The notes under the pieces: model-generated | What the model was told of the DNA's origin: nothing | Seen by the model: the letters and a program-made list of their open reading frames with translations, nothing else | Databases searched by the model: none | NCBI GenBank assembly: GCA_036490655.1 | Contig: DASXDM010000001.1 | Coordinates: 1,866-65,865, forward strand | Origin: Verrucomicrobiia bacterium | GTDB lineage: Bacteria > Verrucomicrobiota > Verrucomicrobiia > Limisphaerales > UBA11358 | Length of the DNA stretch: 64,000 nt | Direction: 5' to 3' | Part shown: piece by piece, positions 1 to 64,000 of the stretch | How the letters are laid out: each line of letters begins with the position of its first letter | Numbering within the stretch: position 1 is the stretch's first letter | Translations under genes and position numbers: made by a program

Positions 1-11
1 ACGCTTATCGG

Positions 12-1166
12 TTGAATGTGACAGGGACGGCGATACCGAACAGCGGTTGTACTTTGGGCGAGTTACGGTTGTATGCGTTCAGCCCGGTGCCGTCGTTGTG
101 GCGGCAGACCGGGTGGCCCGACACGGTGCAGCCCAGGGACGTGGCCTGTTCCGCAGACGGACAAAAAGTTTATGCGGCCACGGTCTCAGGCATTTGGGCG
201 TCTTACGACGGCGGCATCACCTGGGCGCAAACGATGGCGCCGTCGGATAATTTCGATTCCATTGCGTGTTCTTCCGATGGCAGCATCGTGGCCGGCGGGA
301 ATCAGACGTTTGTGATGACTTCCACGGACAGCGGCGCCGATTGGGGATCTTACTCGATCACCGGCGGAGGCACGGAATGGATGGATATGTCCGCCAACGG
401 GCAGGTGATCATGTGCGGGCCCCGGCTTGCGATCTCCACGGACGGCGGCGCAGACTGGAACGGAAACTCATTAGACGCCGCCGGAGCCGGTGGTGTGGCA
501 GTCGCCCGCAACGGCGGATTGCTGATCGCCGCGGGCCATGGAACAAGCGCAGACAACGGCATCTATACCTCGACCAATTCAGGATCCACCTGGCAACCGA
601 CGAGCGCGCCGAACGCAAATTATAACGGGCTGGCGGCGTCGGCGGACGGCTCAAACATTTTGGCGGTTGGATATGCCGACGGCATTTATGTTTCGACCAA
701 TGCGGGAGCCACGTTTGCACATATCGCCTTTGGGAATCCATGGTTCGGCGCCAGCGTGTCGGCCGATGGCAGCAGATTTGTGCTCCAGGACATCGGCGGC
801 AACGTATATTACTCGACCGATCATGGAACGACCTGGACGTTCAGTATCCCGACCGGCAGCACTTCGGAATGGCTCAATTCAGCCGTGACGACAAATGGCA
901 GCAAGGCGTTTATCATTGGCGAATATCAGAACTCACTTTGGGTGGGCGTTTTCGGAGCTTCGACTCCAGCGCCGGTTTCCCTGAGCGTGAAGAACGGGTC
1001 CGCGGTTTTGTCGTGGGCGGGGTCGTCTTCCTACGCCACGCTCCAGCGAAGCACCGACCTGACCAATTGGACGGATGTTCCGTATCCGGTGCAGAATAAC
1101 GGCACTAATTTTCAGAGCACGGACCTGCTGTTGCAGAAGGCGTTTTATCGGCTCAAGTCGCCGTAA
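12..1166 (+). CDS. BNR/Asp-box repeat beta-propeller protein with C-terminal FYR-ending domain; possibly 5' truncated by the window edge
   Basis: Repeated SxDxGxTW motifs (SYDGGITW, STDSGADW, STDGGADW, STNSGSTW, STDHGTTW). The frame stays open upstream of the TTG at nt 12. The C-terminus reads ...LQRSTDLTNWTDVP...AFYRLKSP. Confidence 0.7.
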   Translation: MNVTGTAIPNSGCTLGELRLYAFSPVPSLWRQTGWPDTVQPRDVACSADGQKVYAATVSGIWASYDGGITWAQTMAPSDNFDSIACSSDGSIVAGGNQTFVMTSTDSGADWGSYSITGGGTEWMDMSANGQVIMCGPRLAISTDGGADWNGNSLDAAGAGGVAVARNGGLLIAAGHGTSADNGIYTSTNSGSTWQPTSAPNANYNGLAASADGSNILAVGYADGIYVSTNAGATFAHIAFGNPWFGASVSADGSRFVLQDIGGNVYYSTDHGTTWTFSIPTGSTSEWLNSAVTTNGSKAFIIGEYQNSLWVGVFGASTPAPVSLSVKNGSAVLSWAGSSSYATLQRSTDLTNWTDVPYPVQNNGTNFQSTDLLLQKAFYRLKSP

Positions 1167-1310
1167 ATTTAATATTGGGAGGATTAATCAGGACTCGACG
1201 GAGTTTCGCTCCACCATGGAATGATGGCGCCGCCTTACGACAACTGCCTTTCATGCGTGCCACTGTGGTTTAATCTTTAACCCCTTTAAGCATCACGCTA
1301 TGCTTCCCGC

Positions 1311-2195
1311 GTGCAATTTCGAAAGATCACCCTCATCGGCGTTGGCCTGCTGGGCGGCTCCATTGGGTTGGCCGCCCGGACGTCCCGACTTGGCCGGGAG
1401 GTTGCCGGGTTTGCCCGCCGGCGCTTGACCATCGCTGAATGCGAAATGGTTGGCGCCACCGATTTTACGACGACCGACCTCCTCGCCGCCGTTTCCAATG
1501 CCGACGTGGTCATCCTCTGCACGCCGCTCGCGCAGATGCGCGCGCTGACCAAGCAATTTCTGCCCGCGCTCAAACGCGGCGCGATCGTCACCGATGTGGG
1601 CAGCGTGAAGGGCAGCGTGGTGCGGGAACTTGAATCGCTCGTCGCCAAAGCCGGGGCGCATTTTGTCGGCAGCCATCCGATGGCTGGCGGCGAAAAAACC
1701 GGCGTGCTGGCCGCCAAAGCGGATCTGTTCAAAAACGCGATCTGTGTCCTCACGCCAACGCGCAAATCGAATGCCGCTGCCGTGCGCAAACTGGAAGGCT
1801 TTTGGAAATCGCTCGGTTCGCGGATCGTGAAGATGCCGCCGGAAGAACACGATCTGTTTGTCAGCCGCACAAGCCATCTGCCGCATGTCGCCGCTTCGGC
1901 ACTTGCCAACTTCGTCCTCGGCCCGACGAATCCCAAAGGGCAATCGCAACTTTGCGCCGGAGGTTTTCGCGATACCACCCGCATTGCGTCCAGCTCACCC
2001 GAGATGTGGCGGGACATCGCCCTTGCCAACCGGAAAAATCTCGTGAAAGCGCTCACCGCTTTTGCCTCCGACCTTAAAAAATTCAGGAAAGTTTTGAAGA
2101 GAGAGGATGCGAAAGCGGTCCTGGAATTTTTTGAGACGGCAAAATCCCGGCGCGACGGTTGGTGCGTCAATGGACCTTCAACCCAGTCGGAATGA
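1311..2195 (+). CDS. tyrA: prephenate/arogenate dehydrogenase
   Basis: GTG start. N-terminal dinucleotide fold ITLIGVGLLGGSIG and the conserved GSHPMAGGEKTG motif. Its stop overlaps the aroA start (ATGA at 2192-2195). Confidence 0.85.
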   Translation: MQFRKITLIGVGLLGGSIGLAARTSRLGREVAGFARRRLTIAECEMVGATDFTTTDLLAAVSNADVVILCTPLAQMRALTKQFLPALKRGAIVTDVGSVKGSVVRELESLVAKAGAHFVGSHPMAGGEKTGVLAAKADLFKNAICVLTPTRKSNAAAVRKLEGFWKSLGSRIVKMPPEEHDLFVSRTSHLPHVAASALANFVLGPTNPKGQSQLCAGGFRDTTRIASSSPEMWRDIALANRKNLVKALTAFASDLKKFRKVLKREDAKAVLEFFETAKSRRDGWCVNGPSTQSE

Positions 2196-3622
2196 TGGCG
2201 CTTCCCGATCTTATCGAAATCGTGCCGCTCGAAAAGCCGGTACGCGCGGACATCACCGTGCCCGGATCCAAGAGCATCACGAATCGCGCACTTATCCTGG
2301 CCGCGCTGGCCGATGGCGAAGTAAAGCTGACCGGCGCGCTTTGGAGTGAAGACACTCAAGTAATGGTGCATGCCTTGAAGAAGTTAGGTTTCGAGATTAA
2401 AATTGAGTTTGATCCAAATGAGTTTTGCAATCGGACTATAACAGTTAGGGGACTCGGGGGGGAAATTCCTTATCACGGGTCAGCTAAAAAGCCACTTGAA
2501 CTGAATGTTGGTAATGCGGGAACGGCTGCAAGGTTTTTATCGGCATTTGTGTGTCTTGGAAAAGGATTTTATCGGTTGCGTGGTGTTTCGCGAATGCACG
2601 AACGACCTCAAAAAGGATTGTTTGAGGCTATACGTGCACCATCGACGCTTCTTGAAAAATTATTCAGCCCATTTTCCTTACGCACACTGGGGTATTCGGT
2701 TGATTCACCTAATGGTAAACTACCTGTTGTAATTCATGGTACAGGACCAAGGCCTGGAACTAAATGCACTGTAAGTATTGAGGAAAGCTCTCAATTCGCT
2801 TCAGCATTACTCTTATGTGCAGAAGTTGGTGGTTGGAAAGTTAAAGTTCTCGGTGAAAATGCAGAAGAGTCTCCGTATGTGGCAATGACGATAAAGCTAA
2901 TCGAAAAATTTCCAAAAAAAGGAGGAATATTTAAAATCGAACCGGATGCCTCCAGCGGAAGTTATTTTTGGGCCGTTGGTTGGCTATTTCCAACGCCCTT
3001 AGATTCTCCAGACCAAAAAACAGGTGCGATTTCTCACTTTGACTTGAATCTTTATATGCAAGGGAAAATCGCCAAGCCAAAGTTTTTTTCTGCAAGGGTT
3101 CTTCGTTGGCCAAATTCAGATTGGCAAATTGATCAATGGTTTCCATTTCAACTCCCTGATCCACCTGATTTCAAGGGTGTCACATCGCGTATTCACGATA
3201 TGGGCGACAGCATTATGACGGCGATTACGATTGCTCCATTTGCCAATAAAAAATGCTGTTTTACTGATTTAGGCCGGCTTCGTGTTCAAGAAACCGAACG
3301 TGTTGAAGCTTTAAAGGCAGAGTTGACCCGATGTGGTGCAAATGTGATTGAAGATAAAGAGAACGATACATTGACGATTTCTCCGTCGCAGCTTCATGGC
3401 GCCGAGATTGAGACGTACAATGACCATCGGATGGCGATGTGTTTTGCGATTTTGGGATTGAAAGTGCCGGGGATCAAAATCAAGAATCCGGCCTGCGTGA
3501 AGAAGACATTCCCGAATTTTTTCCAAAAACTGGCTGCCGCGCCGCCGAAGGGGCTGGGCGCGACGATTCGAGACGCGAAAACAGGGCGAAAATTATCGCA
3601 TGAAGAGTTGTTTGCTGACTAA
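2192..3622 (+). CDS. aroA: 3-phosphoshikimate 1-carboxyvinyltransferase (EPSP synthase)
   Basis: VPGSKSITNRALILAALADG signature near the N-terminus, and ...ETYNDHRMAMCFAILGL...CVKKTFPNFF at the C-terminus. The ATG at 2192 overlaps the tyrA stop. An internal block has atypical low GC (see findings). Confidence 0.9.
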   Translation: MMALPDLIEIVPLEKPVRADITVPGSKSITNRALILAALADGEVKLTGALWSEDTQVMVHALKKLGFEIKIEFDPNEFCNRTITVRGLGGEIPYHGSAKKPLELNVGNAGTAARFLSAFVCLGKGFYRLRGVSRMHERPQKGLFEAIRAPSTLLEKLFSPFSLRTLGYSVDSPNGKLPVVIHGTGPRPGTKCTVSIEESSQFASALLLCAEVGGWKVKVLGENAEESPYVAMTIKLIEKFPKKGGIFKIEPDASSGSYFWAVGWLFPTPLDSPDQKTGAISHFDLNLYMQGKIAKPKFFSARVLRWPNSDWQIDQWFPFQLPDPPDFKGVTSRIHDMGDSIMTAITIAPFANKKCCFTDLGRLRVQETERVEALKAELTRCGANVIEDKENDTLTISPSQLHGAEIETYNDHRMAMCFAILGLKVPGIKIKNPACVKKTFPNFFQKLAAAPPKGLGATIRDAKTGRKLSHEELFAD

Positions 3623-3771
3623 ATGAGACAGAATTAACAGAATAGACAAAAAAACGGCAAAAGGAAGAAGACAGATTTAACACCAAGAAAACGAAGGGAA
3701 CAAAGAAAGACAGCATTTTTCGGGAAAAGCAGAGGGAAGAACAGACAGAATCAACGGAATTTAATTTAAAT

Positions 3772-4428
3772 TTGAAAAATCCAACTGTGATCGCCATTGA
3801 CGGCACGAGCGCAAGCGGCAAGAGCACGAATGCCAAGCTCGTCGCCAAATCCCTGGGTTATGTTTACGTGGATACCGGCGCGATGTATCGCACGCTCTCC
3901 TGGTATTGTCTCCAAAAGCGCATTGAGGTGAGCGACGCCAAAGCTGTGACCCTGGCTTGCCGGAAATGGAAGACCACCCTGGAATGCGTTGAGAAAAACG
4001 GCCTGCGCGTCGTGCATTTGCTGGTGGATGGATATTATCCGGAGGCGGAAATCCGCACTGCCGAGACGAGCGCCGCCGTGTCGCACGTGGCGGCCGTGCC
4101 CAAAGTCCGCGAATGGATGGTCAAACGCCAGCGCGAATGCATCCAGTTCGGCGACCTCGTCATGGAAGGGCGCGATATCGGCACGAATGTTTTTCCCGAG
4201 ACGGACTATAAATTCTATCTCGACGCGCAATTGGAAGAGCGCTCCCGCCGCCGCGCCGCCGACGGCATCCAGGAAAACCTTGCCGCGCGTGACCAACGCG
4301 ACAGCCAGCGCGCCGTCGCGCCGTTGATGATCCCGCTGGGCGCCAAGGTCATCAATAATTCGCAGATGACTTCTGCGCAGACGAGCGGATTGATTCTGGA
4401 AGAGATCCAGAGTCGAGAGAAGCGGTGA
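3772..4428 (+). CDS. cmk: cytidylate kinase
   Basis: VIAIDGTSASGKST P-loop followed by YVDTGAMYR. TTG start at 3772. Confidence 0.85.
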   Translation: MKNPTVIAIDGTSASGKSTNAKLVAKSLGYVYVDTGAMYRTLSWYCLQKRIEVSDAKAVTLACRKWKTTLECVEKNGLRVVHLLVDGYYPEAEIRTAETSAAVSHVAAVPKVREWMVKRQRECIQFGDLVMEGRDIGTNVFPETDYKFYLDAQLEERSRRRAADGIQENLAARDQRDSQRAVAPLMIPLGAKVINNSQMTSAQTSGLILEEIQSREKR

Positions 4429-4460
4429 AAGGCCGGTTGAGTGATGGAAAGTATAAAAGA

Positions 4461-4495
4461 AACATTCAACATTCAACATTCAACGCCCAACATCC
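4461..4495 (+). repeat. heptamer tandem repeat (aacattc x3 perfect, then aacgccc and aacatcc)
   Basis: Read directly from aacattcaacattcaacattcaacgcccaacatcc. Intergenic, between cmk and plsC. Confidence 0.9.
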
Positions 4496-4556
4496 AAGGG
4501 CGAAGTTGCCCCCTCCCCACGAATCTCAGGGGAATCTCAGGCAGCCATTTTTCTTT

Positions 4557-4600
4557 TCTCACCCCTCACCCTAACCCTCCCCCCGTTGAGGGGAGAGGGA
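4557..4600 (+). repeat. REP-like hairpin element, copy 1 (tctcacccctcaccctaaccctccccccgttgaggggagaggga)
   Basis: Stem ctcccc (4577-4582) pairs with ggggag (4590-4595). About 80% identical, in the same orientation, to 45292-45336. Confidence 0.7.
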
Positions 4601-4685
4601 ACAGCGAGAGAAGGGTCATTGGCAATGGAAAGCCTCGCCGGGAGATTCCGCCATACGTATTTCAAACTGGAAAACAGAGCTATCG

Positions 4686-5324
4686 ATGAATCTATCCTAT
4701 CGCCTTGGCTGGATGTTTTTTCGCACTGTGTATGCGACGTACTTTCGCTGGCGCGTTTTCAATCCTGAGCGGGTCCCGCAAACGGGCGGGGTGATCCTGG
4801 CCGCGAACCACGCGAGCTACATCGATCCGCCGCTGGTCGGTTCGGGATTGACCCGGTCCATCAATTATATGGCGCGCGAAAGTTTGTTTCGCTTCGTCGG
4901 CATCGGCGCGTTGTTGCGCTCCTGGCAGGCGGTGCCCGTTGACCGCGACGGCGGCGGGGCGCGCGGGCTGAAAAATATCATGGACCGTTTGCGGGCCGGC
5001 GGCGGGATCATTTTGTTTCCCGAGGGCACCCGCTCGCCCGATGGCAAATTGCAGCCCGCGCGTTCGGGCATCGGGCTGGTCGTGGCCAAGTCCGATGCGC
5101 CGGTCGTGCCGGTGCGCGTGTTCGGCACGTTCGAAGCGTGGGGACGGAATCAAAAGGTTCCGCACCCAAAACGGATCGCGGTCAAATATGGGATGCCGAT
5201 GCGATTTGAAAAATTACGCGCCGAGGCAAAATCTTGCGACAAGGCGCGGTTGAAACAGATCTACCAGGAAATCGCGGATGAGATCATGGCGGCGATCGCG
5301 AATTTGGAGGCGAGGGAGGATTAG
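4686..5324 (+). CDS. plsC: 1-acyl-sn-glycerol-3-phosphate acyltransferase
   Basis: Acyltransferase HX4D motif (NHASYIDPP) and FPEGTRS motif. Confidence 0.8.
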   Translation: MNLSYRLGWMFFRTVYATYFRWRVFNPERVPQTGGVILAANHASYIDPPLVGSGLTRSINYMARESLFRFVGIGALLRSWQAVPVDRDGGGARGLKNIMDRLRAGGGIILFPEGTRSPDGKLQPARSGIGLVVAKSDAPVVPVRVFGTFEAWGRNQKVPHPKRIAVKYGMPMRFEKLRAEAKSCDKARLKQIYQEIADEIMAAIANLEARED

Positions 5325-5440
5325 GCCATCTGGAAGGACACTCCTACTGTGAGAGCGCTGTCAAAGATGGAATGACTGGAGAATTACCAATAACGAATTC
5401 CGAAGGCCGGGAATCCTGTCATTTGGGCTTCGTCATCCTT

Positions 5441-5601
5441 TAGAGCATTTTAAAAAATACTGCAGCCATTCGTGGGGAAGAAGGGGGGGAAGCGGTCTTT
5501 TTGGGTTTTGGCGTCGTTTCGGCTCAGTCACAGGGTTTTCAAACATGCTCCTTCGCCAAAGCCTCGCTCCGAACGGCCACATTATTTTTTTAAATGCTCT
5601 A
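5441..5601. repeat. 18-bp inverted repeat pair (17/18 match) enclosing about 125 bp; MITE-like or long hairpin
   Basis: 5441-5458 is tagagcattttaaaaaat. The reverse complement of 5584-5601 is tagagcatttaaaaaaat. Confidence 0.6.
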
Positions 5602-5866
5602 TACCGTATCAATAAAACTATGGCCGCAGACAAGCTGCGCGCTTCGCGCGGCTTCGCAAATGGCGGCTGTGGTTAGTGCCTTCATACCCAGGGCGGCGCT
5701 CGCAGACTCGCTTGCCCTGGGCTATTTTCGGTCACCCCTCCGGGGTTTTGATTCAGCGGCTGCGCCGGATGTATTTTTTCAGGCCAGAGCCAGCTTCACA
5801 AGATGGCGCGGCTATAGTTTTGGTTTAACCGCTCTAGTCATTCGGGTTTAGGAATTAGTCGTTTTC

Positions 5867-6100
5867 CTAAATCCCAATATTCGAGAGGGTATTGCTGATG
5901 CTGTTGATGGCCTGGACGAGTTTGGGATGCGATTGCTCGAACTCGGTGAGGGACGAGCGCAGTTGTTCGGCGGGTTCCTTCAAGGCAGCCGTTTCAGCCT
6001 TCAAGGACGCCAATAATTTGAGCAACTCATCCTTGCGCTCCGCGCTGATGGATTCCGCGCGGATCTTCGCTTCAATTTCACCGATGATATCTTTGATCAT
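5867..6100 (-). CDS. small DUF4404-like helical protein
   Basis: 77 aa and helical. The C-terminal FEQSHPKLVQAINSISNTLSNIGI matches my recollection of the DUF4404 C-terminal pattern (HP.L......L...GI). Confidence 0.5.
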   Translation of the reverse strand: MIKDIIGEIEAKIRAESISAERKDELLKLLASLKAETAALKEPAEQLRSSLTEFEQSHPKLVQAINSISNTLSNIGI

Positions 6101-6136
6101 ACTTTAAAGTAATTCGTGCCGCCGATTCGGCAAGTC

Positions 6137-6793
6137 TCACCAGCGGCCGACTTTCGGCAAGAGCGGGTTGACGATTTCCCATATCTTTTCACTGACGACT
6201 TCCACCGACTCGGCACCATCCACCACTTTCACCCGTTTGGGTTCCGTGGCGGCCAGGGTCTCGTATCCTCTCGCCACGCGCTGGAAAAATTGTTTGTCGG
6301 CTTCCTCGATGCGGTCGCGGATGAAAGGCATGGTGGATTGCCGGAAGAGCCGGCGCAACTCGCTCACTTCCGGCGGGACCATCAACAGCAACGTCAGGGC
6401 CGGGCGGGTCTCGCCGACCGCCATGTTCACGACGGCTTCAACCATCTTCAGGTCCAGTCGCCGCCCAAACCCCTGATAGGCCATCGTGGAATCGTAAAAC
6501 CGGTCGCACAAAACGATATCGCCGCCGTCGAGGGCCGGACGGATGACTTCGCGCACCAGTTGGGCGCGGCTGGCGTTCATCAGCAGCAATTCCGCCTCGG
6601 AGGTCATCGCCTCGTTGGCTTTGCTGTGCTTGAGCGTGTGGCGGATCTCTTCGCCGATGGGAGTGCCGCCGGGCTCGCGTAGCGTGCGGACGCGATGGCC
6701 GATGCCGCGGACGCGCCGCGCCAGCAATTCCAATTGCGTGGATTTCCCGCACCCTTCAGTGCCTTCAAACGTGATGAACAGGCCTTTAGCCAT
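6137..6793 (-). CDS. tmk: thymidylate (dTMP) kinase
   Basis: LFITFEGTEGCGKSTQ P-loop and DRFYDSTMAYQG. The ATG at 6793 is preferred over the TTG at 6805. Confidence 0.85.
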   Translation of the reverse strand: MAKGLFITFEGTEGCGKSTQLELLARRVRGIGHRVRTLREPGGTPIGEEIRHTLKHSKANEAMTSEAELLLMNASRAQLVREVIRPALDGGDIVLCDRFYDSTMAYQGFGRRLDLKMVEAVVNMAVGETRPALTLLLMVPPEVSELRRLFRQSTMPFIRDRIEEADKQFFQRVARGYETLAATEPKRVKVVDGAESVEVVSEKIWEIVNPLLPKVGRW

Positions 6794-6814
6794 TGATGAT
6801 CTCAAATTGGACGA

Positions 6815-8215
6815 TTAAATCTTTTTCAGTTTCGGGCCTTTGGACGTATCTTCGATCGTCCAACCTTTCGCTTTCAATTCATCGCGAAGGGCATCGGCTT
6901 TTTTAAAATCTTTTGCTTTGCGGGCAGCTTGCCTGGCTTCGAGCAAGGAATTCATTTCCGGCGGGATCTCCGCATCCGGTCGTGTTCCGATTCCAAGAAC
7001 TGAATCAATTTTTTCCCATGTCGTCAATGCCATAGCGGCCTCGCCCGCGCCCAACGTATTTTCGGCGATGCGCCGGTTGGTCTCGGTCACCCATTTAAAA
7101 ACCTCGCCCCATGCCCCGGAAATGTTGAGATCTTCATCCAGCGCGCCCGTGAAACCTTGCAATGTCGCCGAGCCGGCGCCCGCCGAAGCGGAGGCTCCGG
7201 CAAGTTCCCGTAATTTGCCGATGCACTCGTCGATCCGCGCCAGCGCGGCCTTCGCGCTTTGCAGGCCGTCCATCGTGAAATTAAAAGTTTCCCGGTAATG
7301 CGCCTGCAGCAGCAGGTAACGGATCTCCCGCCCGGTAAAACCTTTCGCCAGCAGATCGCGCAGCGTGAAATAATTGCCGAGGCTCTTACTCATCTTTTTT
7401 CCCTCGACGAGCAAATGCGCCCCGTGCAGCCAATACTTCACGAATGGTTTGCCGGTGGCGCCTTCGCTCTGGGCGATCTCATCCTCGTGATGCGGAAAAA
7501 CCAGGTCCTCACCGCCCAGGTGCAGATCAAAACTATCGCCGAGGATCTTCATGCTCATGGCCGAACACTCGATGTGCCAGCCGGGACGGCCCTCGCCAAA
7601 GGGGCCCGGCCAAAAGACCTCGCCATCCTCCGGCACCCGTGATTTCCACAGCGCGAAATCAGCGATGGATTCCTTGGCGTATTCATCATTTTTGACGCGC
7701 TCGCCCGTGCGCATTTCCTCGAGATTCAATTTCAACAGTTGCCCGTAGTGGCAGCCGCAACCGCGATATTTCTCGATGGAGAAATACACCGAGCCGTCGG
7801 CGGCTTTGTAAGCGATGCCGCGGGCGATGAGTTTTTCGATCAGCGCGATGATCTCCGGGATGTGTTCGGTGGCGCGCGGTTTGACCTGCGGCTCGAGGCA
7901 ATTGAGCGCCTGCATGTCCGCGAGGAACGCCGCCTCATAGATGCCGGTGAATTCGCGCAGCGACGTCTTCTTTTCCCGGACGCCCTTGATGATCTTGTCC
8001 TCGACGTCCGTGATGTTCATCACGTGCCTGACCTGGAAGCCTTTGAACTCCAGCCAGCGCCGCACCAGGTCGGCAAAGACGAACGTGCGCCAGTTGCCGA
8101 TGTGCGCAAAATCATAGACCGTTGGCCCGCAGCAATACATTCCCACTTTGGGCGGGGCGATCGGCGAGAAATCCTGGATCGAGCGCGAAAGCGTGTTAAA
8201 AAATTTCAATCCCAT
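6815..8215 (-). CDS. cysS: cysteine--tRNA ligase
   Basis: Class I signatures HIGN (FAHIGNWR) and KMSKS (KKMSKSLGN). 466 aa. Confidence 0.92.
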   Translation of the reverse strand: MGLKFFNTLSRSIQDFSPIAPPKVGMYCCGPTVYDFAHIGNWRTFVFADLVRRWLEFKGFQVRHVMNITDVEDKIIKGVREKKTSLREFTGIYEAAFLADMQALNCLEPQVKPRATEHIPEIIALIEKLIARGIAYKAADGSVYFSIEKYRGCGCHYGQLLKLNLEEMRTGERVKNDEYAKESIADFALWKSRVPEDGEVFWPGPFGEGRPGWHIECSAMSMKILGDSFDLHLGGEDLVFPHHEDEIAQSEGATGKPFVKYWLHGAHLLVEGKKMSKSLGNYFTLRDLLAKGFTGREIRYLLLQAHYRETFNFTMDGLQSAKAALARIDECIGKLRELAGASASAGAGSATLQGFTGALDEDLNISGAWGEVFKWVTETNRRIAENTLGAGEAAMALTTWEKIDSVLGIGTRPDAEIPPEMNSLLEARQAARKAKDFKKADALRDELKAKGWTIEDTSKGPKLKKI

Positions 8216-8343
8216 CGGCCGGACAGATTAAAGTCATTCAGGCCAAAGCAAAAGCCGAATTGCGACCGAAAACAGTGGACACCATTCATTGCGGGCTTAA
8301 AATCATGTCACCAATCGCCCGTACCCAAACCCGAATCGATGTT

Positions 8344-8976
8344 ATGGAACTCAAAGTCGTCTGCGGTTGCGGTCAGAAATATGCGTTCGATGTTGAACCG
8401 GTCAGCGGTCGGATGCCGGCGCCCGTGAATTGTCCCTCATGCGGCACGGACGGCACCGATACAGCCAACGGCCTTCTTGCGCAACATTATCCCAATCAAC
8501 CGTCCGCGCTTCCGATGGCGACCCTCGCCGCCCCCGCTGCGGGTGGTCTGCGCGTGAACACAACCCGTCCACCTCTTACTTCGACGGCTGCGCCGCCGCC
8601 GATCCATGCGCCCCAGCCGATCGCGCCGATCTCATCCCTGGCCCAGCCCAAGACTGTGTCGAAGGATTTCAGCATGGGCCTCGGCATTTTGGGAGCTTTT
8701 ATCGGGGCAATCGTTGGCGGTGCGCTCGTCTATGCATTTTTCGAGTGGGTCGGCTTCCGGTTTCCGTTGTCTGGTGTGGGCATCGGCGCTTTGACGGGTT
8801 ATGGAGCGCGCCTGCTTGGGCGGGGCACGGATACCACTTTAGGAGTCATTGCCGGCGCTTTGGCGCTGGTCACCATCGTCGGGGTGTTTTATCTGATGTA
8901 TGGAGAATTTTTCCTCTTTGGGATCATTTCCATGGTCATTTGTGTCGGCGTGGCTTACCGGCTCGCGTCGGAATGA
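8344..8976 (+). CDS. hypothetical zinc-ribbon membrane protein
   Basis: N-terminal CGCG...CPSCG four-Cys ribbon, a Pro/Ala-rich linker, and C-terminal hydrophobic helices. The ATG at 8344 (MELKVVCGCGQ) is preferred over the upstream start. Confidence 0.5.
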   Translation: MELKVVCGCGQKYAFDVEPVSGRMPAPVNCPSCGTDGTDTANGLLAQHYPNQPSALPMATLAAPAAGGLRVNTTRPPLTSTAAPPPIHAPQPIAPISSLAQPKTVSKDFSMGLGILGAFIGAIVGGALVYAFFEWVGFRFPLSGVGIGALTGYGARLLGRGTDTTLGVIAGALALVTIVGVFYLMYGEFFLFGIISMVICVGVAYRLASE

Positions 8977-9457
8977 CATTGGGGCTGCGGTTCAATCGCC
9001 CTTCAACATAGGCCTGCACCCATGCCTGATAGTTCGCCTGGGCTGCGGGGCTTAAGACATTGAAAAAAGTTCTCTCGCAAATTTCGTCATCGGCATAAGA
9101 GACAGCCATGACCAGCTTGCCGTTATTGGCGAGCGCTTCGATCCCCATATTAGAACTGCTTGCGCCCTTCGACGAGTTGAGGGGCACCCAATCCAATTCC
9201 GTCCATGGCCCGTACTGATGAGTCATCTGGGGAGGCCATGCTTTGATGATTTTACCGGCATCGTCTTCAGCTTTGATCCGTCCGTGCCAAAATTCCGGCG
9301 CGATGGCCAGTCTCGAAGCCAGCCATTGATACCGCGAGTATTGGGCAGGAGTCCAAAGATCGAGGCGAAGTCCGACAAATACCCATGCGCAGGCCAGCAG
9401 CAAAAAGATGACCACGGCGGCCGTCAAAATCGTCTCCAAACCAATCTTCGCTCGCAT
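8936..9457 (-). CDS. hypothetical membrane-anchored protein
   Basis: One N-terminal TM helix (ILTAAVVIFLLLACAWVFVGL). The ATG at 9457 overlaps the stop of the upstream gene as TGATG. Its 3' end overlaps the convergent gene by 41 nt. Confidence 0.5.
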   Translation of the reverse strand: MRAKIGLETILTAAVVIFLLLACAWVFVGLRLDLWTPAQYSRYQWLASRLAIAPEFWHGRIKAEDDAGKIIKAWPPQMTHQYGPWTELDWVPLNSSKGASSSNMGIEALANNGKLVMAVSYADDEICERTFFNVLSPAAQANYQAWVQAYVEGRLNRSPNVIPTRAGKPRRHK

Positions 9458-10209
9458 CAATTTGAACCGGGTTTGTCCTCGCCGGCTGGTTTTGGTTTCA
9501 GCCGGTTGCATCGCTCAACGAACAGAAAATAAACGCCCGGCCCGAAACAAAGCAACATCACGGAAATCCCCGTGGCGATGCCCCAAAAGGTGCCGACCGG
9601 CGCGCAGCAATCGTCGCGGCGGCGGACAATGACATGGCTCGGCACAGCGACGATGAGTTCCAGGATGCTGCCGCGCAACAGCCAGCGCATGGCGCGTTTG
9701 AGCAGGGCATCAGGTGAATCGGATCCCGAATATTTGCGGAAAATCATCGCCCAGATGATCCAAACGAACAACGGCTCTAAAATGAATCCCGCGATTCCAG
9801 GCCCATTAGAACCATCCTGGTAACCCAATAATGCAGAGGGATCAAAATAATTAAAAATTCCAAAAGCGCCATCGGTAAAAATCGCGCACAGAATGGAAAA
9901 GATTCCGGCGAGAAAAAGGTTAGCCAGAAAAAAAGCGGTGACGATGATAGGGATTTTTAGTTTGCGGCGGGCGGGCAATCGTTTTTCGGCGATGTCGATA
10001 GGCACAAGCAGGAGCAAAGCCTGCCCCGCCAACAATACCGCCAGCCAAATCCAATAGCCCAAGCTGGAATAAATATCGAGAAGTGCTCTCCGGTCATCAT
10101 TATCGGGTTTCAAGCCCCAATTTGCGAAGGCGATGAAGAAGACCGGCGCAGTCAGGAATATAAGCGCGAGCGCATAAATAAGGACGGTGTAGATGGCCCA
10201 GCGTTTCAT
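9457..10209 (-). CDS. hypothetical polytopic membrane protein (about 6 TM, RRRDDCCAP motif)
   Basis: Multiple long hydrophobic segments. No family recognised. Confidence 0.5.
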   Translation of the reverse strand: MKRWAIYTVLIYALALIFLTAPVFFIAFANWGLKPDNDDRRALLDIYSSLGYWIWLAVLLAGQALLLLVPIDIAEKRLPARRKLKIPIIVTAFFLANLFLAGIFSILCAIFTDGAFGIFNYFDPSALLGYQDGSNGPGIAGFILEPLFVWIIWAMIFRKYSGSDSPDALLKRAMRWLLRGSILELIVAVPSHVIVRRRDDCCAPVGTFWGIATGISVMLLCFGPGVYFLFVERCNRLKPKPAGEDKPGSN

Positions 10210-10365
10210 GAATTTTTGGATTGAGCCAGATGCGATGGGGTCGCGCCAGTAAATTCGCGCCGCGCCAGTGGTGGGGCGCGCACAAAGTGCGCATCCGCTG
10301 TTGCCGATTCTTGCTCTTTTTGCGAATCCCGCTTGCCATTTTTTCTTTTCACCGGCAAATTCGTC

Positions 10366-11685
10366 ATGACGAACGCCACAACCAAAATGAACAAAGAGGC
10401 AAAATTAGAACTGGATGGGAAAAGCTACGTGCTCCCGGCGGTGGAAGGGAGTGAGGGCGAGAAGGCCGTGGACATTTCCACGTTACGTGCCACCACCGGC
10501 TACATCACCCTGGACGAAAGCTACGGCAACACCGGCTCCTGCCAGAGCAAGATCACTTTCATCGATGGCGAAAAAGGGATTCTCCGTTACCGCGGCATCC
10601 CCATCGAGGAGCTGGCCGAAAAATCCTCATTCGTGGAAGCTGCCTATCTGATCATTTATGGCAAGTTGCCGAACCGCGCGGACCTCCAGAAATTTTCCGA
10701 TCTTTTCACGGAGCACCAGTTTTTGCATGAGGACATGAAGTATCAATTTGAGAGTTTTCCCCTGGGCGCGCATCCCATGGCCATCCTCTCGGCGATGATC
10801 AACGCCGCCAGTTGTTTTGACGAAGGCCTGATGCATTGGCAGTGGGGGCAGGCGAACAGCCAATTTGAAAATTATACGGCCAAGCTGATGGCGCAGGTGC
10901 GCACCATTGCGGCGTACGCCTATCGCAAATCACGCGGCCTGCCATTTGTTTATCCCAAGAAATCCTACAAATACACCTCGAACTTTTTGCACATGATGTT
11001 TTCGTCGCCTAATGAGGATTACGAAATCAAGCCCGAGGTCGTCCGCGCCCTGGACCTGATCTTCCTGTTGCATGCGGACCATGAGCAGAATTGTTCCACC
11101 TCCACCGTGCGCATGGTGGCCTCCAGCCAGGCGAACCTGTTTGCCAGTTGTTCGGCGGGCGTCTGCGCGTTGTGGGGGCCGTTGCACGGCGGCGCCAACC
11201 AGGCGGTCCTCGAAATGCTCGACGAGATCCATCGTACCGGCGACGACGGCTCCAAATTCATCGCCGCCGCCAAGGACAAGAACAGCGGCAAGAAATTGAT
11301 GGGCTTCGGCCATCGCGTCTATAAAAACCACGATCCGCGCGCCAAGATCATCAAAAAATCCTGCGACGAAATTTTGGGGAAATTACACTTCAATGATCCG
11401 CTGTTGGACATCGCCAAACATCTCGAGGAGGCCGCGCTGAAGGATCCTTATTTCGTGGAGCGAAAATTATATCCCAATGTGGATTTCTATAGCGGCATCA
11501 TCATGCGCGCGATCGGCATCCCCGTGCAGATGTTCCCGGTGATCTTTGCGATCGGCCGCATGCCGGGCTGGATCGCCAATTACAAGGAGATCATGGAAGA
11601 GCCCAAGAGCCGCATCTGCCGGCCGCGCCAGGTTTATACCGGGCCGACGCTCAACCATTACGTTCCCCTGGAAGAAAGAAAGTAA
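10366..11685 (+). CDS. gltA: citrate synthase
   Basis: GFGHRVYKNHDPRA signature and LLHADHEQNCSTS. The ATG at 10366 is preferred over the TTG at 10333. Confidence 0.92.
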   Translation: MTNATTKMNKEAKLELDGKSYVLPAVEGSEGEKAVDISTLRATTGYITLDESYGNTGSCQSKITFIDGEKGILRYRGIPIEELAEKSSFVEAAYLIIYGKLPNRADLQKFSDLFTEHQFLHEDMKYQFESFPLGAHPMAILSAMINAASCFDEGLMHWQWGQANSQFENYTAKLMAQVRTIAAYAYRKSRGLPFVYPKKSYKYTSNFLHMMFSSPNEDYEIKPEVVRALDLIFLLHADHEQNCSTSTVRMVASSQANLFASCSAGVCALWGPLHGGANQAVLEMLDEIHRTGDDGSKFIAAAKDKNSGKKLMGFGHRVYKNHDPRAKIIKKSCDEILGKLHFNDPLLDIAKHLEEAALKDPYFVERKLYPNVDFYSGIIMRAIGIPVQMFPVIFAIGRMPGWIANYKEIMEEPKSRICRPRQVYTGPTLNHYVPLEERK

Positions 11686-11787
11686 ATTTTTGCGAAACCG
11701 CCGCTGTCCGGCGGATGATTACATTTCGCGACATCGAATTACGTTTTGCAAAAGGGTATATATGTGCTTTAATAGGATGTTCCCGGT

Positions 11788-12888
11788 ATGAAAAGAATTC
11801 TCGTCATCGACGATGAAGAGTGGTTGCGTGAAATGATCCAACTGGCTCTCCGTCAAAAGGGTTTCGATGTGATCGAAGCTTCCAACGGCACGGACGGGAT
11901 TGAAACCGCCCGCAAGGAATTGCCCGACCTGATCCTCTGCGACATCAACATGGGCAAAGTGGACGGGTACCTGACCCTCTCGGCCCTGCGCAACGAGGCT
12001 CCCACCGCCGCCATTCCGTTTATCCTGATGACCGGGCTGGCCGACAGCGCCAGCATGAGGCATGGCATGGAATTGGGCGCGGATGATTATCTGCCCAAGC
12101 CGTTCACCACGGATGCCTTGTATGCCGCCGTGGATGCGCGCTTGAAAAAAGCGCAGACCATCCGCGACGAAGCCGAGCGCAAACTCGCGCATCTGCGCGA
12201 TAACATCAGCCTGATGATGCCGCACGAGATGCGCACGCCCCTCAACGGCATCCTGTCCAACGCCGAACTGCTCGCCCATTCGGCCGGCACGCTCAAGCCG
12301 GCGGAGATCGCCGAGATGGGCGAGGAGATCCATAAATCAAGCCAGCGCCTTGAACGCCTCATCGAGAACTTCCTGATCTACGCGCAATTGGAATTGATCG
12401 CCGCCGATCCCAAAAACGTCAATGCCTTGCGTGTGGGACAGACGATCCATCCCATCGAGCTGATCAAGAAACAAGGCGCGATGCAGGCCGCTCATTTTGA
12501 CCGGGCGCGCGACCTGACTTTTGAAGTGGCGGATGTCGCCGTCCCAATGGCTGAGGAATACCTCGGCAAGATCGTGGATGAATTGACGCTGAACGCCTTC
12601 AAATTTTCCGACGCCGGCACGCCGGTGCGGGTCACGCTTGCCGAAGCTTTTAATGCTGTCACCCTGTCCGTGAGCGACCAGGGCCGTGGATTTTCTCCCG
12701 AGCAGACCACGCGCATCGGCGCTTACATGCAGTTCGACCGCAAGATGCACGAGCAGCAGGGGCTGGGACTGGGATTGACCATCGCCAAACGTCTTATCGA
12801 ATTACACGGCGGCACGATTTCCATCACGAGCGAAAAAGAAGTCGGCTCGGTCATTTCAGCTAAATTTCCGAAGAACAAGCCAGACTGA
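11788..12888 (+). CDS. hybrid response-regulator receiver / histidine kinase
   Basis: N-terminal receiver (ILVIDDE...DLILCDINM...KPF). H-box HEMRTPLNGI. ATPase boxes DQGRGF and GLGLGLTIAKRL. Confidence 0.85.
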   Translation: MKRILVIDDEEWLREMIQLALRQKGFDVIEASNGTDGIETARKELPDLILCDINMGKVDGYLTLSALRNEAPTAAIPFILMTGLADSASMRHGMELGADDYLPKPFTTDALYAAVDARLKKAQTIRDEAERKLAHLRDNISLMMPHEMRTPLNGILSNAELLAHSAGTLKPAEIAEMGEEIHKSSQRLERLIENFLIYAQLELIAADPKNVNALRVGQTIHPIELIKKQGAMQAAHFDRARDLTFEVADVAVPMAEEYLGKIVDELTLNAFKFSDAGTPVRVTLAEAFNAVTLSVSDQGRGFSPEQTTRIGAYMQFDRKMHEQQGLGLGLTIAKRLIELHGGTISITSEKEVGSVISAKFPKNKPD

Positions 12889-12890
12889 AG

Positions 12891-13721
12891 TCACATCGCC
12901 GCCCGTCCGTGGAGAAAAAACAAAAGACGTTCGGCCATTCCCGCCAGCAGCAATACCAGAACGATGCCCACGACCGGCGCAAAATCTGCCCTGCCGGCGC
13001 GTAACGGGATGGATTTAAGCGGGGAGAGCAGTGTTTGCGCCTCGGCATTCACATAATTCCAGAACGGTTGTTTGCCGAAATAGATATAGCTGTTCAGCAG
13101 GTAGAGCACCAGGAGGAGCACGGCGACGACTTTCCAGGCCAGGTATGCCGCCAATCCCATCACCAGCGATTCCTCCAGGCGATGAAGGGCGGAAATCTGA
13201 TTGGGGATGACGGCCAACCAGGCCAGCAACCAACTGGCTACCCACCACAAAACCGCCGTGGCGATGAACGGCAACAGGATCTTTGTCCTGCGCCCCAGGC
13301 GGTCCAGCGCGCCCAATTGGGTGCGGACAAAATTATTGAAAGGCGGCGGCCCGTTCAAAAGGGAAAGCAACAACAGCCAAAGATGAAAGATCCAAAGGGT
13401 CTCGATGAAGCTAAAGACCGAGAAGAAAAACATCTGCCAAAAATATGTGCTGCGAAAGAAAAGTTCCGTGACGCCCAGGTCCAGCTTCGCCGACCACCAG
13501 TTGGCCGCCGAGCCGATCTGCCAGTAGAGCAGCGCCCGAAACAGGATCAATCCGGCGATCACGGCGGGAATTTGCCAGCGGCGGGAGTTGCTGTCTGCGC
13601 GGCGAAGCGTGCCGATGAGCGTGGCCGGCCGGCGTTTGCCAACCGGATCGGCTTTTTCCGCGCGCCAATTCAGCCACAACAAAAGCCCGGCAAGGTTCAG
13701 GATGAAATCAACGATGCCCAT
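12891..13721 (-). CDS. polytopic membrane protein, possibly YggT-like
   Basis: Six or more hydrophobic helices. The C-terminal LSPLKSIPLRAGRADFAPVVG resembles the YggT loop motif. The assignment is weak. Confidence 0.35.
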   Translation of the reverse strand: MGIVDFILNLAGLLLWLNWRAEKADPVGKRRPATLIGTLRRADSNSRRWQIPAVIAGLILFRALLYWQIGSAANWWSAKLDLGVTELFFRSTYFWQMFFFSVFSFIETLWIFHLWLLLLSLLNGPPPFNNFVRTQLGALDRLGRRTKILLPFIATAVLWWVASWLLAWLAVIPNQISALHRLEESLVMGLAAYLAWKVVAVLLLVLYLLNSYIYFGKQPFWNYVNAEAQTLLSPLKSIPLRAGRADFAPVVGIVLVLLLAGMAERLLFFLHGRAAM

Positions 13722-13799
13722 GTGTGGAGTGATGGGTGATGAGGGGTGAGTGACAAGTTCTCATTCGCTGATCACTTCACATATCACAAATCACCGGGT

Positions 13800-14702
13800 T
13801 CACACCATCCTCAAAAGCGTTTCGGCCATTTCGCTGGGGGTGGGGGCGACCCCGATGCCCGCATCTTTGAACGCCGCGATCTTGGCCGCGGCCGTTCCCA
13901 TGCCGCCGCTGACGATCGCGCCGGCATGGCCCATTCGCCGTCCGGGCGGCGCCGTGGCGCCTGCGATGAACCCGGCGATCGGCTTGCGACAATTCTTTTT
14001 GATCCAGGCGGCCGCTTCTTCTTCCGCGCTGCCGCCGATTTCGCCGATCATAATGATCGCATGCGTGTCCGGGTCCTCATTGAAAAGTTTTATCACGTCG
14101 AGATGCGACATGCCGGGGACCGGATCGCCGCCGATGCCCACGCAGGTGCTCTGGCCCACGCCGCGGGAGGTCAATTGCCAGACCGCCTCATAGGTGAGCG
14201 TGCCGCTGCGCGAGACCACGCCGACGTGGCCTTTTTTATGGATGTAACCCGGTGAGATGCCGATGCGGCAGCCGCCGTGGGAATCCTTTCCATCGCCCGG
14301 CGTGACGAGGCCGGGACAATTCGGGCCGATGAGACGCGTCCGCGTGTTGCCAGTCATTGCGCGCTTCACCTGGATCATATCGCGCGCGGGAATTCCCTCC
14401 GTGATACAAACGACGACTTCCAGGCCGGCGTCCACGCCTTCGAGGACGGCATCGGCGGCGAAGGGCGCGGGAACAAAGATGGCGCTCGCAGTGGCGCCGG
14501 TCTCTTTTACGGCATCGGCCACCGTGTCAAAAACCGGAACGCGTTTGCCGCCATGTTCAAAAAATTGGCCACCTTTGCCGGGCGTAACGCCCGCGACAAT
14601 CTGCGAGCCGTAATCGATGGAAAGCTGCGCGTGCCGCGCGCCAAAACTTCCGGTGATGCCCTGGACAAGGACTTTGGTATTGGGTTTTACAAGGATGGAC
14701 AT
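13800..14702 (-). CDS. sucD: succinate--CoA ligase subunit alpha
   Basis: VQGITGSFG CoA-binding fold and the phosphohistidine loop [12 protein letters not shown]. Confidence 0.92.
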
Positions 14703-14753
14703 GCTAAAAATTTATAGTTTATGAATTGCCTGGGTAGTAGGGCGCGACACATT

Positions 14754-15110
14754 TCATTTCTTGCGCTTATGGATAAGGATGCGATTTCCGTCCGGGTCGC
14801 AGATGATGGCGAAGGTGCAAATGGGCGTGGGCGTGCCCTCCATGACAAATTTTACGCCCTTGGATTTCAAACGCGAAATTTCCGCTTCCAGGTCGTCCGC
14901 TTCAAACGCGATGCAGGTGCCATCCGGGGAGGGCTTCCAGACTTCGCCGTAGCAACCGATGCCCAAAGTGCCGCCGTTGAGTTCGTATTCCACCCACATG
15001 CCGCCGGCGGATTCCATCGTTGGCTTCAATCCCAGCACGCCTTCATAGAAGGCGCGGGCGCGTTTCATGTCCGTGACCGGTGTGCCGGTGAAGGCGATCT
15101 CAGAAATCAT
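14754..15110 (-). CDS. VOC (glyoxalase/bleomycin-resistance fold) family protein
   Basis: 118 aa. ARAFYEGVLGL near the N-terminus and DPDGNRILIH near the C-terminus are typical of VOC proteins. Confidence 0.7.
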   Translation of the reverse strand: MISEIAFTGTPVTDMKRARAFYEGVLGLKPTMESAGGMWVEYELNGGTLGIGCYGEVWKPSPDGTCIAFEADDLEAEISRLKSKGVKFVMEGTPTPICTFAIICDPDGNRILIHKRKK

Positions 15111-15258
15111 CCGAAGTGTTTAAGTTTAAATCAGCTAAAACTCAACTCTTTTCGGAATGTTCCCTGATTGATGACGGGGCGAAGGAACTCGCAAGGCGCC
15201 TTTCCAATGGCAGGACGCGCACTCTGTGCGCACCGCCATGAAAGGCAAACCTGGGGCA

Positions 15259-15903
15259 TCAATTCGGGGAAATGACGTGGTACGTGCCGTCGGAATTTAT
15301 CTCCACGCCCAGGCCGGCGTAGATGCTGTCGGCGGAAACTGCCCGGGAAGGATTCATTTTTAAATTTTCCATCTGCTGCTGCACGTCCAGATAGTTGTTG
15401 AATTTTCGTTCCGCCACCACCCGCTCCGCCACGTCCCGGCGAAAACGATTTTCCAGGAGAGAATAATTTGTATTCGCCTGGTTGAGGCCCGCTTGCATCG
15501 AAGCCAGTTGGCCAGTGAGACCGGCTACCTGGTTGGTCAAGCCGGCGATCTGTTGCCCCAGCGTTTGGCTCAACATTTCATTTTCCGATTTTGCCCCGGC
15601 GATCTGCCCGGTCAGGTTGGTGATCTGTTCCGCGTCCACCGTAATGGTGGATTGCGCGTCATTCAGTTGATTCGAAAATGTCGTCGACGTCGATTGGCTT
15701 TGGGCAAGATTGTTAGAGAAGACGGCGAGCGATCCTTCGTCGATGGCAATTTGGGTCTTGGCCGAGTCCAATTGATTGGAAAAATCGGTGATGGCGCCGG
15801 TATCGGTTTGATGCTGCGTGTTGTCCTGCGATTTTATCACGACGACGGCGATAATAAGTCCCACGCAGACCAATCCGAAGCCAATGGATAAATACTGTTT
15901 CAT
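15259..15903 (-). CDS. membrane-anchored coiled-coil protein
   Basis: ATG at 15903 (MKQYLSIGFGLVCVGLIIAVVVI) followed by Q/N/L-rich heptad-like sequence. The upstream extension of the ORF overlaps a palindromic repeat. Confidence 0.5.
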   Translation of the reverse strand: MKQYLSIGFGLVCVGLIIAVVVIKSQDNTQHQTDTGAITDFSNQLDSAKTQIAIDEGSLAVFSNNLAQSQSTSTTFSNQLNDAQSTITVDAEQITNLTGQIAGAKSENEMLSQTLGQQIAGLTNQVAGLTGQLASMQAGLNQANTNYSLLENRFRRDVAERVVAERKFNNYLDVQQQMENLKMNPSRAVSADSIYAGLGVEINSDGTYHVISPN

Positions 15904-15965
15904 CCAGCTAGGATTTTTTATCACGGCAATTTTATCAAGCACTTGTCTGTTACGAATTGATGACG

Positions 15966-16203
15966 AAGCCCCCCCCGGTTTACCGGAAACCGCAAAAGCC
16001 CGGAAGCTGTTCTCACGCAAAGAGCGCCAAGGCCGCAAAGGTGCTTTTGAAAGTGAAGGGGTCAAGAAACACCCCAAAAAAGTGCGCGCACTTTCCCGGG
16101 AATTTTTTAAAATCTCTTTGCGGCCTTGGCGCGCTTTCCGTGAGGTTTGCTTTACCTGAATCGTTCCGGTTAAAAGACAGAAGGTTGGGATGAGGGGGGG
16201 CTT
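15966..16203. repeat. imperfect palindromic element of about 240 bp (MITE/REP-like)
   Basis: The termini are aagcccccccc (15966-15976) and gggggggctt (16194-16203). The inner arms 16012-16041 and 16115-16144 match as inverted repeats at 27/30 positions. Confidence 0.65.
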
Positions 16204-16453
16204 TAAAAAAACTTCATTTCAAATCCAATTTTTTAACATTCGTGAGGGGTGCGAAAAATTGAATTCAGTGAAACGACCTCCTCACCCCGGTCCTCCAGAA
16301 GAGGGGGAAAAGTTTGGCGCTTTATTTGAAGTATGGTGCGTGGAATCTGCCCGGGATCTGATAATAACGTGTGTATAAATCCAAAAAATATTTATTAACA
16401 TTACGTGCAATTATTGGCGAATTAGGAAAACGTGCTTGTGAATGGATGTGGAT

Positions 16454-16498
16454 AATTGTTAAGAACCTGTCATCAACAATTAATAACTCAAGTTTGAT
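16454..16498 (+). repeat. 45-bp direct repeat, copy A
   Basis: aattgttaagaacctgtcatcaacaattaataactcaagtttgat. It matches copy B at 40/45 positions, 311 bp away. A perfect DnaA-box 9-mer, tgtggataa, overlaps its 5' end at 16447-16455. Confidence 0.8.
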
Positions 16499-16585
16499 AA
16501 AGAGCCATGTTTGCTGTTTAGTGGACGTACTTTAAAAAGTTGGGTAGTAAAAGAATTTCCCCGCTTGGGCAACAAGTGGGGAACT

Positions 16586-16677
16586 TGGAGCGCAGCACGA
16601 ATGGATCGTGCGCCGCTGTTCTAATTCTCTTTTCGGAGATTACGGCGGAGATGGTGGTTCAAATCCACCCGCTCCAA
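16586..16677 (+). tRNA. tRNA-like gene with interrupted anticodon arm (Arg-UCU-like if 19 nt are removed); possibly a pseudogene
   Basis: 7-bp acceptor (16586-16592 with 16670-16676). D-arm gcac/gtgc with a GG loop. T-arm ggtgg-ttcaaat-ccacc. Anticodon stem ccgct/ggcgg with loop gttctaa, then a 19-nt insert (16625-16643). Atypical features are U1-A72, C8 and no encoded CCA. Confidence 0.35.
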
Positions 16678-16764
16678 TTAAATTCGTTATTAGCCTACAA
16701 TCTTCTTGTTGAAAAACAATTCTCAACTCAAATATTTTTTCTAAAAAAAGATTTGAATTGTGAC

Positions 16765-16809
16765 AATTGTTAAGAACCTGTCAGCAAGAATTAACAACTC
16801 AAAATTGAT
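16765..16809 (+). repeat. 45-bp direct repeat, copy B
   Basis: aattgttaagaacctgtcagcaagaattaacaactcaaaattgat. It lies immediately upstream of the dnaB start candidates at 16808 and 16841. Confidence 0.8.
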
Positions 16810-16840
16810 GGGTGGAACGTATTTAAGATTTCATTGTGCC

Positions 16841-18310
16841 ATGATCGATTCAGTTTCCGATGTCTCCGGCGCAAGCCCTGACTTGAAAAAGGCGCGGCGC
16901 CAAAAATCCGCCTCACGCAATCCGCAGGCCAGCATCGACCGGTTGCCGCCGCACGCGCCCGAGGCAGAGCAGGGGGTATTGGGCTGCTGCCTGGTCTCGC
17001 CCAATGATTGTGTCGGCCAATGCATCGAGAAATTAAAGGATGACGGACGGGAGGCATTTTACGATCTGCGCCACCAGACGATCTACGAAACGCTCTCGGA
17101 GATGTTCAACGTGCGCGACCCGATCGATGTCATCACCGTCCAACAGCGGCTCAAAGACAAACAGCTCCTCGAGCAGGTCGGCGGCATCGCTTATCTGTCC
17201 CAGCTCCAGGACGCCGTGCCCAGCGCCGCGAACCTTTCGTATTACCTCGACATCGTCCGTGAAAAATTTTTGCTCCGCAAAATGATCCAGACCTGCACGG
17301 ACGTGGTCGGGCGGGTGTATGATTATGAGGGGGAAGTCGACGCGCTTCTGGATGAGGTCGAACGCGACGTGCTGCGCATCTCCGAATCGCGCGCACAAGA
17401 TGCCGCGATGACGACCAAGGACCTCGTCAACAAGGCGATCAGTACCATCGAAAATTTTTTCAGCCGCAAGGGAATGCTCACGGGGCTGGCCACGGGCTAC
17501 ACGGACCTTGACCGGATGACCGATGGTTTTCATGCCGCCGAGATGATCGTCATCGCCGCGCGGCCGAGCATGGGCAAGACGTCGCTGGCGATGAACATCG
17601 TGGAGCACGTGGTGCTGGAGGACAAATTGCCGGTGGGCGTGTTCAGCCTGGAAATGTCCGCGGAATCGCTCGTGTTGCGCCTGATGTGCTCGATCGCCCG
17701 CGTCAATCTCCGGTCGATCCGCGAAGGTTTCATGAGCGAATCGGACTTCCCCAAATTGACCAGCGCCGCCGGCAAGCTCGCGAACGCCAAATTGTTCATC
17801 GACGACACCCCGGCCCTTTCCATCCTGCAATTGCGGGCGCGGGCGCGCCGTTTGTCGCAACAGCATGACATCAAACTTTTTGTGATTGATTATTTGCAGC
17901 TTTTGCATTCTACTGCCCGCCGAGCACAGGAAAACCGGCAGCAGGAAATTTCTGATATCTCCAGCGGCATCAAGGCGCTGGCGAAAGAATTGAAAGTGCC
18001 GGTGCTGGTGCTCTCGCAGTTGAACCGCGAGCTGGAAAAAGACAAGAGCCGCAAGCCGCGGTTGAGCGACTTGCGTGAGTCCGGCGCGATTGAACAGGAT
18101 GCCGACCTGGTGGGTCTGCTCTATAAACCAAGTTCGGGCGACGACGACGACATCAACGCGGAAGAGGCCGACGGTGTGCCGGTGAATCTGTTGATCGCCA
18201 AGCAACGTAACGGACCCACGGGCGATGTTAATTTGACGTTCTTAAAATCTTATACTCGATTTGAAAGCGCAGCCAAAGTCAGCGACGAAGACATACCGGA
18301 AAGCCGATAG
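16841..18310 (+). CDS. dnaB: replicative DNA helicase
   Basis: N-terminal PPHAPEAEQGVLGCCL, Walker A ARPSMGKTSLAMN, and FVIDYLQLL. The ATG at 16841 (or 16808) is preferred over the ORF-track start at 16760, which lies inside repeat copy B. Confidence 0.9.
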   Translation: MIDSVSDVSGASPDLKKARRQKSASRNPQASIDRLPPHAPEAEQGVLGCCLVSPNDCVGQCIEKLKDDGREAFYDLRHQTIYETLSEMFNVRDPIDVITVQQRLKDKQLLEQVGGIAYLSQLQDAVPSAANLSYYLDIVREKFLLRKMIQTCTDVVGRVYDYEGEVDALLDEVERDVLRISESRAQDAAMTTKDLVNKAISTIENFFSRKGMLTGLATGYTDLDRMTDGFHAAEMIVIAARPSMGKTSLAMNIVEHVVLEDKLPVGVFSLEMSAESLVLRLMCSIARVNLRSIREGFMSESDFPKLTSAAGKLANAKLFIDDTPALSILQLRARARRLSQQHDIKLFVIDYLQLLHSTARRAQENRQQEISDISSGIKALAKELKVPVLVLSQLNRELEKDKSRKPRLSDLRESGAIEQDADLVGLLYKPSSGDDDDINAEEADGVPVNLLIAKQRNGPTGDVNLTFLKSYTRFESAAKVSDEDIPESR

Positions 18311-18313
18311 ACG

Positions 18314-20863
18314 ATGAAAGTTCTGTTTCGTCTTTTCGGTTTATGGCTGCTGCTCGCCTTCGCGCAGGCGGCATGGTCGCAGGAGTCCGGGCTGAAGATT
18401 GACCGTGTCGTGATCCAGTACGTCGGGCCGGCCTCCGTCAATGAGCAGTTCATCCGTTCCAACATCCGCGCCAAAGCCGGCGACACCTACACCCCCAACC
18501 TGACCCAGGAGGACATCCACTCCCTCTACGCCACCGAACAATTTTATAACATCCGCGCCTCGATCGAAGGGCAGGATGACGGGGGAGTGATCCTGACCTA
18601 CATCGTCCAGGCGAGGTTGCGCATCACGGACGTCAAGATCTCGGGCAACAAAGATCTCAGCGCCTCCAAGATCAGGAAAAAGATCACGGTGAAAGCCGGC
18701 GAACCGCTCGACGAGGAAAAATTGTTCACCGACACCCAGGAGATCAAGAAGCTTTACGAAAAGTACGGCTATCCCGGCACCACGGTCAAATATGTTTTCG
18801 ATTCCATGGACGAGGCGGCCGGCACGGCGTCCGTCACTTTCCAGGTTTCCGAGGCGCAGAAGATCCGCATCACCGAAGTGGACTTCGACGGCGCGACGGC
18901 GTTCACGCAGAAAGTGCTGCGCAAGCAGGTCAAGACCCGGGCGCATTGGACTTTTTCCTGGCTCACCGGCAGCGGCGTTTTCAAACAGGACCAGTTCGAC
19001 GACGACAAGGATGCCCTCGTCGAATTTTATCACAGTCATGGCTACCTCGATTTTCAGATCACCGACGTGAAGTTCGATCATCCTGATTCCCGGGTCATGG
19101 TCGTCCATTTCGTGGTCTTCGAGGGCAAACAATATCGCGTCGGCTCCGTCCGGTTGACCGGCAACAAGATTTTTACCGACGCGCAGATCCGCGATGGGCT
19201 GATCCAGATCCATGAGTACCAGCACATCAAGGGGAACCTCGGCACGAATGGCTTGCCGATGGACGTCGGCAATGTGTTCACGCCCCAGGGACTGAGCAGC
19301 AACCTGACGCTGCTCGAAGATTTTTATGGCAGCAAGGGATATATCGATTACCTGGACGACCAGTTAAATCCGCCGATGTTCCAGATCACCCGCGTCCCCA
19401 ACGTGGACAAGGGCACCATGGATATCGAGTTCAATATCCAGGCCAGCCAGAAAACGTACGTCGAGCGCATCGATATCCGCGGGAACGTCAAGACCAAGGA
19501 CAAAGTGATCCGCCGCGAGCTGGCGATCTCTCCCGGTGAAGTCTTTGATATGGTCCGGGTGAAAATCAGCCAGCAACGTCTTGAAGGGTTGCAGTATTTC
19601 GACAAGGTGGACATGGATCCCGAGCCGACCGACCCGCCGATTGCCGGCCGGAAGAACCTTGAAGTCAACGTTGAGGAGCAGGAGACCGGCAAGTTCACTC
19701 TCGGCGCCGGGTTTAGCTCCGTGAATGCATTGGTTGGTTTTGCGGAGATCGACCAGCAGAATTTTGATCTGTTCCATCCGCCGTACTTCACCGGCGGCGG
19801 TGAGCGATTCCGCCTCTTTGTCCAATTGGGGACTGAGGAGCAGGACTACGAGGCGGAGTTTGTGCATCCGTGGCTCTTCAACCGCCAATTCACCCTGGAT
19901 GTGGACATCTATCGCCACCAGTGGGATTTTGACAGCCCCAATAATATATATGACGAAACCCGCACCGGCTTTCGGGTGGGGATCACGCGGGCGCTGTCTC
20001 GTCCGGTATGGATGGACGACGTTTTTGGACCGGGCGATCTGACTGCGGGTATCGGTTACACTTTGGAAGACGTGGGTATCAGTTTGAACAGCGGTTGGAA
20101 TGATTTAGAAAATGTTCCAGGGGGTGGGGGATTCAGTCTGAATCCAAAACAGATTCAGGGCAATGTGCCGTCGGCCATTCTTTCACAAGTGGGAGACCAT
20201 GTGTTCAACCGGTTCGACACCTCCCTGGCTTACGACACGCGCAACGACGCCAAGTTGCCGAATCATGGCCAGCGTACAGAATTTGATCCTTCTTTGAGCA
20301 TGGATGACTCCACGACGTTTTACAAAGTTGAAGCCAAAACCGCCTGGTTCTTCCCCGGCTTTTTCAAAGGCCATATCCTGGAGGCCGATGGGCGGATCGG
20401 CGTGGCCAAAAGCATCAATGGTGGTGATGTTCCTTTCTACGACCGCTACTATCTGGGTGGTCTTTATTCGTTGCGTGGCTTCAAGTACCGGAATATCGGT
20501 CCGCGCGATCCGACCTTTAGCCCGACTCCTTCTTCAAATCCTGCGATAAATCCTGCAATGCCGAACGAACCGATCGGCGGTGACAGCTACTGGTATGGTT
20601 CATTGAATTACAGCATTCCCATCATCGATACGGGGAGCGGCCCGAGCATCCGCTTTGAGTTGTTTTATGACGTCGGCGATGTTGGCCAGGGTTCTTATTC
20701 GTTCTCGGGGAATTTTGATGACAACTGGGGCGCGGGTTTGCTGCTGGATATTCCCCATTTGGGACCGTTGCGCCTTGAATATGGCGTTCCGATCAGCCAT
20801 GATCAGTTCAACAGCGGCTCCGGCCAGTTCCAGTTCGGTGTCGGCTATCAAAGAGAGTTTTAA
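18314..20863 (+). CDS. bamA: outer membrane protein assembly factor BamA
   Basis: 849 aa. Signal peptide, POTRA-like repeats, a C-terminal beta-barrel (YYLGGLYSLRGF), and a terminal ...GVGYQREF ending in Phe. Confidence 0.88.
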   Translation: MKVLFRLFGLWLLLAFAQAAWSQESGLKIDRVVIQYVGPASVNEQFIRSNIRAKAGDTYTPNLTQEDIHSLYATEQFYNIRASIEGQDDGGVILTYIVQARLRITDVKISGNKDLSASKIRKKITVKAGEPLDEEKLFTDTQEIKKLYEKYGYPGTTVKYVFDSMDEAAGTASVTFQVSEAQKIRITEVDFDGATAFTQKVLRKQVKTRAHWTFSWLTGSGVFKQDQFDDDKDALVEFYHSHGYLDFQITDVKFDHPDSRVMVVHFVVFEGKQYRVGSVRLTGNKIFTDAQIRDGLIQIHEYQHIKGNLGTNGLPMDVGNVFTPQGLSSNLTLLEDFYGSKGYIDYLDDQLNPPMFQITRVPNVDKGTMDIEFNIQASQKTYVERIDIRGNVKTKDKVIRRELAISPGEVFDMVRVKISQQRLEGLQYFDKVDMDPEPTDPPIAGRKNLEVNVEEQETGKFTLGAGFSSVNALVGFAEIDQQNFDLFHPPYFTGGGERFRLFVQLGTEEQDYEAEFVHPWLFNRQFTLDVDIYRHQWDFDSPNNIYDETRTGFRVGITRALSRPVWMDDVFGPGDLTAGIGYTLEDVGISLNSGWNDLENVPGGGGFSLNPKQIQGNVPSAILSQVGDHVFNRFDTSLAYDTRNDAKLPNHGQRTEFDPSLSMDDSTTFYKVEAKTAWFFPGFFKGHILEADGRIGVAKSINGGDVPFYDRYYLGGLYSLRGFKYRNIGPRDPTFSPTPSSNPAINPAMPNEPIGGDSYWYGSLNYSIPIIDTGSGPSIRFELFYDVGDVGQGSYSFSGNFDDNWGAGLLLDIPHLGPLRLEYGVPISHDQFNSGSGQFQFGVGYQREF

Positions 20864-20864
20864 G

Positions 20865-23411
20865 ATGTTATCCGGACCGCACATATTTCGATTTTCTTCC
20901 ATCAATGCCTGGTGGGGCGAGACTCCGTCGAGCCGTGGCTCTGTGTTTCCGTTTTTTTTATTTCTCTTTTTGGCTTTCTTGAGCTCCCATGCCCCGGCCG
21001 CTCCCGTGACAATGTCCCCGGCGACTCTGCCGCTTTATTTCGAGGCGAATCACGGCCAGGCCGCCTCTTCCGCGCAATTCATCGCTCAGGGAAACCGCTC
21101 GGAATTTTTGGTTTCGCCGGGCACCGCCGAACTTGTCCTTTCCAAAACCGACCATTCATCCGCGCGCGCCCTGCAAATGCGATTCGTTGACGCTGATCCG
21201 CGCGCGCAAATTTCCGGGCGGGATGAATTATCCGGCAAGATCAATTACCTCGTCGGCAACGATTCCTCCAAATGGCAGACCGGCGTCCCCATTTTCTCCA
21301 AAGTCGGCGTCACCGGCATCTATCCGGGCGTCGATCTGGTTTATTATGGCAACGGCCGGCAACTTGAATACGACTTTGCCATCGCTCCCAAGGGAGACCC
21401 AAACTCCATCGCCATCCATTTTGACGGCGTGGACAAAATTTCCCTCCAACCCGATGGCGATCTGGCTTTGAATCTGGGCGATGACCGGATTGTCCAGCCG
21501 GGCCCCTCCATTTATCAAATAGTTCATGGGACGCGGAAGGAGATCAGCGGTGGTTATAAATTGTTGGATGCGCACACCATCGCCTTTTCGATTGGCGACT
21601 ACGATCACAGCCTGCCACTGGTCATTGATCCCATTTTGAGCTACGCCACCTATTTTGGCGGCACTGGAAATGATACCGCCTGGGCCGTGGCGGTAGATAC
21701 CAATGGTTTTGTATATGTCGCCGGTCAGACTACTTCCACTGTGTTCGTTTCAGGAAAACCTTTCTCAACCCCCGGCGCGTTCCAGATTGGTTTTGGAGGC
21801 GGCGGAATCACTGGCGACGCTTTTATTGCCAAATTTAATAATTTGGGGACGAACCTGGTTTACCTGACTTACGTGGGGGGGAGTGGGGATGATCTTGCCT
21901 ATGGAATTGCTGTGGATAATGCGGGCGATGCTTACATTACCGGAGATACTACCTCACCTAATTTTCCCACCAAAAATGCGCTTTATGGGACTATTGGCGG
22001 CAAATCACCTTATCCGGCTGACGTCTATGTATCCGAATTAAATCCAAGTGGATCAAACCTTGTATTTTCAACCTATCTGGGCGGATCCTCCCAGCAGGGA
22101 GCTTTCGATATTGCCCTCGATTCTTTCAATAATATTTACGTCACCGGCATCACTTATTCGACCAATTTTTTGGTGACTGCCAACGCCTATCAGATTCATT
22201 CGGCAGTCAGTAATTGGGTTTATCAGCCCTTTTATAATGCCAACGCTTTTGTGACCGAAATTGGCGCAGGTGGGACTAACCTGCTTTATTCATCCTATTT
22301 TGGTGGAAACAATTTGGATTCAGGTGAAGGCATCGCCGTTGACGGGTCAAATTATATATACCTGACCGGTTATACCTCATCGACGAATTTCCCGGCCACG
22401 AACGCGATCATGCAAACGGTCGTCACCATCGCCGGCACTAATTTATACAATGGCAAATTACTGAATGATTCCACCAACCAGGTCTTGGGCTTTGGCTCTG
22501 ATGTGTTTGTTGCCAAATTCACCCCGGGTTTCAGCAACTTGGTTTATTCCACATATCTGGGCGGCACGAATAGTGACGTGGCATATCGAGTGGCGCCGGA
22601 TGGCCTCGGCAATGCTTATGTGACGGGCTGGACCGTCTCGACTAATTTTCCGGTCACGATCTCCAATCCGGCCATCAACCAGAACGGCCTCACCAATAAT
22701 GCGCTTTTCGGCGGGATTGTCACAACCAATGCTTTCCTCACCAAGATCATCTGGACCGGCGCCAACGCTGTCATCGGCCCGTCCGTGGTCTTCGGCGGCA
22801 CCAATGAGTTTGATACCGACATCGGGTATGGCCTCGCGGTCGATGCCTTGGGAAATATCTATGTCACTGGTTCTTCCACCTCGACCAATTTTCCGGTTGG
22901 GAGCAATCAAGGTTCGCTGGCAGCGACTAATTTGTCCGGCGTCGCCGATGCATTTATCATCGCCTTCAGCAGCAATATTTCCAGCGTGATGTATTCGGCT
23001 TTCCTCGGTGGTTCCGCGAACAGTGCGGCCTATGGAATTGCTTTAGATCCGCTGGCCGATGCCTATATCGTCGGCCAAACAACTGCTGTGAATTTCCCGA
23101 CCAATAATGCCATGCAGACGACGTTGGAGGGTCCCAGCGATGCGTTCCTGGCCAAAATCATTTCCAGTACCACCCCACCGCCGCTTTTAGTATCGCTTCA
23201 GGGCGGGCAGGGGCAGGTCGCATGGCCTTCGGGTCTGCCATATGAGCCGGAATCTTCCCACATGTTCGAGCTGCAAACCATCACGAACCTGACATCCACA
23301 AATTGGATGGTCGTCCCGGGTTCGCCAATTTTGAGCAATAATACCTATTCAGTTGTCTTTATCCCGACAAACGGTTCGGGTTTTTACCGCCTGGAACTGA
23401 CCAATCCCTGA
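20865..23411 (+). CDS. SBBP (beta-propeller) repeat protein with C-terminal FYR-ending domain
   Basis: ATG 1 nt after the bamA stop. Signal peptide, then PLYFEANHGQ, then many repeats of the type GG.G.D.A.GIAVD..G..Y.TG.T.S.NFP. The C-terminus reads ...TNLTSTNWMVVPG...GFYRLELTNP. Confidence 0.75.
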   Translation: MLSGPHIFRFSSINAWWGETPSSRGSVFPFFLFLFLAFLSSHAPAAPVTMSPATLPLYFEANHGQAASSAQFIAQGNRSEFLVSPGTAELVLSKTDHSSARALQMRFVDADPRAQISGRDELSGKINYLVGNDSSKWQTGVPIFSKVGVTGIYPGVDLVYYGNGRQLEYDFAIAPKGDPNSIAIHFDGVDKISLQPDGDLALNLGDDRIVQPGPSIYQIVHGTRKEISGGYKLLDAHTIAFSIGDYDHSLPLVIDPILSYATYFGGTGNDTAWAVAVDTNGFVYVAGQTTSTVFVSGKPFSTPGAFQIGFGGGGITGDAFIAKFNNLGTNLVYLTYVGGSGDDLAYGIAVDNAGDAYITGDTTSPNFPTKNALYGTIGGKSPYPADVYVSELNPSGSNLVFSTYLGGSSQQGAFDIALDSFNNIYVTGITYSTNFLVTANAYQIHSAVSNWVYQPFYNANAFVTEIGAGGTNLLYSSYFGGNNLDSGEGIAVDGSNYIYLTGYTSSTNFPATNAIMQTVVTIAGTNLYNGKLLNDSTNQVLGFGSDVFVAKFTPGFSNLVYSTYLGGTNSDVAYRVAPDGLGNAYVTGWTVSTNFPVTISNPAINQNGLTNNALFGGIVTTNAFLTKIIWTGANAVIGPSVVFGGTNEFDTDIGYGLAVDALGNIYVTGSSTSTNFPVGSNQGSLAATNLSGVADAFIIAFSSNISSVMYSAFLGGSANSAAYGIALDPLADAYIVGQTTAVNFPTNNAMQTTLEGPSDAFLAKIISSTTPPPLLVSLQGGQGQVAWPSGLPYEPESSHMFELQTITNLTSTNWMVVPGSPILSNNTYSVVFIPTNGSGFYRLELTNP

Positions 23412-23462
23412 TTTTTGGTTTGGAAAAGATATATTTGTGCTAATTTATTACCTTTTATGCCC

Positions 23463-24113
23463 ATGAAAATGATGTTTCGAACAATGATTCCGGCGCTCGC
23501 GGCGCTCGTGCTGCTGGCAAACACCGCGACCGCGCAAACCAAGATCGCCACTGTGGACGTTTCCAAACTGTTCAAGGGGTATTACAAGACCAAGTACGCG
23601 CAGGCGGAGTTGGAAAAACGCAAACAGGAGATCAATAAGGATATCAGCGGAATGATGGACGACTTAAAGACGGGCAACACCGATTACCAACAGTTATTGG
23701 ATGAATCGGACGACCAGGCGCTCTCCACCGATGAGCGAAGCCAAAAGAAGCAGGCAGCCGATGCGAAATATAAGGAGATCCAGGATCAAAAAGCGGCTTT
23801 GGACCAATACGAGCGTTCCGCCAATGCCAATCTGGGGGAACAGTTCCAGCGGGCGCACGATAGGATAATCACCGACATCGACGAGCATGTGTCTGCAGCC
23901 GCAAAGGCCAGCGGCTATACAATCGTTCTGGATGTTTCCGCCCAGAGCGCTGCCAATGTTCCAACGGTCGTTTATAGCGCCTCCGAAACTGATTTGACCG
24001 ACCAGGTCCTCAAGCAACTCAATGCGGGCGCTCCCATCGATGCGACCGCGCCCAGCACACCGGATTCGAGTTTGACCTCGCCACCGCCATTAACCGGCAC
24101 GGGGGGCCAATAG
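23463..24113 (+). CDS. skp: OmpH/Skp-family periplasmic chaperone
   Basis: Signal peptide, then KIATVDVSKLFKGYYK, then a long charged coiled region. Located downstream of bamA. Confidence 0.75.
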   Translation: MKMMFRTMIPALAALVLLANTATAQTKIATVDVSKLFKGYYKTKYAQAELEKRKQEINKDISGMMDDLKTGNTDYQQLLDESDDQALSTDERSQKKQAADAKYKEIQDQKAALDQYERSANANLGEQFQRAHDRIITDIDEHVSAAAKASGYTIVLDVSAQSAANVPTVVYSASETDLTDQVLKQLNAGAPIDATAPSTPDSSLTSPPPLTGTGGQ

Positions 24114-24202
24114 TCCTGAGTATCTTCTTTTAAGAAAATCATGCTTGCCTCCCGGCAAGGAGTAGGATAGATTCCGCGCTCTTTTGCGATTGAATTAAAT
24201 TT

Positions 24203-24412
24203 ATGCGACGTCCTAAAGGCATCAAAACGAAGAAATCCGTGGCGAAACGGTTCAAAATCACCGCCACCGGCAAGGCGATGTGTTACCCCGCCGGCCGCCG
24301 CCATCTGGCCCACTCCAAAAACGCCAAGCGCCGCCGCCGTCTCGGCAAGGCGTCCGTGGTGGATCCAACGGATACGTACCGCATCACCCAGAATCTCCCG
24401 TTCAGCCACTGA
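24203..24412 (+). CDS. rpmI: 50S ribosomal protein L35
   Basis: 69 aa and very basic (KTKKSVAKRFKITATGK...). Immediately upstream of rplT. Confidence 0.9.
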   Translation: MRRPKGIKTKKSVAKRFKITATGKAMCYPAGRRHLAHSKNAKRRRRLGKASVVDPTDTYRITQNLPFSH

Positions 24413-24438
24413 TTCTGCGACAACTATTTTAGAAATTT

Positions 24439-24822
24439 ATGCGAGTAACCAATTCACCTGCCTCCCGCAAACGCCGCACACGGATGATCCGCGCGGCCAA
24501 AGGTTTCCGTCTCAAGCGGAGCAAACTGTATCGCTACGCCTCCGACGCCGTCGACCATGGCCGCGTCTATGCGTATCGCGATCGCCGCACCAAGAAGCGT
24601 AATTTCCGTTACCTCTGGCAGATCCGCATCAATGCCGCGGTCCGTTCCGCCGGCCTGACCTACAGCCGTTTTATGGAAGGTTTGAAAGCCGCCAAGTGCT
24701 CTCTCGACCGCAAGGTCCTGGCCGATATCGCCGCGCAGGACACTGCCGGTTTCGCCGAATTGGTGAACCTGGCCAAGACTGCGCTGAAGAATAAACCCGG
24801 CGCCACACTGGCCAAGGCCTGA
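24439..24822 (+). CDS. rplT: 50S ribosomal protein L20
   Basis: MRVTNSPASRKRRTRMIRAAKGFRLKRSKLYR...RRTKKRNFRYLWQIRINAA is the canonical L20 pattern. Confidence 0.92.
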   Translation: MRVTNSPASRKRRTRMIRAAKGFRLKRSKLYRYASDAVDHGRVYAYRDRRTKKRNFRYLWQIRINAAVRSAGLTYSRFMEGLKAAKCSLDRKVLADIAAQDTAGFAELVNLAKTALKNKPGATLAKA

Positions 24823-24845
24823 TCTAAGGATTAAGTTTCAACGAG

Positions 24846-24879
24846 CGGGCGGACTGAAAAGTCCGCCCGTTTTGTTTTT
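24846..24879 (+). terminator. intrinsic terminator after rplT
   Basis: Perfect 10-bp stem cgggcggact/agtccgcccg with a GAAA loop, followed by ttttgttttt. Confidence 0.8.
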
Positions 24880-24961
24880 GTTGTGGCCAGGCTGCGCCAC
24901 TCAATATCTGCTTCACGATGGATTTGCGATTGTGGCGGTGATTTCATAGACTCCCGGCTTC

Positions 24962-25969
24962 ATGGCCACAATCCTTGATGAAATTGAACCGTTGAAACAG
25001 GCCGCGCTGGCGGACCTGAAAAGCGCGCCTGACCTGGCGGCACTGGAGCAGACGAAGGGCTCGTGGATCGGGCCCAACGGGAAATTCACCGGGTTGATGA
25101 AACAACTTGGCTCGCTTTCCAAAGAGGAACGGCCTGCCGCCGGCAAATTGATCAACGCCGCCAAGGTGGAATTGGAAGCGGCACTCGGCGCGCGCCGCGA
25201 AGAGTTGGAGATGAAGGCCGCGTTGCCCAAGGAGCCGACCGATTTCACTTTGCCGGGACGCCGCCGTGCCCTGGGAAAAATGCATCCGCTCACGCAAGTC
25301 ACCGACGATATCGTTCGCGCATTTCGCAAGATCGGTTTCGCGGTGGCCGACGGCCCGGAGATCGAGGACGAGTATCATTGTTTCGATGCGCTCAATACGC
25401 CCGCCGACCATCCCGCGCGTGATGCGCAGGACACTTTTTATTTGAACACGACGGACAAGCGCCTGCTTCGCACGCATACCTCTTCTGTGCAGATCCGCGT
25501 GATGGAGAAGCAGCAACCGCCAGTGCGCATCATCGTGCCGGGCCGGGTCTATCGCCGGGACAACGCCGATGCCACGCATAACCCGACCTTTCACCAGATC
25601 GAAGGGCTTTACGTGGACAAAGGCGTGACCGTGGGCGACCTCAAGGGCACCGTAGAATTCGTGTTCCAGGAAATCATGGGCAAAGACGTGAAGATCCGGT
25701 TCCGCCCGCATTATTTCAGCTACACCGAGCCGAGCTACGAGATCGACTTCACGAATGCGCTCGTAAAAAAGATGGGCAAAGACTGGCTGGAGATCGCCGG
25801 CTGCGGCATGGTGCATCCGCAGGTGTTCGAAAACGTGGGATACGATCCGGAGACGTGGACCGGCTGGGCGTTCGGTTTTGGCATCGAACGCATCGCGATG
25901 CTGCGTTACGGCATCAATGACATCCGCCTTTTTTACGAGAATGATGTGCGGTTTTTGAGGCAGTTTTGA
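24962..25969 (+). CDS. pheS: phenylalanine--tRNA ligase alpha subunit
   Basis: HPARDAQDTFY, LLRTHTSSVQ, and FHQIEGLYVD. No pheT follows it. Confidence 0.9.
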   Translation: MATILDEIEPLKQAALADLKSAPDLAALEQTKGSWIGPNGKFTGLMKQLGSLSKEERPAAGKLINAAKVELEAALGARREELEMKAALPKEPTDFTLPGRRRALGKMHPLTQVTDDIVRAFRKIGFAVADGPEIEDEYHCFDALNTPADHPARDAQDTFYLNTTDKRLLRTHTSSVQIRVMEKQQPPVRIIVPGRVYRRDNADATHNPTFHQIEGLYVDKGVTVGDLKGTVEFVFQEIMGKDVKIRFRPHYFSYTEPSYEIDFTNALVKKMGKDWLEIAGCGMVHPQVFENVGYDPETWTGWAFGFGIERIAMLRYGINDIRLFYENDVRFLRQF

Positions 25970-26004
25970 TCCGGATTTTTAAAACCATTTAAATACAAAT
26001 TTTT

Positions 26005-27132
26005 TTGAGTTTCTTTGGCAAAATCCTGGCGGTGTGTCTTTTGGCATTCATTACAATTTCTTGCAACCCATCGACGCCCTTGGGGAATCCAGTCAATCCA
26101 ATCATCAACAATGCGGACTTACGCCGCGATATCACGGGAGAGATCATTGATGCGCACGACGGCTGTCTCCAATATTTCAACGGCCATTTTTACTTGTATG
26201 GGACCGCTTATGGAAAAACCGACGGCTTTACCAACAACAGTTTTCATGTTTACAGCTCGCCGGATTTGCAGCAGTGGACTTTAGAGGGTGATTTGCTCGG
26301 TGAGCGGACGAAGGCCATTTATTATCGTCCGTATGTTGTCTTTAATCCCAATACGCACAAATACGTGCTTTGGTATAACTGGTACTCCAGCGTCAAAGAC
26401 TGGGTGGGGCATGAAGGCGTGGCGGTCGCCGATACGCCGGCAGGACCTTTTATCATTACGAATTCCGATGTGGCTCTCGCGCACCCGAACAATGGTGATG
26501 GAAGTCTCTTTGTAGATGACGATGGGACCGGATACTTCATATACACCTCCATCGGCGACGGATACACCGAACGTGTCGAACGGTTGACGAAGGATTTTTT
26601 CCATGCGACCGGCCAGACCAGCCAGATGTTGACGGTGGGCGGTGAAGCGCCGGTGCTTTTTCGCCGCGGCAACATATATTATGCGCTTTGTGGACCTCGT
26701 TGCGCTTTCTGTCCCGAAGGCAGCGAAGTTCAAGTTTTTACTGCCACCTCGCCCCTGGGGCCGTTTACGACTCAGCCACAAGCGAATATCAATCGCCGGA
26801 CGCAATATAACGTGCAGGCCACGCCTGCCAAACAGGTTGGAGTAATGTCCGTGGATACTCCGGGTGGTGTGACAAAACTTCACCCGTCTGACAACAGCTC
26901 GATTATGCCCGCCGGGAATGTTCCGATCATTCCGGCGCAACAAACCTGGGTGGCGAGACTTCCGTCGACAAATGGAATGGTGTATTTATGGATGGGTGAT
27001 CGCTGGCAATCCTGTCCCGATGGGATTAAAGGGCATGACTTTCAATTTTGGGCACCCCTTGAATTTTCGGGTGACGGCCAGATTTTGCCCCTTAAAGGCC
27101 TGGCCTATTTTCAGTTGAACTTAAAACCTTAG
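26005..27132 (+). CDS. glycoside hydrolase family 43-like lipoprotein
   Basis: Lipobox-like signal (...ITISC). Catalytic-type motifs IIDAHDG...YLYGT, DGSLFVDDDGTGY and GEAPVLFRRGNIYYAL. GC is lower than in core genes. Confidence 0.6.
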   Translation: MSFFGKILAVCLLAFITISCNPSTPLGNPVNPIINNADLRRDITGEIIDAHDGCLQYFNGHFYLYGTAYGKTDGFTNNSFHVYSSPDLQQWTLEGDLLGERTKAIYYRPYVVFNPNTHKYVLWYNWYSSVKDWVGHEGVAVADTPAGPFIITNSDVALAHPNNGDGSLFVDDDGTGYFIYTSIGDGYTERVERLTKDFFHATGQTSQMLTVGGEAPVLFRRGNIYYALCGPRCAFCPEGSEVQVFTATSPLGPFTTQPQANINRRTQYNVQATPAKQVGVMSVDTPGGVTKLHPSDNSSIMPAGNVPIIPAQQTWVARLPSTNGMVYLWMGDRWQSCPDGIKGHDFQFWAPLEFSGDGQILPLKGLAYFQLNLKP

Positions 27133-27195
27133 CCCTGTCATTTGCGGTTTCACTTGCGTCGCGATGTCATTGGGCTACGATTATCAGGCAATATT

Positions 27196-27555
27196 TTGAA
27201 TACATTCCAAATCATTTTCACTCCCACGGCGGCCGCAGAACTGGCGCGGATGCCCAAGGAATTACAATTGGAGATCCTCGGCGATTTTCGCGGGCTGCCA
27301 CAGCAGGTTGTCGGGACGGAACTGGAGCAATTCGGGAAGCTCATCCAGGAGGGCCGTACGTTGCACCGGTACCGGATCGGGGATTACCGGATATATTTTG
27401 AGCGGCACGAACTGGGTATCCTGGTGCATCGCATCCTGAGCAAGAACACCCTCAAGGATTTTCTTTTCCGTTCCGGCCTGAAAACACCCGAGGACGAAGC
27501 GCTCCAGGAGAATCCCAAGTTCTGGGAATTGATCGAATCGGCCAAGGGGAAGTAA
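27196..27555 (+). CDS. RelE/ParE-like toxin-fold protein with no adjacent antitoxin
   Basis: FQIIFTPTAAAELARMPKE...HRYRIGDYRIYFERHELGILVHRI resembles the RelE/ParE core. TTG start at 27196; the ORF-track start is 27142. Confidence 0.45.
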   Translation: MNTFQIIFTPTAAAELARMPKELQLEILGDFRGLPQQVVGTELEQFGKLIQEGRTLHRYRIGDYRIYFERHELGILVHRILSKNTLKDFLFRSGLKTPEDEALQENPKFWELIESAKGK

Positions 27556-27678
27556 GCCAGCTCCTCACGCCGGAATGACTAAACCATAATGACGAAGGAA
27601 TTCGCAAGCGCTGATGACTGAGAAATCGTCCGCTTTCCGCTTTTCGCTTCCAGGTTTTCATGGTTATATCGCCCTGGC

Positions 27679-29310
27679 ATGAACAGGCACCGCTTCGGAT
27701 TTTCCCGCAATCAACTTCTGCTTTGCCTGCTGTTGCTGTTAATTCTGGCTTTCAATTTTGCCATCCGCTGGCGGCTTCGTGACATGCCGCTGGAACGTGA
27801 TGAAGGTGAATATGCCTACGCGGGGCAATTGATCCTCCAGGGCGTTCCCCCGTATCAGCTCGCCTACAACATGAAATTTCCCGGGGTGTATTTTGCCTAC
27901 AGCCTGCTTATGACGGTCTTTGGCCAATCGACATCGGGCATCCATATCGGGATGATTTTGGTCACCTCCATCACTGCCATCCTCGTTTTTCTTATTGGTT
28001 GCGAGTTGATGTCGGCGGCAGGCGGATTGATTGCGGCTGCGATCTTTGTCTGCCTCTCCGCATTGCCGCAAGCCCTCGGATTGGCGGGACACGCCACGCA
28101 TTTCGTTTCGCTTTTTGTCTGTGCCGGCGTCCTCGCATTGTTGTTTGCGCGAAAGAAAAAATCTTCGTCAGGGTGGTTTGTGTCGGGAACCGCTTTTGGG
28201 CTGGCGATATTGATGAAACAACAGGCAATCTTTTTTCCGCCGGTTTTCCTGGCATGGTATTTTTCCAGGGAATTTCAGTTGGGCGACCGGCGGAAGTCCG
28301 GCTGGCTGGCGTTCGTTTTTTGTGCCGGTTGCGCCATCCCAGTCCTGGTCATGGCCGCCGGATTTGCCTATGCAGGTCTATGGGGCAAATTTATTTTTTG
28401 GACGTTTGAGTATGCGCGACAATACGTTGCCATTTTTCCGCTCAGCACCGCGCCCGGGCAATTTGTCACTGGATTCGATCCAATCTTTAAGTCAGGGATG
28501 TTGGTTTGGCTTGCGGGAATGGCAGGATTGATGGTTATCCTGCGAAAAAGAGATTGGAGCAAGCCCATGGAATTGGCTGCGCTGCTTTTTTTGGCGGGGA
28601 TGCTCGCCACCTGCCCGGGTTTTTATTTTCGCGCCCATTATTTTTTGACAGCCATGCCGGGGCTCGCCCTGCTCAGCGCTGCCGCCGTCCTGTCCCTTGG
28701 CGAAGCTTTGAAATCCAGCAGGGCCGTTCTTTTGGCCAAATGCTTACCACTTTGTTTGACGGCCTTCATCATCGCGGAACTGGTGGCCGATAATTACCAG
28801 GCGTGGTTTGAACAGACGCCTGGGCAAATTTCCAGGGAGCTTTATGACATCAATCCTTTTCCCGAATCGGTGCCCATCGCGGAGTATCTCAGGGCGCACA
28901 CGTCAACAAATGATACGATTGGGGTCCTGGGTTCTGAGCCGCAACTCTTTTTTCTGTCCGGACGACGTTCGGCATCCGGCTATCTTTACTTTTATCCATT
29001 GATGGAACCGCAACCCTTTGCGCCGCAGATGCGAAAAGGTTTTATGCAGGAGATGGAGGGTGCCCGGCCCAAATATGTGGTCTTCGTTAACATGGTGTCG
29101 TCATGGGAGCAGATGATTCTTCCCAATGATTCCTCTCTTTCGAGCAATTCCATTCCGGGATGGTGGCACAGTTATTCAACAAATTACATGGTGACGGGCG
29201 CGGTCGATATCTTCACGAACAAGCCCTCTCAATATTTTTGGGACGCGGATTTGCGGGGGCATTCAAGTTTTACCAACGACGACGTTTTGATCTATCGCAG
29301 GAAAGAGTAG
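27679..29310 (+). CDS. GT-C fold glycosyltransferase (family 39 / ArnT-PMT-like)
   Basis: 543 aa and polytopic. First-loop acidic motif RDMPLERDEGEYAYAG, followed by more than 10 TM helices and a soluble C-terminal domain. Confidence 0.6.
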   Translation: MNRHRFGFSRNQLLLCLLLLLILAFNFAIRWRLRDMPLERDEGEYAYAGQLILQGVPPYQLAYNMKFPGVYFAYSLLMTVFGQSTSGIHIGMILVTSITAILVFLIGCELMSAAGGLIAAAIFVCLSALPQALGLAGHATHFVSLFVCAGVLALLFARKKKSSSGWFVSGTAFGLAILMKQQAIFFPPVFLAWYFSREFQLGDRRKSGWLAFVFCAGCAIPVLVMAAGFAYAGLWGKFIFWTFEYARQYVAIFPLSTAPGQFVTGFDPIFKSGMLVWLAGMAGLMVILRKRDWSKPMELAALLFLAGMLATCPGFYFRAHYFLTAMPGLALLSAAAVLSLGEALKSSRAVLLAKCLPLCLTAFIIAELVADNYQAWFEQTPGQISRELYDINPFPESVPIAEYLRAHTSTNDTIGVLGSEPQLFFLSGRRSASGYLYFYPLMEPQPFAPQMRKGFMQEMEGARPKYVVFVNMVSSWEQMILPNDSSLSSNSIPGWWHSYSTNYMVTGAVDIFTNKPSQYFWDADLRGHSSFTNDDVLIYRRKE

Positions 29311-29324
29311 GGAAACCTCCGGCT

Positions 29325-29942
29325 TCAGACGTCTTCGCCGAGTTCGACGTTCCAGTAGGCGAGGTCGATGAAATGCTTCCAGCTATCGTGGCGATTCAGG
29401 GTGAAATTGATCTGCACAAATGGACGCCATTTCGGCCGCTTGGGTTTGCGGATGAGATGCAAGCTGGCCTCCTGCGGGGTGCGATTGGCTTTTTGGGTAT
29501 TGCACTCGATACAGGAGCAAACGATGTTTTCCCACGTTGTCGGGCCACCGCGATCGCGCGGGATGACGTGGTCGAGATTCAAATCCTTCCTTTCAAAGAT
29601 CCGTCCGCAGTATTGGCACGTATTTTTGTCGCGCTCAAAGATATTATGGCGGGTGAACTTCACTTCCTTCTTGGGCAGGCGGTCGTAAATCATCAGGAGG
29701 ATGATCCGCGGCACGCGGATGCGGAAAGAGATGGCATGGACGGATTCATCGTGGGGCGCGTCGGTGGAGATATCGCGCCACTGGCTGAAATTGAGGGTGC
29801 TAAACGAGCCGTCTTCGGCAGCGACGACAACCTGGGCCTGACCCTGAAAGAGAAGGGTGAGCGCGCGCCGTGCGGAACAGACATTCACGGCCTGCCAAAG
29901 CCTGTTCAATACGAGAACATGCTGATTAAGTGCAGTGTTCAT
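29325..29942 (-). CDS. HNH endonuclease family protein
   Basis: CQYCG...LNLDHVIPRDRGGPTTWENIVCSCIECNTQK is an HNH/zinc motif. ATG at 29942. Confidence 0.8.
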   Translation of the reverse strand: MNTALNQHVLVLNRLWQAVNVCSARRALTLLFQGQAQVVVAAEDGSFSTLNFSQWRDISTDAPHDESVHAISFRIRVPRIILLMIYDRLPKKEVKFTRHNIFERDKNTCQYCGRIFERKDLNLDHVIPRDRGGPTTWENIVCSCIECNTQKANRTPQEASLHLIRKPKRPKWRPFVQINFTLNRHDSWKHFIDLAYWNVELGEDV

Positions 29943-30025
29943 ACTGACTGCGGGGAAATTATCAGAACGGATGTTGCAGGTCAATGCCGTCGCGGTGACG
30001 GGAATGTTTCAGTTTTGTGACGGGA

Positions 30026-30436
30026 CTAAAACCGAAGGGGGGGAGGCCAAAGATGTTCCACCATTGAATTGGGAGTTTGTTTTTCCAAATAGCCCAAAAA
30101 GAAATCCAACGCTATAACGATCATCAGCCAAATCGTGAGGATGATGACAGGCCTGGCAATAGCCCATTTGCGCCGATAGCGTATTGGTTCAACAAGACGA
30201 AACGCAGACCACACCAATGCGCCTAAAATGATTAACAGGAAAAAATCGAACAAACCTTCATATGAAAATCCGTACAATCCTTCAAGCACACCGTCATCTT
30301 GTAATATGAGTACCCGCGGAAGGTGATCGCTGATTATCGCGCAAGCCCCGATCCAAATAGCACCGAGGGAGACCGCAAGGATTAGGCGCCACCTTGGTAG
30401 TCGCAATTGGCTTGAAGGAAGATGCAACGCTTTCAT
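30026..30436 (-). CDS. hypothetical small membrane protein
   Basis: 136 aa with four hydrophobic segments. Low GC. No family recognised. Confidence 0.4.
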   Translation of the reverse strand: MKALHLPSSQLRLPRWRLILAVSLGAIWIGACAIISDHLPRVLILQDDGVLEGLYGFSYEGLFDFFLLIILGALVWSAFRLVEPIRYRRKWAIARPVIILTIWLMIVIALDFFLGYLEKQTPNSMVEHLWPPPLRF

Positions 30437-30553
30437 ATTGACCTTACTTCACGTGAAAATGCTCGTTTCCTATAATAAATCAAGAGGCAAGATATGGTAT
30501 TCTTCCAGCGAACCGGTTTGCCAAACGCATTCGTGTTCGATATTTTGGTGGGC

Positions 30554-32287
30554 ATGAAATATTCCGCCTGGCTGGCAATTTTGATCTTTGCGGTGACCCT
30601 TTCTGCTCGTGCGCAGTCAGACCCCGATGACCAATACATCATCATTTACAGCATGATGCAGCAGGCGGATTCGCTCAAAGCGGCCGGCCAGCCCGCCCAG
30701 GCGTTGACGGAATTTCAGCAGTCGCTGGCCGACTTGAAAAAATTCCAGTCTGTTTATCCCGACTGGAACCCCACGATCGTCAATTACCGCATCAAATACA
30801 TCACGGACAAGATCAACGGCCTTACCGCGCAAATGCCCGCGCCCGCCACCAACGCGCCGGCGATGACCAATGCCAATGCGGTGACCGGCACCACGACGAT
30901 GACAACGGCATCCGAATCTGATTTGCAGGCGCAAGTGGATTCGTTGAAGTTGCAAGTCCAACAACTGCAGACCGCCAACCAACTGTTGCAGGACAAGTTG
31001 AAGGAGGCGCTCAGCGCCCAACCCGCGCCGACTGATGCGCAACAATTGGCCCAGGCGCAGGACCAGGTGCGTTCGTTGATGAAGGAAAATGACCTGTTAC
31101 GCGCGGGCATGGCGGGCAAGACGAACAACCCCAATGCGCAGGCGGAATTACTGACGGTCCAACAGGAATTGGCCGATGCGAACCAGAATTTGGCGCAGCA
31201 GAAGGACCGCGCTGATTCGCTGGCGACGGCAAATAAATCATTGGACGCACAGTTGCAATCGTTGCTGGTCGGCCCTGATTCGATGAAGGCGTTGCGCGAA
31301 GAGAATGCGATGCTCAAGAAACAGTTGGCGGAGATGCAATCCGGCGCCCCGGCCTCAAGCGAAAGCGCGGAGCTGACGCAGGCGCGGGCGCAGATCGCGG
31401 AGTTGCAATCAGACGCCGACATCAATCTGCTGGAGAAACAGGCCCTGGAAGAACGGCTCCAACGATATGAAGCGGCGGCCCAATCGGCTCCCGCCAATAC
31501 CATGTCTGCCATCAACAGCGAAGAGATCAGCAAACTGCGCGCGCGCCTGGCGGTGGATGAGGCGCAGATGGTGCCTTATACCTCCGATGAACTGGCGTTG
31601 TTCAGCTCAAAATCGCCCGCACCGGAAACTAATGTGGTGGCCAATGCAGTGGCCGACAATACCACAGCCACGGCGCCCGCTCCCTCCACCGACAACACCG
31701 CCGGAACTCCCAGTGACGTCTCGCTGCTGGTGGCCGAAGCGCAGAACTATTTTGACAGCCACGACTATGTGAACGCCGAGAAGGATTACCGGAAAATCCT
31801 GGCGGAAGACAAAAACAACTCCGGCGCCATGGCGAACCTGGCGGCCATCGAATTGCAGGAGAACAAGCTGGGGGACGCCGAATCGCTCCTCAAGGCGGCG
31901 CTCGCCATCAATCCCGGGGACGCCTACACCCTTTCGACTTACGGTTACCTGGAGTTCCGCGAGCAAAAATTTGACGATGCGCTCGATGCCCTGAGCCGCG
32001 CCGCGAAACTTGATCCGCAAAATGCGCAGGTCGAGAATTATCTCGGCGTCACGCTCAGCCATAAAGGCCTGCGCACCCAGGCGGAGACGGCGTTGCGCAA
32101 GGCGATCGAATTGGACCCCGATTACGGTGCGGCCCACAACAACCTGGCCGTGATCTATCTCACTGAAAATCCGCCCTTGGTCGAATTGGCGCGCTGGCAT
32201 TACCAAAAGGCGCTCGACGAGGGCGAGCCGCACAATCCTGACCTGGAAAAGATCCTTGCGCAAAAAGGCGCGCCGGTTTCGCAATAA
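30554..32287 (+). CDS. secreted coiled-coil / TPR repeat protein
   Basis: Signal peptide from the ATG at 30554. Long Q/A/L-rich coiled region. C-terminal TPR-like repeats (AL.INPGDAY..., A.KLDPQNAQ..., AIELDPDYGAAHNNLA). Confidence 0.65.
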   Translation: MKYSAWLAILIFAVTLSARAQSDPDDQYIIIYSMMQQADSLKAAGQPAQALTEFQQSLADLKKFQSVYPDWNPTIVNYRIKYITDKINGLTAQMPAPATNAPAMTNANAVTGTTTMTTASESDLQAQVDSLKLQVQQLQTANQLLQDKLKEALSAQPAPTDAQQLAQAQDQVRSLMKENDLLRAGMAGKTNNPNAQAELLTVQQELADANQNLAQQKDRADSLATANKSLDAQLQSLLVGPDSMKALREENAMLKKQLAEMQSGAPASSESAELTQARAQIAELQSDADINLLEKQALEERLQRYEAAAQSAPANTMSAINSEEISKLRARLAVDEAQMVPYTSDELALFSSKSPAPETNVVANAVADNTTATAPAPSTDNTAGTPSDVSLLVAEAQNYFDSHDYVNAEKDYRKILAEDKNNSGAMANLAAIELQENKLGDAESLLKAALAINPGDAYTLSTYGYLEFREQKFDDALDALSRAAKLDPQNAQVENYLGVTLSHKGLRTQAETALRKAIELDPDYGAAHNNLAVIYLTENPPLVELARWHYQKALDEGEPHNPDLEKILAQKGAPVSQ

Positions 32288-32304
32288 GGTTCCACGGTGA
32301 GCGT

Positions 32305-32724
32305 ATGCGTCAGGTTTTCCATGAACTGGTGATTTCCACGCGCGGACGCGCGTTGTATGATTTCACACTGGAGGTGGAAAAGTGGATCAGCGCCAACCGG
32401 TTCCAGGGCGGCCTGATCACTTTGCATCTCCGGCACACCTCGGCGTCGTTACTCATCCAGGAAAACGCCGACCCGGATGTGCAGCGCGACCTGGAGGCTT
32501 TTTTCAAACGGCTCGTCCCGGATGGCGATCCGCTCTTCATCCATACTGCCGAAGGCGACGACGATATGCCCGCCCATGTGCGCACCGCATTGACCACGGT
32601 GAATCTGAGCATACCGTTGCATCACGGGCAGATGGCGTTGGGAACCTGGCAGGGGATTTATTTATGGGAACACCGCAAGCGCGGCCATTCCCGGCGGGTG
32701 GCGCTGCATTTTATTGGGGAATGA
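32305..32724 (+). CDS. yjbQ: YjbQ/UPF0047 family protein (secondary thiamine-phosphate synthase-like)
   Basis: HTSASLLIQENADPDVQ, GDDDMPAHVRTALT, and GTWQGIYLWEHR. Confidence 0.8.
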   Translation: MRQVFHELVISTRGRALYDFTLEVEKWISANRFQGGLITLHLRHTSASLLIQENADPDVQRDLEAFFKRLVPDGDPLFIHTAEGDDDMPAHVRTALTTVNLSIPLHHGQMALGTWQGIYLWEHRKRGHSRRVALHFIGE

Positions 32725-34228
32725 TCTTCTCTTCGGCGTTGTTCGTTTCCTTTGTGCCTTCAGGGATGGCGTCCAAATTATCAAACCAGGCGACCATGAT
32801 GCCCAGAAACCAGGCGATGATGAACGGATATGAATAACGGCCAACTTCATCACCCTTGCTGTAGGTGATCATCTGGTCCAAATCGCCTTGAATGAACGGC
32901 AAACAGGAGAGGGCCAGCGCCAGCACGGTAAAGACGCCCACGATGACAATGGAAAGACTGGCAGTCGCCAGGCGGCTGCGCTTTTGCCATAACGACATCA
33001 CGATCACGATGAGCAACAGCCACGGCAGGATGGAAAGTTGCTCATTGGCGAGGCTGCCCAGGCCGTTCCAATGTCCGATCCATTGCAGATGGCCCTGGTT
33101 GGATTGCCAGTGGAAAAAATTGCCGTTGAAGAAGCGTCCGCCGATGTTCATGAACCATGCCTGCGGAAATCGATACAAAGTCATGCCGGGGGTTGCCAGG
33201 CCGTCCCGCCACCAGCCGGATTCGGGATGCTCAACGGGTTTGGCCAACCGGAACAAGGCATACGGCAGGACGCAGATGATACAAGTCATCGCGCTGCGCC
33301 AGAGAATTCGGTTCTTGAACCACCCGCGCCGCCAGCATAATGGCAGCAACACGCAAAACCAAATGGCCAGGTAAATCATGCCCTCGAATTTGCTCATGGC
33401 CCCTCCGACAGCCGTGAGCATGGCCGCCGCCATAGGATATGCGTCGTTGGAAGTGATCGCTCTCACCAGCAACATCGCCGTCAAGCTGGCGAAAAAGAGC
33501 AGGGGAATCGTTCCGCCTTCCTGCCGGACAAAATGCAGGGTCGCCGGCAATAAACACAGCACCACGACTGCCAGCATGGGCAGGGGATGCGGGCGTTGCC
33601 AGGTTTTTGCCATCGAAAGCGTTCCGATACCAAGAGCGATGATCATCCAAAACGGCCAGACTTTGTTGACAAATTCATCCACGCTGCCCACGGCGCCATA
33701 GTCCAGCAGATAAAGGCAGGGGACGAGCATCGGATAATCCCAGTGGGCATAAGCGAGGCTCGTCTGGTGCATCCAATGCAAAAGATTGCCTCCTTGCTCC
33801 AGATAAAGCACTTTTGCTTTGAAGACCCAAAATGCGTTCGCGTCAAATTCCAGCGTTCCTTCCAACGTGCTCAGTCTGGAAAAAACCCAGCAGAAATAAA
33901 GCAGCGGCAGCAATATCACCAGCCAGAGATGAGCGGGTTGCATTTTTAAATGGACCAGGCGCGTCATCGTGTTCGGCGCTGCGATGATGATTTCCGCCAG
34001 GCCCCAGATCAATGCCAACCAGGCCAGCGGACCCGCCAGGTTGACGCCCGCCAGTGCTCCCAGCAGCGCGGCTTGCGTGAATAGCAGCATCCCGATCCCC
34101 ATGCCTAACGCCCATCGCAAACCTATGCCGAATCGGGATTCGATCTCACGACCCAGCAACAGGCGCGCAACGCGCATGCCCGAAAAGGCAAGGGCCGGCG
34201 GCAGGAGAAAGGCGATGGTTTCTTTCAT
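32711..34228 (-). CDS. polytopic membrane protein, paralog A of 47017-48549 (possible GT-C-like; function unknown)
   Basis: 505 aa with about 12 TM helices. Long identical runs with the paralog, for example RLSTLEGTLEFDANAFWVFKAKVLYLEQG, VDEFVNKVWPFWM and DEVGRYSYPF. Confidence 0.55.
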   Translation of the reverse strand: MKETIAFLLPPALAFSGMRVARLLLGREIESRFGIGLRWALGMGIGMLLFTQAALLGALAGVNLAGPLAWLALIWGLAEIIIAAPNTMTRLVHLKMQPAHLWLVILLPLLYFCWVFSRLSTLEGTLEFDANAFWVFKAKVLYLEQGGNLLHWMHQTSLAYAHWDYPMLVPCLYLLDYGAVGSVDEFVNKVWPFWMIIALGIGTLSMAKTWQRPHPLPMLAVVVLCLLPATLHFVRQEGGTIPLLFFASLTAMLLVRAITSNDAYPMAAAMLTAVGGAMSKFEGMIYLAIWFCVLLPLCWRRGWFKNRILWRSAMTCIICVLPYALFRLAKPVEHPESGWWRDGLATPGMTLYRFPQAWFMNIGGRFFNGNFFHWQSNQGHLQWIGHWNGLGSLANEQLSILPWLLLIVIVMSLWQKRSRLATASLSIVIVGVFTVLALALSCLPFIQGDLDQMITYSKGDEVGRYSYPFIIAWFLGIMVAWFDNLDAIPEGTKETNNAEEKIIPQ

Positions 34229-34782
34229 TTCAGCGCCTTGGCAGTGAGTGGAAGCAACTCCTGCCGGTCGTAGTTGATTAGGAAATCAAAGCCGTTTGTC
34301 CGAAGCACCGCCGGTGAATCGCAAGGTGTCCCCTCAAATCCGCTCTCGCGGTAAATCAGGTTCGTGCCGAGGGAAATTTCGACGTCCCTCGGAAATAAAT
34401 AGTTCCGGATGATAAAATAATATCCGAGTTTGGGGCTGTTGGTCGGCCCCAGCATATCGCTGCAAAACACCCGCGCATCCGGGGCCAGGATTTTGTCCAA
34501 CCCCCTCGCTTCGGAGTTATAATCGTTGCTATACTTGTCCCGCTCGATGGGATCGGAGATTTGTCTCAGTTTGTCCGCATGTTCGCTCAGAAGGAACATC
34601 GACAGTTCAGAATTGAACCGGGTGTAACCCGACTGCGCGATCACCAGGACCGCCGCCATGGCGCCTACCAGGATCGTCATCAGCAGCGTCAATTTTTTCG
34701 ACACCGGATCGATGGGGTTGTTGGGTGGAACCACAGATAAAATTTGCATGAAACGCCCGTGGTCGTAAACCGCAGATTTCAT
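34225..34782 (-). CDS. single-pass membrane protein, paralog A of 48546-49034 (function unknown)
   Basis: ATG at 34782; the longer ORF would run through tRNA-Ser. ATGA overlap with the downstream gene. Shares RNYLFP.D.EISLGTNL.Y...GF.GTPCDS with the paralog. Confidence 0.5.
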   Translation of the reverse strand: MKSAVYDHGRFMQILSVVPPNNPIDPVSKKLTLLMTILVGAMAAVLVIAQSGYTRFNSELSMFLLSEHADKLRQISDPIERDKYSNDYNSEARGLDKILAPDARVFCSDMLGPTNSPKLGYYFIIRNYLFPRDVEISLGTNLIYRESGFEGTPCDSPAVLRTNGFDFLINYDRQELLPLTAKALK

Positions 34783-34872
34783 GGCCTGGGTCGTGATCCG
34801 TAGTATCCTGCCGGAAATGACTTGCCCTTGGCGCCGATTACCGAGAAAATATAGATTCCAAACCTTTTGGGC

Positions 34873-34961
34873 GGAGAGATGGCAGAGTGGTTTAACGCGC
34901 ACGCCTGGAAAGCGTGAATACCCAAAAGGTATCGGGGGTTCGAATCCCCCTCTCTCCGCCA
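34873..34961 (+). tRNA. tRNA-Ser (anticodon GGA)
   Basis: Acceptor ggagaga/tctctcc, U8, anticodon stem cacgc/gcgtg with loop cuGGAaa, long variable arm, T-arm ggggg-ttcgaat-ccccc, discriminator G, and encoded CCA. Confidence 0.9.
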
Positions 34962-35071
34962 GTTGTTTCTTACTTCGTACAGTCCCGCAAGGCGGGACCG
35001 GTCGGCTCTAAATTTTGTCTGTTGACCCCCGCCCCGGGTTGACATCTATAAAAATCTGATAATCTGATTTT

Positions 35072-35344
35072 ATGCGAAAGACGTCCATCAGCGTCACCGA
35101 GGCCGCGCGCAATTTTTCCGATTGCGTCAACCGCACCCACTATCAAAACGTCACCTTTGTGCTGCTCAAGAACGGCTCGCCCGTTGCCCGCCTGGTGCCT
35201 GACACTGAGAAAGTCTGCGTGGGTAGTGACCTGGCTGCCGCGCTGGCCAAAACCGGCTTGGATAAAGATGAAGCCGCCGCATGGTATCGTGACTTGAAAA
35301 CCGCCCGTAAAACCCTCAAAAAACCTGCCGATAAATGGCGATAA
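35072..35344 (+). CDS. Phd/YefM-type antitoxin-like protein
   Basis: 90 aa. ISVTEAARNFSDCVNRTHYQNVTFVLLKNGSPVARLVP is typical of the Phd/YefM N-terminal fold. Overlaps the PIN remnant by 10 nt. Confidence 0.6.
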   Translation: MRKTSISVTEAARNFSDCVNRTHYQNVTFVLLKNGSPVARLVPDTEKVCVGSDLAAALAKTGLDKDEAAAWYRDLKTARKTLKKPADKWR

Positions 35345-35499
35345 TCCTGGATGCGGATGTCATCATTCGCGGCGGGAACGGGGCGTTTGATCTCCAGCGA
35401 TGGGTTGCCTCCCGGCCAGGCGAGCGGTTTGAAGTGGCCACCTTCAACCAGCGCCATTTTGCCCGGGTGAAGGGGCTGACGGTCATCGAGCCGAAATAG
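35335..35499 (+). pseudogene. internally deleted PIN-domain (VapC-like) toxin remnant
   Basis: My own translation gives 54 aa: MAIILDADVIIRGG...ATFNQRHFARVKGLTVIEPK. It keeps the N-terminal (ILDADVII) and C-terminal (N.RHF..V.GL.V) ends of a PIN toxin but lacks about 75 central residues. Confidence 0.5.
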
Positions 35500-35530
35500 A
35501 GCATTTTATTCCAACTGTTTATTTCATGGG

Positions 35531-35570
35531 CCAAAAGGTATAGGGAGTTCGAATCTCCTCCCTTCGCCAG
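35531..35570 (+). repeat. partial duplicate of a tRNA-Ser 3' half (att-like direct repeat)
   Basis: ccaaaaggtatagggagttcgaatctcctcccttcgccag compared with tRNA-Ser 34922-34962. About 78% identity, and the T-stem is still self-complementary. Confidence 0.7.
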
Positions 35571-35626
35571 TTTTGGCTACTATCATTGACTCGTCAAAGG
35601 AAGTACTTTTAACAGCATCGTTCCAT

Positions 35627-37912
35627 ATGAATAACAAAAAGCACTTCATCCTGCGTGCGTTTATCTTCGCCGCCTTTGCGCTGGGAATGGTTCTGACCGC
35701 CGGCGCCGCACCCGTTATCGCCAGGCCCGGGACCGGCGCGCCGGTGAGGGTCACTGACAATGGCGCTTTCTGGACGCTCGATAACGGCATCGTCAAGGCG
35801 ACGATCAACAAGACCAGCGGCGTAATGACTTCGCTCGATTATCACGGCCTCAATACCATGGCCGGAGGCGGTGATTGGGAGGAAACCCCGGCGAATGCGC
35901 CACAATTGACGGATACGGTCACCATCGACCCGGCATCGAACGGGGGCGCGCGCGCCGAGGTGGCGATCAAGGGTGTCACCGGCGGCACGGTGATGCTGAC
36001 ACCAAGCGCGCCCGGCGGCGGCACTTATTGTAATATTGAGGTCCGCTATGCGCTGGGCCGGGGCGAGAGCGGTATTTACGCCTACGCGATTTTTTCCCAC
36101 CCGACCAATTACCCCGCGATGAGCGTGGGCGAGAGCCGTTACATCACCAGGCTCAACCACACGTTTGATTGGATCTCGGTGGATGCCGACCGGAACATGC
36201 TGGAATGCACGCCGGAGGATTGGGGCAACGGCGTGGTGATCCATGCGAAAGAACAGCGCATTTTGAGCACCGGCAATTACAAAAATTCCGTCGAGCATAA
36301 ATACAGTTACACGGCGGTCCAGTTCAAGGTGCCCGCGTTCGGCTGGTCGAGCACCGCGCAGCATGTCGGCGTCTGGTTCATCAACCCGACGATCGAGTAT
36401 TTGAGTGGCGGCGCTTCCAAACAGGAATTGGTCTGCCATTTTGATGCCAACGACGATCCCGACCCGATCATCCTCGATTACTGGCGCAGCACGCATTTTG
36501 GCGGCGCGCAATGCAACATCGCCGCGGGCGAAAACTGGAGCAAGGTCATCGGCCCGATCTTCGTGTATGTCAATTCGTTGTCCCGCTACGAGACGCCAGG
36601 CACGAACGACCTGGAGACGCTGGCCGCCACCGCCGGCAATCCGACGGTGCCGCCCGCGTGGAAGGACAACGCCACCGCTTTGTGGCAGGACGCGCTTCGC
36701 CAGGCCAAAGTGGAAACAGCCAGGTGGCCTTATGACTGGGTGAACGGCGTGGATTATCCGCATAAAGACGAGCGCGGCACCGTGACCGGGCAGCTCGTGC
36801 TCGACGATCCGCAGGCGAAAACGACCCGACTGCCCAACCTCACCGTTGGCCTGGCCCATGCCGATTACACCAACACTTTTGTCCGGGGCGGTGGATTTCG
36901 TTTTGGCGGCACCAACGGATTTGGCGGAAGACGGGGCAGGTCTGGCGGGACGAACGGTTTTGGCGGCGGACGCTTTGGCTTCGGCGGCACGAATGGATTT
37001 GGCAGGTTTGGGGGGACCAACGGGTTTGGCCGCTTTGGCTTCAACCGGATGGTGGATTGGGAGCATGACGCGAAGTTCTACGAATTCTGGAACAGCGGCA
37101 GCAGCGACGGCAAGTTCACCCTTCCCAACGTCCGGCCCGGCACTTACACGCTCCATGCGTTTGCCGACGGCGTGCTCGGCGAATATGAGGCGACCAACAT
37201 TGTGGTGGAAGCGGGCAAAACGCTGGACCTGGGCACGTTGGATTGGAAACCCGTGCGTTACGGCCGGCAGATCTGGGAGATCGGCTATCCCGACCGCACC
37301 GGCGGCAAATTCTTCAAGGGCGACGGCGCGGATTACTGGCTTTGGGGTTGGCCGTTGCGTTATCCGCTCCTGTTCCCGGATGACCTTACCTACACCATCG
37401 GCCAGAGCGATTATCGCAAAGACTGGTTCTTCGAAGAAGTGCCGCACGGGACCAATGATTTCTTTATCAATCCTGAGGCGAAAGATCCCGCCAACCAGCG
37501 CTTCGGCTGGATCAAAACCGGCACGCCGGGCGAAGATATGTGGGAAACTGTCGGCCGTGGCCGCGCAACGACCTGGACCATCAAGTTCAACCTGCCCACG
37601 GCGGAAAAGGGCAGGGCAACGCTGCGGGTGGCGCTCGCGGGTGCCAATGAATTTGGAGGATTGACCGTGGCTGTGAATGGCCAAAACGTGGGAACTATCC
37701 GGCCCATCTCCACCGACGCTATCCGCTATAACACCGACAAGAGCCAATGGCAGGAGTGCGACCAGGCATTTGATGCCACCCTGCTGAAGCAGGGTGAAAA
37801 TGAAATGCAACTCACCGTGCCCGCAGGAGAAGTCACCAGCGGCGTTGTTTATGATTACCTGCGTTTGGAAGTTGACGAGAATCAGGGCGCGCCGACCGGC
37901 GTTTCCAATTAA
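35627..37912 (+). CDS. rhamnogalacturonan lyase-like protein (polysaccharide lyase family 4)
   Basis: Signal peptide. TLDNGIVKATINKTSGVMTSLDYHG near the N-terminus and GTYTLHAFADGVLGEY...LDWKPVRYGRQIWEIGYPDRTGGKF, typical of PL4. Carries a Gly/Phe/Arg repeat insertion. Confidence 0.6.
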   Translation: MNNKKHFILRAFIFAAFALGMVLTAGAAPVIARPGTGAPVRVTDNGAFWTLDNGIVKATINKTSGVMTSLDYHGLNTMAGGGDWEETPANAPQLTDTVTIDPASNGGARAEVAIKGVTGGTVMLTPSAPGGGTYCNIEVRYALGRGESGIYAYAIFSHPTNYPAMSVGESRYITRLNHTFDWISVDADRNMLECTPEDWGNGVVIHAKEQRILSTGNYKNSVEHKYSYTAVQFKVPAFGWSSTAQHVGVWFINPTIEYLSGGASKQELVCHFDANDDPDPIILDYWRSTHFGGAQCNIAAGENWSKVIGPIFVYVNSLSRYETPGTNDLETLAATAGNPTVPPAWKDNATALWQDALRQAKVETARWPYDWVNGVDYPHKDERGTVTGQLVLDDPQAKTTRLPNLTVGLAHADYTNTFVRGGGFRFGGTNGFGGRRGRSGGTNGFGGGRFGFGGTNGFGRFGGTNGFGRFGFNRMVDWEHDAKFYEFWNSGSSDGKFTLPNVRPGTYTLHAFADGVLGEYEATNIVVEAGKTLDLGTLDWKPVRYGRQIWEIGYPDRTGGKFFKGDGADYWLWGWPLRYPLLFPDDLTYTIGQSDYRKDWFFEEVPHGTNDFFINPEAKDPANQRFGWIKTGTPGEDMWETVGRGRATTWTIKFNLPTAEKGRATLRVALAGANEFGGLTVAVNGQNVGTIRPISTDAIRYNTDKSQWQECDQAFDATLLKQGENEMQLTVPAGEVTSGVVYDYLRLEVDENQGAPTGVSN
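36884..37042 (+). repeat. in-frame coding repeat: four GGTNGFG units in an RG/FG-rich tract
   Basis: Encodes RGGGFRFGGTNGFGGRRGRSGGTNGFGGGRFGFGGTNGFGRFGGTNGFGRFGF. The units use different synonymous codons. Confidence 0.85.
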
Positions 37913-37918
37913 ACGCAG

Positions 37919-37940
37919 GGCGGGCAGTCCTCTGCCCGCC
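37919..37940. terminator. hairpin between convergent genes (possible bidirectional terminator)
   Basis: 9-bp GC-rich stem ggcgggcag/ctgcccgcc with loop tcct. The U-tract is weak on both strands. Confidence 0.45.
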
Positions 37941-37992
37941 GCGAATTAGTGAGGTGTGCGACTTCCACAACGGCGCGCAACGGAGTGCCGCC

Positions 37993-39207
37993 CTACCTTG
38001 CGTCGTTGGCGGCGTTCATCACCGCATTGAACGCCGGCTTGGGCTGGTCGTTGGCGTCGAAGAGCAGGGGATGGCCGCGGGCGAGCCAGGAGACGCCGTC
38101 GTTCGCGCCCCAGAAGGTCACGACTTTCACGGACTTATGTTTTTCGAATGCGCGGAAGAGATTCGAATAGGCGTCGGATTGCCGTTGGTCGGCGTTGCTG
38201 ACCATACCGCCCTGGGTGGATGAGGCGCTGGCAGCGATATCGCCACTGGTGTTGCGCTGGCCGCGTTGCGAGCCGTTGACGTCGAGTTCAGTGATGTGAA
38301 TAGGCAGGCCGAGGGTATCCAGGTCGGTCAGTTCGTGGTCGATCGTGTCAAATTTTGCCGCGCCGACACCGACGTGGGTTTGTGTGCCGATGGCCATGAC
38401 CGGAACGTGTTGCGCCTGGAGCGTCTGGATGAGGGTGATGAATTTTTGGCGTTTCACGGGGTCTTCCAATCCATAGTCGTTGTAACGCAGAATCGCGTCG
38501 GGGTCGGCTTCGTGGGCGTATTCAAAGGCTTTGGCGATGAAATCCGGCCCGATGATCTGGTACCAAAGCGAGTTCCGATAGATGTTGGTGCCGCGATCGG
38601 CGACGGCCTCGTTCACCACGTCCCAGACCTGGATCTTGCCTTTGTACCGGCCGACAACGGTGAGGATATGGTCGTGCATCCGCTGGAGTAATTCGTCGCG
38701 GGAGCAACGCGGCCCGCTGTACATGGAACTGCCGGCGACAAAGCCCGGTCCGGAACGGGGACCAGTATCGGCGCCCGACGGCGGCGGGTTGGTGCCTTCG
38801 AAAACCCAATTGGGCGTTTGGTTATGCCAGACAAGGTTGTGTCCCACGATATACATGTGGTTTGCCAATCCGAAGTTCACATAAGCATCAGCGCCGGCGA
38901 AGTCGTAGCCGTCGGGACCGGGTTGCGGCTGGACGAGCGCCCACTTCAGGTCGTTCTCGGGGGAGATCTGGTTGAACTGCGCCTTGACGAGGGCAGTGTC
39001 CTGATCGACTTGCGCCTGGGTGCGGTTGACGTTGTTGGCCTGGACGGCGGTGCCGGTGGCGATGGCGCGATTGATGGCCACGCCGACATAGAAATGATCT
39101 TTGTAAGCGTCCTTCAGGGTGGTGGGCCGGGTGGTGCAACTGGATAACATCGCCGCGGCGGCGAACATGCTGAGGTAAATTGTGAGACGTGGGGTAGGGG
39201 TTTTCAT
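37993..39207 (-). CDS. endo-1,4-beta-xylanase, glycoside hydrolase family 10
   Basis: Signal/lipobox-like N-terminus. HNLVWHNQTPNW, WDVVNEAV (acid/base region) and IHITELDV (nucleophile region). Confidence 0.85.
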   Translation of the reverse strand: MKTPTPRLTIYLSMFAAAAMLSSCTTRPTTLKDAYKDHFYVGVAINRAIATGTAVQANNVNRTQAQVDQDTALVKAQFNQISPENDLKWALVQPQPGPDGYDFAGADAYVNFGLANHMYIVGHNLVWHNQTPNWVFEGTNPPPSGADTGPRSGPGFVAGSSMYSGPRCSRDELLQRMHDHILTVVGRYKGKIQVWDVVNEAVADRGTNIYRNSLWYQIIGPDFIAKAFEYAHEADPDAILRYNDYGLEDPVKRQKFITLIQTLQAQHVPVMAIGTQTHVGVGAAKFDTIDHELTDLDTLGLPIHITELDVNGSQRGQRNTSGDIAASASSTQGGMVSNADQRQSDAYSNLFRAFEKHKSVKVVTFWGANDGVSWLARGHPLLFDANDQPKPAFNAVMNAANDAR

Positions 39208-39214
39208 TTAAAGG

Positions 39215-41212
39215 TTAAGGTTCAATGGATGCGGTTGGGCCGAAAGCCATATATGAGTGCGGCAGGATGGTGATCTTGAATGTGGTGCGCGGCGGCGTGA
39301 CTGGCGGGGGCGGGCCGAATCCACCGAAGCGGCCAAAGCCGCGATCGGTTGCCGGCGCGGGGGAGATCGTCTCGCCGGTCGATAGATTACGGATTCCTTT
39401 GACGGTGCCGGCCACGGAGACGGTGATCCCGGCGGTGGTCGGCAGGTAGTTTTGCACGATGAATGTGTTGTTGTCGTAACGGAACAACGACACCTGGGCA
39501 GGGGCGTTATCGATGCGGACAGGTTCAGCCGAACCGAGCGTGGAGCGGATGACGCTCAGGGCATTGGTCGGCAGGCAATAGAGATCAGCCGGATCATTGG
39601 GAACGGTCAACACGTACAATTTGCCTTTGGAGTAGTCGCAGGAAAGCAGGATCGGGTAGGTGGTGCCGCCGGGAGAAATGCCCAGGACATCGCCCCATGC
39701 GTCGTGGGTCAGGATGTTGAAATATTTGATCTCGGGAATGAGGATATCGTGCTGGTCTCCATAGGGGCCGGGTTCGACGAGTTGAGGGATCATGTTCCGT
39801 CCGCGGAACGGCGAGCCGGGTCCGGACGCAAAACTAAACCGGTCCACAGACACAGTAGCCCCGGTCGTTTCGAGTTCGCAGATGTCTTCGAGGCCCTTGC
39901 CCTGCATCGCGCGCAGGAAACCCGAAGTCACGCAGACTGATTTGCCCGCTTCGAGTTGTTGTTTGATCTTGTGGATGATGTCGGGATCAAACTTTGCCTG
40001 TTCGGTGAGCAGCACCATGTCGGCGTCAGCGGGAAAGTGCGGCACAATGTCCATGGGCAGGCCGATCATGCCCAGATAATCATGGAGGAATTCTTCGCCG
40101 GTGGCGTGGTAGGGTGTGTACGCCTTGATGCCCACCGGTTTGCCGACCTGGGCCAGCACCGGGTCAATCTGTTTCAACGTATATCCGGCCACGTCGGCAA
40201 AGGTGATGTTGTCGCTGTTGGGATCGACAGTTTTTTGGACGTCGGCCAGGTTGAGGCTGGTCGGCATATCGGACCACGGGCGATTGGTGGCGTTGCCGAA
40301 CCGGATGTTGAAGAGCATGCCGGAGTAATTGAAGCAGCACATCTCCGGGCAGCGCGAGAAAACGGTATCCAGAAGTTCCTCGGAATAACGGTCGATCGGA
40401 TTGGCGCCGCCCTGGTCCACCCAACCGCCTTTGTTCACCCCCGGTTGAAGATTATCCATGAACCGCATGATATCGTAGCTGAGATAGGGCTGAAGGTGTT
40501 GTTCCTGTCCGACCCAAAGACGCGATTCGGTGCCGGAGAAGATGCCGTCGGCGAGGAGGGGGACTTTTTCAGTATCATTGCCCATGCCGGCATATTGGTC
40601 GTACCAATTGGCCATCTTGATGACGACTTTGCATTTGGGATTGACCGCTTTGGCGGGTCCGACGATGAGGTCCTTCACGACTTCACGCATGGTGTCCAGG
40701 CGGTATTGGGTCCAGGTCCGGCTGCCTTTGGCCTTGATATCGTAGTCGGTCTTGCGATCGAAGAAGAAATAATCATCGAGCAGGATCTCATCGAAATGGC
40801 GCGCGGCCATCTCGACGGCTTTTTTTGCGAAGGCGCGGTTTTCCGGGTCGGCGTAATCGAAGCCCTGGTAGCCATGAGTTTCGGTGACGCTAAAGGCCAG
40901 GCCGCCGCAGACCTGCACGCCCTGGGCCTGGTAGAACTTCTTCAGCTTTTCCAGGCCGGCTTCATCCACCAGCGTATGATTGCGCATGACCTCGATATAA
41001 ATTTTGTCGACCTTGAGATTGCGCGTGATGTTCGACCATGATCCAGCGGGATCGAGGGTGCCGTTCATGAGGTTCGAGACGGTGCCCTCAGTCGCGTAGG
41101 TGGAGACGATAAAACTTTTATAGTTGCCCTGGCCCCGGGCGGTGGTGGCCAGCACTGCCACGGCCAGGGAAATGGCCAGCGCCAGGATTTGTTTTTTCTT
41201 GATTGGAATCAT
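39215..41212 (-). CDS. hypothetical secreted protein (possibly a glycoside-hydrolase-like TIM barrel)
   Basis: Signal peptide from the ATG at 41212. No family recognised with confidence. C-terminal DRGFGRFGGFGPPPP tract. Lies among CAZyme genes. Confidence 0.4.
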   Translation of the reverse strand: MIPIKKKQILALAISLAVAVLATTARGQGNYKSFIVSTYATEGTVSNLMNGTLDPAGSWSNITRNLKVDKIYIEVMRNHTLVDEAGLEKLKKFYQAQGVQVCGGLAFSVTETHGYQGFDYADPENRAFAKKAVEMAARHFDEILLDDYFFFDRKTDYDIKAKGSRTWTQYRLDTMREVVKDLIVGPAKAVNPKCKVVIKMANWYDQYAGMGNDTEKVPLLADGIFSGTESRLWVGQEQHLQPYLSYDIMRFMDNLQPGVNKGGWVDQGGANPIDRYSEELLDTVFSRCPEMCCFNYSGMLFNIRFGNATNRPWSDMPTSLNLADVQKTVDPNSDNITFADVAGYTLKQIDPVLAQVGKPVGIKAYTPYHATGEEFLHDYLGMIGLPMDIVPHFPADADMVLLTEQAKFDPDIIHKIKQQLEAGKSVCVTSGFLRAMQGKGLEDICELETTGATVSVDRFSFASGPGSPFRGRNMIPQLVEPGPYGDQHDILIPEIKYFNILTHDAWGDVLGISPGGTTYPILLSCDYSKGKLYVLTVPNDPADLYCLPTNALSVIRSTLGSAEPVRIDNAPAQVSLFRYDNNTFIVQNYLPTTAGITVSVAGTVKGIRNLSTGETISPAPATDRGFGRFGGFGPPPPVTPPRTTFKITILPHSYMAFGPTASIEP

Positions 41213-41295
41213 GGGGTTTCCCGGTTGGTTGCTTTCTACATTGCGTTCAAGCGAATCAGTGAACAATATTACGCGCGCAAAGCCAGTAAATCTTG

Positions 41296-42090
41296 ATGAA
41301 CAATTCTCTGATTAACAAAGTCCTCGGCGCCATTCCCCACCGTTTGCAACTGGCGGGTGGATGGATCGACCAGCCGTTTGTTTCCCGCCGCAATCCCAGG
41401 CCGCCGGGCGCCATGGTGGTGGCGCAAATCGAACCTGATTTCCGGCCGATGGACCGTTCAGGTCTCGCGAGCGGCACCCGCGTGACCGCCATGAAATTGT
41501 GGAAGGGCAAATTGCCCCACCGCCCACTCGATGAATTGGTGCGCGAACTGTACGAGGCCGAGAATAAGGGCCAGTCCGAACCAAGCGGTTCGCAGGACAT
41601 GATCGGCTTGATTTATCCGGGCATGAACCGGCTGGACTACGACTACCGGATTCACGGCGGCGTGTTTCCAGCGCACATTAAATCCTGCAACAGCGCGAGG
41701 GTTGCGCGGTGGTTGAGCAAAATTTTATATCTGATACCCGTTGAGCCGCGTCCCGATGGGTACAACCCGCTGGGAGTCAAAAATCTTGATCCAAAATGGG
41801 TCGCCCGGCTCGGCCAATCGGGCCACGACTGCTACGAGGCGATTGTCCGGATGGATGCCGGGGCGCTCGGCGCATCGTTCAATCTGAACATGAAATGCTG
41901 GGAGACACTTCTTCCGCGCGTTGTGCGCCATCCGCTCTTGCGCGTGGATTTGATGCCGCTGCTTGCGGCATACCAGAGGCAATATCCCGGCGCGATGTTC
42001 TCAGGCTGCGGCGGCGGTTATCTCATCGTCGTTTCAAACAAGCCTGTGCCTGGCGCATTCCAGGTAAATATCCGGGTGGCCAGGAAATGA
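41296..42090 (+). CDS. GHMP-kinase-like sugar kinase (short form)
   Basis: DRSGLASGTRV (motif II-like) and FSGCGGGYLIVVS (motif III-like). Its stop overlaps the next start as ATGA. Confidence 0.45.
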   Translation: MNNSLINKVLGAIPHRLQLAGGWIDQPFVSRRNPRPPGAMVVAQIEPDFRPMDRSGLASGTRVTAMKLWKGKLPHRPLDELVRELYEAENKGQSEPSGSQDMIGLIYPGMNRLDYDYRIHGGVFPAHIKSCNSARVARWLSKILYLIPVEPRPDGYNPLGVKNLDPKWVARLGQSGHDCYEAIVRMDAGALGASFNLNMKCWETLLPRVVRHPLLRVDLMPLLAAYQRQYPGAMFSGCGGGYLIVVSNKPVPGAFQVNIRVARK

Positions 42091-42905
42091 GCGTAAAAAA
42101 ACAAGTCGTCGTCTCGGGCGCGTTTGACGACATCAAATCGCGCGACCTGCGTTTTCTCCAGGAAGCCGCATGGCTCGGCGCGCTCACCGTCGTGCTTTGG
42201 CCGGATGAAATGCTGAAAAAATTGAAAGGCCACGCGCCGAAATTTCCCTTTGCGGAGCGGCTCTATTTTCTGAACGCGCTTCGTTATGTCAGCCGGGTGA
42301 TTGAAGCCAATGGCCAGGCAGGCGTTGATGTGTTGCCGATAAACCTGCAGGCGGACCTTTGGGCGGACATTGAGGCTATGGCCAATTCGGCCCGCGAAAA
42401 ATATGCGGCCGAAAACAAAATTGCTTATCGCATCTTCGGGACAAGCGAGTTGCAGGGCTTTCCCGAACCGCCGTCGTTGCCCGCCACGTCCGGACAGAAA
42501 AAAGTCATCATCACGGGAAGCTACGACTGGTTTCATTCCGGCCACGTCCGTTTTTTGGAGGAAGCCAGCACTTATGGCGATCTATATGCAGTGGTCGGTC
42601 ATGATGCGAACATCCGGCTGCTCAAGGGTGAGGGGCATCCGCTGATTCCGCAGGAGGAGCGGCGTTATATGGTCGGCTCCATCAAGTTCGTGAAGGAGGC
42701 GCTGGTCTCCACGGGCACCGGCTGGCTTGATGCCGATCCGGAGATCAAACGATTGAAACCGGACATTTATGCGGTGAACGAAGACGGTGACAAGGGCGGC
42801 AAGCGTGAATACTGCCAACAAATGGGCATCGAATATCTTGTCCTTAAGCGCGTGCCGGCCCCCGGATTGCCCGCGCGCAGCAGCACCCATTTGCGCGGCT
42901 TTTGA
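42087..42905 (+). CDS. tandem cytidylyltransferase-fold (CTP_transf_like) nucleotidyltransferase
   Basis: Two repeats: VVVSGAFDDIKSRDLRFLQEAA and VIITGSYDWFHSGHVRFLEEASTYGDLYAVVGHD (HxGH-type motif). Start at the ATG at 42087, not the long upstream ORF extension. Confidence 0.6.
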   Translation: MSVKKQVVVSGAFDDIKSRDLRFLQEAAWLGALTVVLWPDEMLKKLKGHAPKFPFAERLYFLNALRYVSRVIEANGQAGVDVLPINLQADLWADIEAMANSAREKYAAENKIAYRIFGTSELQGFPEPPSLPATSGQKKVIITGSYDWFHSGHVRFLEEASTYGDLYAVVGHDANIRLLKGEGHPLIPQEERRYMVGSIKFVKEALVSTGTGWLDADPEIKRLKPDIYAVNEDGDKGGKREYCQQMGIEYLVLKRVPAPGLPARSSTHLRGF

Positions 42906-43056
42906 TGCGGTATTTCTTCAAATGCTCCAGTCGTTTCATAATCAGATAATTCTCTATTCCGTAATGAGGCCTTTTGTGCGAAGATGACAACACGTTCCTG
43001 AAAGAAGAAAACATCGCATAGCCGTTTTGCCGAGAATTTTTAACCAACCTGATCAT

Positions 43057-43779
43057 ATGAAATACTCTCTCGCACTTGCCCTTGGATTACTGGCCGCCGG
43101 TTCGGCCGTTGCCGACACCAACACTGTGGCCAGCGTCAATGCAGCAGTGGCCAAGCTGGATGCCGCTGCAAATTATAGTTGGACCGTCAACATCCAGCTT
43201 CCCAAATCGCAGTTCACGCCATCACCCGTCAACGGCGTGACGGAAAAGGGCGGCTATTCGATGGTATCAGAAGACATCAATGGCGATACACTGCAAGCTG
43301 TGTTCAAAGGCGACAAAGCGGCCATCAAGGGCCAGGATGATTGGCAATCGCTGGCCCAGGCGGACGATCAGACCGCAATGATGGGCGGCTTTTTGGTCAA
43401 TCCCGGAACAGCCGCAACCGAGGTTGCAAAAATTCTTAAGGATGCCGGTGACTTGTCCGCCGACACGAACGGCGTGATCAGCGGTAACTTCACCGATGCC
43501 GGCGCTACCGACCAGATGACTTTTCGGGGCCGGAACGGCAACACGCCTCCGCCACCCAAGAACGCGAAAGGTTCGCTAAAATTCTGGCTCAATCCCGACG
43601 GGAGCCTCGCCAAGTTCGAAACGCATCTCGATGCCCAGGTCGCGTTCGGCCAGGACCAGGATCCGCAGGATTTTGAGGCCATCCGAACCGTTGAGATTCA
43701 TGATGTGGGGACCACCAAAGTGACTGTGCCGGATGGCGCCATGAAGGCGCTCGAGGCTAAAGCTGCTCCGGCAAAATAG
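43057..43779 (+). CDS. hypothetical secreted protein
   Basis: Signal peptide MKYSLALALGLLAAGSAVA. No family recognised. Confidence 0.45.
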   Translation: MKYSLALALGLLAAGSAVADTNTVASVNAAVAKLDAAANYSWTVNIQLPKSQFTPSPVNGVTEKGGYSMVSEDINGDTLQAVFKGDKAAIKGQDDWQSLAQADDQTAMMGGFLVNPGTAATEVAKILKDAGDLSADTNGVISGNFTDAGATDQMTFRGRNGNTPPPPKNAKGSLKFWLNPDGSLAKFETHLDAQVAFGQDQDPQDFEAIRTVEIHDVGTTKVTVPDGAMKALEAKAAPAK

Positions 43780-43896
43780 CCCGTGACGAATGACGGTGGG
43801 GAATTAAACGTGAAGAGCGGTTTAAGATTAGGATTAGGATTAAGGAAAAGGGAAAGGGTTGGAGACCCATTCTATGTTTAGAAAGGTCATTCAATT

Positions 43897-45180
43897 TCAA
43901 TGCGTTGCATAACCGCCATTGGCGCTCCAGGTCAGGGTGGTAGTTTTCGTAGGCGCTGACTCTCCTGCCGCCTCGTTTGGATGCGCGACAAAATTCGTCG
44001 TGACTGGTTCGTAGATGCCGGACATCAGGCGGCCCACCGGATTTCCATAATATCGCCGGCCCATATTGTAGGGATAGATCGGTTTGCCATTCGCGTCGAT
44101 CGTCGTGAAATAAGCATACGTGCCATTTGGAAATTCCGGCGTCACACACCAGCGCCCGTTGTATTCATCTAAATCAAAATCTCGTCCTTGCGTTTTGCCG
44201 AGGTCGCCCAGATACGCATAATCTTCCATGTAATGACCCAGCGGATATCGCTGGCTCACTCCGGGGCCGGTTTCGTTGTCGGGTAATGCCACAGGCATGT
44301 TCATTTCACGCGAATCCCAAAGGGGCAGGGTATGGCGGCCCGTCTGCGGCAGATTGTCCGTTCCGTTTTGCCCATCACGCAACATGTAACCGGAGACCAT
44401 CCGGCGCAAACCACTCGCGGAGTTCGTGGGATTGGAATATCCATAAGGGCCATAGACCGGATAACCGTCCTGCATCCAGCCCAGGATGGGTGAATGTTTC
44501 ATCACCGGGATTGTACTTTCATGGTACGTTTTGGTGTTCGCGTCAAAATCCACATGGTCGCCGAGCAGGTAACGCAGCGCGATGGGTTCGGCGTGATAAT
44601 GATAACGGCCCCAGTTTTGTTGATGCCCATAGGCGGCATCAAACGTCGGGCTTTCATTGACGAATGCGTCACGGTTCCAGATCTGGTCGCCATGTCCGAT
44701 GCCTGCGCGCGGGTCGGCGTCCTCACTGTTTTTATGCGAGTAGGAGAAAGCGTCACCCGAATCAAACATCCGCACGCCGTCAACGAACATCCCGATCTCG
44801 CCCAAATGATCGAAGCGATTTCCTGTTTGCGGTTTGGGATTGCGTGGAAAGGCGAAGATGAAATGCTGGTCGGTGGGGAGATTGGGGAACCAGCCGTGCT
44901 GCCAGGGACCCATCACCTGGCTGCCGAGGCCGGTGCTGCGCACATAGATCCAGTTGGCAGATGACAGGATTTCCTGCACGCCGCTATCCGCCGGTTGGGA
45001 CTGGCTTAATCTCCCATTACTCCACGTCGTGACCGAGTGGCCGGAATCTTTGTCGGCGTCCGTGCGGTAGATCCGGGCGAAATTGCCCGAATCGACTGTG
45101 AACCAGGAAGTGATTTGCGGGTCGGCAACCGCGCCGGTGGCGGAGGCCGCGAGCATGAGCGAGGCGAGGATCGTTTTCAT
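43897..45180 (-). CDS. YHYH domain-containing secreted protein
   Basis: Signal peptide. GRYHYHAEP motif and other His-rich conserved blocks. Confidence 0.65.
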   Translation of the reverse strand: MKTILASLMLAASATGAVADPQITSWFTVDSGNFARIYRTDADKDSGHSVTTWSNGRLSQSQPADSGVQEILSSANWIYVRSTGLGSQVMGPWQHGWFPNLPTDQHFIFAFPRNPKPQTGNRFDHLGEIGMFVDGVRMFDSGDAFSYSHKNSEDADPRAGIGHGDQIWNRDAFVNESPTFDAAYGHQQNWGRYHYHAEPIALRYLLGDHVDFDANTKTYHESTIPVMKHSPILGWMQDGYPVYGPYGYSNPTNSASGLRRMVSGYMLRDGQNGTDNLPQTGRHTLPLWDSREMNMPVALPDNETGPGVSQRYPLGHYMEDYAYLGDLGKTQGRDFDLDEYNGRWCVTPEFPNGTYAYFTTIDANGKPIYPYNMGRRYYGNPVGRLMSGIYEPVTTNFVAHPNEAAGESAPTKTTTLTWSANGGYATH

Positions 45181-45291
45181 GCCCGCAATCTAGCGGAGCG
45201 CACATTAAGTTAGGATTAAGTCGATTGAAGAACAGCCCCGCCAATATCAAAGCTGTTAACTCCAGCATCAATTAGGAGTTATCATTTGTTG

Positions 45292-45336
45292 TCTCACCCC
45301 TCATCCTTGATCCTTCTCCCCGTTGAGGGGAGAAGG
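45292..45336 (+). repeat. REP-like hairpin element, copy 2
   Basis: tctcacccctcatccttgatccttctccccgttgaggggagaagg. Perfect 10-bp stem ccttctcccc/ggggagaagg with loop gttga. Confidence 0.75.
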
Positions 45337-45436
45337 AAAAATGAGTCGTAACCGTGTTTCAAAGAGGACATCGTAGAGCCATGTTCCTGCCAATTTAAGA
45401 ACAATGCGTGGATACGTCCTGTAAGGCGTACATCAT

Positions 45437-45748
45437 CTAGGGCCTGACCGCTCCACATTTCCAACAGGAAGTGAATTGGGGTTCGAGATTCTCGCCACAG
45501 GCAGGGCAGGTCCAGGCGCTTCCGACAATCTTCGCCGATTCCCGCCAGGCCTGCTTGATCTGTAGCGCTTCGGCCAGCCTGGAATCTTCCTGGATCCACA
45601 ATTCCGGGGTGCTCTCGCTGATGGGGATTTCCGGGGCGAGGCCGGCGGTAAATTCATTGCGCATAACGCAGAGGATTCCGGCGCTCTCAAGCATTGCCCT
45701 GAGTTGGGCGATCTCGCCCGGAACAGGAGAGCTAAGGATTATCTTCAT
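45437..45748 (-). CDS. DUF2007-like small protein with C-terminal zinc ribbon
   Basis: ATG at 45748 (MKIILSSPVPGEIAQLRAMLESAGI...) and C-terminal CPACG...CWKCG. Confidence 0.55.
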   Translation of the reverse strand: MKIILSSPVPGEIAQLRAMLESAGILCVMRNEFTAGLAPEIPISESTPELWIQEDSRLAEALQIKQAWRESAKIVGSAWTCPACGENLEPQFTSCWKCGAVRP

Positions 45749-45752
45749 AGGT

Positions 45753-46316
45753 TCACAAATTTTTTGCGAAACTGGCGAGGATCGCCAACATGACGCCAAA
45801 TACCGCCACGACCATGATTGCTGCCAGGAAATGTCCAGAAATCAATGTTGCCACCAAACAACCGGCCGCAAGTTGGAAGGCCAGGAGCAATCCCACCTCA
45901 AAAATACTCCAGCTCTCCAGATGCGCTACCCGGTAAATCAAGCCCACGATGATGAGCGGAACAATCATCGCCCGCAATCCCATGGGACGCAACGAGGCTG
46001 GAATAAATAAAACAATCAACCAGGCACCCAGCGCCTCAATCAGGGACGCCAGACCGCTGATGATGGCTTCTTTGCCCACGCTGAGCAGTTCCATATCGTT
46101 TTCGATCACGTTGCAGAAAATGTTCAACAACACGACGGCTGCGCTTAGTGTCAAAAAAGCGATCGCCCAAAACGCTGCGAGTTCAATGGCTGCATGCATA
46201 ATCCGGCCTGAGGCCCAAACCTGCGCCCCGGCGCAAAAAACCGCAAGCGTGAAATCTTGTCCCTTGGTATTAAATTGACAATGGCGGAGCGCGCTTTTGA
46301 ATTGGCGGAATGACAT
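45753..46316 (-). CDS. hypothetical membrane protein
   Basis: 187 aa with 4-5 hydrophobic helices. Its stop lies 4 nt upstream of the next start. Confidence 0.45.
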   Translation of the reverse strand: MSFRQFKSALRHCQFNTKGQDFTLAVFCAGAQVWASGRIMHAAIELAAFWAIAFLTLSAAVVLLNIFCNVIENDMELLSVGKEAIISGLASLIEALGAWLIVLFIPASLRPMGLRAMIVPLIIVGLIYRVAHLESWSIFEVGLLLAFQLAAGCLVATLISGHFLAAIMVVAVFGVMLAILASFAKNL

Positions 46317-46537
46317 TGACGAAAAACGGCATGAAAGCAGTCGAAGTTAAAGATGCCGGCCGTAAACCTGCCGCATCTGGAACGCGATGGCGTTGATTAT
46401 AGTAAATGCCTCAAAGCCGTGACCAACAATTCAGGCGCTGACGGTACAAAATGGAATGCCGATTGAGGTTATAAGTTATCATCTTTGCCTTCGATAGACA
46501 TGCACTGGCTTTCACCGTCCAACTCTCATTTCTCAAC

Positions 46538-46849
46538 TCAATAATTCAGAAGTTTAATATTGGTGCTATTGGTTGAACCGTCGGCTGCAAGGACAACTCG
46601 TGCCCGAAAAACCTCCAAGCCCTTCCCGTCGCTGGCGATCCATATCCAGCGTCCGTCAACAAAATGCGCCGGATTGGTTTCTTGAAAGGGTTGACAGTGA
46701 TATAGAGTGGTGGCCTTGTCGTTGGCCAATTGCATGGCGGTTGACGTGGCTTGTTCTGTCGTCAAGCGTGTGTCATGTGCCATATTTCGTGGCCTGCTCG
46801 CGCATCCAACCAGAAGAACCGCAAATACGATGCTATACACTGTTCTCAT
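46538..46849 (-). CDS. small lipoprotein (weak resemblance to an NTF2-like fold)
   Basis: Lipobox LLVGC. The pattern ...EQA...A...A......LY..QPF......HFVDGRWIW... is weakly reminiscent of NTF2-fold proteins. Confidence 0.35.
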   Translation of the reverse strand: MRTVYSIVFAVLLVGCASRPRNMAHDTRLTTEQATSTAMQLANDKATTLYHCQPFQETNPAHFVDGRWIWIASDGKGLEVFRARVVLAADGSTNSTNIKLLNY

Positions 46850-47016
46850 AGATCTTTATCGCCTCCAACCGATTTAAAATTGGCATTGAAGGGAAAAATC
46901 GCAAGTGATAAATGCTGGTGGCCGCCACCGCACCGATACTTGTTCAGTTTATGTGAGTTACCAGGAAGGATTGTTTTTATGCACACAATCCAGACCGGGC
47001 GCCGTTAAGCCGATAA

Positions 47017-48549
47017 CTATTTCAACCCGCCTCTTGGGGCGGAAATTGAGCCCTGGGCAGATTTGGCCGGAGTGTTCAAGGATGCTGGTTCCAAAGTTTC
47101 ACACCAAAGGAGGATAAGGCCCAAAAACCAGGCGATGAAGAACGGATAGGAATAGCGGCCGACTTCATCGGAACTGCTGAACTGGATGATGAAGGACAAG
47201 TTGTTTTGGGCGGCGGGCAGGCAGGAGATCGTGAAAGCCAGGATGGAAAGCACGCCAATGATGACAACACATAAAGCAGTGGCGGCGAGGCGAGTTGATT
47301 TTTTCCAAAACACCATTGTTAGGACGAGCAGCAGTAACCAGGGCAGGATGGAAAGCTGGCCGTTCAAAAAAATGTCAAGGCCAGTCCATTTACCAGTCCA
47401 TGACAGATGGTCATGGGCATCGGGTTGCCACTGGAAAAAGTCGGAGCTGAAGAAGCGTCCGCCACAGTTCAGAAACAAGACCTGGGAAAAACGATGAAAA
47501 GTTGCGGCGGGTGCGGCAAATCCATCACGCCACCAATTCGATTCGGGATGCGCGATCGGTTTCTCCAGCCGAAACCAAAGATAGGGCAGGACGCTTAGCA
47601 AACAGATCAATGCGCTCCACCTCAACGTATGTTTCTTCAACCAACTTCGCCGCCGGCAGATTGCCAGCATCACACAAAACCAAACTGCCAAGAAAATAAT
47701 GCCTTCGAATTTACTCATGGCGGCTCCGACGGCTGTGAGCATTCCCGCCGCCAAATACAGTTCATCCGCGCGGACGATCGCTGTGATGAGTAGCATAACG
47801 GCCAGGCTCACAAAAAAGACCATGGGCATGGTCCCTCCTTCCCGGCGAATGAAATCGAGAGTGGCGGGCAGGAAGCAAAAGATAATGACAGCTAAAACAG
47901 GCAAGGGGTGCGGACGTTGCCAAACTTTTGCCAGTGAGAGAACTCCGACGCAGAGGGCGACGACCATCCAAAAGGGCCACACCTTATTGACGAACTCGTC
48001 CACCCCACCCACAACTCCGTAATCCAGGCAGTAGAGACACGGCACCAACAGGGGGTAATCCCAATGTGCATAGGCAAGGCCCGGTTGACGCATCCAGTAC
48101 AACAGATGAGAGCCTTGTTCCAAATACAACACCTTGGCTTTAAAGACCCAGAAGGCGTTGGCGTCGAATTCAAGGGTTCCTTCCAGGGTGGAGAGGCGTC
48201 CAAAAACCCAGCAATAAAAAAGCACGGGAAGCAAAAGTAGTAGCCAAAGTTGCTGCAACTGAAACTTGAACTGTTTCAGTTGTGCAACGGCAGGCGGAAA
48301 CATCAGGCAAATCTCTACGCCCCCCCAAAGGAGCGCGGAATAAGCCAGCGGGCCGGCGAGGTTGAACCCCGCCAGCGCTCCAGCCAATGCGGCTTGGGTA
48401 AAGATGAGCATTCCGACGGCTAGACCAAGAGCCCATCGCAATCCCGCGCCGAAACGGTCTTCAAATCCTTTACCCAGAAGCAGACGGTGGATTCGCATGC
48501 CACACAAAGCGATGGCCGGTGGCAGGATGAAGGCCAGTAAATCCTTCAT
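47017..48549 (-). CDS. polytopic membrane protein, paralog B of 32711-34228
   Basis: 510 aa. Collinear with paralog A along its whole length, roughly two-thirds identical by eye. Confidence 0.55.
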   Translation of the reverse strand: MKDLLAFILPPAIALCGMRIHRLLLGKGFEDRFGAGLRWALGLAVGMLIFTQAALAGALAGFNLAGPLAYSALLWGGVEICLMFPPAVAQLKQFKFQLQQLWLLLLLPVLFYCWVFGRLSTLEGTLEFDANAFWVFKAKVLYLEQGSHLLYWMRQPGLAYAHWDYPLLVPCLYCLDYGVVGGVDEFVNKVWPFWMVVALCVGVLSLAKVWQRPHPLPVLAVIIFCFLPATLDFIRREGGTMPMVFFVSLAVMLLITAIVRADELYLAAGMLTAVGAAMSKFEGIIFLAVWFCVMLAICRRRSWLKKHTLRWSALICLLSVLPYLWFRLEKPIAHPESNWWRDGFAAPAATFHRFSQVLFLNCGGRFFSSDFFQWQPDAHDHLSWTGKWTGLDIFLNGQLSILPWLLLLVLTMVFWKKSTRLAATALCVVIIGVLSILAFTISCLPAAQNNLSFIIQFSSSDEVGRYSYPFFIAWFLGLILLWCETLEPASLNTPAKSAQGSISAPRGGLK

Positions 48550-49034
48550 CTGAGTTGTCCCCGTGGAGTTAGGACGATGAACTGATGCGTATCGTAGTTG
48601 AAGACATCATCGAATCCGTTGCTCTGCAAGAGAGTAATTGAGTCACAGGGAGTTCCAATAAATCCCTGCTCGGAGTAAACCAGATTTGTTCCCAGCGAAA
48701 TCTCGATATCGTGAGGGAAAAGATAGTTACGCAGATAGAAATACATTCCGAGTCTTGGGGCATTCGTCTCCCCGAGCAAGCCGATGAGGAAAACACGTGC
48801 TTGAGGGTCAAGCGACCTGTCCAAATTCCGGTCGTCGGCACTGTCGATCCTGCATAACTGGTCTCTTTGGACGGGGTCGGTGATGTGGCGTAGGACATTG
48901 GCCCGGCGGATCATTGTCGCCATGATATTGGAGGAGGTGATAACCAGACCGAGCGCCACTCCTCCCAGCAACAACCCCAGCATCAGGGTTGATCCATTCA
49001 CAACGCGGCCAGACCGGTCGCGGTTTGCTTTCAT
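48546..49034 (-). CDS. single-pass membrane protein, paralog B of 34225-34782
   Basis: ATG at 49034; the ORF-track TTG is at 49079. ATGA overlap with the downstream gene. Shares the conserved C-terminal block with paralog A. Confidence 0.5.
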   Translation of the reverse strand: MKANRDRSGRVVNGSTLMLGLLLGGVALGLVITSSNIMATMIRRANVLRHITDPVQRDQLCRIDSADDRNLDRSLDPQARVFLIGLLGETNAPRLGMYFYLRNYLFPHDIEISLGTNLVYSEQGFIGTPCDSITLLQSNGFDDVFNYDTHQFIVLTPRGQLR

Positions 49035-49141
49035 TTCAACAATTTTGCCACAGACCGGTCGTGATGTAAATGTCGTCAATCCGATGCGGTGGGTTGGTTT
49101 TGGACATTGCTTTTTTGGAAATTGTTTTGGACGTTATCGGA

Positions 49142-50896
49142 ATGAGCAACCTGAGTCATTTTTTGTTACGGATCGTTGTATTGCTTCTGTTTATAAAGGG
49201 ATTGTTTTCGGACAGCGTTTTAGGCCAGGGGGCCAGTAGTTTAATCCTCGTCCATACCAATCTCGAGCCGATGGCGGCAGGAAAATTCGAGCCGACCTGG
49301 GACTCACTGAAGCAGTATCGATGTCCGCAATGGTTCCAGAACGCGAAGTTCGGGATCTGGGCGCATTGGGGGCCGCAATGTGAACCGGAGGACGGCGATT
49401 GGTACGCGCGATTGATGTATATCCAGGGCACGCCCCAGAATAAATTTCACGTGGCGCATTACGGGCCGCCCTCGCAATTTGGCTTCAAGGATGTCATCCA
49501 CGAATGGAAGGCGCAAAACTGGGACCCGGACAAGCTCGTGAAACTATACAAAAACGCCGGAGCGCAATATTTCATGGCCCTGGCGAATCATCACGACAAT
49601 TTCGATAACTGGGATTCAAAATATCAGCCGTGGAATTCGGTCAAGATCGGGCCGCAAAAGGATTTGATCGGCGGGTGGGCGGCGGCGGCGCGCAAATACG
49701 GTCTCTACTTTGGTGTGAGCGTTCACGCCTCACACGCATGGAGCTGGTATGAGCCGGCGCAAGGCGCAGACCAGGCGGGCCCGTTGGCCGGAGTGCCTTA
49801 CGACGGCAAATTGACGAAAGCCGATGGCGCAGGCAAATGGTGGAGCGGCTTGGATCCGCAGGATTTGTACGCGCAGAACCACAAGCCCAGTCCTGGTTTT
49901 GAAACTGTGACTTCCCTCTATGACCGATGGGATTGGGACAACGGGGTCAGCACCCCCGACCAGGCATATTGCGACAAGTATTACAACCGCACCATGGATC
50001 TCATCAACAAATACCATCCCGACCTGATTTATTTCGACGACACAGCACTGCCGTTGTGGCCGGTGAGCGATGCGGGCCTCAAATTGGCCGCGAATTTTTA
50101 TAACAACAACATCCAGTGGCATGGCACAAATGATGACGGTGTTCTGTTCGGCAAAGTCCTGACGCCCGACCAGCAGGAGTGCATGGTTTGGGACATCGAG
50201 CGGGGCCAGGCCAATGAGATCGAGCCGTACCACTGGCAGACCGATACGTGCCTGGGTAATTGGCATTATGACCGCGCCATCTATGACCGCAACGGCTACA
50301 AAAGCACAAAAATGGTCATCCAAATGCTCGCGGACATCGTCAGCAAGAACGGCAATCTGTTGTTGAACGTGCCCGTGCGCGGCGACGGCACCATCGACGA
50401 CAAAGAAGTGAAGGTCGTCCAGGGAATCGCGGATTGGATGGCGGTGAACCGGGAATGTATTTTTGGAACACAACCCTGGAGAGTGTTTGGCGAAGGACCC
50501 GCGTCAGCGGGAGCCAAGCTGCGTGCGCAAGGTTTTAACGAAGGCAAAGGCAAGCCGTATACTGCGGAGGACGTGCGCTTCACGCAGAAAGGCCAGATAC
50601 TTTATGCCATCGTGCTGGGAGCGCCAACGAACGGCGTCAGCATTAAATCTCTCGGCACCTCTGTAGCACCTGATGTGTCCATCAAAGAGGTTCAACTGCT
50701 TGGCGGCGGACGAAATCCCGGATGGCAGCAGACCAGGGGAGGGTTGGCGAGAAGTCTGGTGATGCATGTGCAAAATGCCCGATGGCAGCAGACGCGTGAC
50801 GCGCTGGAAATTTCGCAGCCTGAGAATTTGCCTAATGATTTCGCGATTGTATACAAAATGACCTTACGGACGAATTTGAGCGTCTCCAGGCGATAA
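49142..50896 (+). CDS. alpha-L-fucosidase, glycoside hydrolase family 29
   Basis: Signal peptide from the ATG at 49142. WFQNAKFGIWAHWGPQ, AGAQYFMALANHHDNFDNWDS, and PDLIYFDD. Confidence 0.75.
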   Translation: MSNLSHFLLRIVVLLLFIKGLFSDSVLGQGASSLILVHTNLEPMAAGKFEPTWDSLKQYRCPQWFQNAKFGIWAHWGPQCEPEDGDWYARLMYIQGTPQNKFHVAHYGPPSQFGFKDVIHEWKAQNWDPDKLVKLYKNAGAQYFMALANHHDNFDNWDSKYQPWNSVKIGPQKDLIGGWAAAARKYGLYFGVSVHASHAWSWYEPAQGADQAGPLAGVPYDGKLTKADGAGKWWSGLDPQDLYAQNHKPSPGFETVTSLYDRWDWDNGVSTPDQAYCDKYYNRTMDLINKYHPDLIYFDDTALPLWPVSDAGLKLAANFYNNNIQWHGTNDDGVLFGKVLTPDQQECMVWDIERGQANEIEPYHWQTDTCLGNWHYDRAIYDRNGYKSTKMVIQMLADIVSKNGNLLLNVPVRGDGTIDDKEVKVVQGIADWMAVNRECIFGTQPWRVFGEGPASAGAKLRAQGFNEGKGKPYTAEDVRFTQKGQILYAIVLGAPTNGVSIKSLGTSVAPDVSIKEVQLLGGGRNPGWQQTRGGLARSLVMHVQNARWQQTRDALEISQPENLPNDFAIVYKMTLRTNLSVSRR

Positions 50897-50948
50897 AATT
50901 TGTCAAAAAAAATTGCCCATTTCGATTAGTTGCATATTATAAGCTGGA

Positions 50949-52661
50949 ATGAGTCATTTGAGAAACGTCCGTGTTAATTATTCCGGACGATGGAGCGGTA
51001 TTATAAAAGCGGTTTTAAGCCTGATAACAGGTTGCTTCTGGGCTATTTCCCTGCCCGCACAACAGTCGACCAATGATTTGCCCTCGGTGGACCTGACATT
51101 GAGGGGTTATCTCCAGCGGGTCATGCAATACAACCAAACGGTCCAGGCGCAAATGGTGGATGCTTTGGCGCAAACCTACAAAGTGAAGAGTGCGCGCGGG
51201 ATATTTGAGCCGCAATTCGACACCACGATCTCCATGGAAGCTGACAAGCGGCTGAATAATGCGGAACAACAGGCCCAGGATGGATCCAATCCAACCTATG
51301 AGGACAAGAATATCATTTACGGTGGAAACCTGGACATGTTGACACCCATAGGCACAAAAGTCCAATTGGGTGCCACCATGAGTGATTTGGAAAACAATAT
51401 AAATCCTAATGGCCTACTTTCGACTTACACCTATCCCAGGCAATACCAAACTTTTGCCGGGCTGACCTTGACGCAACCGTTACTGAAAAACGCCGGGCTC
51501 ACCCCGATCATGGCGGATATCCGATTGGCCGCGCTTGATTCGAAAATTGCATTCCAGGAATATCGCCGGCAGTTGATGCTGACGATTTACCAGGCACAGG
51601 TCGCTTATTGGAACCTCTATTTTGCGCAGCAGCAAATCCAGTTCTTTGACGATTCAGTTTCCGCAGCTAAAGAGGTGTTGAATGACAGCCAGGAGAAACT
51701 GAAGGCGGGGCAGGGAGCGCAATTGGACGTGATGGAGGCGCAATCGGCGCTGGCGCTCCGCAATACCAAGCGCAATGACGCGGTGCAAAATTATTATGAT
51801 GCATTGGGCCACTTACAGGTGCTGGCGGGAGTATCGCCGGACCCCACGCGGCCGGCCTCAGGCAGTCCGATGTTTCGCGCGGTGGATGATCCGCAAACCA
51901 GCAATTCGCCGCCATCCTATGCGGACACCTACGAGGATGGATTTACCTTGAATCCAGATTATTTGATCCAGCAGGAAAAAATGAACCAGGAACGGCTGCG
52001 CCTCGGGGTGGCTAAAAACCAATTGCTTCCGGAACTGGACCTCAAGGCTGCGTATGGCTTTAACGGTTTGGCAACCAATGATCCGATAGCTTCCTGGAAC
52101 AACCTTGACTCACAAGGTTATGTTTCGTGGTCCGCCGGGTTGGAATTGATCATCCCATTGGGCGGCAACATCAAGGGGCGCAATGACCTGAAAGGAGCGC
52201 GGCTGCACCTGCAAGAGGCGTACATCAATCTCAAGGGAGTGGAGACGGAAATGGCCAATAGTTTGAGCACTTCCATCCAAAAAGCGCGGGCATGGCAGCA
52301 GAGCATCCAAAGTTACCAATCGGTGGTGGATTACAACCAGGTGTTGTACCAGACGCAACTGGCGCGGCTGAAAGCCGGTACTGTGCAGGCGCAATCGGTA
52401 TTGGATGCGGAAGCCGACTGGCTGGATTCGCGCCAGGATTTGGCCGGGGCGCTTTCGCAATATCATCAGACACTCCTGCAGATCGAATTGGCCGACGGCG
52501 CGCTGCTGGAACATTACAACCTGGAGATCTCCCAGAAAGAATTGCAGCAGCAAACCGAGGCCATGCTCGAAAACAACCAAAATTATTCCGTCCCAAAAAT
52601 TCCGCCGGCACCGGATGAATTTCCGCCTATGCCGCCCCCGTCCAAGGATTTCCCTAATTAA
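50949..52661 (+). CDS. TolC-family outer membrane factor
   Basis: Signal peptide. Two-fold repeated helical/beta organisation with an OEP-like start (LTLRGYLQRVMQYNQTVQAQ...). First gene of the four-gene operon. Confidence 0.7.
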   Translation: MSHLRNVRVNYSGRWSGIIKAVLSLITGCFWAISLPAQQSTNDLPSVDLTLRGYLQRVMQYNQTVQAQMVDALAQTYKVKSARGIFEPQFDTTISMEADKRLNNAEQQAQDGSNPTYEDKNIIYGGNLDMLTPIGTKVQLGATMSDLENNINPNGLLSTYTYPRQYQTFAGLTLTQPLLKNAGLTPIMADIRLAALDSKIAFQEYRRQLMLTIYQAQVAYWNLYFAQQQIQFFDDSVSAAKEVLNDSQEKLKAGQGAQLDVMEAQSALALRNTKRNDAVQNYYDALGHLQVLAGVSPDPTRPASGSPMFRAVDDPQTSNSPPSYADTYEDGFTLNPDYLIQQEKMNQERLRLGVAKNQLLPELDLKAAYGFNGLATNDPIASWNNLDSQGYVSWSAGLELIIPLGGNIKGRNDLKGARLHLQEAYINLKGVETEMANSLSTSIQKARAWQQSIQSYQSVVDYNQVLYQTQLARLKAGTVQAQSVLDAEADWLDSRQDLAGALSQYHQTLLQIELADGALLEHYNLEISQKELQQQTEAMLENNQNYSVPKIPPAPDEFPPMPPPSKDFPN

Positions 52662-52667
52662 ATCGCC

Positions 52668-53399
52668 ATGCTCTCAACTAAATTTTTTGGCCCGACAATC
52701 CTCTTCGTCTCAATATTCGCATTGGGCATTCCGGCCCACGCGGACACGATCCAGGTGACCGGCATCACCGAGCCGTATAATCGCGTGGATCTTGGGTTTC
52801 CCGATGCGGGCATCATCCATGTCGAAAATTTCCAGGAAGGTGACAGCGTTAAAAAAGGCGACGTGATCCTGGAGCTGGACAAGAATCTGGAGGCCATTGA
52901 GGTGACACGGACTGAAGCCATCATGACCCAGAACAAAACGGTCTATGAGTCGACGCTCCAGCTTTTTCAAAGCACCAAATCAGTGAGCCAGGAGGACCTG
53001 GACAAGTCGGCTGCGGAATATCATGTGGCCGCCGCCCAATACCAAACCGCTGTCCAGCAACTTGCGAACCGGCAGTTGATCGCGCCATTCTCCGGTACGA
53101 TCACAGAAATGCCGTACAAGCCCGGCGCGGTGGTCGCTCCGTATGTGCCGTTCGTCCAACTGGTGGACTCGTCGCGGTGTTATTTCAGAGGAAATGTGGA
53201 TGGGATCACGGCCTCAAAATTACAACTCGATGAGTCGGTCCAGATCCAGTTGCAGGGCGGCGAAACGGTTTCGGGAAAAATCTGCTACATCTCACCGATT
53301 GTGGACCCTGCGAGCGGATTGGCGCGCATCAAGGCGATTTTTGATAATACGGACGGCAAGATCCGACCGGGCGTTTCGGCCACCCTGACCGCAAACTGA
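52668..53399 (+). CDS. short periplasmic adaptor (membrane-fusion protein family)
   Basis: Signal peptide. Lipoyl-like halves GDSVKKGDVILELD and QLIAPFSGTITEMPYKPGAVV. C-terminal beta-barrel. Confidence 0.7.
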   Translation: MLSTKFFGPTILFVSIFALGIPAHADTIQVTGITEPYNRVDLGFPDAGIIHVENFQEGDSVKKGDVILELDKNLEAIEVTRTEAIMTQNKTVYESTLQLFQSTKSVSQEDLDKSAAEYHVAAAQYQTAVQQLANRQLIAPFSGTITEMPYKPGAVVAPYVPFVQLVDSSRCYFRGNVDGITASKLQLDESVQIQLQGGETVSGKICYISPIVDPASGLARIKAIFDNTDGKIRPGVSATLTAN

Positions 53400-53401
53400 T
53401 T

Positions 53402-55237
53402 ATGGAAAATGATTTCATACGCGCCCTGGAAGAACTGGCAGCGCTCAGGCAATTTTCCGGTGCCCCCAAGGATTTTTGGCCGCGTTTTCTCGCCGCCGCC
53501 GCGCGCCTGATCTCCGCGGACATCGCGGTGTTACTGCTGGGCAGTCCCGGCAAGACTCCGCATTGGTCGAAGATCGGCGATTGGGATTCCGGCTCCGGGC
53601 TCTCCCGCGTCCGCACATTATTCACTTCGCAGCTTGAACCGATCGCGGAACGCTGCCTGGGCAAAGGTAATTTTGTGGAGCAGGTGGACGCACCGACGGG
53701 AAGTTTCACCATCGCGGTCCGGCTGAAATTGTTGCGTCCGGAGGATGAAGTCATCCTGGCGGGGCAATTAAAAGATTTCACCGATGCCGCAGCACGGGAA
53801 TCGCTCACGCGCTTGCAATTGATCGCGGATGTTCCCATCGCATTCCAACAAAACCTGTCGGCGCAAAAGACGCGCCATGATGTCGAAAAATTTGCGGCCG
53901 TGCTTGACCTGAATGTGCCGGTGAACGAGGCCACGCATTTTCTCCCCGCTGCGCTCGCTTTCTGCAACGGCATCGCGACACGGTTTCGCTGCGATCGCGC
54001 GAGCCTGGGCTGGATCGAGGGCGGCTATGTGAAGCTGCGCGCCATCAGCCGCACTGAGCAATTTGACCGCCAGATGTCCGCCGCGCAAATGCTCGAGGCC
54101 GTCATGGAAGAATGCGTGGACCAGGACGAGGAAATCCTTTGGCCATCGCCCGAAGGCGTGACTACTGTGGCGCGGGACCATGAAAAATTTAGCGTGGACC
54201 AGAAATCCGGCAACATCGCCTCGGTCCCCATGCGCCTGGACGGAAAAGTCGTGGCCGTACTGACCTGTGAACGGAACGAAGCTCCTTTCAACGCTTCCGA
54301 GCTTCAGCAACTCCGCCTGGCTAGCGATCAAGTCGCGCGCCGGTTGAGTGAATTAAAACATTACGACCGTTGGTTTGGCGCGCGCTGGGGAGTGCATGCC
54401 CGCGAATATTTTGCCGGCTGGCTCGGGCCGGAGCATACCTGGAGCAAGGTTTCCGCCATTGCGATCGTCGTGGTGCTGGCGCTGCTGTTCCTGGTGCGCA
54501 TTCATTATCGCGTCGAGGGAAACTTTATTTTGCGCAGCGACCAGGCGGCGTATTTGACCGCGCCCTTTGATGGTTACATTGACCAGGTCTACGCCCGCGC
54601 GGGCGATTTGGTGACCAATGGCCAGCCGTTGCTGGCCTTGAATCGCAGTGAATTGCTGTTGGACCAGGCTTCCGCACAGGCGGATGTCTCGCGTTGGAGC
54701 CGTGAATCGGAAAAGGAACGGGCGAATGGAGACATCGCCGACATGCGCATCGACGATGCCCAGGCTAAACAAGCCCAGGCGGAACTCGACGTGGCGACCT
54801 ATCGGCTCAATAACGCCGTGATCAAGGCGGCCTTCAACGGAGTCATCGTCCAGGGGGATTTGCGTGATCGCATCGGCACACCGCTCAAGACGGGTGATGC
54901 CCTGTTCGAAGTCGCGCGCCTCGACACGCTCTACGCCGAGGCACAGATCCCTGAACGCGATGTGAAGGAAGTGCTCAGCAGTACGCAAGGACAGATCGCC
55001 TTTGTCACACAGCCAAAACTGAAATTTCCCGTGACGGTCCAGAAGATCGAACCGGCGGCAGTGACCCAAAAAGATGGCAACGTCTTTCTCGTTCGCCTGA
55101 TGCCAGACACCAGGTCCCAGGACTGGTGGCGGCCCGGAATGACCGGCTTGTGCAAGCTATCGGCGAACAAACACACTTTGTTTTGGATCCTGACGCATCG
55201 CACAGTGGATTTTCTGCGGATGAAACTTTGGTGGTGA
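53402..55237 (+). CDS. GAF-like sensor domain(s) + TM + HlyD-type adaptor
   Basis: About 330 aa cytoplasmic N-terminus, one TM helix (VSAIAIVVVLALLFLV), then LTAPFDGYIDQVYARAGDLVTNGQPLLAL, a coiled coil, and IKAAFNGVIVQGDL. Confidence 0.6.
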   Translation: MENDFIRALEELAALRQFSGAPKDFWPRFLAAAARLISADIAVLLLGSPGKTPHWSKIGDWDSGSGLSRVRTLFTSQLEPIAERCLGKGNFVEQVDAPTGSFTIAVRLKLLRPEDEVILAGQLKDFTDAAARESLTRLQLIADVPIAFQQNLSAQKTRHDVEKFAAVLDLNVPVNEATHFLPAALAFCNGIATRFRCDRASLGWIEGGYVKLRAISRTEQFDRQMSAAQMLEAVMEECVDQDEEILWPSPEGVTTVARDHEKFSVDQKSGNIASVPMRLDGKVVAVLTCERNEAPFNASELQQLRLASDQVARRLSELKHYDRWFGARWGVHAREYFAGWLGPEHTWSKVSAIAIVVVLALLFLVRIHYRVEGNFILRSDQAAYLTAPFDGYIDQVYARAGDLVTNGQPLLALNRSELLLDQASAQADVSRWSRESEKERANGDIADMRIDDAQAKQAQAELDVATYRLNNAVIKAAFNGVIVQGDLRDRIGTPLKTGDALFEVARLDTLYAEAQIPERDVKEVLSSTQGQIAFVTQPKLKFPVTVQKIEPAAVTQKDGNVFLVRLMPDTRSQDWWRPGMTGLCKLSANKHTLFWILTHRTVDFLRMKLWW

Positions 55238-55260
55238 AGTGGCAATCCGTTTTTTGATCA

Positions 55261-57417
55261 ATGGATAAAACATTCAGCGAATCCTGGTATCGGGTGGCGA
55301 ATCAAAAGATTTGCCTGCGGCCGGTCGTCAAGGTGCGCCGCCAGAATTTTCGCGGTGAACGCTGGATCGTCCTGGAAAATCCGTTCAGCAACCAATATTT
55401 CCGCCTGCGCCCGGCGGCTTATGAGTTTGTCTCCCGCCTGCGCCCGGACCGCACGGTGGAAGAAGTTTGGAACCAATGTCTCGAACGATTTCCCGATGCT
55501 GCGCCCAGCCAGGAATCGGTCATCCAACTGCTCTCGCAGCTTTATTTCTCCAATCTCCTCCAATACGACCTTGCCGCTGACAGCGCGCAATTGTTCGAAC
55601 GCTACAAGAAGCGCAAGCAACGCGAGATCGGTTTCCGGTTCCTGAACATCATGTTCGCGCGGTTTCCACTGCTGGATCCAGACCGTTTTCTCATCCGCAC
55701 GCTGCCCGTCGTGGGGAAACTGATCAGCCCATTCGGGGTGGTCTTATGGTTTTTGGTGGTCGGTTTTGGTTTGGTGATCGCGGCGGATAATTTCAACGCA
55801 TTGAAGGTGCAGGGGCAGGGGATCCTGGCCACTAATAACCTGATTTTGCTCTACCTGGGCATGATCGTCGTCAAAGGCCTCCACGAATTTGGTCACGCCT
55901 ATTTTTGCCGGAAATTTGGCGGCGAAGTCCATGTCATGGGCATCATGCTCATGATCTTTACCCCCATGCCTTATGTTGATGCCACCTCGGCGTGGAGTTT
56001 TCGCGAATGCTGGAAACGTGTCCTGGTCGGTTCGGCGGGCATGATCGTGGAACTTTTCTTCGCCGCCATCGCGGCATTTTTCTGGTGGAAGACCGGCCCG
56101 GGCATCGTGCATGCCCTGGCATACAATATCATGTTCATCGCTTCGGTCTCGACGGTCATCTTCAACGTGAACCCGTTGATGCGTTTCGACGGTTATTACA
56201 TCCTTTCTGATTTGTTGGAGATCCCCAATTTAAACCAACGGGCGGTGATGCAAATGCGGTATTGGGCTGAGCGGTTTCTTTTCGGCGTAAAAAATACCGA
56301 GTCACCCGCGAACACCCGCCGTGAAGCCGGCTGGCTTGGAACCTTCTGTGTCACCAGTTGGATTTATCGCGCAATCGTTTTCAGCGGAGTCCTGCTAGTA
56401 GTCGCCGACCGCTTTTTAATCATCGGCATCATCATGGCCATCGCCTGCTTGATTTCATGGGCGGTCACGCCCGTCGTCCGCTTCGTTAAATACCTTTCAT
56501 CCAATCCGCGATTGGACCGTGTGCGGCATCGCGCTGTTGGTGTGACGGTGGGGATCGCGGCGTTCCTGATCGTGTTGCTCGCCGTGATACCATTTCCGTA
56601 TTCATTCCGCGCGCCGGGCATTGTCGTTGCCTCGGAACGGACACAACTCGTCACCCTGACGGAGGGAAGGGTTGTCCGCTTGCTCGTGCCATCGGGCACT
56701 CTGGTGAAAAAAGGCCAGCCGCTGGTCGAAATGACAAACCCGGAACAGGATCAATTACTGGTCAGTACGCGCGCGCATTTGGAGGAGATCCGCACGCAAC
56801 TGCTCCAGGCCATGTATACCAATGCGCCGGATATCGCCCCGCTGACGAGCCTGCAGGATTCAGTCGCTGCGCAGCTAAAGTCATACACCCGCGATGCGGA
56901 TAATCTGACGGTGCGCGCGCCGCATGACGGCGTCTGGGTGTCGCCACAAATAAACGAAATGGTGGGAAGCTGGGTGACGCGTGGGACTCAACTGGGGCTT
57001 TTGGCCAATCCGGCAGGGTTTAATTTTGAGGCCACGGTGACAGAAGACGACGCGCGGAATCTCTTCGCGAGAAAAATTTATTACGCGAACGTTCGCCTCT
57101 GGGGCAACGCGGCGACAGAGTTGCCGGTCGCCGGTTGGCGGGTGATTCCCGGTGGCCAAAACAACCTGCCTTCGGCGGCCTTGGGCTGGGCTGGTGGCGG
57201 AGATATCCCTGTGGCCATGGATGAGGGCCCGCAAGACCAGGGGACTAAGTCGGCAGAACCGTTTTTTGAAGTCGTCGGAAAACTTGATCCGCAAACCGAC
57301 ATTGGCCTATTCGACGGACGTTCGGGCAAGATCAGTTTCAGATTGCAAGCCGAGCCGCTGTTGCCGCGCTGGCTCCGCAGCCTGTGGCAACTCCTCCAAC
57401 AGCGTTACCAGATCTGA
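55261..57417 (+). CDS. peptidase M50 (site-2-protease-like) metalloprotease fused to a C-terminal adaptor-like domain
   Basis: HEFGH at nt 55882-55896 inside a TM region. A downstream NPLMRFDGYY motif. Later TM helices, then KKGQPLVEM ... LTVRAPHDGVWVSP, which are lipoyl/barrel-sandwich-like. Confidence 0.65.
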   Translation: MDKTFSESWYRVANQKICLRPVVKVRRQNFRGERWIVLENPFSNQYFRLRPAAYEFVSRLRPDRTVEEVWNQCLERFPDAAPSQESVIQLLSQLYFSNLLQYDLAADSAQLFERYKKRKQREIGFRFLNIMFARFPLLDPDRFLIRTLPVVGKLISPFGVVLWFLVVGFGLVIAADNFNALKVQGQGILATNNLILLYLGMIVVKGLHEFGHAYFCRKFGGEVHVMGIMLMIFTPMPYVDATSAWSFRECWKRVLVGSAGMIVELFFAAIAAFFWWKTGPGIVHALAYNIMFIASVSTVIFNVNPLMRFDGYYILSDLLEIPNLNQRAVMQMRYWAERFLFGVKNTESPANTRREAGWLGTFCVTSWIYRAIVFSGVLLVVADRFLIIGIIMAIACLISWAVTPVVRFVKYLSSNPRLDRVRHRAVGVTVGIAAFLIVLLAVIPFPYSFRAPGIVVASERTQLVTLTEGRVVRLLVPSGTLVKKGQPLVEMTNPEQDQLLVSTRAHLEEIRTQLLQAMYTNAPDIAPLTSLQDSVAAQLKSYTRDADNLTVRAPHDGVWVSPQINEMVGSWVTRGTQLGLLANPAGFNFEATVTEDDARNLFARKIYYANVRLWGNAATELPVAGWRVIPGGQNNLPSAALGWAGGGDIPVAMDEGPQDQGTKSAEPFFEVVGKLDPQTDIGLFDGRSGKISFRLQAEPLLPRWLRSLWQLLQQRYQI

Positions 57418-57465
57418 GTGGAAGTCAGCGTCAGTAGCAAAGAGAGCTTATACAAATTTCAATTT

Positions 57466-59409
57466 TCAATCCCCGCCCATTTTTAACACCACAATGCTGT
57501 TGGGCGGCATGATGCAATCGAAGTTCGGCTTCACGCATATTTCAGTTGTGACCGGGACCACATTTTGCGGGTGATCGATCGAGTTCGAGTCATCAGGATT
57601 TCCCGTTAAAGTGATCGCCTTGCCATTCAAGGCCGTTGTGGTCACTCCGTTGATATCGATCTTTACCGTTTCCGCCGTCGCTTCCGGATTGACCAGCTTG
57701 ATAAAAATTTTCCCCGTCTTGCTATCGCGCGTGGCGCAACCCTGGATCGACGTATCCGTGGAGACGGTTGAAAGGATTTCGTCGCCGACGTTACGACTGA
57801 ACATCTTGATCGCGTAATAACTCGGAGAACCATAGGCCGAAATCGCATCGTAACCGATAAGGTTCGGGCGCCATTGCCGCGCTCCAGGATTCACGTTCAC
57901 GAATAGTGGCGCGTAACATTGCATTTTTATCAGGTCGGAATTTCGTTCCATCGCGGCCATGAAAACGCCGTCGCCGATGGCATTTTTCAATCTCGGTGTC
58001 GGCGGTTCATTCCGTGAGGCCGCGTTCCACGGCGGGAATGAAGTTTCGTACGCCGCCCATTCGCCGACAAAAATTTCCGGACCATTCCGGTCGTAAGCCT
58101 TCGCGTAGTCCGGCGACATATGCACGAAATCATCCACCGAACGGTAATAATGCTCGTCGGTCGCATCAGGCTGTACGCTATGCACATGACTGTTGTCAGG
58201 TTGATCATTGCCGATCGTGGAGATCAATTTGAGCTGGGGATATTTCGCCTTGATGGCGTCATAAAATTGCGCGTACCGTTTGTCGTAGTTTCCGGTACGG
58301 TCGAACCAATCTTCGTTCCCAATCTCGACATAGTGCAGATTGAACGGCGCCGGATGGCCGTCGTTTGCGCGCTGTGCGCCCCACGTCGTGTTCGTGTCTC
58401 CGGTCAGATATTCAATCTCTTCGAGAGCGTCCTGGACGTATGGTTTTAGGTCAGGGCCCGCATTGACGAATTTATGGTCAAGGGTGTATCCATCGAAAAC
58501 CGCCAGCACCGGCTCCGCCTTCATGTCATCGCACCATTCCAGGAATTCCATAAGCCCCATCCCGTCCGTCGAGCGATAACCCCACGGGCCTTGATGGCCA
58601 TGCCGCTGTTCAATGGGTCCGATGGTCTTTTTCCAGTTGAATCGGTTAGCCAGGGAGTCGCCTTCCACATAATTGCCACCGGGAAAACGCAGGAATTTTG
58701 GATGGAGATCCACCAGCATTTGCATCAGGTCTTTGCGGAAGCCGTTCGGCTGGTTGTTCCATGTCGGCGGGAACAGCGAAACCATCCCCAGCCAGATCGT
58801 TCCGGGTTGGTCAAACGTGATGGCAAAATGCGCCCTGGCCGTTGGGTTCACTCGACCTGTATTTAGCGTCACGTCAAAATTCTTCCAGGTTGTCGCCAGG
58901 CCGGAAAATTGTTTGGAGGCATAAACCGTGTGACCATTGTCGCCAACGATTGACACTGTGACCAGCCCGGAAAAATTGGTATCCGCCCTTGCCAGGATGG
59001 TGGCATGATAAGTCGTCTTTGGCTGCACGGGTATGCCCCAATAACCGTCATTGGCCACGCCGGCAGGATGATCTTTTTCCGCTTTTGTCACCGTCAGTCG
59101 CAGGCTCATCGTGAGTTGGTCATCGAAAGAATTTGTGGGGTCCAGCGCCATCGTTGCGGCGGAGTTGTTATCGTTCACGACCGACCAATGGGCCGGCGAC
59201 GCGGCATTATCCAAAAAAGCGCGGTTTTGGATCAATTCCGCGTAAAGCCCGCCGTCATAGGCATGATTGATTTCCTCAGTCATCAAACCGTAGAGAATGG
59301 GACTGACCTTTCCGGCAGGGTGACTGGCGTCGACCGTGAAGGTGGGATTGGCTGCCAGAGAGGATATTCCGGCGATGGTCAAGGCCAGGAAGGTTGCGAT
59401 TTTTTTCAT
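57466..59409 (-). CDS. alpha-L-arabinofuranosidase, glycoside hydrolase family 51
   Basis: GGLYAELIQNRAF, LRFPGGNYVEGD, and YVEIGNEDW (acid/base region). Confidence 0.8.
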   Translation of the reverse strand: MKKIATFLALTIAGISSLAANPTFTVDASHPAGKVSPILYGLMTEEINHAYDGGLYAELIQNRAFLDNAASPAHWSVVNDNNSAATMALDPTNSFDDQLTMSLRLTVTKAEKDHPAGVANDGYWGIPVQPKTTYHATILARADTNFSGLVTVSIVGDNGHTVYASKQFSGLATTWKNFDVTLNTGRVNPTARAHFAITFDQPGTIWLGMVSLFPPTWNNQPNGFRKDLMQMLVDLHPKFLRFPGGNYVEGDSLANRFNWKKTIGPIEQRHGHQGPWGYRSTDGMGLMEFLEWCDDMKAEPVLAVFDGYTLDHKFVNAGPDLKPYVQDALEEIEYLTGDTNTTWGAQRANDGHPAPFNLHYVEIGNEDWFDRTGNYDKRYAQFYDAIKAKYPQLKLISTIGNDQPDNSHVHSVQPDATDEHYYRSVDDFVHMSPDYAKAYDRNGPEIFVGEWAAYETSFPPWNAASRNEPPTPRLKNAIGDGVFMAAMERNSDLIKMQCYAPLFVNVNPGARQWRPNLIGYDAISAYGSPSYYAIKMFSRNVGDEILSTVSTDTSIQGCATRDSKTGKIFIKLVNPEATAETVKIDINGVTTTALNGKAITLTGNPDDSNSIDHPQNVVPVTTEICVKPNFDCIMPPNSIVVLKMGGD

Positions 59410-59747
59410 TTTTTGTGTGGTTCAGGGAAATCGGAGAATAAAATATTGCAGCGGTTGAGTTGAGTCAATGGTGTTGGTGTCGTTGAAGTTGCCGCTGGCT
59501 CCAAATTGGCTTGTCACCATCGATCCAATCATATGTTTGGCATTTTTACAAAAATTAGCTTATGGCATGGGCGCGATTTAAGCCCGTGACACGATAAAAC
59601 TCCAATTCTCCACTGGCATCTTCATCGCGGAATGTGCAAACACTGAACGAACCGGCAGCCACTGGCAATGAGTGTCTTTGCTCATTCCAAAGGTGGCACG
59701 CCCAGATGAAGCGAATATGAATAGCGGTTTATTAGATCCATCAATTT

Positions 59748-62066
59748 TCATTGAGAATAAGAACGGTAAAATTGCGCGGGAGAGAGAGCTGCATTGGGGT
59801 CGGTAACCTGCCATAAACCGTTTGAATCGGCCACGTTTGTAAAAATATTCTGCCAGGTGTTCAGATCAGGCGATGCCTGGACGATATTTGTGGAATTGGG
59901 GCTATTCTCCAGGGAGAGGGTCATGCTGGAATCTGGATTAGGTGCAACATTGGCGACGAATGCGGGAGGCTCGAACCTGAACCAATCCACGTCAAGGTAA
60001 CCGGCGCCTGGCTGGGAATTATAACAAAATATTGCATATTGCTCACCCTGGAATGTTCCGGTCAGGTAGTTGTACGCCAAACTGAATCGTTGGCCCAACA
60101 CAGTCCAATTGATCCCGTCAGGACTGTAGGAGCACATTCCGATATTGTGAATATAGTCCATGGTCAATCGCAGGTAGATAGTCGTGTCGGGGTACGACGC
60201 GGTGCCGAAAGTGGTAGTGACCAGGTTGGTTTTGGTGCTGTCGGTCGAGACAATGGTGTTCATGCTCAAGGTATAGACGCCGGGAGAAACGCAGGTGACA
60301 GAAATATTACCGTTGGTTTGCCCCAGCGTACCCAGGCCGCAAATATCACCGGCTTGAAGATTGCTGAGATCGAAATTCACTTCACCTGTGCTATAGGGTC
60401 CCCGGCCTTTCTGGATGAGAGTATTTCGCGCATACCAAAAATTTGTTGCACTGGTCGGATGCAGCCGGAGGTAACCAGGCCGCGCGGTCAGCGACCAGCG
60501 GGTATTGTCCGGGTTGTGGTTCCACTGCCATTGCAGGCCGAGCGTCGGGGATGAAAAATCATCCGAAGCAGGGATGGTGTAGGCCGGCATTCCCTGGATA
60601 GGGATAAGCGCAGTGGCGGGAGCCCGTCCCGGCGCCTGGGGAGTGCCCCACATCGGCCAGTTATTCGTCCAAAAAATGGGACTGATGTAAGTCATGCGCC
60701 CGATGGCGCCATTGTCCTCATGGGCAAATCCATAATAACTGCCGTCGGGCATATCCACGATGGCTCCCTGATGCCCCCCATTGCTATTACTCAACAAATT
60801 TGTGGTTGTGTAGGGGCCGAAAAGGTTTGTCGAACGTGAACAGTAAAGCACGAAGGTTGAGGGCTTCGAGTTGAAAATGTAATAATAGCCGCCGGCCTTG
60901 ACCACATGAGAGCCTTCAAGCGCGAGGCTGTTAGTCATCAATGTGGCGGTTGCGATGATCTGCGAGTAATTCGCGTTTAAGGTATAAATCGTGTACTCCG
61001 TTTCAAAGCCTGCTGTGCTGATAATGTAACCGATTCCATTGGTTTCGATATAAAATCCGGGGTCAAATGCGCCGACACTCAGTTGATGAAATTGCCACGG
61101 TCCGGCGGGATTTGTGGCATAATAAACGCGGGTGGCCTGGCCATTCGGAGTTTCGACGTCATAAAAAGTTCCGTTATAATACCGCAAGCTCGATGCAAAA
61201 ACGCCGTTGCCATAATTGACAACGCCATTGGAAATGTTGGGAATCCAAGTGAGATTCGTGACGATATGACTGAGGATTTCCCAATGGACCAGATCCTGCG
61301 AATGCAAAATGGTCAATCCCGGCGAATCGATAAAGGTGGTCGTGGTGAAATAAAAATCATTACCGACGCGGATGATGTCAGGGTCTGGATAATCCGCATA
61401 GATGGGAGGATTGGTGTAATAGTTGGTTCCCGAGGTCGTATTGGTGTACGGGGCCATGGTGATCTGAAGATTGTCCAATTGGATCGTTTGAGGGGTCTCA
61501 GTCACACTTGGGGTGCCAAGGAATAAAAGTTGGAATGAATACTGGCTGGAAGTTGGATCCAGTACGGAAATTTTATATCCGGCAGGCAGTGTGCCCATGT
61601 TTACTGAAAAATGCTGGAACCCGCCTCCCACGGCGATCTGGCTGATCGGCACTGCATAGCTCGAACCATTGTCGGCCGATGAACTTCCTCCAAAGATATT
61701 CAGAGTCACGCCGATTCCGGTACTGGTTCCCTGGGGAATCGCCATATCAAACGAAAGAGTGTAATCGGAAAGAGTGGGATCAGTGTTTCCGGCGGGTGCG
61801 TAGATGGGAGAATTGACCCCGGCGTTTTCAGATGCGCCGATCGTTAGATTACCGCTCAATTGCAGCGCCTGGCCGCTGCCTCCCGCGCCGGGAGTCACGA
61901 TGGTTGAGGTAACATTGCCGCCAGAACCGAAATTATAGGTGCTGCCAAAGGCGCCTGGTGAAAGGGAGTCGAAATTGTTTGTCAGGACGATAGTTTGCGC
62001 ATGAGTTGCGATGCTGAAGCCACTCAAGAGGGCGATCAATATCAGTATTCCTGGCGTTCGTTTCAT
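59748..62066 (-). CDS. multidomain glycoside hydrolase family 43 protein with C-terminal FYR-ending domain
   Basis: Signal peptide. YADYPDPDIIRVGNDFYFTTTTF (GH43 N-terminal Asp motif). A later lectin/LamG-like region. Ends ...SPDLNTWQNIF...AQFYRSYSQ. Confidence 0.75.
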   Translation of the reverse strand: MKRTPGILILIALLSGFSIATHAQTIVLTNNFDSLSPGAFGSTYNFGSGGNVTSTIVTPGAGGSGQALQLSGNLTIGASENAGVNSPIYAPAGNTDPTLSDYTLSFDMAIPQGTSTGIGVTLNIFGGSSSADNGSSYAVPISQIAVGGGFQHFSVNMGTLPAGYKISVLDPTSSQYSFQLLFLGTPSVTETPQTIQLDNLQITMAPYTNTTSGTNYYTNPPIYADYPDPDIIRVGNDFYFTTTTFIDSPGLTILHSQDLVHWEILSHIVTNLTWIPNISNGVVNYGNGVFASSLRYYNGTFYDVETPNGQATRVYYATNPAGPWQFHQLSVGAFDPGFYIETNGIGYIISTAGFETEYTIYTLNANYSQIIATATLMTNSLALEGSHVVKAGGYYYIFNSKPSTFVLYCSRSTNLFGPYTTTNLLSNSNGGHQGAIVDMPDGSYYGFAHEDNGAIGRMTYISPIFWTNNWPMWGTPQAPGRAPATALIPIQGMPAYTIPASDDFSSPTLGLQWQWNHNPDNTRWSLTARPGYLRLHPTSATNFWYARNTLIQKGRGPYSTGEVNFDLSNLQAGDICGLGTLGQTNGNISVTCVSPGVYTLSMNTIVSTDSTKTNLVTTTFGTASYPDTTIYLRLTMDYIHNIGMCSYSPDGINWTVLGQRFSLAYNYLTGTFQGEQYAIFCYNSQPGAGYLDVDWFRFEPPAFVANVAPNPDSSMTLSLENSPNSTNIVQASPDLNTWQNIFTNVADSNGLWQVTDPNAALSPAQFYRSYSQ

Positions 62067-62122
62067 ATTTAACTGGCAATATTACAGCGCAATGTTGATT
62101 CGGCTGGGGAAGACCTTCCAGG

Positions 62123-63370
62123 TTAATGGGTGAACAATGTGAGGTCGATATTGCTCGCCATCACTTGATAGCCCAGCCCATTGAGATGCAAACCATCGCC
62201 GCTGTTGTAAATAGCCTGGATATTTGTGAGCGTCACCGGGTCGCGCGCTATTTTGTCAAAGTCAATAAACCCGTCGTAAACGTTATTGGTCCGAAACCAG
62301 GCATTGACCGCCTGGCGGGTGGCTTCATTCGCCGTCGAATAATAACTGTTTCCTCCAAACGGCGTGATTGTCGCGCCGTAAGCCAGCATGTTGTGGGCAT
62401 GCACTTTGTTGGCGAATTGGATATAGGCCGGAATCAGGCTGGCCGCGCTCGTGCCACCGCCGATGTCGTTGACGCCGATGAATACGATCAGCCAGCGCGC
62501 GCCGCTTTGTTCCCACACATCGCGGTCAAATCGATTTAATCCCGGCGGCCCCAACCCGCCAAAAACGCCGCCGCCGCCAATGCCTTGATTCAGCAGGGCC
62601 ACCGATGCCGTAGGCGTGTTGGTGATTAACCGGGCTGCCAGGTCATCTGGCCAGCGATCATTTATATCATTGGTGGAGCCGCGGCCGTCCGTGATCGAGT
62701 CGCCAAAAGTGATGAGTGCCAGATTGGAACTGCTCCCCATCACGTCTACGCCGGTGATGATGTACCAGTGCTGGGTTGTCGCCGCCGTGGGCATGCTCGC
62801 GGCACCGACGACGTTGCCCGATTGGATATAAGAAGTGGTCCGGGAACCGGGATGACCATTGATCGTCGTGGCAGAGATGTTTCCAAAGTAAATGCTGATG
62901 GCCAAGTTGGTCTGGGCCGGCAAATTGTAATAAAACGGATCCGAGAACACGACTTCCCCGGGTGGGATGTTCACCGAAGGCACGCCGTGAAAGGTGAGCG
63001 CCAGGTCAGTGTTGGTATTGATGACCCCATTCAACGCACTGCCTGTCCCGGTCGCCAAGGCCACATGGGCCGATTTGACCGCCACCAGGCTTGTGCCGTA
63101 GGCATTGGAAAAACGCACCCGCACATACTGTCCGCCGATGGTGATGTGGACAAACTGGCGGAGCGTGCTATTGGCCAGGGGCGCTGGCGGGAGATTTGAA
63201 GGTTCGGTCAACTGCGGCCCACACGCCCAGGTTCCAACCCAGTGACCCTGGCCGGCGAATATTTTTGCCGGTGCCCAACAAAGAATCAGCGCAAACAATA
63301 AGCCCGTTGTCCTGTGCTGTGAAATCCATGGCAACAAGAAGCCAAGGGAGCTTTTAATTTTAAGGCGCAT
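62123..63370 (-). CDS. SGNH/GDSL-family hydrolase (carbohydrate esterase-like)
   Basis: ALITFGDSITDGRG (block I Ser) and GDGLHLN (block V). The start is uncertain: the ATG at 63370 overlaps the upstream gene by 11 nt. Confidence 0.7.
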   Translation of the reverse strand: MRLKIKSSLGFLLPWISQHRTTGLLFALILCWAPAKIFAGQGHWVGTWACGPQLTEPSNLPPAPLANSTLRQFVHITIGGQYVRVRFSNAYGTSLVAVKSAHVALATGTGSALNGVINTNTDLALTFHGVPSVNIPPGEVVFSDPFYYNLPAQTNLAISIYFGNISATTINGHPGSRTTSYIQSGNVVGAASMPTAATTQHWYIITGVDVMGSSSNLALITFGDSITDGRGSTNDINDRWPDDLAARLITNTPTASVALLNQGIGGGGVFGGLGPPGLNRFDRDVWEQSGARWLIVFIGVNDIGGGTSAASLIPAYIQFANKVHAHNMLAYGATITPFGGNSYYSTANEATRQAVNAWFRTNNVYDGFIDFDKIARDPVTLTNIQAIYNSGDGLHLNGLGYQVMASNIDLTLFTH

Positions 63371-64000
63371 AAGAACGGTAGAATCGCGCGGAGGTTGGGG
63401 GAGTTTCAGAATATTGCCATGCGCCGCTGCCATCGGCGACATTCGTGGAGACATTGATCCAGGTGACCGGCGGCGTCAGGTTGGAGGCAGCCTGGATGAC
63501 ATTGGTGGAGTTAGGGCCGCCCATGAAATTTAGGGTCACACTCCCATCCGTATTAATGACGATGCCAGTGACCATCGCCGGTGGATACTCCAGTGTGACA
63601 TTGAACACCGTTCCCACCCCACCTGGTCCACCGCTGAATGTTGTGCCATACAATGAGTTTCCCAGTGGTAATACTCCAGCCACCGGAAATGCCCCATCAC
63701 CGTTCGTCCCGGTGGACGGGTTCAGCGCGGTGAAAGAGTAAATTATTTGGAATAGCGAACCGTTGGTGCTCACGGAGAAAACCGTGCCATCGGCGTTCGT
63801 ACCGCCTGCGGAAGTGGTTCCATAAAGATAACCCTCCGATAATGCCAGGGGCGCGTAGGGTACGGCGCCATCTGAGTTTGTTCCGGTCGCCGGATCGGTC
63901 GCGGAAAAATAGTGCAGTACGGTGAAGCCAAGACCGTTGGTGTTGATCGCAAAAATCACGCCCTTGCCATAGGTCCCGCCGGCGATGGTCGTTCCATAAA
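63360..64000 (-). CDS. GloVer tandem-repeat protein with C-terminal FYR-ending domain (5' end outside the window)
   Basis: Repeats of the type DG..P...L......LYGTT..GG..(A)DGTVFS....G. The frame is open to nt 64000 (my translation gives ...YGTTIAGGTYGKGVIFAINTNG). Ends ...ARFYRSYAP. Confidence 0.7.
   Translation of the reverse strand, partial: YGTTIAGGTYGKGVIFAINTNGLGFTVLHYFSATDPATGTNSDGAVPYAPLALSEGYLYGTTSAGGTNADGTVFSVSTNGSLFQIIYSFTALNPSTGTNGDGAFPVAGVLPLGNSLYGTTFSGGPGGVGTVFNVTLEYPPAMVTGIVINTDGSVTLNFMGGPNSTNVIQAASNLTPPVTWINVSTNVADGSGAWQYSETPPTSARFYRSYAP

Follow-up and report, generated by a model that had tools for sequence, protein, structure and literature searches.

A module of this composition was described in silico by Kamneva, Poudel & Ward in 2015 (PLoS One 10:e0129066; PMC4452313), who gave its biological role as 'completely unknown'. 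It comprises Peptidase_M50+HlyD, GAF+HlyD and HlyD/biotin-lipoyl proteins together with a secondary SecA_DEAD protein and, in some cases, an OEP protein; partners can lie elsewhere in the genome. The SecA_DEAD protein was proposed to be the ATPase and the M50 protein a possible pore. The locus analysed here shares these parts, the phyla match, Verrucomicrobia among them, and our reading keeps the idea of a SecA-like ATPase with the M50 protein as membrane component in the stead of an ABC transporter. The 2015 description names no cargo, leader motif or PqqD/RRE domain, whereas a conserved giant LEPR-XLL neighbour and a leader-binding fold are identified here. In addition, the motor gene of the present organism, like that of its whole sub-clade, has left the operon. 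The module itself had thus been described before; the statement in the earlier note on this DNA that no system of such architecture has been characterised experimentally stands as far as we could find, and we found no experimental work on the module.

T1SS (HlyB-HlyD-TolC; LapBCE and other giant RTX-adhesin exporters) likewise combine a TolC-family OMF with HlyD-type adaptors and move very large repeat-rich cargo, often RTX- or cadherin-like, in a one-step trans-envelope export that is probable here too. In contrast, the present system has no ABC transporter, its motor being a truncated SecA homologue; its putative targeting signal is N-terminal (LEPR-XLL), whereas that of T1SS substrates is C-terminal; and there are three distinct adaptors, one fused to an RRE-M50 protease and one with a cytoplasmic GAF region. 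The accessory SecA2 proteins of Gram-positives and mycobacteria are also second, specialised SecA paralogues for particular, often very large, surface proteins, and the SecA-like protein matched SecA2 structures such as 6SXH and 4UAQ. However, it is found in diderms, and its genetic partners are adaptors, TolC and M50 instead of SecY2/Asp proteins; it stops near SecA residue 600 and so is missing the wing domain, the two-helix finger and the C-terminal tail. In a 2023 preprint, West-Roberts et al. (10.1101/2023.11.21.568195) reported SecA_DEAD and preprotein-binding domains inside giant Omnitrophota and Actinobacteriota proteins and suggested that these domains export the giants. A DEAD motor with a PPXD, no scaffold or wing, and the association with giant proteins are common to both cases; there, however, the SecA domains lie within the giant and the neighbouring machinery is T2SS/T4P-like, whereas here a free-standing ATPase of ~660 aa is tied to an M50/adaptor/TolC module. 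RiPP leader peptidases (NF041824, daptide intramembrane metalloprotease; NF058609, YydH/LiaK epipeptide protease) share with ORF4 a PqqD/RRE-like domain followed by a HExxH core. ORF4 differs from them in falling under the daptide equivalog cutoff and in its extra C-terminal periplasmic adaptor domain. It is associated with TolC, adaptors, a SecA-like ATPase and giant proteins; RiPP precursor and tailoring genes are absent.

The window, i.e. the whole 64-kb stretch of DNA analysed, carries four same-strand (+) genes, ORF1 to ORF4, spaced by 6, 2 and 23 nt, with a GH29 fucosidase gene 52 nt upstream of ORF1. Coordinates, gaps and the convergent GH51 gene downstream agreed exactly with the earlier note. 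The features of the region are:

50913..50940, + strand: weak sigma-70-like promoter match (9/12) in the 52-nt gap before ORF1
50949..52661, + strand: ORF1, outer-membrane factor of the TolC/OEP family, 570 aa (Pfam OEP, E=5.7e-29)
52668..53399, + strand: ORF2, short secreted periplasmic adaptor (MFP), 243 aa (NCBIfam RND_mfp, 1.1e-40, over cutoff)
53402..55237, + strand: ORF3, GAF-TM-adaptor protein, 611 aa (domain matches and hydropathy)
53975..54346, + strand: ORF3 GAF domain, aa 192-315 (Pfam GAF 3.7e-07, 31.2 bits against a gathering score of 22.4)
54449..54505, + strand: ORF3 single TM helix, aa 350-368 (Kyte-Doolittle peak 2.6)
54512..55171, + strand: ORF3 periplasmic adaptor domain, ~aa 371-590 (Pfam HlyD_D23 8.1e-17, HlyD_3 3.5e-15)
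55261..57417, + strand: ORF4, RRE (PqqD-like), 7-TM M50/S2P core and MacA-like adaptor, 718 aa
55309..55566, + strand: ORF4 cytoplasmic RRE/PqqD-like domain, aa 17-102 (Pfam PqqD 5e-4, under gathering score)
55723..56589, + strand: ORF4 polytopic M50/site-2-protease-type core, aa 155-443 (7 TM-like segments from hydropathy and AF2 helices)
55882..55896, + strand: HEFGH zinc-binding/catalytic motif, aa 208-212 (H208, E209, H212), read from the sequence
56164..56199, + strand: NVNPLMRFDGYY, second M50 signature, aa 302-313, with third zinc ligand D310, read from the sequence
56593..57360, + strand: ORF4 periplasmic adaptor domain, aa 445-700 (lipoyl and beta-barrel subdomains)
57466-59409, convergent, 48 nt downstream of ORF4: GH51-type arabinofuranosidase gene (ASD1_dom and Alpha-L-AF_C)

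The promoter match at 50913..50940, statistically not distinguished from chance (5 sites in the region, where shuffles gave an expectation of 3.9), may mark the operon start. Profile matches and signal or TM segments bore out the first reading of ORF1 as a TolC/OEP factor, ORF2 as a secreted adaptor and ORF3 as a GAF-TM-adaptor protein. The OEP match of ORF1 falls in two stretches and NCBIfam type_I_sec_TolC matched under its cutoff (1.7e-24); the protein has an N-terminal signal with hydrophobic aa 17-35 that may include a lipobox (LITG-C29), and its C-terminal tail is rich in Pro. ORF2 also matched Pfam HlyD_D23 (3.5e-15) and HlyD_3, and its signal-like aa 1-24 end in …GIPAHA|DT. In ORF3 the N-terminal ~345 aa are cytoplasmic and also matched GAF_2 (9.4e-07), and the TM segment and the periplasmic MFP domain (NCBIfam RND_mfp, 3.9e-23) follow; an ORF3 homologue was present in 70/80 loci.

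ORF4 belongs to a family of 4,283 50%-identity clusters at E<1e-30. Its Pfam scores lie just under the gathering thresholds for Peptidase_M50 (24.5 against 27.2 bits), PqqD (20.8 against 23.4 bits) and HlyD_D23 (27.6 against 30 bits; 2.2e-06 on the adaptor domain), but the three domains are independently supported. AlphaFold models (pLDDT 86-87) were searched with Foldseek. The first ~100 aa matched the leader-bound RREs 6JX3_B and 5V1V (TM 0.69-0.71, prob 1.0), which strengthens the PqqD-like resemblance offered earlier as speculation; W9, R48 and W70 are invariant in this RRE-like domain, P82 and Q84 nearly so, and the domain is predicted to be a leader-peptide-binding receptor. The best match of the membrane core was M. 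jannaschii S2P 3B4R (prob 1.0), also the sole match of ORF4 in the PDB by sequence, and RseP 7W6Z was found at prob 0.99. The adaptor domain, with an alpha-hairpin at aa 494-547, matched MacA 3FPP (E=5.4e-13) and also MexA, AcrA and EmrA (prob 1.0). In alignments of 41 and 47 sequences, down to 30% identity, HEFGH is invariant, and in the same way N302, N304, P305, L306 and D310. The RRE-like and M50 parts are also covered by the NCBIfam daptide_HExxH model, which matched aa 19-403 at E=6.6e-52.

We found no ABC, RND, MFS or SecA-like gene across the entire 64-kb window and no recurrent ABC, RND or MFS family (0 among 141 flanking ORFs of homologous loci); the earlier note likewise saw no ABC, RND or MFS energiser encoded with the four genes. 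Its description of the operon as pump-less, however, did not hold: a SecA-like ATPase gene (~660 aa) directly follows the M50-adaptor gene in 64/72 homologous loci, and the impression arose because only one locus was viewed. Thus the homologous loci regularly carry an energiser, of SecA type and not ABC, RND or MFS, which in spirit goes against a pump-free four-gene set; the idea that the M50-adaptor fusion occupies the pump position is supported. These SecA-adjacent loci span at least 8 phyla, the carriers including Verrucomicrobiota, Planctomycetota, Alpha-, Beta- and Gammaproteobacteria, Desulfobacterota, Nitrospira, Fibrobacter, Myxococcota and others, and the reciprocal survey from the SecA-like gene gave the same association. 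Methylobacterium extorquens AM1 (META1p2399-2402), Vreelandella aquamarina and Pseudosulfitobacter sp. DSM 107133 are among the bacteria that carry the module. No adjacent SecA-like gene was present in 8/72 loci, of which 6 lie outside the window's clade, displacement to a second locus being demonstrated within that clade. The SecA-like protein has NBD1, PPXD and NBD2; its alignment to B. subtilis SecA covers residues 18-600 only, a search for the SecA_SW domain gave no match, and most of the SecY-engaging scaffold is also absent.

In the window organism and its closest relatives (Limisphaerales clade) the SecA-like gene lies away from its usual position. P0335, the SecA-like protein of the organism, was found in the three samples that also contain ORF4, with an identical longest contig of 872,670 bp; judging from these matching contig statistics and samples, both loci would lie on that one contig. 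In an 88%-identical relative a single contig carries both the SecA-like locus and the M50 operon, with 37.7 kb between them. The displaced gene is intact, with GEGKT, DEADS and GRGTD kept.

The giant ORF next to the SecA-like gene exhibited an N-terminal "FELEALEPRVLLSAD" leader (NCBIfam LEPR-XLL), and in the window organism P0335 is followed by an ORF of ~8,210 aa with an in-frame 'SRRSKNTFELEALEPRVLLSADAL' leader; motor gene and probable-cargo gene thus both exist in this organism, at a second locus. In many phyla, giant proteins encoded beside the module (4,000 to 12,900 aa) bear this leader. Among 7,984 ORFs there were 26 matches to LEPR-type N-termini, all N-terminal (26/26) and all beside the module (26/26). 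On four RefSeq-annotated plasmids giant genes of 12-39 kb lie directly upstream of the module, 3/4 named LEPR-XLL and the remaining one having the motif; the Vreelandella neighbour matched NCBIfam LEPR-XLL, and locus L084 gave RTX matches. A giant or LEPR gene was found within +/-10 kb in only about 1/3 of the fetched loci, many of which are incomplete. From gene adjacency and the shared motif, the giant LEPR-XLL protein is probably the cargo of the module. On balance we favour, with moderate confidence, the reading that ORF1-4 are the trans-envelope half of a split exporter of this protein, T1SS-like in kind and driven by the SecA-like ATPase.

The leader is charged (E, R, D), unlike a Sec signal peptide, and a moderately hydrophobic stretch comes after it. 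RseP and other enzymes of the S2P family cut membrane-embedded signal or anchor segments. This stretch, the RseP fold match of the ORF4 core and a motor that is a genuine SecA homologue with its preprotein-binding domain intact would suit a two-step route, in which the cargo crosses SecYEG with a dedicated SecA-like ATPase, as in accessory SecA2 systems, ORF4 acts only as membrane leader/signal peptidase and adaptor, and adaptors and TolC move a periplasmic intermediate outward. We regard this route as unlikely: the parts of SecA that engage SecY (two-helix finger, wing domain and most of the scaffold) are missing from the SecA-like protein, and the charged leader is no Sec signal peptide. Moreover, a continuous conduit that works in one step accords better with three different adaptors, of which two are anchored in the membrane and have cytoplasmic domains.

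The small-peptide substrate suggested earlier, processed and exported in RiPP-like fashion with the M50-adaptor fusion as sole inner-membrane component and no pump, is very improbable. The N-terminal half of ORF4 does have RiPP leader peptidases as its nearest named relatives (daptide_HExxH, an RRE + M50 leader peptidase model, aa 19-403, E=6.6e-52; YydH/LiaK, 8.7e-8), an RRE fold is present and the window holds no energiser gene. Against this, the daptide score is far under cutoff (177 against 300 bits), neither a small conserved ORF nor a RiPP tailoring enzyme was found in the window operon, and homologous loci carry no recurrent small precursor ORFs or RiPP-modifying enzymes; the conserved partners are the SecA-like ATPase and the LEPR-XLL giants of 4,000-12,900 aa, both in the window organism.

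S2P enzymes have a classical role in regulated intramembrane proteolysis of anti-sigma factors. A trans-envelope signalling device, also raised earlier, would have the GAF protein sense a ligand and the S2P core cut a regulator in the membrane, for instance an anti-sigma factor, with adaptors and TolC as scaffold. The GAF sensor domain suits it, as do two genes divergent beside the SecA-like gene in the window's clade, one for an ECF sigma factor and one of 227 aa, but no sigma/anti-sigma partner is conserved across homologous loci and phyla, an OMF with three adaptors and a translocation ATPase with preprotein clamp suggest transport, and the RRE domain suggests a leader-bearing substrate; we give this device little credence.

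All four ORFs are under purifying selection (dN/dS against locus L091 of 0.158 for ORF1; 0.19, 0.072 and 0.094 for ORF2, ORF3 and ORF4) at unsaturated dS of 0.57-0.75, and so is the displaced SecA-like gene (0.053). That the window and its closest relatives lack this gene at the usual place might suggest a decaying remnant, non-functional or being lost after losing its motor, but such selection, the intact ORF4 catalytic residues and the intact displaced gene paired with a LEPR-XLL giant effectively refute this.

Domain identities, gene associations, conserved catalytic residues and purifying selection, all established here, frame the proposed mechanism of the SecA-like-driven exporter. The full system would have six parts: OMF (ORF1), soluble adaptor (ORF2), GAF-TM-adaptor (ORF3), RRE-M50-adaptor (ORF4), SecA-like ATPase and LEPR-XLL cargo. 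From fold and family relatives, the cytoplasmic RRE domain of ORF4 would capture the N-terminal cargo leader, a basic stretch followed by F-x-L-E-x-L-E-P-R-V-L-L-S-A-D. The motor would then feed the unfolded polypeptide into an inner-membrane assembly that the 7-TM M50 core would form together with the TM helix of ORF3, as outlined by Kamneva et al. 2015. By homology to MacA/AcrA/HlyD, the three kinds of adaptor domain may build a periplasmic tunnel docking on ORF1. To our knowledge, no S2P core is known to conduct protein. The HExxH...NPLxxxDG site of ORF4 would cut off the leader, as do its closest named relatives, the daptide and YydH/LiaK RiPP leader peptidases; more speculatively, the ORF3 GAF domain may gate the process or dock the motor. 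The link to LEPR-XLL cargo and the RRE as leader receptor appear to be new, and the substrate would be a giant surface or extracellular protein.

The four genes of the operon were found on the forward strand at the positions that the earlier note had read from the DNA, with intergenic gaps of 6, 2 and 23 nt and, as it had also noted, a convergent gene downstream, which encodes a GH51-type arabinofuranosidase and lies 48 nt from ORF4. The four genes are:

50949-52661, + strand: ORF1, OEP/TolC-family outer-membrane factor (OMF), 570 aa (OEP 5.7e-29, two repeats)
52668-53399, + strand: ORF2, short secreted adaptor (RND_mfp 1.1e-40, above cutoff)
53402-55237, + strand: ORF3, GAF (aa 192-315), one TM helix (aa 350-368) and HlyD-type adaptor
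55261-57417, + strand: ORF4, PqqD/RRE-like domain, M50 core and HlyD-type adaptor

Upstream, 52 nt separate ORF1 from the end of a GH29 fucosidase gene, and the remaining window is the ordinary chromosome of a polysaccharide-degrading Verrucomicrobium (DnaB, BamA, GH10, GH43, PL4, glycosyltransferases). ORF1 matched PF02321 (OEP) with 101.7 bits in two stretches, and its matches to the NCBIfam TolC and NodT subfamily models were below the model cutoffs. The GAF domain of ORF3 and its HlyD_D23 and HlyD_3 matches exceeded the Pfam gathering scores; no PDB relative of its cytoplasmic region was detectable by sequence. ORF2, ORF3 and the C-terminus of ORF4 have the architecture of periplasmic adaptors, with lipoyl and beta-barrel domains (plus an alpha-hairpin). 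Within the clade, ORF1-4 are under strong purifying selection (dN/dS 0.07-0.19, dS 0.57-0.75). A PADLOC scan of the four ORFs gave no defence-system match, and scans for sigma-70 promoters and terminators gave counts not above the shuffled expectation.

ORF1 exceeds typical TolC proteins in size, has a possible lipoprotein signal at its N-terminus (…SLITG-C29, window 50949-51053) and ends in an unusual Pro-rich tail, PKIPPAPDEFPPMPPPSKDFPN (window 52560-52661). Divergent from the fucosidase gene, a two-gene unit on the minus strand (window 47017-49079; 177 aa then 510 aa, 4-nt overlap), with no Pfam match at E<0.01, is kept in all three assemblies of the organism (L001-L003; L numbers denote the loci fetched).

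The family assignments of the earlier note were borne out by the HMM scans for OEP, for the adaptors of ORF2 and ORF3 and for GAF, but for ORF4 the Pfam scores stayed below threshold: Peptidase_M50 (PF02163) reached 24.5 bits, just below the gathering threshold of 27.2, PqqD 20.8 bits against 23.4, and HlyD_D23 scored just under its gathering threshold. The precomputed M50 matches of ORF4 homologues were graded 'faint' or 'weak'. We take each of these sub-threshold calls as corroborated, because an NCBIfam model, invariant residues and structure matches agree. The NCBIfam model of the RRE-M50 daptide intramembrane metalloprotease (NF041824) covers aa 19-403 of ORF4 (E=6.6e-52) with 177 bits, below the equivalog cutoff of 300. 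The M50 motifs, both in TM segments, are HEFGH (aa 208-212; H208, E209, H212) and NVNPLMRFDG (aa 302-311), the second of which supplies the third zinc ligand in this peptidase family. Alignments that extend to 30% identity show no variation at H208, E209, H212, N302, N304, P305, L306 or D310; residues of the RRE are conserved as well.

AlphaFold models of ORF4 (pLDDT 86-87) were compared by Foldseek. The best match of the membrane core was the M. jannaschii site-2 protease 3B4R (prob 1.0, 220 columns, a moderate TMt of 0.43), which was also the sole PDB sequence match of the core, followed by RseP 7W6Z (prob 0.99). The models thus predict an S2P-type polytopic fold for the core, and zinc-dependent intramembrane proteolysis is its predicted activity. 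The C-terminal ~270 aa matched MacA, MexA and AcrA (E~5e-13 to ~1e-12). At the N-terminus, where the earlier note had seen a loose PqqD-like resemblance, aa 17-102 form a winged helix with a three-stranded sheet and three helices, as in RREs, and matched the leader-bound RiPP RREs 6JX3_B and 5V1V (TM 0.69-0.71), also 5V1U (TMt 0.67-0.71 over all, prob 0.99-1.0), in agreement with that resemblance; in RefSeq, ORF4 homologues carry the name 'PqqD family peptide modification chaperone'. The seven TM-like segments put the RRE on the cytoplasmic side of the membrane and the adaptor on the periplasmic side.

The full-length ORF4 architecture of ~715 aa is present in at least 4,283 50%-identity clusters (E<1e-30), with at least 563 matches among GTDB species genomes. 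Gene neighbourhoods were surveyed in 80 genome loci and in annotated metagenome loci, the ORFs being classified with window-derived seeds; seed matches had priority in gene placement, so that opposite-strand ORFs in high-GC loci did not displace them. Of the 80 loci, many of which are truncated, 70 have a GAF-adaptor gene, 54 a gene for a short adaptor and 28 one for an OMF. The phyla with the module include Verrucomicrobiota, Planctomycetota, Alpha-/Beta-/Gammaproteobacteria, Desulfobacterota, Nitrospira, Fibrobacter and Myxococcota. The expected lack of an ABC, RND or MFS energiser held, none of these families being recurrent among the 141 flanking or interspersed ORFs, but the loci are not pump-free: directly 3' of the M50-adaptor gene and on the same strand, 64 of the 72 loci with at least 1 kb of downstream sequence carry a gene of ~660 aa for a SecA-like protein.

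This SecA-like partner contains SecA_DEAD, SecA_PP_bind and P-loop_SecA domains, with neither scaffold/wing nor a SecA_SW match, and scored 590 bits against the SecA equivalog model (cutoff 800). Only residues ~18-600 of B. subtilis SecA align with it, so the wing domain and the two-helix finger, both present in canonical SecA and SecA2, are absent. RefSeq/GenBank misname it 'prepilin peptidase' or 'DEAD/DEAH box helicase', and the M50-adaptor fusion appears as 'PqqD family peptide modification chaperone', 'biotin/lipoyl-binding protein', 'site-2 protease family protein' or 'HlyD family efflux transporter periplasmic adaptor subunit' (examples of such naming of the two genes: L110 18074-20098, L111 14213-16129, L109 17136-19121; protein matches P0340, P0375, P0390, P0409), an inconsistency that hides the module.

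Some loci carry additional genes. In Beta- and Alphaproteobacteria the module repeatedly includes a SapC-family gene (5 of the 141 flanking ORFs; L032 14241-15131, L047 14121-15032, L031 4808-5749, L110 17260-18081). SapC has a known place in the S-layer T1SS operon of Campylobacter. In Chlorochromatium, SapC adjoins a TolC gene and two genes for giants, Cag_663 and Cag_665 (preprint 10.64898/2026.03.19.712371), which suggests that a related system may serve the giants of this organism. At the junction of the GAF-adaptor and M50-adaptor genes we observed a PIN-domain toxin pair (L092 9196-9793) and a 23S_rRNA_IVP gene (L010 9597-9977), so the operon tolerates small selfish or unrelated genes there. 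An adjacent SecA-like gene is missing from L026, L045, L060, L062, L067, L069 and also L114; in L060 a DEAH/HrpA-like helicase ORF stands in its place after the module.

In the 64-kb window, tblastn found no SecA-like sequence, and the convergent GH51 gene fills its usual position. The adjacent gene is also absent in the closest relatives (L091, L092 and L009; 88%, 81% and 79% identity) and present in lineages at most 75% identical to the window. A metagenome scan seeded with the SecA-like protein of L010 did not recover the copy of the window organism; it provided a reciprocal neighbourhood test and a split locus, L098. When the search was seeded with the SecA-like protein of L098, the contig statistics of the matches corresponded one for one to those of the window-clade M50 proteins. 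The samples with the match P0335 are the same three as those with ORF4 of the window (JGI 3300036790, SRR11832711 and SRR11833918), and both have a longest contig of 872,670 bp. In the 88%-identical relative (L091/L108), a single contig carries the SecA-like gene and the M50 operon at a distance of 37.7 kb. The displaced gene is intact (GEGKT, DEADS, GRGTD) with a dN/dS of 0.053. The SecA_DEAD partner is encoded elsewhere in the genome of the window organism, a variant that Kamneva et al. 2015 allows, and the window looks 'pump-less' because the locus is split.

Upstream of the displaced gene and divergent from it (L105 1-9971, L108 1-9538) are genes for an ECF sigma factor (Sigma70_r2/r4) and a 227-aa protein, possibly an anti-sigma factor, and on the same side very large CsgG-like/EF-hand proteins of 1,033-1,516 aa. 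Anti-sigma factors are classical S2P cleavage targets, and the sigma factor and its 227-aa neighbour could be a regulator of the cargo locus.

The small co-conserved substrate ORFs looked for on the suggestion of the earlier note are absent from the operon; instead, many loci have giant ORFs beside the module, the called genes measuring 4,310, 4,974, 5,350, 6,803 (L009) and 8,210 aa. At the N-terminus these giants have in common a basic stretch and, after it, F-x-L-E-x-L-E-P-R-V-L-L-S-A-D, the LEPR-XLL motif (NCBIfam NF012209, which matches the Vreelandella neighbour of the module in L054). An HMM of the motif matched 26 of 7,984 ORFs (1.49 million residues searched), and all 26 matches lie 7-35 residues from a plausible start in an ORF adjoining the module. 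The window has no LEPR-XLL motif. The giant ORF that follows the SecA-like gene in the window organism (L105, L106) encodes SRRSKNTFELEALEPRVLLSADAL in frame, a short way 5' of the called ATG, and probably starts at a TTG. Gene callers often choose a downstream ATG in such ORFs and thereby lose the leader (L105 12300-12852, L106/L107 ~3770-3846, L108 ~12390-12468), so automated annotation may under-detect LEPR-XLL.

RefSeq plasmids give independent support for the link: directly upstream of the module lies a 'LEPR-XLL domain-containing protein' gene, of 31.8 kb in Pontibrevibacter, 38.8 kb in Pseudosulfitobacter and 12.1 kb in Thalassospira, the name being used in L109, L110 and L114, and a 26.5-kb neighbour in Methylosinus, named after another domain, begins '...IIFDTLEPRVLLNADVLAV'. 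The LEPR-XLL giants are the probable cargo of the module. In three alphaproteobacterial plasmids, a DUF3467 gene of ~95-105 aa lies between the LEPR-XLL gene and the GAF-adaptor gene (L109 12860-13141, L111 9735-10055, L114 9687-9983); its product is perhaps a chaperone of the cargo or some accessory factor, and the Verrucomicrobia loci show no such gene.

In silico, Kamneva et al. 2015 (PMC4452313) described this neighbourhood as a conserved one, with proteins of the Peptidase_M50/HlyD, HlyD/biotin-lipoyl and GAF/HlyD kinds and in some cases OEP. For them, the SecA-like protein was the proposed ATPase and the M50 protein a possible pore; they observed that partners may lie in other parts of the genome, and in their words the biological role was 'completely unknown'. 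ORF4 corresponds to their protein with an M50-like core and HlyD adaptor, ORF3 to the GAF protein with HlyD/biotin-lipoyl domains and ORF2 to the separate HlyD/biotin-lipoyl protein; the window differs in that SecA_DEAD is not in the same locus. The operon is therefore a split-arrangement member of a module known in silico and apparently never characterised experimentally. The earlier note knew of no experimentally characterised system with this architecture, and none was found in a search largely without subscription journals; overall, the observation was confirmed and its interpretation only partly supported. The 2015 paper reports no cargo, leader or PqqD/RRE domain, the same search found LEPR-XLL in two papers, both times as a passing mention, and recent giant-protein studies make no connection to the module; the cargo link and the inference of a leader receptor appear new relative to the searchable literature. 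Giant Omnitrophota/Actinobacteriota proteins contain embedded SecA_DEAD and preprotein-binding domains without scaffold and wing (10.1101/2023.11.21.568195), truncated just as the free-standing partner is, and could represent motor and cargo fused into one protein.

We tentatively propose, with somewhat less than even confidence, that the module and its displaced SecA-like ATPase form a distinct class of diderm secretion system for giants, in which an RRE-S2P fusion reads and removes the LEPR-XLL leader and a SecY-independent, SecA-derived motor pushes a polypeptide of 4,000-13,000 residues along a conduit of adaptors and TolC. The RRE of ORF4 would bind the leader, and the motor, which retains the preprotein clamp and has lost the SecY-engaging elements, would drive the unfolded polypeptide into an inner-membrane assembly that may consist of the 7-TM core of ORF4 and the TM helix of ORF3. 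The three adaptor types would bridge to the TolC-like ORF1, the M50 site of ORF4 would remove the leader, as in the RiPP-peptidase relatives, and the GAF region of ORF3 may regulate the process or dock the motor. A classical T1SS differs in its HlyB-type ABC energiser, of which the window has none and the homologous loci no recurrent one, and in its C-terminal, uncleaved substrate signal, the conserved signal of the giants being N-terminal.

The strongest competing explanation is a route in two steps, in which the giants would pass the inner membrane via SecYEG. Export of a RiPP, for which the RRE-M50 architecture speaks, is poorly supported: daptide and epipeptide clusters have precursor and tailoring genes beside the RRE-M50 protease, whereas the window operon has neither, with no small ORFs in it and no rSAM or other tailoring family recurrent among the 141 flanking ORFs, and the NF041824 score stays far from its cutoff. 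The flanking ORFs also argue against a trans-envelope signalling device, which is poorly supported as well. A decaying remnant is rejected on the dN/dS of ORF1-4 and of the SecA-like gene.

One-locus inspection can falsely suggest 'pump-less' systems. How bacterial proteins of 5,000 to more than 10,000 residues are exported is a question explicitly raised by recent giant-protein surveys, among them the Omnitrophota preprint (10.1101/2023.11.21.568195). The LEPR-XLL leader and a leader-binding RRE turn the gene-neighbourhood observation of 2015 into a concrete, testable mechanism which, if true, would be the first SecA-derived motor paired with a TolC conduit and the first RiPP-style leader recognition in protein secretion.
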